In this document: positions 1 through 14,413 of the stretch, in pieces
Layout: every line of letters starts with the position of its first letter
Numbering within the stretch: the stretch's first letter is position 1
DNA from: a virus
Taxonomy: Duplodnaviria; Heunggongvirae; Uroviricota; Caudoviricetes
IMG/VR virus record: IMGVR_UViG_2654587996_000008
DNA length: 14,413 nucleotides
Strand: one strand, 5' to 3'
The notes under the pieces: generated by a model
The model's input: only the letters and a program-made list of their open reading frames with translations
Told to the model about the DNA's origin: nothing
Databases searched by the model: none
Made by a program: the position numbers and the translations under genes

Positions 1-267
1 TCAGAACTTTTTTCGAATGACATCCTGGAGCATTTCCTTGTCCAGACTGAGGTCTGCCACCAGACGACGGAGCCGCTGATTTTCATCCTCCAGTTGCCGC
101 AGACGGCGCAATTCTGTCACGCCCATCCCGCCAAACTTTTTCTTCCAGTTGTAAAAAGTGGCTTCAGAAATGCCCATCTTTCTGCACACTTCCTCCCCCC
201 GGGTGCCGATTTCAGCCTGTTTCAGCGCAAAAGCGATCTGTTCTTCGGTATAGCGGGTCTTTTTCAT
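1..267 (-). CDS. IS3-family transposase OrfA (HTH ORF, IS407-group-like)
   Basis: 88-aa ORF with stop at 1-3. Translation 'MKKTRYTEEQIAFALKQAEIG...ATFYNWKKKFGG...LRRLRQLEDENQRLRRL' has the HTH plus leucine-zipper pattern of IS3-family OrfA. An A6G slippery heptamer sits at its 3' end; orfB would lie beyond the left edge. Confidence 0.8.
   Translation of the reverse strand: MKKTRYTEEQIAFALKQAEIGTRGEEVCRKMGISEATFYNWKKKFGGMGVTELRRLRQLEDENQRLRRLVADLSLDKEMLQDVIRKKF
7..13 (-). other. Programmed -1 ribosomal frameshift heptamer A-AAA-AAG (IS3-family OrfAB fusion signal)
   Basis: The minus strand reads 'CGAAAAAAGTTCTGA' at nt 15..1, i.e. AAAAAAG immediately before the orfA stop. Confidence 0.6.
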
Positions 268-629
268 GACGGAATGGCCTCTTTGTTTGTTGAAAGAAAG
301 ACCGGATACTTCAGTTTAGACTGGTACTGTTTTCAGGGAAGAGATCATTTTGCGATTACACGTTTACTAGTATTAATGGATCCCCCCACTTAGCTCTTTT
401 TCTTACACCAAGTAAAAAGAAAAATCTAAGATGATCTTTTGCAGCCAAGCATCCCCACATACATACTTTACTCTCTAATTAAATGATAATTAGTCGTATT
501 CTTTTCATCACAAAAACGCTTTTTGATACGGCTAATCATATGACTTATCAAAGACATAACTAGAGTCGTTATCTTTTCAATAAGTAGAGCAGTTGGGTAG
601 CACTAGATGTGTTTGAGAATGAGGTTTTA

Positions 630-656
630 ATGAAAATGGCCCGTGTGAGGGGCCAT
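630..656 (-). terminator. Putative intrinsic terminator of the three-gene operon
   Basis: 7-bp GC-rich stem (636-642 'ATGGCCC' pairing 650-656 'GGGCCAT') with a 7-nt loop, followed on the minus strand by 'TTTCATT', directly after the stop at 659-661. Confidence 0.4.
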
Positions 657-658
657 AA

Positions 659-1126
659 TTATTTTACGATTCTGAAAGAAGGAATCTCAAGAAGAGGCAG
701 AAGCAGTGGTTTAATGCCCACGCGAGTAGATAACCCATAAACCTGCTCACGAACATATGGGTATATAATCAATGGAGCGTTAAAATCAGCCCAATGAGGG
801 ATATGCTTAACAGAGAATTCTTCAGTATCTACTGTAAAAACTCCTCCGACTTCAACCCATATAGAGACAGGTTGGTTCTCATACTCTTGGTTGTCAGCTT
901 CAGAATTATCCTCATCTACAGCAAATCTGCCAGCACGAACCCTCATACTTACATGTATAGTAGATGTTGCTTCATCAAAATCTGAATGGCCTGCTTCCAT
1001 AGCGTAGCTACCAGCTTGGTAGTCAGCCGAATGTGCAGTCTTAACGTCATGCACTTCAATACTCAGCTTCAAAACTTGCAACGAACGGAGTTGCACAGCA
1101 TGTGCTCGAAATGACTTATTTGACAT
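659..1126 (-). CDS. SecB-like chaperone
   Basis: 155 aa. C-terminal 'NAPLIIYPYVREQVYGLSTRVGIKPLLLPLL' matches the SecB signature segment (E. coli SecB '...[30 protein letters not shown]...'). Start overlaps the upstream stop as TAATG (translational coupling). Confidence 0.6.
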   Translation of the reverse strand: MSNKSFRAHAVQLRSLQVLKLSIEVHDVKTAHSADYQAGSYAMEAGHSDFDEATSTIHVSMRVRAGRFAVDEDNSEADNQEYENQPVSIWVEVGGVFTVDTEEFSVKHIPHWADFNAPLIIYPYVREQVYGLSTRVGIKPLLLPLLEIPSFRIVK

Positions 1127-1434
1127 TAGGCCGCCAGTGCAAATTCAGGTTCTGCTTCAACAGCTAAGACCGTGTCAGCGTTCAAGGATTTAGCAGCATT
1201 TAGCTTCACAGTAGCAAACAAAGTTACCAGTTCCTCTGTCATGACTTCTGAAAAGTGCAAAGACAAAGACTCCAGAGTATTTACATCAAAATCTTTGAAT
1301 TTTTCGCTTTTTTTCAGAAAAGAGGAAACATCCCCTTCTCTACATTCCCTGGCTTCTTTAAGGAACTCTTCAGGTGTTAAAGACAAGATGTCTTGTAACG
1401 CCGCGTCCAATGCAGCCTTCATTCTACGGTTCAT
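1126..1434 (-). CDS. Small acidic helical protein; putative antitoxin/adaptor of the operon
   Basis: 102 aa with SD 'GAGGGG' 8 nt upstream of the ATG. Starts 12 nt after the upstream gene and overlaps the downstream start. No recognisable DNA-binding motif; the C-terminal tail '...TVLAVEAEPEFALAA' is acidic/hydrophobic. Confidence 0.5.
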   Translation of the reverse strand: MNRRMKAALDAALQDILSLTPEEFLKEARECREGDVSSFLKKSEKFKDFDVNTLESLSLHFSEVMTEELVTLFATVKLNAAKSLNADTVLAVEAEPEFALAA

Positions 1435-1446
1435 AGTGGAACCCCT

Positions 1447-2052
1447 CTAATTTTTAGTTATAGCAAGATAATCCAGATTTCTAACTATCACAGCAAACGG
1501 CGCTCCAACATACCCAGCCAGTTGGTCTGGCATTTTATGTGGTTGCTGGACGGTGGCTAACACTACGCCAACTGATATGCATTTGGATTCTTCAGTTCGA
1601 TTGATGAGCATTTGATGCACTGCACAGATAAGGTCTTCTCTCTCATCAACATTCTGGGCATTTATAGTTGGCCAAAGACCATCAAGCGCTTTTCTTAAAG
1701 TTACTCTAAACTCGGGACTCTCAAGGTTTAAAACCTCTTCACCAGGTGCCTTGACGTACCCCCAAATTACAGCGCAACCTTTGTCAGCTTCGTCTGAATA
1801 TTCACCTCTTTTTTCAGCAGCAACAAACCAACTTTCTGCAAGTTGAGTTGCATATTGGCATCCTTTTTCAGCAGCATGCCAAAGATAAGCTCCCACACCA
1901 CGCCTACCACCGTCTCCAACTCTGAAACCATTCTCCAGAATTGATGCAGCCCTTGAGCAGCAAGTTCCATGGGAGCCATGTGCTTCGAAGAAGGTAGCTT
2001 CAACTGATTCATCATTAGCGGCTTGATCGGAAACTAAACTTAACATATTCAT
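1447..2052 (-). CDS. Putative ADP-ribosyltransferase-fold protein (PARP/diphtheria-toxin-like H-G-S/T motif)
   Basis: 201 aa. 'FFEAHGSHGTCCSRAASILENGFRVGDGGRRGVGAYLWHAAEKGCQYA' resembles the NAD-binding core of H-Y-E clade ARTs (PARP1 '[37 protein letters not shown]', diphtheria toxin 'YHGT'). Candidate catalytic acidic residues lie further downstream. The functional call is inference. Confidence 0.45.
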   Translation of the reverse strand: MNMLSLVSDQAANDESVEATFFEAHGSHGTCCSRAASILENGFRVGDGGRRGVGAYLWHAAEKGCQYATQLAESWFVAAEKRGEYSDEADKGCAVIWGYVKAPGEEVLNLESPEFRVTLRKALDGLWPTINAQNVDEREDLICAVHQMLINRTEESKCISVGVVLATVQQPHKMPDQLAGYVGAPFAVIVRNLDYLAITKN

Positions 2053-2148
2053 TTAGTTACCATTTATCCGTTTCTTAGTGTTCTTAGCCAACTAACTGAA
2101 CCTTCTTCAGTGGACGTTAGTAGACAAACTATAGGACAAGTTTATCCG

Positions 2149-2154
2149 ATTATA
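2149..2154 (-). promoter_or_regulatory. Candidate -10 box (TATAAT on minus strand) for the three-gene operon
   Basis: Plus-strand 'ATTATA' at 2149-2154 gives a perfect minus-strand TATAAT about 95 bp upstream of the start at 2052. No convincing -35 was found. Confidence 0.2.
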
Positions 2155-2348
2155 AAAACAACACAAGCTATCTGATGAATAGGTTGATCCCGTTTTTAAG
2201 TAATCACCTCAGCAAACAACAATTACTTACTGAAGCAACTGTAACTTAGAGCGCGTACGACCAAAAACCCCGCTAGCGGTGCCGATGAGTGACAAGTTTT
2301 GACAGGTGCATCAAACGATCTGCACATGAAATTTTCTAAAGCGGCGCG

Positions 2349-2606
2349 GTTGACACTTTCCGGCTTAAGACCTTAATAAATCTTAATATCGCAGGTTGAC
2401 ACACTTGACACTTTTTCGCGAAAAACCTTAGCATTTCTAAGCATGGCAACTTGACATTTTTCGCGGTTTTTTCGGCTTTTTGACGTGGTAAATCTGGCAC
2501 AAACCCAGTAATTGCGGGGCTTACAGCGAGGTTGACACTTTTTCGCGTTCAGAGTGTAAAGTGTCAACCTGGCAAGCTTGCCAGCTGCTCAACTTGACAC
2601 TTTTTG
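2349..2606 (+). repeat. Array of direct repeats, consensus about TTGACACTTTTTCGCG, plus one inverted copy and a 16-bp palindrome
   Basis: Copies at 2349-2360, 2395-2402, 2405-2420, 2451-2466, 2480-2485 (degenerate), 2531-2547 and 2594-2606; inverted 'GTGTCAAC' at 2561-2568; perfect palindrome 'CTGGCAAGCTTGCCAG' at 2569-2584. Spacing is irregular. Confidence 0.7.
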
Positions 2607-2609
2607 ATG

Positions 2610-3137
2610 TCATTGATGGTCTGATTTTTCCCACTCAGCCAGGGCGTTTAACCCGGCTTCACTCCATGATTCCGGTTCATCGGGATAATCACCTGCAACA
2701 TAGCAGAGTTCGCAACGCAGCATACGAATTGCCAGCCTGGCATTACCTCGCAAATTGTATTTTTCAAAGTAATGCTGCCCTTCATCATCCTCAAGGCAGA
2801 TAGCACCATCATCAAGAAAGTGCACTTCCCAGCCTAATTCCCCGGCTGCATACAGCACACGCTGCTGTATGCCCTCGTCCGTTACTGGCGCAGGAATTTT
2901 ACCGTCTCTGGCCTTAACTGCTTTCCAGAACTCGCCCCATGTCATTTCCAGCGTTCTTTCTGGCCACATTTCAGAAATGGTGTCTTTCCCCTGTGCTGGT
3001 GGGCTGTTCCGCTGCTCTGTCGCTTCCACATCAATTTTTTTACCGGACATGACCACTTCGCCTTTCTCGAGCCAGTCGTAAACTGTCTGGCGGCTTACGC
3101 CTTTGTATTTGGCGTATTCGGCTTTACTCATCAACAT
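2610..3137 (-). CDS. Nu1-like winged-HTH DNA-binding protein (possible terminase-small-subunit-like / packaging-redirection protein)
   Basis: About 175 aa from the ATG at 3137 (SD 'GAGGTG' 7 nt upstream; the ORF track's earlier ATG at 3155 lacks an SD). N-terminus 'MSKAEYAKYKGVSRQTVYDWLEKGEVV' resembles lambda Nu1 'KKQLADIFGASIRTIQNWQEQGMPV'. The repeat array lies immediately 3'. Confidence 0.5.
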   Translation of the reverse strand: MLMSKAEYAKYKGVSRQTVYDWLEKGEVVMSGKKIDVEATEQRNSPPAQGKDTISEMWPERTLEMTWGEFWKAVKARDGKIPAPVTDEGIQQRVLYAAGELGWEVHFLDDGAICLEDDEGQHYFEKYNLRGNARLAIRMLRCELCYVAGDYPDEPESWSEAGLNALAEWEKSDHQ

Positions 3138-3236
3138 GTAGCTCACCTCATGCATATACGATAAAAAATAATTTCATGCGGAAAGGGAATGCGTTGTGGG
3201 TATGGAGGAAAGGGGCAATAACCGCCCCTTACTGAT

Positions 3237-3509
3237 TCAGTTGCGCCAGGATGGCTGGCTAAGCGTGGTTTTCATTACATCATTGACGACCTGTTTTACG
3301 ATTTCTGTGTTGGCAGTCGTGCTTTCAACATCAACAAAGCCATAATCGCCAATTTCCACCGTCAGGGATTCCAGTTTCTTCCCTAGAGCATCAGGCAACT
3401 CTCCACTGAACCGGTGCTGAAGATTTTCCACCAGCAACGCCCTGAATGCCTCGCTGTTCTCTTTTTTCTGCCATAGCTGGCGTTTATCCACTCTGATATT
3501 TAATTTCAC
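3237..3509 (-). CDS. Hypothetical protein (90 aa), coupled to the upstream RHH gene
   Basis: ATGA start/stop overlap with the upstream gene at 3506-3509. No recognised motif. Confidence 0.45.
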   Translation of the reverse strand: MKLNIRVDKRQLWQKKENSEAFRALLVENLQHRFSGELPDALGKKLESLTVEIGDYGFVDVESTTANTEIVKQVVNDVMKTTLSQPSWRN

Positions 3510-3673
3510 AGTCTCACCTCTTTAAGTGCCTTATCCATCAGTTGCCGAGCGATAACATGAATCGACGGTGCCACACCAAGCACAGATTTCTGACGCTCTT
3601 CGTCCTGGATGCGTTGCAGGGCTTCGATCTGCCTCCGGGAAAGTAAAACTGGCTTTACTCCGTGATTTTTCAT
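3506..3673 (-). CDS. Small ribbon-helix-helix-like DNA-binding protein (55 aa)
   Basis: ATG at 3673 with SD 'AAGGGA' 6 nt upstream. 'KPVLLSRRQIEALQRIQDEE...VLGVAPSIHVIARQLMDKAL' fits a beta-strand plus two helices. The longer 107-aa ORF-track form adds a Cys-rich N-terminus translated from AT-rich intergenic DNA and is rejected. Confidence 0.5.
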   Translation of the reverse strand: MKNHGVKPVLLSRRQIEALQRIQDEERQKSVLGVAPSIHVIARQLMDKALKEVRL

Positions 3674-3692
3674 GATGATCCCTTCTGAATGA

Positions 3693-3710
3693 CAATAATT
3701 GCAATTATTG
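3693..3710. promoter_or_regulatory. 18-bp perfect palindrome CAATAATTGCAATTATTG (putative operator)
   Basis: Lies 20-37 bp upstream of the RHH gene start. A related partial copy 'ACAATTGCAATAA' sits at 3734-3746. Confidence 0.45.
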
Positions 3711-3951
3711 CACAAATTGAAATGATACCAGAGACAATTGCAATAAATGAAACGAAAAGCATCAATAAACCAACCTTCGGCACTGAATGCTCTGATTTTT
3801 CTGCAAAGGTATGGCAGATGTTGGTGCATGCAAACATAAAGGCAATAGCAGAAGAAACAGCGGGGAGTGAAAAGGGGAAGTTTTTATAAATACACGATTG
3901 TCGCCTCACTGCAGGTTAACAGCCACAAGCTCCATGATAATAACTTGTTAA

Positions 3952-4275
3952 TTATTTCATCAGATTTTTCATTATTTGCGCGATTGAATACACAAGCAAA
4001 AACTCGGCAGCCGCAAGAGTATAAAAAACATAAATTCGCTTAGCCCACCGACGATGAAAGAACTCCTCAGCATGGCCGGATGTTCGAGATACAAGCCATG
4101 CACCTACTGCACACAGAGCAGGTGCAATGAGCACAGTTATAAACCAGATTGTGATGCCCATCCCATGCCTACTGATAATAGCCATTGGTATTGCAAAAAT
4201 GAATGTTAGAGCAGCATTAGCTAATAGAATATCTTTTAAAGTATTTTCAATTAGTTTTTCTAGATTATCTTTCAT
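3952..4275 (-). CDS. Small integral membrane protein (107 aa, 2-3 predicted TM helices)
   Basis: Hydrophobic stretches 'LLANAALTFIFAIPMAIISRHGMGITIWFITVLIAPALCAVGAWLV' and 'IYVFYTLAAAEFLLVYSIAQIM'. ATG at 4275 is preceded by a G-rich SD. Confidence 0.55.
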   Translation of the reverse strand: MKDNLEKLIENTLKDILLANAALTFIFAIPMAIISRHGMGITIWFITVLIAPALCAVGAWLVSRTSGHAEEFFHRRWAKRIYVFYTLAAAEFLLVYSIAQIMKNLMK

Positions 4276-4298
4276 CTAATCCCCCCCGTTGAACATTA

Positions 4299-4326
4299 AT
4301 ATATAAAAGCCCCTTACTAAGGGGCT
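4299..4326 (-). terminator. Intrinsic terminator after the lipoprotein gene
   Basis: 8-bp stem (4308-4315 'AGCCCCTT' pairing 4319-4326 'AAGGGGCT') with a 3-nt loop, followed on the minus strand by 'TTTATATATT'. It sits between the lipoprotein stop (4340) and the membrane-protein start (4275). Confidence 0.5.
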
Positions 4327-4339
4327 TTGCACGGATTGT

Positions 4340-5482
4340 TTAAAGGGAACTTTTTTTCGCCCCTTCAATTTCTGCCTGACAAATTTCGTCATTTGTAAAT
4401 GAGTACTGCAGATAGACATATCCCTGAGTGGAATTGTTCGCTCTGGCCTCAATAGATATAGTATCAATATTGTTTTTTAATGGTATTTCTTTTGTTCCCT
4501 TCCATGTGGCAGATAAGAAGCGTTCTTTTTTGTTTAGCCCCCTCATCCAGTCCTGAGGATCTTTCCAAATTGAACCAGCCAGCAAAAAGTCTGTAGTATC
4601 AGCCTTTCCATACAGAGAACTTAAAGAATTACTCAATTCTTCAAACTTGGATTTAAGAGCCAATCCATAGCTATCAGTATCAATATTTTTTCCTAAAGCC
4701 CGTATTTGACATAAACCAGCTTTCGGGGAGATCAACAAACCATACATTTCAAAATCTGCGTTTTGCTTCGGTAATTTATCAGAAGTATACAGATTCACAC
4801 TGTCTGGTAGTGGCTTGAGCTTAGCACCGATCATATCTTCGATGTTTTTCTGTGTAAGACCGGCTTCTAAGCCAAACGGACCATCCGCTGGCGGGAGTAA
4901 AGGAAGTTGCTCTTGGGAATTTTTGGCTGTTACTTCCGTTTCAGTACTGTTTTTTGCGTCATTATCTTGTACTGATGCCAGCTTAACTTCAGCGAGGCCA
5001 TACTTGGCTGTGAGGTACTTTTGCTGCAACATTGCCATGGTCTGCTCTTCAGTGGCAACAGTAGATAATTTTAGTACCTTTATCAGACCACCACTATACT
5101 GACGAGCATCAGCTTTGGCTTCGTTGATTTTTGCATCTAAGCTGTCAATTTCAGTTTTAATTGAAGCCGCAAGCTCAGGATCAGGTTTTACTCCAGATAC
5201 AACAACATCAATTTTGGCGCCTGATTCAATAGCATTAATACGCTGTTCCAAAAGCGCTTTATTAGTTCCTAATATTTCCAGTCTTGCTGTTGTCAGATTT
5301 TTTATCAACCCACCAGAAAACTGCTGGTCAACTTCCTTAGCTGCTGATATTTCACCTTCCGTTTGCGATAGTTCAGCTTTAAGAGCCGCTACTTCCTGTT
5401 TCTGTTCTGGAGTTAACTCTTCTGGCCCACATCCGGTTAACATTACTATACCGACTAATGTTGCAATTAAAGTTTTATTCAT
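4340..5482 (-). CDS. Lipoprotein (380 aa) with internal repeats
   Basis: Signal peptide and lipobox 'MNKTLIATLVGIVMLTGC'. Repeated 'Q[FY]SGGLIK' motif and coiled-coil-like central region. Function unknown. Confidence 0.65.
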   Translation of the reverse strand: MNKTLIATLVGIVMLTGCGPEELTPEQKQEVAALKAELSQTEGEISAAKEVDQQFSGGLIKNLTTARLEILGTNKALLEQRINAIESGAKIDVVVSGVKPDPELAASIKTEIDSLDAKINEAKADARQYSGGLIKVLKLSTVATEEQTMAMLQQKYLTAKYGLAEVKLASVQDNDAKNSTETEVTAKNSQEQLPLLPPADGPFGLEAGLTQKNIEDMIGAKLKPLPDSVNLYTSDKLPKQNADFEMYGLLISPKAGLCQIRALGKNIDTDSYGLALKSKFEELSNSLSSLYGKADTTDFLLAGSIWKDPQDWMRGLNKKERFLSATWKGTKEIPLKNNIDTISIEARANNSTQGYVYLQYSFTNDEICQAEIEGAKKSSL

Positions 5483-5616
5483 ATCCCTATTCCAAATGAA
5501 AATATTCAGATTAATCTTATCAGGAACCCAGATGCAATTGAATATTCATCTGCTCAGCAACGTAGTAGCTTTCCTCAGAAAGCATCAACAAAAAACCAAG
5601 AGAATCCCATCCTCTG

Positions 5617-5904
5617 TTACTGACTACAATTGTTCTTTTTTTGGTATTTCCTGAATGCCTCACCATTGGGCTGATGTAATCCCATCCCGACATGTGCCCG
5701 GCAGATGGTTTTGCGCATCTCCCCGAAATTATCCTGCCTTGCTGGTGGGCGTGCTGCCTTGTGGATACATTCCGCGCGACGTTTTGCCGCCTGTTCCCGT
5801 GCCTTGTCATCATTCGCCAGCATGATGACCTCAGCCCACCGCGCCGCCGCTCTGCGGTACAGGCCACGCGCTTCCAGTGCTTCCGCTTTACTGTCCTGAA
5901 TCAT
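5617..5904 (-). CDS. PerC-family transcriptional regulator (Pch-like)
   Basis: 95 aa. 'KAEALEARGLYRRAAARWAEV' matches the conserved PerC/Pch N-terminal motif as I recall it. SD 'AGGAGG' upstream; ATGA overlap with the upstream stop. Confidence 0.65.
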   Translation of the reverse strand: MIQDSKAEALEARGLYRRAAARWAEVIMLANDDKAREQAAKRRAECIHKAARPPARQDNFGEMRKTICRAHVGMGLHQPNGEAFRKYQKKNNCSQ

Positions 5905-6479
5905 GCACCTGTTACCTCCTTTGCTGCCCGGCGCTGACGTTTGCGCTTCTCATTCAGCGCCACCAGCCGCGTTTCTGCCTCCTGCTGTTCCTGTGGTGTC
6001 ACTTCCCCACATGGCTGGCCTTTCAGGTCGTAGCGTACCCCACCAGCCATTAAGGCGCGGTAATAGCGCGGACACTGCGCATAAGATGCCAGCGTCGCAC
6101 GTAATGCCCCTGGCCCGAATGCCAGCCCCCTGACGGCGAGGTTCTGCATCAGGTCGTCGAATATCCCCACCTTAAGCGGCTTCGGTGCTTCCCGGCTGAA
6201 TAAGTCAGGCCACAACTCAGTAAGGCGGTTAACGCGCCTGCGGTTTTTTCGCTGCCGTTTGGTCATATGCCGCCACGGTGTCGCCCCTGTGGGCTTTTGC
6301 TGCGCTTTCTGGTTACCGGGCATCACTTTATGTGCCGATGTGGTTTTATCCTGCTCCTGCGTCGCCTGCGTCGTTTTCTGCGGCGTGCCGTAAATGCCTT
6401 TCGGTTTTCTGTTAATGGTCAGCTTAGTCATGCTTTGCCCCATCGTTTTTACTGGTTGTTTCATATCCGGTACTTTCAT
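5901..6479 (-). CDS. ProQ/FinO-domain RNA-binding protein
   Basis: 192 aa. 'KPLKVGIFDDL...LRATLASYAQCPRYYRALMAGGVRYDLKGQPCGEVT' parallels E. coli ProQ 'RPLKIGIFQDL...[36 protein letters not shown]', preceded by a basic Lys/Arg/Gln-rich N-terminus. The exact start is uncertain among several in-frame ATGs. Confidence 0.65.
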   Translation of the reverse strand: MKVPDMKQPVKTMGQSMTKLTINRKPKGIYGTPQKTTQATQEQDKTTSAHKVMPGNQKAQQKPTGATPWRHMTKRQRKNRRRVNRLTELWPDLFSREAPKPLKVGIFDDLMQNLAVRGLAFGPGALRATLASYAQCPRYYRALMAGGVRYDLKGQPCGEVTPQEQQEAETRLVALNEKRKRQRRAAKEVTGA

Positions 6480-6484
6480 CTTCT

Positions 6485-6770
6485 GGGTAGAGGGGTAGAC
6501 GGCGGGTAGATAACAAAAAATAGTCCTCTACCCACTTAACATAATGAAAAAAAACAACTTTCACACATTAGGTAGAGGGGTAGACCGTAAAATAGAAAAG
6601 TTTGAAACTTACTTTCTTACAATCTGTGTTTTCCTCTCGCTGTGTAAAAAGTTTTTTGAGCGGGGATGTTGTCTACCCCTCTACCCATTTCTCTGAAAGC
6701 CTTGTGCCACAAGAGATTCAGCGGGTAGACAATAAAAAATCACCATCTACCCTGTGTCTACCCATCTACC
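6485..6770. repeat. Iteron-type replication origin (multiple GGGTAGA / TCTACCC heptamers flanking AT-rich spacers)
   Basis: Direct copies at 6485-6500 ('GGGTAGAGGGGTAGAC'), 6504-6510, 6571-6586 and 6723-6730; inverted copies at 6527-6533, 6671-6687, 6746-6752, 6756-6763 and 6765-6770. AT-rich stretches at about 6535-6570 and 6587-6660. Immediately 3' of the primase gene. Confidence 0.65.
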
Positions 6771-6787
6771 TGTTACGGGTATTACTC

Positions 6788-8536
6788 TTATAAAAATTCC
6801 TCGGTTCTCTCCGTTTGTATAACGTTGGTTTGTATTCGTCCTTTAAAACCTCTTGTCAGGTATTCAGCCCCATATTCTCTTGCTGCTGACTTCATGGCCT
6901 TACCAAAATCACCGACACTTAATATTTCTTCTTCCCCCATATACTCCATAAAGGCGAGATATAGTCTGTACAGGCTTGTACGCGGATTAAGATCAGTTAA
7001 TCTCTTACCGCCTCCCATCATCATCCCATGCGGTTCATCAAGAAATGCAAGCGCCGCACATAACCCAATGACAGGATCAGTTTCCTGTTTTATTTTCAGA
7101 GCTTCGGCACCGTCGCGCTGCTCCAACAATAATTCCCGTGCTTTTTCTGGATCGGAAAAGTTAGCCAGTAATCGACGAATAATGACAGGTATTTCCGCCG
7201 CTATCTTTTGCGGTAACTCTTTATCCTTTTCGGTCTCCCTTACAATATTATCGAACCGAAAAATTACACGTCGACGCGCAACGCCTCCGGCCCGTTCGGT
7301 GAATGTCATCGGCACGTTATTTGTTGCCAGCACGACGGACCTGATAATTGTTGTGAAACGCTTTTCATATTTCGGGTTAATTTCAACTGGATCTCCACCC
7401 GTTATTTTTTTGATGCCGGATCCTTCACCTGTATATTTCGGCTGGTCTGCCAGGACAATAAGACGACTTCCGACAACCTGCGCACGCCCGCCAGCATCAT
7501 CAAGTGATGTCATTTCAGCGCTTACCGTGTTCTGTTTCCCTGCCAGAAGGGTGGCTATGTGCGTGATTGTGCTCTTGCCGCTCCCACCTTCCCCTGTGGC
7601 CTCAATAAACATCTGCCAGTCGTACCGGTTCGCCATAATCATGTACAGCGCGGCGCATATACGCATCATCTTTCGCGGGTCTTTTCCTGCGGCGTGATCA
7701 AGCCATTTATGAAAGTTTGGCGCGTTGTCGCGGATGTTCTCCCCTGGTACTGGTGGCGTGTACTCAATGCCGTTATGCGTGGTGATCCAGTTATCCGGCG
7801 AGTGCGGGGAAAATTCGCCAGTTTTCATGTCAAGCACGCCATTAGAGAACGGCAATAAATCACCTGACGGCTCCCCCATTGGCCTGGCCATAACTTTTAA
7901 AGCATCCACTGTATTACTTATTGCTCTCCGACTAAATGATGTTCCGTTTTCTTCGTAAATAGCCACCATTTCACGACTAAGATCCAGTGTGCTTACCGGA
8001 ACCCAAAAATCATCGCGCCAGACGTGAACAACCTCACTCTCCTGATTCATTGCTACATCCTGAAATCGTTCAGCTAAAAGTTTTGCCCTTTGGCTGTCCG
8101 CCATTCTGGAAAGAGATATTTTGTGTTTTTTCTCGGTCCTTCCTGACAGAATTTCTCCGCGCTCAGCCTGTCCGCGGATCCGTTGCAAGTAGTCGCGCCA
8201 GTTCTCCGGCTCCCGGTCGGTGATACCTTTGTATAATTTCGCCTCCTGTACGCCAGCCAGCGCCAGCTTTTCAGCGATAGCATTGATCTGGATTGGTTCG
8301 ATCTCTCCCGCGAGATAGACACGCGCAAAGCGGCGTTTCTCGTCAATAATGCGGATATTCGCCAGGTCTGCCAGTTGCTTTGGCCCCAGGTAAACAGGTG
8401 GTACGTTATCGCCGTGTTTTCGTCCTTCGCTTTCAATCCAGTGTTGAGCATGGGAGTAAGCGTCCGCCCCGGCAAAAATGATTACCTCTGTGAATTTATC
8501 CTTCGGCTGATATTTTAAATTCGGTGCGTTTTTCAC
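6788..8536 (-). CDS. P4-family primase/helicase (D5-like, Walker A P-loop)
   Basis: 582 aa with Walker A 'GEGGSGKST' and a phage/plasmid primase C-terminal-type region. GTG start at 8536 with SD 'GGAGG' 7 nt upstream; GTGA overlap with the upstream ORF. Confidence 0.85.
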   Translation of the reverse strand: MKNAPNLKYQPKDKFTEVIIFAGADAYSHAQHWIESEGRKHGDNVPPVYLGPKQLADLANIRIIDEKRRFARVYLAGEIEPIQINAIAEKLALAGVQEAKLYKGITDREPENWRDYLQRIRGQAERGEILSGRTEKKHKISLSRMADSQRAKLLAERFQDVAMNQESEVVHVWRDDFWVPVSTLDLSREMVAIYEENGTSFSRRAISNTVDALKVMARPMGEPSGDLLPFSNGVLDMKTGEFSPHSPDNWITTHNGIEYTPPVPGENIRDNAPNFHKWLDHAAGKDPRKMMRICAALYMIMANRYDWQMFIEATGEGGSGKSTITHIATLLAGKQNTVSAEMTSLDDAGGRAQVVGSRLIVLADQPKYTGEGSGIKKITGGDPVEINPKYEKRFTTIIRSVVLATNNVPMTFTERAGGVARRRVIFRFDNIVRETEKDKELPQKIAAEIPVIIRRLLANFSDPEKARELLLEQRDGAEALKIKQETDPVIGLCAALAFLDEPHGMMMGGGKRLTDLNPRTSLYRLYLAFMEYMGEEEILSVGDFGKAMKSAAREYGAEYLTRGFKGRIQTNVIQTERTEEFL

Positions 8537-8823
8537 TTCTTACCTCCCGCAACCAACATTGCCCGGATTTTTTTAATATTCTTGGCTGCACGTCTCGCCA
8601 CCGCCTGTTGTTTGTTTTCAACCAGAATAAAATCACGCTCAAACTGACGACGCGGCATTACGCAGTCATATTCGTAAGCCTCACGGCGGTAGGTGATATT
8701 GCCTGGCGTAACGTGACGAATAACCACTCGTCCCCCACGTCTGGTGTCGCGGTAAATATCTCCGTGTCTGATTTCAGGCCGAGAGAGACCGCTGGCAGTA
8801 AAGCCAGAATTTTTCTTTTTCAT
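8533..8823 (-). CDS. Hypothetical small basic protein (96 aa)
   Basis: SD 'AGGAAA' upstream of the ATG at 8823; coupled to the primase start. Confidence 0.5.
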   Translation of the reverse strand: MKKKNSGFTASGLSRPEIRHGDIYRDTRRGGRVVIRHVTPGNITYRREAYEYDCVMPRRQFERDFILVENKQQAVARRAAKNIKKIRAMLVAGGKK

Positions 8824-8827
8824 GGTT

Positions 8828-9028
8828 TTATTTTCCTGTCAGCAGTTCCGGTTTTATTTCCGCACGAATACAGAGTTCAGAAAAAAATTCAGGAGAACCA
8901 ACAATCTCATTACTTTTCAGTCGGCATTGTGATTTCACTTTCCCTTTATCCAGGTAAACCAGTACGCGTCCGGTGAAATCATCTGGCACATTAAGCACTA
9001 CGGGTACATGCGCTTCATGATTATGCAT
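8828..9028 (-). CDS. Hypothetical protein (66 aa)
   Basis: SD 'GGAGGA' upstream; ATGCATAA overlap with the preceding ORF. Confidence 0.45.
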   Translation of the reverse strand: MHNHEAHVPVVLNVPDDFTGRVLVYLDKGKVKSQCRLKSNEIVGSPEFFSELCIRAEIKPELLTGK

Positions 9029-9254
9029 GGCTTACATCCTCCGTGAATTTTCTTCTGTAACGCGCCTCTGCCACATATTCCGCATAGTCCGACGCAATAC
9101 TAAGAATCATTTCACCCTCTGACTTGTAGCCATTGGTATTGATAAGAAAATATGCAGCTTTCATCATATCAGCAACGCTTAACAATGCGCCCGCTGTATC
9201 TTCCGGTGCGCCATCAAACTCCTGTTTCAGGGAATTAAAACGATCATCACGCAT
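9021..9254 (-). CDS. Hypothetical protein (77 aa)
   Basis: G-rich SD upstream of the ATG at 9254; 8-nt overlap with the upstream ORF. Confidence 0.45.
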   Translation of the reverse strand: MRDDRFNSLKQEFDGAPEDTAGALLSVADMMKAAYFLINTNGYKSEGEMILSIASDYAEYVAEARYRRKFTEDVSHA

Positions 9255-9612
9255 GTTTACCCCCCTGAATGACCTGATAACCGCAACTGGTCAGCAATTC
9301 GATAAATTCCGGCAATGTGCCGAAACAGTAATCATCACGCAGACGTTCGCGGGATACTTCAACGCCGTTTTCGTAGTGACTCACCATACACCCGGTAAAA
9401 CGCAGATCATCATCGTGATGGCACGTTGACGGCTTAATCAGTCGCGCACGCTCCGCCAGTTCCAGCAATGCTTCAACGCTTCCGGCAATTGCACCATCCG
9501 GCAGGTGATAATTACTTACTACGCGTCCATTCTCTACATTGACCAGTAGCTGCCCGGTAAATTTCTCATCAAACTGAATGCTGTTAAGGTCAGAAATAGA
9601 CGAATTATGCAT
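9247..9612 (-). CDS. Hypothetical protein (121 aa)
   Basis: ATG at 9612 is preceded by a perfect 'AGGAGG' 6 nt upstream; the ORF-track ATG at 9630 is rejected. ATGCATAA overlap with the upstream ORF. Confidence 0.5.
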   Translation of the reverse strand: MHNSSISDLNSIQFDEKFTGQLLVNVENGRVVSNYHLPDGAIAGSVEALLELAERARLIKPSTCHHDDDLRFTGCMVSHYENGVEVSRERLRDDYCFGTLPEFIELLTSCGYQVIQGGKHA

Positions 9613-9829
9613 GGTGCACCTCCTGCACATCAGCCATGATAATTTTTCCGGCCTTATCCAGTGCCTGATCGGCTTTTAGCTGCACAAATGCTAAATAATG
9701 GGAGATGCATTCTGATTCTCTGACTGCGTGTTTATGCGCCACACCAGCGATAGCTGAAATCTCAATAAGTGAATCCATCAGCGTTTTGATAGCGTCTACC
9801 GCTGCATCAGGCCATGTTGCATTACACAT
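9605..9829 (-). CDS. Hypothetical protein (74 aa)
   Basis: SD 'AGGAGG' upstream of the ATG at 9829; ATGTGTAA overlap with the upstream ORF. Confidence 0.45.
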   Translation of the reverse strand: MCNATWPDAAVDAIKTLMDSLIEISAIAGVAHKHAVRESECISHYLAFVQLKADQALDKAGKIIMADVQEVHHA

Positions 9830-10025
9830 GCTCCACCTCCTGGCGAATACGGGCAGCGAATACCATCACGCAGCCATCAGGGGATTGCTGGCGTGCTTCC
9901 TGTTCGCTGGTGGCCTCGATGTGAATTACGCGCGGTTGTGCTGTGCTCAGGGCGATAAAACGCCAGATGTATTTATTCAGGTTGTGCGAGTCCCGCCCTT
10001 GCGGGTGTGTGGTATGATTTCTCAT
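9822..10025 (-). CDS. Hypothetical protein (67 aa), first gene of the replication operon
   Basis: Internal ATG of the long stop-free frame, at 10025, with SD 'GAGGT' 5 nt upstream. Translation 'MRNHTTHPQGRDSHNLNKYIWRF...'. Confidence 0.45.
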   Translation of the reverse strand: MRNHTTHPQGRDSHNLNKYIWRFIALSTAQPRVIHIEATSEQEARQQSPDGCVMVFAARIRQEVEHV

Positions 10026-10122
10026 AGCTACCTCGATACTGTTGCTATCGTTGGTGGTTAGAAGCCCGGTTAGTGTTAGCGCACTGCCGGGTTTCGTCGT
10101 TTCTGCACCTTGCATCAACAAG

Positions 10123-10174
10123 GTGTTGAACACCAATTTAAACCTAGGTGTTAAACACGTCAAGTGTTGAACAC
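10123..10174. promoter_or_regulatory. Three 11-bp palindromic operator-like sites GTGTT(G/A)AACAC in a divergent control region
   Basis: Sites at 10123-10133, 10148-10158 and 10164-10174. The third overlaps a plus-strand -35-like 'TTGAAC' (10167-10172), with -10-like 'CATACT' (10190-10195) upstream of the RHH gene. Confidence 0.55.
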
Positions 10175-10224
10175 TTGTTTTTTTTCCTGCATACTGCATT
10201 TGTTTTTTGTGAGGGGGACACAAC

Positions 10225-10404
10225 ATGGCGACAAAAGCAGTAAACGCAAAATCACAAACAGTTGCGGCAAGGGTTCCGCATGAAGTTATGAACAATGTTG
10301 AGGCGGTAAAAATGCCTGGTGAAAGTACAGGGCAGTTTGTAACAGCAGCATTAAAGCGAGAAGTTGAGTACCGCCAGCGGCGCAAGGCCAAAGAACAGGA
10401 GTAA
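10225..10404 (+). CDS. Small ribbon-helix-helix-like regulator (59 aa), not in the ORF track
   Basis: ATG at 10225 with strong SD 'GAGGGGG'. Translation 'MATKAVNAKSQTVAARVPHEVMNNVEAVKMPGESTGQFVTAALKREVEYRQRRKAKEQE' fits a beta-strand plus two helices. The only clearly plus-strand gene, divergent from the replication operon. Confidence 0.5.
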   Translation: MATKAVNAKSQTVAARVPHEVMNNVEAVKMPGESTGQFVTAALKREVEYRQRRKAKEQE

Positions 10405-10661
10405 CCATCACCAGCGCCGTGGTGTGAGGAACGACGGTGCATCGTTTTACAGGGCAGCGCCATGACCAACAAAGAATCAACCAATACACCATCACCGGCC
10501 CGGAAAAGACAGCGCAGAAAGATAGCGTACGAGTATGAGTCAGACAGATTCGCGCCCTGTGCGTTTATCCTTGAGAATTTCCTTAAAGAGTACAGGCGCA
10601 CAAAAATGGGGTCGCATACCTGGAAAACATCGCGACATGGCAATGTTAAAGAGCCGGAATA

Positions 10662-11084
10662 GCCCACCAGCAAGCCAGCACACTGATCACATTGCCCACC
10701 AGCCGCAAATCTGGCATTGTTGGCGATGTGTTCAAGTGTGTAGCTTTCCCACTGGTGGCCCTCTGCGGTCGCCTTTGTTTTATCCAGAACGAAATCAGAC
10801 ATCAGATTAATCAGCACCTGGCGACCTGACAAAAACGCATCAGTCGCGCCACCAGCAAAATTTTTTGCTTTCCGGACAGCGTGACCAACGACATTTTGCA
10901 GCAAAATATTCTGCATTTCTGGCGTGCTGTAGTAACGGTGATCAGCGCCTTCACTCTGTGCGACCACAACGCTATAATCTGCCTCGTAGACAGTAAGCAA
11001 TATGGCGCAGTAGGCTATTCGTTCACAAAGGCGCTCCGGCAACGGGGCGCTTTCTCTTTTTGTAACGGTCAGAGCGTTACACAT
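10662..11084 (-). CDS. Hypothetical protein, 5' portion only; 3' end undefined (possible disrupted gene)
   Basis: ATG at 11084 overlaps the antirepressor stop (ATGTGTAA). The first ~140 residues look protein-like, but the frame then runs stop-free through regulatory DNA to 9822, so the true end cannot be set. The end coordinate is arbitrary. Confidence 0.25.
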
Positions 11085-11925
11085 GGCTGTTTTCCTCCAT
11101 GCGACGGGCTAACCAACGCTGCGAAAGACGAATTAATTCAGCTTTCCGCTGGTGGTAGCCCTGGCCTAACTCAATCAGCGTGATATTGCTCTGCTCAAGG
11201 TAAGAAAGGTGCTCAAGCTGCAACGTGCTCATGTGGTCGCGTGGTTCGCCTGTGATGCCGTTCGCCTGCGCCCACTGTTTTGCAGTCATGCCACCCAGCA
11301 CGATACGCGCCAGCATATTGGCTTCCGTGGTGTAGTGGTGCTGGAACGTGTTTTTATCCAGTTCAGCCCGGTACGCCTCCAGCGCGGCACACATTGGCTT
11401 AAAGTAGCTGGCAACTGTGATACGGGCTTTCATTTCCCGGCGTAACGCTGCGGAACGCACTGGCGCTACCTTGTGTAGCTCCTCCTCGCATTTGATGAAG
11501 TACTGACGAACGGCGCGGCCCTGTTCGGTGCGTTCGACCATCGCCAGTTCTTTCGCCATGTTCGTGGAGATCAAATAGTCTTCACTGCGACGATCACCGC
11601 CGCGCTTTGTTGTCCAATCAGAATCAAACTGTTCAATATTTACACTTTGGTTCCCCCATTTCGGGGAATCAAAGTACAAATTTTCTACAACTTCAAAATC
11701 CACACCCTTTTTAAATCCGTACTCATCAATGCGTCCTTTAATCCAGGTTGTGAAATCACGACCTACCCCGAGCGCCTTATGCGACGCTCTGGCGCTAACA
11801 ATATTGGTTTCACGCCCGCCAATAACGCCGGAAATAACCGGGATAATTTCGCCAAAATTTTGCAGATTCTGGTTTTCAGGCCGAACGAAGCCCTGCCCCT
11901 GTACGGGCGTTTTTCGCAGTTTCAT
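11077..11925 (-). CDS. Phage antirepressor-like protein (AntA-type N-terminal domain plus KilA-C-type C-terminal domain)
   Basis: 282 aa with SD 'AGGAG' upstream. 'SARASHKALGVGRDFTTWIKGRI' and 'MAKELAMVERTEQGRAVRQYFIKCEEEL' match antirepressor domain signatures as I recall them. Confidence 0.6.
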   Translation of the reverse strand: MKLRKTPVQGQGFVRPENQNLQNFGEIIPVISGVIGGRETNIVSARASHKALGVGRDFTTWIKGRIDEYGFKKGVDFEVVENLYFDSPKWGNQSVNIEQFDSDWTTKRGGDRRSEDYLISTNMAKELAMVERTEQGRAVRQYFIKCEEELHKVAPVRSAALRREMKARITVASYFKPMCAALEAYRAELDKNTFQHHYTTEANMLARIVLGGMTAKQWAQANGITGEPRDHMSTLQLEHLSYLEQSNITLIELGQGYHQRKAELIRLSQRWLARRMEENSHV

Positions 11926-12002
11926 AAAAACTCCTGCTATCGAATTAAGTTACTTTTGTTTGCTGGTGGATAGTTGGGGCTTCTGGCCCCGTAGCCATTT
12001 AA

Positions 12003-12200
12003 TCAGGTAGCTGTTCCGCGTGATTCCGCAATACGCTGATTAATCCACTCGTCAATTTCACTCTCAACGAAAGCAATCGCTCGCGAGCCAATTTTTACAG
12101 GTTTAGGAAAACGCCCTTGGGCAATGAGTTTATAGATCCATGCCCTTCCATACCCTGTACGGCGCATGGTTTCTGGCATACGAATTAAAGATTGTGACAT
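12003..12200 (-). CDS. alpA: AlpA-family transcriptional regulator / excisionase-like protein
   Basis: About 65 aa from the ATG at 12200 (SD 'GGGAGA' upstream). 'IRMPETMRRTGYGRAWIYKLIAQGRFPKPVKIGSRAIAFVESEIDEWINQR' is the AlpA-type HTH signature. The ORF-track N-terminal extension is rejected. Confidence 0.75.
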   Translation of the reverse strand: MSQSLIRMPETMRRTGYGRAWIYKLIAQGRFPKPVKIGSRAIAFVESEIDEWINQRIAESRGTAT

Positions 12201-12266
12201 GATAATCGTCTCCCGTTGTTTATTGATGCCTACGGGAGACATTGAAGCAGGTAAGACATTGGATAT

Positions 12267-12303
12267 CACCGCAATTGCGGTGAATGATACCGCAATTGCG
12301 GTA
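12267..12303. promoter_or_regulatory. Tandem 16-bp perfect palindromes CACCGCAATTGCGGTG and TACCGCAATTGCGGTA (operator-like)
   Basis: At 12267-12282 and 12288-12303, centres 21 bp apart, between the 251-aa gene stop (12315) and the alpA start (12200). Confidence 0.55.
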
Positions 12304-12314
12304 TAGGACTACAA

Positions 12315-13070
12315 CTACGATTTAATTGATTTATTGGCTTCAGCAAACTTTGCTTCCAGCGTTCTTGAACTCATCCCCGGCTTACCTTCAAAATGCCCCA
12401 ATAAATTACTAATAATAGAGCTTTGATTTTCGAATACAGATTGCTTAATACCAGCAGGTGAACGCCCTAACATTAGAAAAAGCAACCCTCCAATAATGTT
12501 TAAATATGTTGTTTCAGAACGTTGGTCAATGTTTTGCACGGAGTTATCAACCATTCGTCGTAGTGAATCACGTTCCCCTTGTAATTCGGAAATTTCATTT
12601 TTCTGCTGTTGAAAAGTCTTCATAGCATTATCTAAGCGAATATTAAGACGTTTGTTTTCAGCCTGAAGAGTTTGATATGCCTCGACTGTAATTCCAGCAT
12701 GTAACTGCTGCTCAACAGCATCAAAAAGGAAAGCTGGTTTTTGGTTGGGATAGTTTTTTGACATCCATGATTTCAGATCGGAATGACGGACGGTTAAACG
12801 GTGCTTAGCAACCTGTTCTCCAGGTTGAACAGTTTTACCATCACGACCATAAGGAATTTCACAATTATTGATTGCATCTAAAATTTTCTCAGCATTAACA
12901 CGCAAGCAAGGCCATTGAGGGAACATTCCAACGCTAGGTAAAACTCCATCTCCCACTCGCTCCAATATTAAAACTTCATGAGCAATTAAATTACACCAAC
13001 GTAGCGCCGCTTCAATTGGAGTGTAATATGCCTTTTCAAGAGAACTACAGCTTTTTGAATTGTAAGTCAC
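12315..13070 (-). CDS. Uncharacterised protein (251 aa) with central coiled-coil-like segment
   Basis: Apparent GTG start at 13070 with SD 'GAGGT' upstream. Heptad-like region 'QTLQAENKRLNIRLDNAMKTFQQQKNEISELQGERDSLRRM'. No family recognised. Confidence 0.5.
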   Translation of the reverse strand: MTYNSKSCSSLEKAYYTPIEAALRWCNLIAHEVLILERVGDGVLPSVGMFPQWPCLRVNAEKILDAINNCEIPYGRDGKTVQPGEQVAKHRLTVRHSDLKSWMSKNYPNQKPAFLFDAVEQQLHAGITVEAYQTLQAENKRLNIRLDNAMKTFQQQKNEISELQGERDSLRRMVDNSVQNIDQRSETTYLNIIGGLLFLMLGRSPAGIKQSVFENQSSIISNLLGHFEGKPGMSSRTLEAKFAEANKSIKS

Positions 13071-13198
13071 TCTGTGCTACCTCGCACCCTCTGTAAAAGT
13101 GGCTGTGCCAGCCCGCAGAGGTGTACGGGTTTTCAGGAGCGACCCTAGACACAGCCTTTTCTTAATCGCTCAAAGTCTACTACTGTATACTCAACCAG

Positions 13199-14413
13199 TC
13201 ACCCGCATTTTCCGAACTCACCATGCACCACATTTCCGCCATGCTCGAGCGAATCCATATAGTCGGCATACCACTGGAGCATCTCCCGGCGACCATCCAG
13301 ATATTGCGCATGGTTGTATGTGCCACGAATTGAGTTTTTATCGACGTGTGCAAGCTGTGTCTCTATCCACGCGGTGTTATAGCCCTGCTCATGCAAAATG
13401 GTGCTCATGGTGTGCCGGAATCCATGACCAGTAACCTTTCCGTTATAGCCGATGCGTTTAAATACTTGGTTTATGCTAGCCTCGCTCATTGTTTTCCTTG
13501 GATCATTACGGCCGGGAAACATAAGCGGATAATTGCCAGTTAATTCTTTAATCTGCCCAATAAGCGAAAGAGCCTGCTCAGACAAAGGCACCACATGAGG
13601 GCGACGCATTTTCATCCGTGAAGCAGGTATCTCCCAGATAGCCTTGTTGAGATCGATTTCATCCCATAATGCACCGCGCAGTTCGCCAGTCCGCAAACCG
13701 GTGATAATCAGTAGACGAGCCGCCATAACAACCAATGCACTTCCTGAGTAACTGGACAATGCCTTGAAAAAATCAGGTAATTCTTTGGCTGTGAGGAAAG
13801 GATAATGACTAGATTCATGACCTTGCATCGCGCTGGTGAGATCCGGTGCAGGGTTATACTCAGCACGTCCAGTGACAATTGCATAGCGGAAAACTTCCCC
13901 GCATCGCTGCCTCACTTTTTTGGCTTTTTCGGTAGCACCGCGCCCCTCGATGCGCCGCAGCACATTCAGCAGTTCAAGTGGTTTGATTTCGGCGATTGGT
14001 TTTTTGCCAATGTAAGGGAACACATCTTTGTTGAAGGCTTCGAGGATGTCTGAAGCATAACCAGCAGACCATTTTTTTAATTTGCTGCTGTGCCACTCAA
14101 TGGCAATATCTTTGAAGGTGTTGTTTAACTGCGTTTCCCGGGCAATCTTTTCCTCTCGTTTCGCTTCCATCGGATCGATACCCCCAGCGATACTCCTTTT
14201 AGCTTCTTCACGTTTTGCACGAGCATCAGCCAAGGTAACTTCAGGATACACACCTAGTGCTAACAGCTTCTCTTTACCAGCTACACGATACTTGAAGCGC
14301 CAATATTTTCCTCCACTAGGTTTTACCAAGAGATACAGACCACCACCATCAGCCAGCTTGTAAGCCTTCTCTTTTGGCTTGGCAGTGTCTATTTGACGGG
14401 CATTGAGTTTCAC
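13199..14413 (-). CDS. int: P4-type tyrosine integrase (site-specific recombinase)
   Basis: 404 aa. N-terminus 'KLNARQIDTAKPKEKAYKLADGGGLYLLVKPSGGKYWRFKYR' is typical of P4/CP4-57-type integrases; C-terminus has 'HGFRHT' and 'RGTYNHA' (catalytic Tyr region). Apparent GTG start sits exactly at the window edge, so the N-terminus may be slightly truncated. Confidence 0.9.
   Translation of the reverse strand: MKLNARQIDTAKPKEKAYKLADGGGLYLLVKPSGGKYWRFKYRVAGKEKLLALGVYPEVTLADARAKREEAKRSIAGGIDPMEAKREEKIARETQLNNTFKDIAIEWHSSKLKKWSAGYASDILEAFNKDVFPYIGKKPIAEIKPLELLNVLRRIEGRGATEKAKKVRQRCGEVFRYAIVTGRAEYNPAPDLTSAMQGHESSHYPFLTAKELPDFFKALSSYSGSALVVMAARLLIITGLRTGELRGALWDEIDLNKAIWEIPASRMKMRRPHVVPLSEQALSLIGQIKELTGNYPLMFPGRNDPRKTMSEASINQVFKRIGYNGKVTGHGFRHTMSTILHEQGYNTAWIETQLAHVDKNSIRGTYNHAQYLDGRREMLQWYADYMDSLEHGGNVVHGEFGKCG

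Follow-up and report, generated by a model that had tools for sequence, protein, structure and literature searches.

Gram-negative phage-inducible chromosomal islands (PICIs) and related satellites have AlpA as their master switch. Such elements spread genes for virulence, resistance and anti-phage defence among bacteria. By which means a helper phage activates alpA is, according to the literature, unknown (PMC10803314). In the Vibrio PICMI satellites, the co-oriented slot between int and alpA is occupied by iolg/icg genes, which belong to many unrelated families without known function, are constitutively expressed and are needed for activation, and alpA itself is phage-induced; when the gene in this slot is deleted, the helper phage no longer induces activation (PMC10803314). 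Gram-negative PICIs have no known repressor (PMC6092414). In SaPIs and other Gram-positive PICIs, the gene encoding the established repressor Stl (Rpr) lies next to int, is variable among similar islands and controls the first activation gene, and Stl is thought to couple the satellite to its helper phage (PMC6092414). Two further systems are relevant for the geometry described below. In phage lambda, CI dimers occupy the adjacent sites OR1 and OR2, of which one abuts the -35 of the weak promoter PRM and the second is one step further upstream on the same helical face, and in the lambdoid immunity regions operator and recognition helix change together, with regulator-plus-operator cassettes being swapped between near-identical elements. 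CRP and FNR use class II sites (~-41.5) and class I sites (~-61.5).

Gene organization of the locus

The locus analyzed here is located in a DNA stretch of 14,413 bp (referred to as the window), in which int, a gene encoding a 251-aa protein and alpA lie on the minus strand, like all genes here:

12003–12200, minus strand: alpA, 65 aa (Pfam Phage_AlpA, E = 1.1e-19)
12315–13070, minus strand: gene for the 251-aa protein (putative regulator)
13087–13155, minus strand: Rfam int-alpA RNA motif (RF02996), directly 5' of the 251-aa gene (49.8 bits versus a gathering threshold of 35.8)
13199–14413, minus strand: int, tyrosine integrase (Pfam Phage_integrase, Arm-DNA-bind_3 and Phage_int_M)

The start codon of alpA is the ATG at 12200 and not the upstream GTG at 12269. 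The 251-aa gene thus occupies the same co-oriented slot as the iolg/icg genes of PICMI. However, iolg overlaps int by 1–13 nt, whereas here the two genes are separated by a gap of 128 nt (13071–13198) containing the int-alpA RNA motif; moreover, no operators have been described for PICMI, and its authors propose a role for iolg in the excision complex (PMC10803314). The locus resembles the stl region in that a putative regulator gene that varies among similar islands lies next to int and is placed to control the first activation gene. It differs from it in that stl is divergent from the genes that Stl represses, whereas int, the putative regulator gene and alpA are co-directional, with the palindromes described below located 3' of the regulator gene. 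Stl is a repressor, whereas activation is favoured here (see below), and no sequence relationship was detected between the two proteins. The Rfam int-alpA RNA is found in the same neighbourhood, but it precedes the regulator gene and is a candidate structured RNA, in contrast to the pair of DNA dyads. Its covariance model has a sole match in the window (13087–13155), with none at 12267–12303, and RF02996 is present at the equivalent position in eight other loci, which suggests that the motif is the leader of int-alpA regulator genes.

Tandem palindromes between the 251-aa gene and alpA

The 114-nt gap between the 251-aa gene and alpA contains two dyads, located 11 nt past the stop codon of the 251-aa gene:

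12288–12303: distal dyad TACCGCAATTGCGGTA, adjoining the 251-aa gene; centre at 12295.5, predicted at ~-61.5 from the alpA transcription start
12267–12282: proximal dyad CACCGCAATTGCGGTG, on the alpA side; centre at 12274.5, predicted at ~-40.5, with its last bases GTG overlapping the predicted -35

The first-pass annotation had described tandem perfect 16-bp palindromes with centres 21 bp apart in this gap, and this was confirmed on the sequence: TACCGCAATTGCGGTA and CACCGCAATTGCGGTG are each perfect 16-bp palindromes, the 14-bp core ACCGCAATTGCGGT is common to both and their centres are 21 bp apart. The centre of the proximal dyad is 74 nt from the alpA ATG. When the 14,413-bp window was searched with the 14-mer ACCGCAATTGCGGT, allowing up to three mismatches, only these two sites were found, and no extra operator copy was seen over the core promoter of alpA or 5' of the 251-aa gene. 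The tandem dyad pattern did not occur in any of 200 dinucleotide-preserving shuffles (expected number 0.00), and this expectation, together with the conservation across distant loci described in the next section, rules out a chance origin of the pair.

It had also been claimed that the core is shared with a palindrome upstream of the cargo RHH gene. A third copy of GCAATTGC is indeed present at 9485–9492, but chance alone would give about 0.7 copies, the bases flanking it (CCGGCAATTGCACC) are unlike the 14-mer and it sits inside a conserved coding ORF (9247–9630, phrog_340). Based on its coding location, flanks and chance-level count, a link between this site and the dyads was rejected.

The gene–dyads–regulator arrangement is conserved in distant Proteobacteria

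Most of 61 loci, from many Proteobacteria, have the same arrangement: a gene of the 251-aa family, two dyads within ~20 nt of it with 20–21 bp between their centres and, behind these, a small regulator gene. This last gene is alpA-like in ~50 of the 61 loci. The same dyads were also seen at no fewer than 25 loci in front of a gene for an ECF-like sigma factor (Sigma70_r2, 25.3 bits), and at another in front of an HTH_39 gene. For 56 usable loci from distant Proteobacteria, which were collected through the protein alone, pairs were detected by an offset test; a strict criterion of at least six out of seven pairs in both dyads misses many degenerate second sites. In 33 of these 56 loci the best direct-repeat offset immediately 3' of the gene was 21 bp, and in a further 9 it was 20 bp (42/56 in total), compared to ~9% for shuffled sequences.

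Among 78 dyads, the arm pairs at positions 3–6 from the centre are complementary in 78–95%, and the central pair varies freely. The spacer positions between the dyads carry almost no information in a profile of 71 loci. The dyads are alike within a locus and different between lineages, examples being CCGCAATTGCGG, CTGCAATTGCAG, CCCCAATTGGGG/CCCTAGTTAGGG, CCGAATTCGG, CGGTAATTACC, CTAATTAG and TGCATATGCA; the dyads within a locus show concerted evolution.

The reciprocal test, in which loci were collected by their DNA pattern, was in agreement: 78 of 108 interpretable intergenic matches have an ORF encoding the C-terminal domain (C-domain) of the 251-aa family that ends at the dyads, and 27 of these 78 ORFs are without a recognisable family N-domain. 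For the other 30 look-alike dyad pairs, no C-domain gene was detectable alongside, and some of them are in origin-like iteron contexts. A matching D-type C-domain was present alongside 5 of the 46 matches to the CCGAATTCGG pattern; this motif is thus in wide use elsewhere.

The dyads are in fixed register with a predicted alpA promoter

A simple promoter scan did not call a minus-strand promoter in the gap. Promoter elements are seen in a multi-locus position profile, built from 71 non-redundant loci, which predicts the first two of the following features:

12264–12269, minus strand: predicted -35, GTGATA (4/6 match to TTGACA)
12241–12249, minus strand: predicted extended -10, TGcTTCAAT (hexamer TTCAAT, 12246–12241)
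12208–12240, minus strand: alpA-leader hairpin GUCUCCCGU...ACGGGAGAC (RNA fold), pairing with the Shine-Dalgarno sequence GGGAG at 12214–12210

In this profile, a -10-like hexamer is located at exactly +29 to +34 from the proximal centre, with a mean TATAAT match of 3.23/6 against a background of ~1.5. T at -7 is present in 83% and A at -11 in 51% of the loci. A conserved xTGA flank at +6 to +9 from the proximal centre supplies the -35: the bases G-T-G-A of the proximal-dyad 3' flank are conserved in 86, 90, 80 and 52%, respectively, compared to 25% for the equivalent G at the distal dyad. In the window, the proximal dyad and the predicted -35 share 2–3 bp, the spacer between GTGATA and TTCAAT is 17 bp and the -10 has a T instead of the key A at -11. 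The alpA promoter looks intrinsically weak, as judged from these elements. From their positions we infer that transcription of alpA starts near 12234. Because the dyads are at a fixed distance to sigma-70-type promoter elements, their centres would be near -40.5 and -61.5. As a separate observation, hairpins beside the Shine-Dalgarno sequence are visible by eye in most of the related loci.

This geometry is similar to that of OR1-OR2/PRM of lambda, where adjacent dyad sites are bound by dimers (binding here is predicted), one abutting the -35 of a weak promoter and the second lying upstream on the same face; the site at the -35 is at ~-42 in lambda and ~-40.5 here. However, the spacing is 24 bp in lambda and 21 bp here, a third operator and a divergent promoter are missing here, and the operators are downstream of the regulator gene without a copy upstream. 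The 251-aa protein is also unrelated to CI (no Pfam or fold match), is predicted to dimerize through a coiled coil and would read DNA through its C-terminal and not its N-terminal domain. The predicted centres at -40.5 and -61.5 likewise resemble the class II and class I sites of CRP/FNR, being on the same face with a weak -35 overlapped, but the proteins are unrelated, a single island-encoded protein is proposed here for both sites and the positions depend on the inferred start.

The C-domain of the 251-aa protein co-varies with the dyads

The 251-aa protein did not match any Pfam, NCBIfam or informative PHROG entry, and neither did a 265-aa protein encoded in its place in some islands; a profile search against solved structures gave coiled-coil noise only, and no homologue was found in the phage collection. 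The family comprises 781 clusters at 50% identity. Its members are named "protein kinase" at NCBI, a name that we reject as no kinase or other enzymatic domain was detected (Pfam, NCBIfam, model). SEN1998 was considered as a relative, but is an AlpA-like excision factor unrelated to the family. The AlphaFold2 model (pLDDT 82.8) has a winged-helix-like N-domain, a long single helix (coiled coil) and a three-helix C-domain:

12726–13043, minus strand: N-domain (~aa 10–115), invariant in the family, with invariant Cys and His residues
12534–12686, minus strand: long helix (aa 129–179; AlphaFold2 model)
12321–12524, minus strand: C-terminal three-helix domain (aa 183–250; AlphaFold2 model and family alignments)
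12321–12368, minus strand: codons of the last helix (aa 235–250, SRTLEAKFAEANKSIK), proposed recognition helix, whose R236 and E239 co-vary with dyad bases

When the similarity between protein regions was compared with that between dyads, the Spearman coefficients were 0.52 for the C-domain, 0.29 for the N-domain and 0.10–0.15 for AlpA, figures that, as always among linked features, are inflated by shared ancestry. The nearest non-trivial neighbour belongs to the same dyad class in 34 of 46 cases when chosen by the C-domain and in 23–24 of 46 when chosen by other regions. Residues 236 and 239, at the start of the last helix in the model, change with half-site positions 4 and 3: dyads of the CCGC class go with RTLE or RTLQ, those of the CTGC class with RTLW (12 of 13 loci), and in the CCCC/CCCT class R236 has been lost in three different subfamily backgrounds. 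C-domains that cannot be aligned accompany unrelated dyads. Out of sample, at loci collected by the DNA pattern alone, 71 of 73 C-domains beside CCGC dyads have R236 and none of the 73 has W239. A test on viral contigs of the rules CTGC/W239 and CCCY/non-R236 was underpowered, the matches being mostly Ala-rich coding repeats, and gave one discordant case (L254, a distant relative with CTGC dyads and RTLD instead of RTLW) and one concordant case (L261, with CCCC dyads and Ala at position 236). Based on these correlations, we propose that the last helix of the C-domain reads the dyads.

The integrase was considered as dyad binder and rejected, as it is 99% identical in L002, an island with entirely different dyads and an unrelated middle gene for a 265-aa protein. 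L002 is one of ~200 E. coli genomes that have the int and alpA ends in common with the window but carry a different middle gene; the palindromes differ as well in both of the islands examined from this set (L002 and L003). As between lambdoid immunity types, the proposed operator and recognition helix change together, and regulator and operator are exchanged as whole cassettes between islands that are nearly identical elsewhere.

Possible functions of the paired dyads

It had been suggested that the palindromes are a site pair for a dimeric regulator, placed to gate alpA. The comparative data (spacing, promoter register and protein co-variation) strongly support this view, and we consider it likely that the palindromes together form a paired operator to which the 251-aa protein encoded immediately upstream binds. 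The protein would dimerize through its long central helix, and the two C-domains of a dimer would read the half-sites ACCGCA/TGCGGT of one dyad through R236, T237, L238 and E239. Two dimers would then occupy the two dyads, on the same DNA face and 21 bp apart, probably cooperatively. Because the dyad pair is at a fixed distance from the promoter, the bound protein would decide whether RNA polymerase starts at alpA, the product of which launches excision and replication of the phage satellite. Of the three binders initially put forward, the 251-aa protein is thus the favoured one, whereas the evidence argues against AlpA (see below) and gave no support for the RHH proteins.

The odds are slightly in favour of the 251-aa protein activating the alpA promoter. 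The proximal dimer would abut the -35 in the manner of a class II activator, or of CI at OR2 in lambda, and would aid the polymerase at an intrinsically weak promoter, and the invariant winged-helix-like N-domain would respond to the helper phage. The weak promoter elements point toward activation, as does the finding that no further operator copy covers the core promoter or precedes the regulator gene. Activation would also agree with the lack of a known repressor in Gram-negative PICIs (PMC6092414). The requirement for the PICMI gene points in the same direction by analogy, because the iolg genes are of other families and have been interpreted by those who described them as components of the excision complex. 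A less probable but quite conceivable reading keeps the binding and reverses its sign: the 251-aa protein would be a master repressor like Stl of SaPIs, blocking the -35 of alpA until a helper-phage protein acting at the N-domain releases it. It might also form a roadblock to read-through from int and the 251-aa gene, because the sites begin 11 nt past the 251-aa stop codon, and since the scan found no terminator-like site between the regulator gene and alpA, read-through must be handled somehow. Repression would agree with the 2–3 bp overlap of the proximal dyad with the predicted -35, with the allelic variability, together with matching operators, of a gene beside int, as for Stl (PMC6092414), and with the silence of alpA without helper phage (PMC6092414, PMC11773190). 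However, repressors usually act at the -10, the spacer or the start, none of which is covered by a dyad, and a promoter that looks intrinsically weak fits this reading poorly. Moreover, the PICMI gene in the equivalent position is needed for activation and does not restrain it (PMC10803314), and the alpA reporter of EcCICFT073 stays low in non-lysogens (PMC6092414), in which an island-encoded factor would be absent; that island apparently lacks a middle gene.

The remaining explanations dispense with the 251-aa protein. That AlpA itself binds the dyads and activates its own promoter from there, we consider very improbable, even though the dyads lie upstream of alpA in ~50 of 61 loci and the helix-turn-helix half of AlpA differs between the window and L002, as do the dyads. 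Where alpA is absent, the same CCGCAnnTGCGG pairs are found in front of ECF-like sigma or HTH_39 genes, AlpA similarity tracks dyad similarity poorly compared to the C-domain, and AlpA is a 65-aa winged helix of the Xis/TorI type without a dimerization element. Proteins of the lambda Xis, TorI and P4 Vis type bind direct-repeat arrays and not perfect 16-bp palindromes. AlpA does activate PalpA in EcCICFT073 and probably in EcCIMP1 (PMC6092414, PMC11773190), but the int-alpA interval of EcCIMP1 (MP1 chromosome) is different and has no tandem dyads upstream of alpA. Because Int is 99% identical across differing dyads and the same dyads precede sigma genes, neither Int nor AlpA would be the reader. 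We give even less credence to the dyads acting as RNA, in which case hairpins or an inter-dyad 14-bp stem at the 3' end of the regulator mRNA would terminate, stabilize or process it and insulate alpA. The palindromes can pair with each other in a predicted fold (MFE -45.7 kcal/mol, z = -6.5), the element begins 11 nt past the stop codon and a T-run follows the proximal dyad in two loci. Against this, the window has no U-tract, T is not enriched after the proximal dyad in the 71-locus profile (frequencies of 0.18–0.42 at +9 to +16) and the scan called no terminator; an intrinsic terminator is disfavoured on these grounds, although a hairpin is possible. The dyad arms show no G-U excess (14 sense G-U, 22 A-C and 32 other mismatches), which disfavours a selected sense-strand hairpin, non-palindromic centres recur as direct repeats (AACT/AACT in L010, ACCT/ACCT in L027) that mismatch the inter-dyad stem, and no Rfam family matches at the dyads. 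A hairpin also needs no strict 21-bp spacing, fixed distance to the -10 or identical dyads within a locus. Least credible of all is an architectural role of the dyads unrelated to alpA transcription, for example as iterons of a replication origin or as arm sites of the integrase. The same core does occur in 21-bp arrays of at least three copies at three loci, and beside primase/helicase genes followed by other iterons at four loci. However, the window and its relatives have exactly two copies, far from the primase gene (6788–8536) and in fixed register with promoter elements, and the near-identity of Int (99%) where the dyads are completely different is contrary to arm sites.

Implications for phage satellites

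For the alpA switch of satellites, the analysis now provides a well-delimited cis element, the geometry of the predicted promoter and one specific candidate protein, a member of a widespread, uncharacterized family that goes by a wrong name. The analysis also offers predictions at the residue level, namely R236 and E239 versus half-site positions 4 and 3. The data suggest that the int-alpA interval is a hot spot for the exchange of regulator-plus-operator cassettes. It is possible, rather than probable, that the members of the 251-aa family and their counterparts encoded at this position (the 265-aa protein annotated as "bZIP" and possibly the PICMI iolg products) are helper-phage sensors, whose C-domain would sit on a private pair of operators and whose N-domain would detect a helper product and thereby turn the protein into an activator. 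If this were true, a cassette swap would re-target a satellite to a new helper, as Stl alleles do but with the opposite sign, and these proteins would be the long-sought helper-phage sensors of Gram-negative satellites, acting at alpA or sigma-factor promoters.

Tandem dyads between the 251-aa gene and alpA

The window corresponds to an entire IMG/VR contig, IMGVR_UViG_3300011840_000039. All genes in the part of the window that contains the dyads are carried by the minus strand, and the main features are as follows.

13199-14413, minus strand: int
13087-13155, minus strand: int-alpA RNA motif (RF02996), just upstream of the regulator gene
12315-13070, minus strand: ORF of the 251-aa protein
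12288-12303, read on the plus strand: distal dyad TACCGCAATTGCGGTA, perfect 16-bp palindrome
12267-12282, read on the plus strand: proximal dyad CACCGCAATTGCGGTG, perfect 16-bp palindrome
12003-12200, minus strand: alpA, ATG at 12200 (Pfam Phage_AlpA, E=1e-19)
11077-11925, minus strand: AntA-family gene

The tandem palindromes reported upstream of alpA by the first-pass annotation are thus present, with a common 14-bp core and centres 21 bp apart. Such a tandem pattern did not occur in any of 200 dinucleotide-preserving shuffles, and no copy of the 14-mer beyond the two dyads was found in the window with up to three mismatches allowed. The link that had also been drawn to a palindrome upstream of the cargo RHH gene did not hold, because the third GCAATTGC (9485-9492) is a chance occurrence inside ORF 9247-9630 (phrog_340), with flanks that do not match the dyads. 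Read along the minus strand, the first dyad begins 11 nt past the stop codon of the 251-aa gene, and the alpA ATG lies 74 nt beyond the centre of the proximal dyad.

The window also encodes DUF4222, D5_N/DUF5906 primase, ProQ/FinO, PerC and small-terminase-like HTH proteins, a gene order that has been described for Gram-negative phage-inducible chromosomal islands (PICIs) (PMC10111431, PMC6092414). The sole content of a 1.26-kb region (9822-11084) is an odd-looking 420-aa ORF without a Pfam match, and no Rfam match was obtained there; the equivalent zone of related islands has C4 antisense and isrK RNAs (comparison loci L250 600-827, L018 5778-5981 and L056 3504-3590).

The arrangement is conserved with the 251-aa family

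The 251-aa protein gave no match in Pfam or NCBIfam and no informative one in PHROG. Many family members are named "protein kinase" by NCBI, a name without domain support, as no kinase domain is detectable in the family. Homologues numbered 706 in a 90%-clustered database, with 781 representatives at 50% identity. In the family alignment, the N-domain is conserved, the coiled coil that follows is variable, and a C-terminal domain (C-domain) completes the protein. Three cysteines (C8, C26, C55) and two histidines (H96, H124) of the N-domain are invariant across 52 diverse homologues, a pattern suggestive of a metal or redox site.

When one genome per species was scanned in an alignment-driven search, 61 loci were recovered, representing Enterobacterales, Pseudomonas, Alcanivorax, Cellvibrio, many Betaproteobacteria and one alphaproteobacterium. 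Two similar dyads are nearly always located just 3' of the stop codon of the homologue, and in several apparent exceptions the first dyad overlaps that codon. Among the 56 usable loci, 33 had a best direct-repeat offset of 21 bp and 9 had one of 20 bp, against about 9% in shuffles. Of the 61 loci, about 50 have an alpA-like gene after the dyads, many have integrase-sized ORFs upstream, and upstream tRNA or tmRNA genes were present in 7 of 20 scanned loci. Judged from this survey, the dyad arrangement is ancient and widespread.

The int-alpA interval as a swappable cassette

Among 5,426 complete E. coli genomes, only 7 contain the entire segment 11900-13200; about 200 others match its int and alpA ends only. 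In two of the latter (L002 and L003), the middle gene encodes an unrelated 265-aa protein, and the gap before alpA contains four copies of another palindrome, ACCCTNAGGGT (L002 2372-2481; equivalent in L003), of which the two closest to the gene are spaced by 22 bp. The two kinds of island share Int at 99% identity, so Int is not what sets the palindrome type. AlpA is 78% identical, with the differences in its helix-turn-helix half, so that this comparison alone leaves AlpA as a possible reader.

The 265-aa protein, annotated as "bZIP" or hypothetical, has an N-domain, coiled coil and C-terminal helix layout like that of the 251-aa protein, and the centre of the alpA-proximal ACCCTNAGGGT site is 75 nt from the ATG, versus 74 nt in the window. 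A third type of interval, of 427 nt, is found in EcCIMP1 of E. coli MP1 (L250 2857-3285), a PICI that has been studied by experiment; it has no tandem dyads, and its single large inverted repeat, GACCGCAATATG-N5-CATATTGTGGTC, lies some 90 nt before alpA.

The C-domain tracks the dyad sequence

Dyads are alike within a locus and differ between lineages (CCGCAATTGCGG, CTGCAATTGCAG, CCCCAATTGGGG/CCCTAGTTAGGG, CCGCCAWTACGG, CCGAATTCGG, CGGTAATTACC, CTAATTAG, TGCATATGCA, TGTGAAnTCACA), which argues that their reader is encoded at the locus. Dyad similarity is best tracked by C-domain identity (Spearman 0.52; N-domain, 0.29; AlpA, 0.10-0.15). By C-domain, the nearest non-trivial neighbour shared the dyad class in 34/46 cases, compared with 23-24/46 by the other regions. 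When the alignment was sorted by dyad class, named after half-site letters, CCGC dyads (the class of the window) went with RTLE or RTLQ at residues 236-239 (window numbering), and CTGC dyads with RTLW (12 of 13 loci; the exception, L023, combines TTGC dyads with RTLA). CCCC/CCCT (CCCY) dyads went with T, S or A instead of Arg236 in three different subfamily backgrounds, and unrelated dyads were everywhere paired with unalignable C-domains. An AlphaFold2 model of the 251-aa protein (pLDDT 82.8) has a long helix (aa 129-179) followed by the three-helix C-domain, with residues 236-239 at the start of its last helix.

As an out-of-sample test, loci were fetched by DNA pattern alone, giving 164 unique hits. 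A C-domain ORF ended at the dyads in 78 of these; 30 were look-alike intergenic pairs without such an ORF, 5 were contig ends with only alpA, 33 were coding repeats inside long ORFs, 7 were arrays of at least three copies, and in 11 the flanks were too short for a call. When the same CCGC loci were de-duplicated separately, Arg236 was present in 71 of the 73 C-domains found and Trp239 in none of them. Other N-termini, without a recognisable family N-domain, were found in 27 of the 78 dyad-adjoining ORFs, which makes the C-domain the common denominator. For the CTGC and CCCY rules, matches in the viral collection were almost only coding repeats, with too few real loci: one discordant distant relative for CTGC (L254, RTLD) and one concordant case for CCCY (L261, Ala at 236).

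The dyads are also separable from AlpA. In at least 25 loci, dyads with the CCGCAnnTGCGG core are followed not by alpA but by a gene for an ECF-like sigma factor (about 232-239 aa; Pfam Sigma70_r2, 25.3 bits), and in L080 by one for an HTH_39 winged-helix protein. Such behaviour does not fit a set of AlpA sites. From these sequence comparisons, we conclude that the 251-aa protein most likely uses the dyads as its paired operator, with the C-terminal domain as the reader.

The sigma-factor loci (L070, L068, L100, L105, L204, L215 and about 20 more) are on metagenomic and viral contigs that make up a large clade, with the gene at +63 nt after the dyads, the distance of alpA. The CCGCAnnTGCGG core also occurs in 21-bp tandem arrays of at least three copies (L076, L098, L110) and, after a gene for a primase/helicase of about 570 aa, as pairs followed by GCGGACATTT iterons (L069, L142, L150, L181). 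These contexts look like replication origins, and the motif may thus serve another purpose, or be read by another protein, as well.

Promoter geometry and RNA structure

We aligned 71 non-redundant loci on the centre of the proximal dyad. The TATAAT match averaged 3.23/6 at exactly +29..+34 (background about 1.5). Positions +6..+9 are G/T/G/A (86, 90, 80 and 52%), followed by a 17-bp spacer without information and t-A-n-A-A-T, the last T in 83%. The G at +8 is present in 80% of loci at the proximal dyad versus 25% at the equivalent distal position, exactly what an overlapping -35 (xTGAnn) would give. For the window, the profile predicts the following elements.

12269-12264, minus strand: -35, GTGATA
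12246-12241, minus strand: -10, TTCAAT, preceded by TG at 12249-12248

Transcription of alpA would start near 12234, with the dyads centred at about -40.5 and -61.5. By eye, this layout recurs in the unrelated L002 cassette, where ATGAAA and, about 17 bp on, TGcCATGAT follow the alpA-proximal site. A simple consensus scan did not call the predicted alpA promoter of the window because it is weak, with T rather than A at -11.

The dyads might instead work as a selected structure in read-through RNA, where the two palindromes could pair with each other (z = -6.5), but several features argue against this. Their arms lack a G-U excess (14 sense G-U, 22 A-C and 32 other mismatches), no U-tract follows them in the window or in the 71-locus profile, non-palindromic centres come as direct rather than inverted copies, and strict spacing and a fixed register to the -10 are properties of DNA. 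The dyads also failed the terminator test.

No Rfam family was found at the dyads; the only match in the window, RF02996, lies away from them. This motif is directly 5' of the regulator gene in the window and in eight other scanned loci (L004 2916-2984, L005 2904-2974, L014 2891-2970, L016 2911-2977, L018 2911-2976, L043 2889-2969, L056 1871-1938 and, with the 265-aa gene, L002 3311-3378), and ends about 17-30 nt before the start codon in both cassettes. It thus resembles a leader or promoter element serving whatever gene occupies the middle position, not one tied to alpA.

A 9-bp hairpin, GUCUCCCGU...ACGGGAGAC (12208-12240, minus strand), pairs with the Shine-Dalgarno sequence of alpA. Given a transcription start near 12234, most of its 5' arm would be absent from mRNA made at the promoter but present in read-through mRNA from upstream, and the hairpin could hold read-through transcripts untranslated. 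Hairpins adjoining the Shine-Dalgarno sequence are visible in most related loci, not always in the same register.

Mode of regulation

The 251-aa protein probably dimerises via its coiled coil, and the 21-bp phasing would probably let two dimers cooperate. Repression or a roadblock through the dyads is plausible, given that the proximal dyad overlaps the predicted -35 and that no terminator separates the regulator gene from alpA. We favour activation of the alpA promoter, because the sites would occupy classic activator positions that leave the -10 and start site uncovered, the promoter is weak, the window has no additional operator copy, and no repressor is known for Gram-negative PICIs (PMC6092414). 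Activation is further favoured by the Vibrio satellites PICMI, in which helper-induced activation is lost on deletion of the gene between int and alpA, a gene that, like int, is expressed constitutively (PMC10803314).

In E. coli ZF8-1, the closest genomic relative (L001 14300-27301), the int end of the island adjoins a partial integrase and a P22-like prophage with tailspike, gp10, gp4 and P22-type capsid genes. This prophage is a candidate helper, since Kapi1, the known helper of EcCIMP1, has been described as a close relative of P22 (PMC11773190).

Relation to known systems

As a probable transcription-factor operator, the element is of an ordinary kind: it would work like a lambdoid operator pair, and its predicted placement is like that of class II plus class I activator sites. 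The module resembles Stl of SaPIs in position, allelic variability and presumed role, but not in gene orientation, and probably not in the sign of regulation. Our full-text searches turned up no published account of the dyads, the 251-aa family or any alpA regulator encoded between int and alpA. The novelty lies in the regulator family with its modular reader and in its location at the master switch of phage satellites, points that bear directly on a question posed in the literature, how a helper phage turns on alpA.

Follow-up and report, generated by a model that had tools for sequence, protein, structure and literature searches.

Among the integrative elements of proteobacteria, the closest described counterpart of the locus considered here is bisR (orf101284, CAE92957.1) of ICEclc from Pseudomonas knackmussii B13, reported by Carraro et al. 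2020 in eLife (PMC7423338). BisR is a protein of 251 aa without Pfam domains, is encoded immediately upstream of alpA, is widely conserved in Beta-, Alpha- and Gammaproteobacteria and on its own suffices to activate the otherwise silent alpA promoter (PalpA), even in a host devoid of ICEclc (PMC7423338). The binding site of BisR is not described in the ICEclc literature examined, including that report.

The second relevant system is that of the Gram-negative PICIs, in which alpA is the central switch and its expression is confined to induction by a helper phage (PMC6092414, PMC11773190). The 2018 PICI paper described the manner in which alpA is turned on as unknown and the inducer supplied by the helper as not yet identified (PMC6092414). 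Some PICIs respond to their helpers without any gene in the slot between integrase and alpA (PMC11773190).

Here, we present a computational analysis of ORF251, the gene occupying this slot in a satellite-like island. It is best described as a regulator of an already known kind, namely a BisR-type regulator of the alpA promoter, found in this case in such an island. On balance we consider it probable that ORF251 is a BisR-family transcription factor controlling the alpA promoter directly downstream, and it is likely the trigger of island activation.

Results and discussion

The island and its integrase-proximal slot

The window analysed is a whole IMG/VR contig of 14,413 bp, the features of which are collected in Table 1. 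The criteria applied for PICIs were an integrase at the end, alpA, a primase-replicase, a size of about 10–20 kb and the lack of a structural or lysis module. Past alpA, the window encodes an AntA-like gene, a 420-aa ORF, several small ORFs and a 582-aa D5_N/DUF5906 primase-helicase, and it also contains ProQ/FinO-like and PerC-like genes and a TerS-like HTH protein. The window ORFs, several of which were without any match, gave no hit to capsid, tail or lysis genes. Judged by gene content and size, the window is a Gram-negative PICI-type (satellite-like) island, and in Escherichia coli genomes it is integrated at tRNA-Gly next to actS. EcCICFT073 and EcCIMP1 represent the same island type, with the order int, alpA, antA/icd region, primase and PerC (PMC6092414, PMC11773190).

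Table 1 Position of the integrase, the RNA motif, ORF251 with its predicted domains, the predicted operators and alpA in the window.
Feature	Position	Strand	Remarks
P4-type tyrosine integrase (int), 404 aa	13199..14413	-	Pfam Arm-DNA-bind_3, Phage_int_M, Phage_integrase; at contig end
int-alpA RNA motif (Rfam RF02996)	13087..13155	-	Full-length match, 49.8 bits against a gathering score of 35.8
ORF251 (BisR-family regulator gene)	12315..13070	-	251 codons and TAG stop; GTG start
N-terminal domain, residues 1-117	12720..13070	-	Most conserved part of ORF251
Central coiled-coil helix, residues 120-179	12534..12713	-	AlphaFold2; presumed dimerisation rod
C-terminal three-helix domain, residues 183-251	12318..12524	-	Predicted DNA-binding domain; AlphaFold2 and operator co-variation
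Predicted recognition helix G-M-S-S-R-T-L-E-A-K-F, residues 232-242	12345..12377	-	Helix/half-site co-variation
Distal operator ACCGCAATTGCGGT	12289..12302	.	Predicted; perfect 14-bp palindrome, 13 nt past the ORF251 stop codon
Proximal operator ACCGCAATTGCGGT	12268..12281	.	Predicted; 21 bp from the distal copy; centre about -41.5 from the inferred transcription start
Inferred weak alpA promoter	12241..12269	-	GTGATA (12269-12264), 17 nt, TTCAAT (12246-12241); read from the sequence
alpA (AlpA-family HTH)	12003..12200	-	Pfam Phage_AlpA, 2.5e-19; ATG at 12200 behind a GGGAGA Shine-Dalgarno

The original prediction had regarded the integrase-proximal slot of satellite-type islands as variable, and this is borne out by sister islands of E. 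coli at the same tRNA-Gly site, which carry unrelated slot proteins of 302 aa or 253 aa, without BLAST similarity or a Pfam match. ORF251 itself occupies the slot in 7 of 5426 complete E. coli genomes. EcCIMP1 has no gene annotated between int and alpA in RefSeq, whereas the present island adds at this place a BisR-type factor with predicted operators at PalpA.

Conservation and start of ORF251

The 251-aa ORF between integrase and alpA was recovered with the coordinates given earlier, all three genes lying on the minus strand. Its GTG, already proposed as the apparent start, is the first start codon past the upstream stop in the reading frame. It is a credible start because conservation in the family is seen from residue 3 onwards and because the orthologue in Klebsiella likewise has a GTG start, preceded by a GAGGT Shine-Dalgarno. 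A public protein search returned 706 homologue clusters from Gamma- and Betaproteobacteria, nearly all of 250–255 aa, and comparison with a 96%-identical copy gave a pN of 0.021 against a pS of 0.278, indicating strong purifying selection on ORF251. The G+C fraction of the gene is 0.39, that of its neighbours 0.46–0.52. ORF251 is thus a real, conserved gene. This class of islands, rare in E. coli, is more widespread in Klebsiella, where 723 indexed blocks of the assembly collection contain one 252-aa variant and the BisR-like gene is common in islands with the order int, BisR-like gene, AlpA, Bro-N, DUF4222, Ash and primase.

Against Pfam, NCBIfam and PHROGs, ORF251 gave only sub-threshold coiled-coil noise; PADLOC returned no match, and neither did tblastn against annotated phage genomes. 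The earlier statement that the protein matches neither an obvious repressor nor a known defence family is therefore upheld for these databases, and no homology to a housekeeping or structural protein was found. Homologues are labelled by NCBI and other sources as 'protein kinase', 'ATP-binding protein' or 'receptor protein-tyrosine kinase', and ORF251 could on that account be taken for a kinase or an ATP-binding protein, or else for an anti-phage defence gene. We regard this as virtually untenable, given that no kinase, P-loop or other catalytic family was detected by Pfam and NCBIfam even at permissive E-values (up to 1–10), that PADLOC was silent, that a Walker A motif was not seen on reading the sequence and that the predicted fold is a coiled coil linking two small helical domains. 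The KKP kinases of Pf prophages were considered as relatives and discarded, PfkA and PfkB being PF00069 proteins unrelated to ORF251. The 'protein kinase' label on the family is unfounded and is treated as an annotation artefact.

Relationship to BisR of ICEclc

ORF251 aligns over its full length with two ICEclc-type homologues, the L079 protein (40% identity, E 8e-60) and P0212 (43% identity, E 6e-65). In this comparison BisR of ICEclc was represented by ICEclc-type homologues and by DNA from the ICEclc primer table. Two overlapping ICEclc primers, placed at the boundary of the bisR deletion, give LMGITDRTLQ on translation, the counterpart of which is AMGITERTLQ in L079 and AMGITDRTLQ in P0212. 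A second homologue search with a motif grep for ICEclc BisR retrieved only P0212, with A in place of the L of LMGITDRTLQ. A primer just upstream of ICEclc alpA matches the homologue–alpA spacer of 13 loci at 17 of 18 bases, and the ICEclc bisR cloning primer covers the distal operator, i.e. the first palindrome past the stop codon. ORF251 was filed in the BisR family because of its full-length alignment with the ICEclc-type proteins, which are in turn tied to bisR by the ICEclc primers; its membership is thus linked to the prototype indirectly, through primer-encoded fragments and ICEclc-type relatives. The protein, previously called uncharacterised, can accordingly no longer be so described without adding that it is a relative of a genetically characterised alpA-promoter activator.

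BisR and ORF251 are alike in length (251 aa), in having no Pfam domain and in position and orientation upstream of alpA. ORF251 lies directly upstream of alpA and co-oriented with it (stop at 12315, alpA ATG at 12200), and the ICEclc-type locus L079 has the order LysR, homologue, AlpA, ParA, in keeping with an ICEclc relative. Among 80 genome loci, taken as one genome per species, 52 have by tblastn a co-oriented AlpA-family gene about 100–180 bp downstream, and most of the others have a small downstream ORF that looks AlpA-like on visual inspection. A C-terminal motif is common to both proteins (MGITDRTLQ in ICEclc, PGMSSRTLE in ORF251); as a family hallmark it reads AMGITERTLQAKFA in L057 and L079, whose proteins have 253 aa, and PGMSSRTLEAKFA in ORF251. 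The operator type downstream is likewise similar, being ACCGCATTTGCGGT-like in ICEclc-type loci and ACCGCAATTGCGGT at ORF251.

The two systems differ in their surroundings. BisR resides on a 103-kb ICE, ORF251 on a 14-kb satellite-like island lacking bisDC, parA and shi downstream of alpA; no ParB (BisD) or DUF2857 (BisC) was detected in the larger window ORFs, a scan from which five small ORFs at 8533–9829 were left out. The input side is a LysR-type TciR in ICEclc, whereas ORF251 is preceded by the integrase and the int-alpA RNA, and no LysR (TciR-like) gene was found among the scanned window ORFs. The N-terminus of ORF251 bears a K-S-C motif, and the ICEclc type lacks its cysteines C8, C26 and C55. 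AlpA dampens PalpA in ICEclc, whereas it is the master activator in E. coli PICIs. Of the ICEclc cascade (MfsR-TciR-BisR-AlpA-BisDC), the island has in common only the BisR-to-alpA node. The BisR-like family appears to occur in ICEs, in satellites and probably in phages, always heading an early or activation operon.

Predicted domain architecture

The AlphaFold2 model of ORF251 (mean pLDDT 83) comprises an N-terminal domain at residues ~14–117, a helix at 120–179 and a C-terminal domain at 183–250. The invariant residues of the N-terminal domain are Y16, P18, R24, W25, E32, W53, H96 and W102, and the domain is followed by an invariant P-x-FLFD-x-x-E motif (112–120). The central heptad segment noticed in the original prediction corresponds to the modelled 60-residue helix; the best heptad register across the family has 59% hydrophobic a/d positions, against 22–44% in other registers, and this helix is the least conserved segment of the family. 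The C-terminal domain is modelled as three helices (183–201, 216–227 and 235–250).

Fold searches with full-length ORF251 returned coiled coils only, and neither the C-terminal domain profile nor the whole protein found a sequence relative in the PDB. The N-terminal domain weakly resembles a Xis/MerR-like winged helix. A role of ORF251 as an excisionase-like directionality factor, its Xis-like winged helix acting beside the integrase, is considered highly improbable.

Paired palindromes and their co-variation with the C-terminal helix

The stop codon of ORF251 is followed by two identical palindromes (Table 1), and no further copy of ACCGCAATTGCGGT was found in the 14.4-kb window with up to 3 mismatches allowed. 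Two palindromes 21 bp apart, 0–20 nt past the stop codon, are present in most of the 80 genome loci, and the paired layout was also observed in at least 40 independent IMG/VR contigs and in Klebsiella. Taken together, most of the ~130 homologous loci have this palindrome-pair layout.

Co-variation between protein and palindrome was assessed in 100 loci representing 44 distinct helix/half-site combinations, which were not corrected for phylogeny. Helices with R and E/Q/D (consensus G-I-S-x-R-T-L-[E/Q/D]-x-K-F) go with the half-site CCGCA (30 combinations), those with R and W (R-T-L-W) go with CTGCA (8 combinations), and replacement of the Arg by S, T or A goes with CCC[C/T]A (4 combinations). 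A G is present in the half-site in 39 of 40 Arg combinations and in none of the 4 non-Arg combinations (Fisher p = 3.7e-5, uncorrected for phylogeny). It can be deduced from these patterns that R236 and E239 are the predicted specificity positions of the putative recognition helix, and a change of E239W in ORF251 is predicted to shift operator preference to CTGCAATTGCAG. The earlier remark that no HTH is recognisable holds insofar as no profile matches, and fails insofar as the paired palindromes co-vary with a C-terminal helix and thereby point to a DNA-reading element.

Unrelated C-terminal domains are accompanied by other palindromes (CCGAATTCGG, TGTGAACTCACA, ATACTAATTAGTAT and CGGTAATTACCA), and CCGCAAnTGCGG is kept in L047, L052, L053, L067 and L072, which share the C-terminal domain and have a different N-terminal region. 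As far as can be judged from sequence comparison, the operator class tracks the C-terminal domain and neither the N-terminal domain nor AlpA. Since operator class does not follow the N-terminal domain, we may speculate that this domain is an input receiver or an RNA polymerase contact.

The palindromes might instead be autoregulatory sites of AlpA, which activates its own promoter in EcCICFT073 and EcCIMP1 (PMC6092414, PMC11773190), or form an RNA hairpin or terminator, the two 14-nt copies being fully complementary and able to form a 14-bp RNA stem, with ORF251 as an unrelated accessory gene travelling along. AlpA proteins that are 77–78% identical are, however, paired with different operators, and the palindromes are missing from an E. 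coli island that has another slot gene although its alpA DNA is ~99% identical over 190 nt. As for a hairpin, each copy is itself palindromic, the 21-bp spacing does not vary, a U-tract is lacking downstream and pairing between the copies is not preserved where they are imperfect. Neither proposal accounts for a half-site that tracks two residues of the ORF251 C-terminal helix, and both together are considered very unlikely.

As a separate observation, a BisR-like gene was identified on an IMG/VR contig of ~49 kb that, judged by its serine recombinase, AAA_24, DUF669 and PD-(D/E)XK nuclease, appears to be a temperate phage. Two copies of CCGCAGTTGCGG accompany this gene, and the downstream place of alpA is taken by a sigma-70 region-2 protein.

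The alpA promoter and the direction of control

RefSeq annotates a 65-aa form of alpA, and the mechanical ORF reaches a GTG at 12269. The weak promoter proposed for alpA has a counterpart at the same offset in Klebsiella (GTGATC-17-TGTAAT), and in 47 distinct loci, aligned on the centre of the proximal operator, a TG directly past the operator and a TnAAT at +29 to +33 are conserved. A consensus promoter scan did not call this promoter, as expected from its poor -35. If this promoter, poor in its -35, is correctly placed, the operator centres would fall near -41.5 and -62.5. Operators centred at such positions beside a poor -35 are the usual arrangement of activator-dependent promoters.

Promoter geometry and the action of BisR in ICEclc together favour activation of alpA by ORF251 over repression, the direction of control itself being taken over from ICEclc alone. 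The inferred -35 shares its first two bases with the proximal operator, and an operator so placed is also compatible with repression. ORF251 could then bind both palindromes as a Stl-like master repressor of alpA that is removed by a helper-phage product, consistent with the integrase-proximal position being the place of the repressor in Gram-positive PICIs (PMC6092414). Like ORF251, the Stl/Rpr master repressors are products of an integrase-proximal regulatory gene that decides island induction, but they have no sequence or fold relation to ORF251, and their repression is relieved by a phage protein, whereas activation of a silent promoter is predicted for ORF251. Furthermore, BisR is a strong activator of a PalpA that is silent without it (PMC7423338), the -35 is poor across the family with the sites centred at classical activator positions, and islands without a slot gene still keep alpA silent, so that no repressor is needed there. 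A repressor role is consequently unlikely, and activation of alpA is retained as the preferred reading.

The int-alpA RNA upstream of ORF251

The 128-nt gap between int and ORF251 contains the int-alpA RNA, which ends 16 nt before the GTG. The motif is conserved with compensatory changes in loci of Klebsiella, Symbiopectobacterium and Gilliamella, and matches at gathering score immediately precede the BisR-like gene in 17 loci next to an integrase, among them the window, L001, L003, L004, L012, L014, L016, L024, L047 and L052, and further L067, L084, L085, L097 and L099, typically ~15–30 nt from the start codon. In L096 the RNA follows int, with ~800 nt separating it from the BisR-like gene, and in L083 the slot gene downstream of it is the unrelated one of 253 aa. 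At gathering score the RNA is absent from ICEclc-type and phage-type loci.

Rfam RF02996 is filed as an sRNA, and the entry name and type give no function. In L067 a TATAAT is found 7 nt before the first base of the motif, which suggests that the RNA starts a transcript and is a 5' leader rather than a free-standing sRNA. A convincing sigma-70 promoter for ORF251 was not found in 13156–13198, a region containing a GTAGAC-type repeat in common with Klebsiella and Symbiopectobacterium. From its placement, the int-alpA RNA may be the leader of the first gene after int and may gate synthesis of the regulator.

Proposed mechanism and significance

The mechanism that we infer, from oligomeric state and DNA binding through promoter and start site to activation and the roles of the N-terminal domain and the RNA, would run as follows. 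The central 60-residue helix would form a parallel coiled-coil dimer of ORF251, and the two C-terminal three-helix domains of one dimer would read one palindrome, the GMSSRTLEAKF helix recognising the half-site CCGCA with R236 facing the G and E239 the neighbouring C. Two dimers would then occupy the two ACCGCAATTGCGGT sites, two helical turns apart, near -41.5 and -62.5, and bound ORF251 would recruit RNA polymerase and turn alpA on, with the conserved N-terminal domain likely serving as the input or RNA-polymerase-contact module. Expression of ORF251 is probably gated by the structure of the int-alpA RNA in its leader. AlpA, the master activator in Gram-negative PICIs, would subsequently bring about excision and replication; this outcome is extrapolated from other E. 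coli PICIs (PMC6092414), because BisDC, the downstream effectors of ICEclc, were not detected among the larger ORFs of the ORF251 island.

A wider role, which we put forward as tentative and rather unlikely, is that ORF251 links the helper phage to alpA by combining an N-terminal sensor, an RNA leader and a new DNA-binding module with a two-residue code in a cassette swapped as a unit. The Xis-like N-terminal domain may in that case sense a phage or host cue, and the int-alpA RNA may be a cis-acting leader gating ORF251 synthesis. The code may consist of R236 facing the G, with E/Q as against W at position 239 selecting C or T, and the leader, the sensor-activator and the operators may be swapped together among ICEs, satellites and temperate phages.

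Overall, what is new here is the predicted operator pair, the predicted C-terminal DNA-reading helix with two specificity positions and the association with the int-alpA RNA, to which comes a possible coupling of alpA to signals from helper phage or host through ORF251. For ICEclc-type elements, by which catabolic and resistance genes are disseminated, an operator, a DNA-binding domain and two specificity residues of BisR are predicted, features not described in the ICEclc literature examined. The orphan Rfam motif int-alpA RNA gains a genomic role as the probable leader of the first gene after int. A BisR-type factor with predicted operators at PalpA would offer a testable entry point into how alpA is turned on in at least one class of islands.

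Putative leader RNA and upstream repeats

The int-alpA RNA motif of the window terminates 16 nt ahead of the GTG start codon of ORF251, the BisR-family gene of the variable slot between int and alpA. The motif is found repeatedly and directly 5' of BisR-like genes adjoining tyrosine integrases; in a single case (L083) the slot gene that follows it is an unrelated one. By its appearance the motif is a 5' leader and not a free small RNA. GTAGAC-type direct repeats, GTAGACTT..GTAGA[C/T]G, are common to the Escherichia coli, Klebsiella and Symbiopectobacterium loci and may constitute a regulator-binding site. The repeat stretch of the window yielded no convincing sigma-70 promoter from which ORF251 could be transcribed.

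Coordinates of features in the window and in the compared loci (L-numbers)
Feature	Location	Strand	Remark
int-alpA RNA (Rfam RF02996)	window 13087-13155	-	full-length match, between int and ORF251
int-alpA RNA	L083 3701-3768		upstream of unrelated slot gene
GTAGAC-type direct repeats	window 13156-13198	-	5' of RNA motif
GTAGAC-type direct repeats	L084 9860-9905		5' of RNA motif
GTAGAC-type direct repeats	L003 about 5880-5905		5' of RNA motif
ORF251	window 12315-13070	-	
420-aa ORF	window 9822-11084	-	
isrK + C4 antisense RNA pair	L084 12089-12329		also L085, L087, L096, L097, L016, L024
Sister island region	L083 2700-2900	-	E. coli OkiPb01688
Sister island region	L082 3205-3330	-	E. coli HNSQ2209
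BisR-like gene region	L117 7992-9572		on a ~49-kb IMG/VR contig

Other island regions

The 420-aa ORF has no Pfam match; its first ~100 residues are 86-89% identical to those of the sister islands and the remainder only 39-65%. In related islands this region is filled by an Icd-like gene together with a YlcI/YnfO gene of opposite orientation. A P4-type isrK and C4 antisense RNA pair lies within or adjoining the Ash/Icd region of the related islands tabulated above, with no isrK/C4 match in the window at gathering score.

Possible exchange of regulator and operators

The N-terminal domain and coiled coil are retained in family members whose C-terminal domains are of several unrelated types, each type accompanied by a palindrome pair of its own (variant loci L013, L016-L018, L020, L022, L028-L030, L037, L039 and L042, together with L100, L101, L136 and L137). 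A clear operator pair was not seen in L028, L100, L101, L136 and L137, some of which have larger genes downstream in place of alpA. On the L117 contig, whose gene content is phage-like (serine recombinase, DUF2924, AAA_24, DUF669, PD-(D/E)XK), the BisR-like gene has two CCGCAGTTGCGG sites and is followed by a sigma-70 region 2 protein in place of AlpA.

In sister island L082 the slot gene encodes a protein of 302 aa that matched no family. The pre-alpA stretch of L082 is AT-rich and made of ATTTAAAT-like repeats, and over 190 nt the L082 alpA DNA shares about 99% identity with that of the window. L083 is a sister island occupying the same tRNA-Gly site as the island of the window.

The slot protein of L083 is an unrelated 253-aa product with an acidic linker, a coiled coil and a basic C-terminus, for which no Pfam match was obtained. 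Ahead of alpA in L083 a different palindrome, TTACCCTnAGGGTAA, is present in three or more copies. This pairing of an unrelated protein with its own palindrome suggests that the regulator and its operators are swapped as a single cassette. ORF251 has a G+C content of 0.39, whereas int, alpA and antA lie at 0.46-0.52, which fits entry of ORF251 into the slot by recent cassette exchange.
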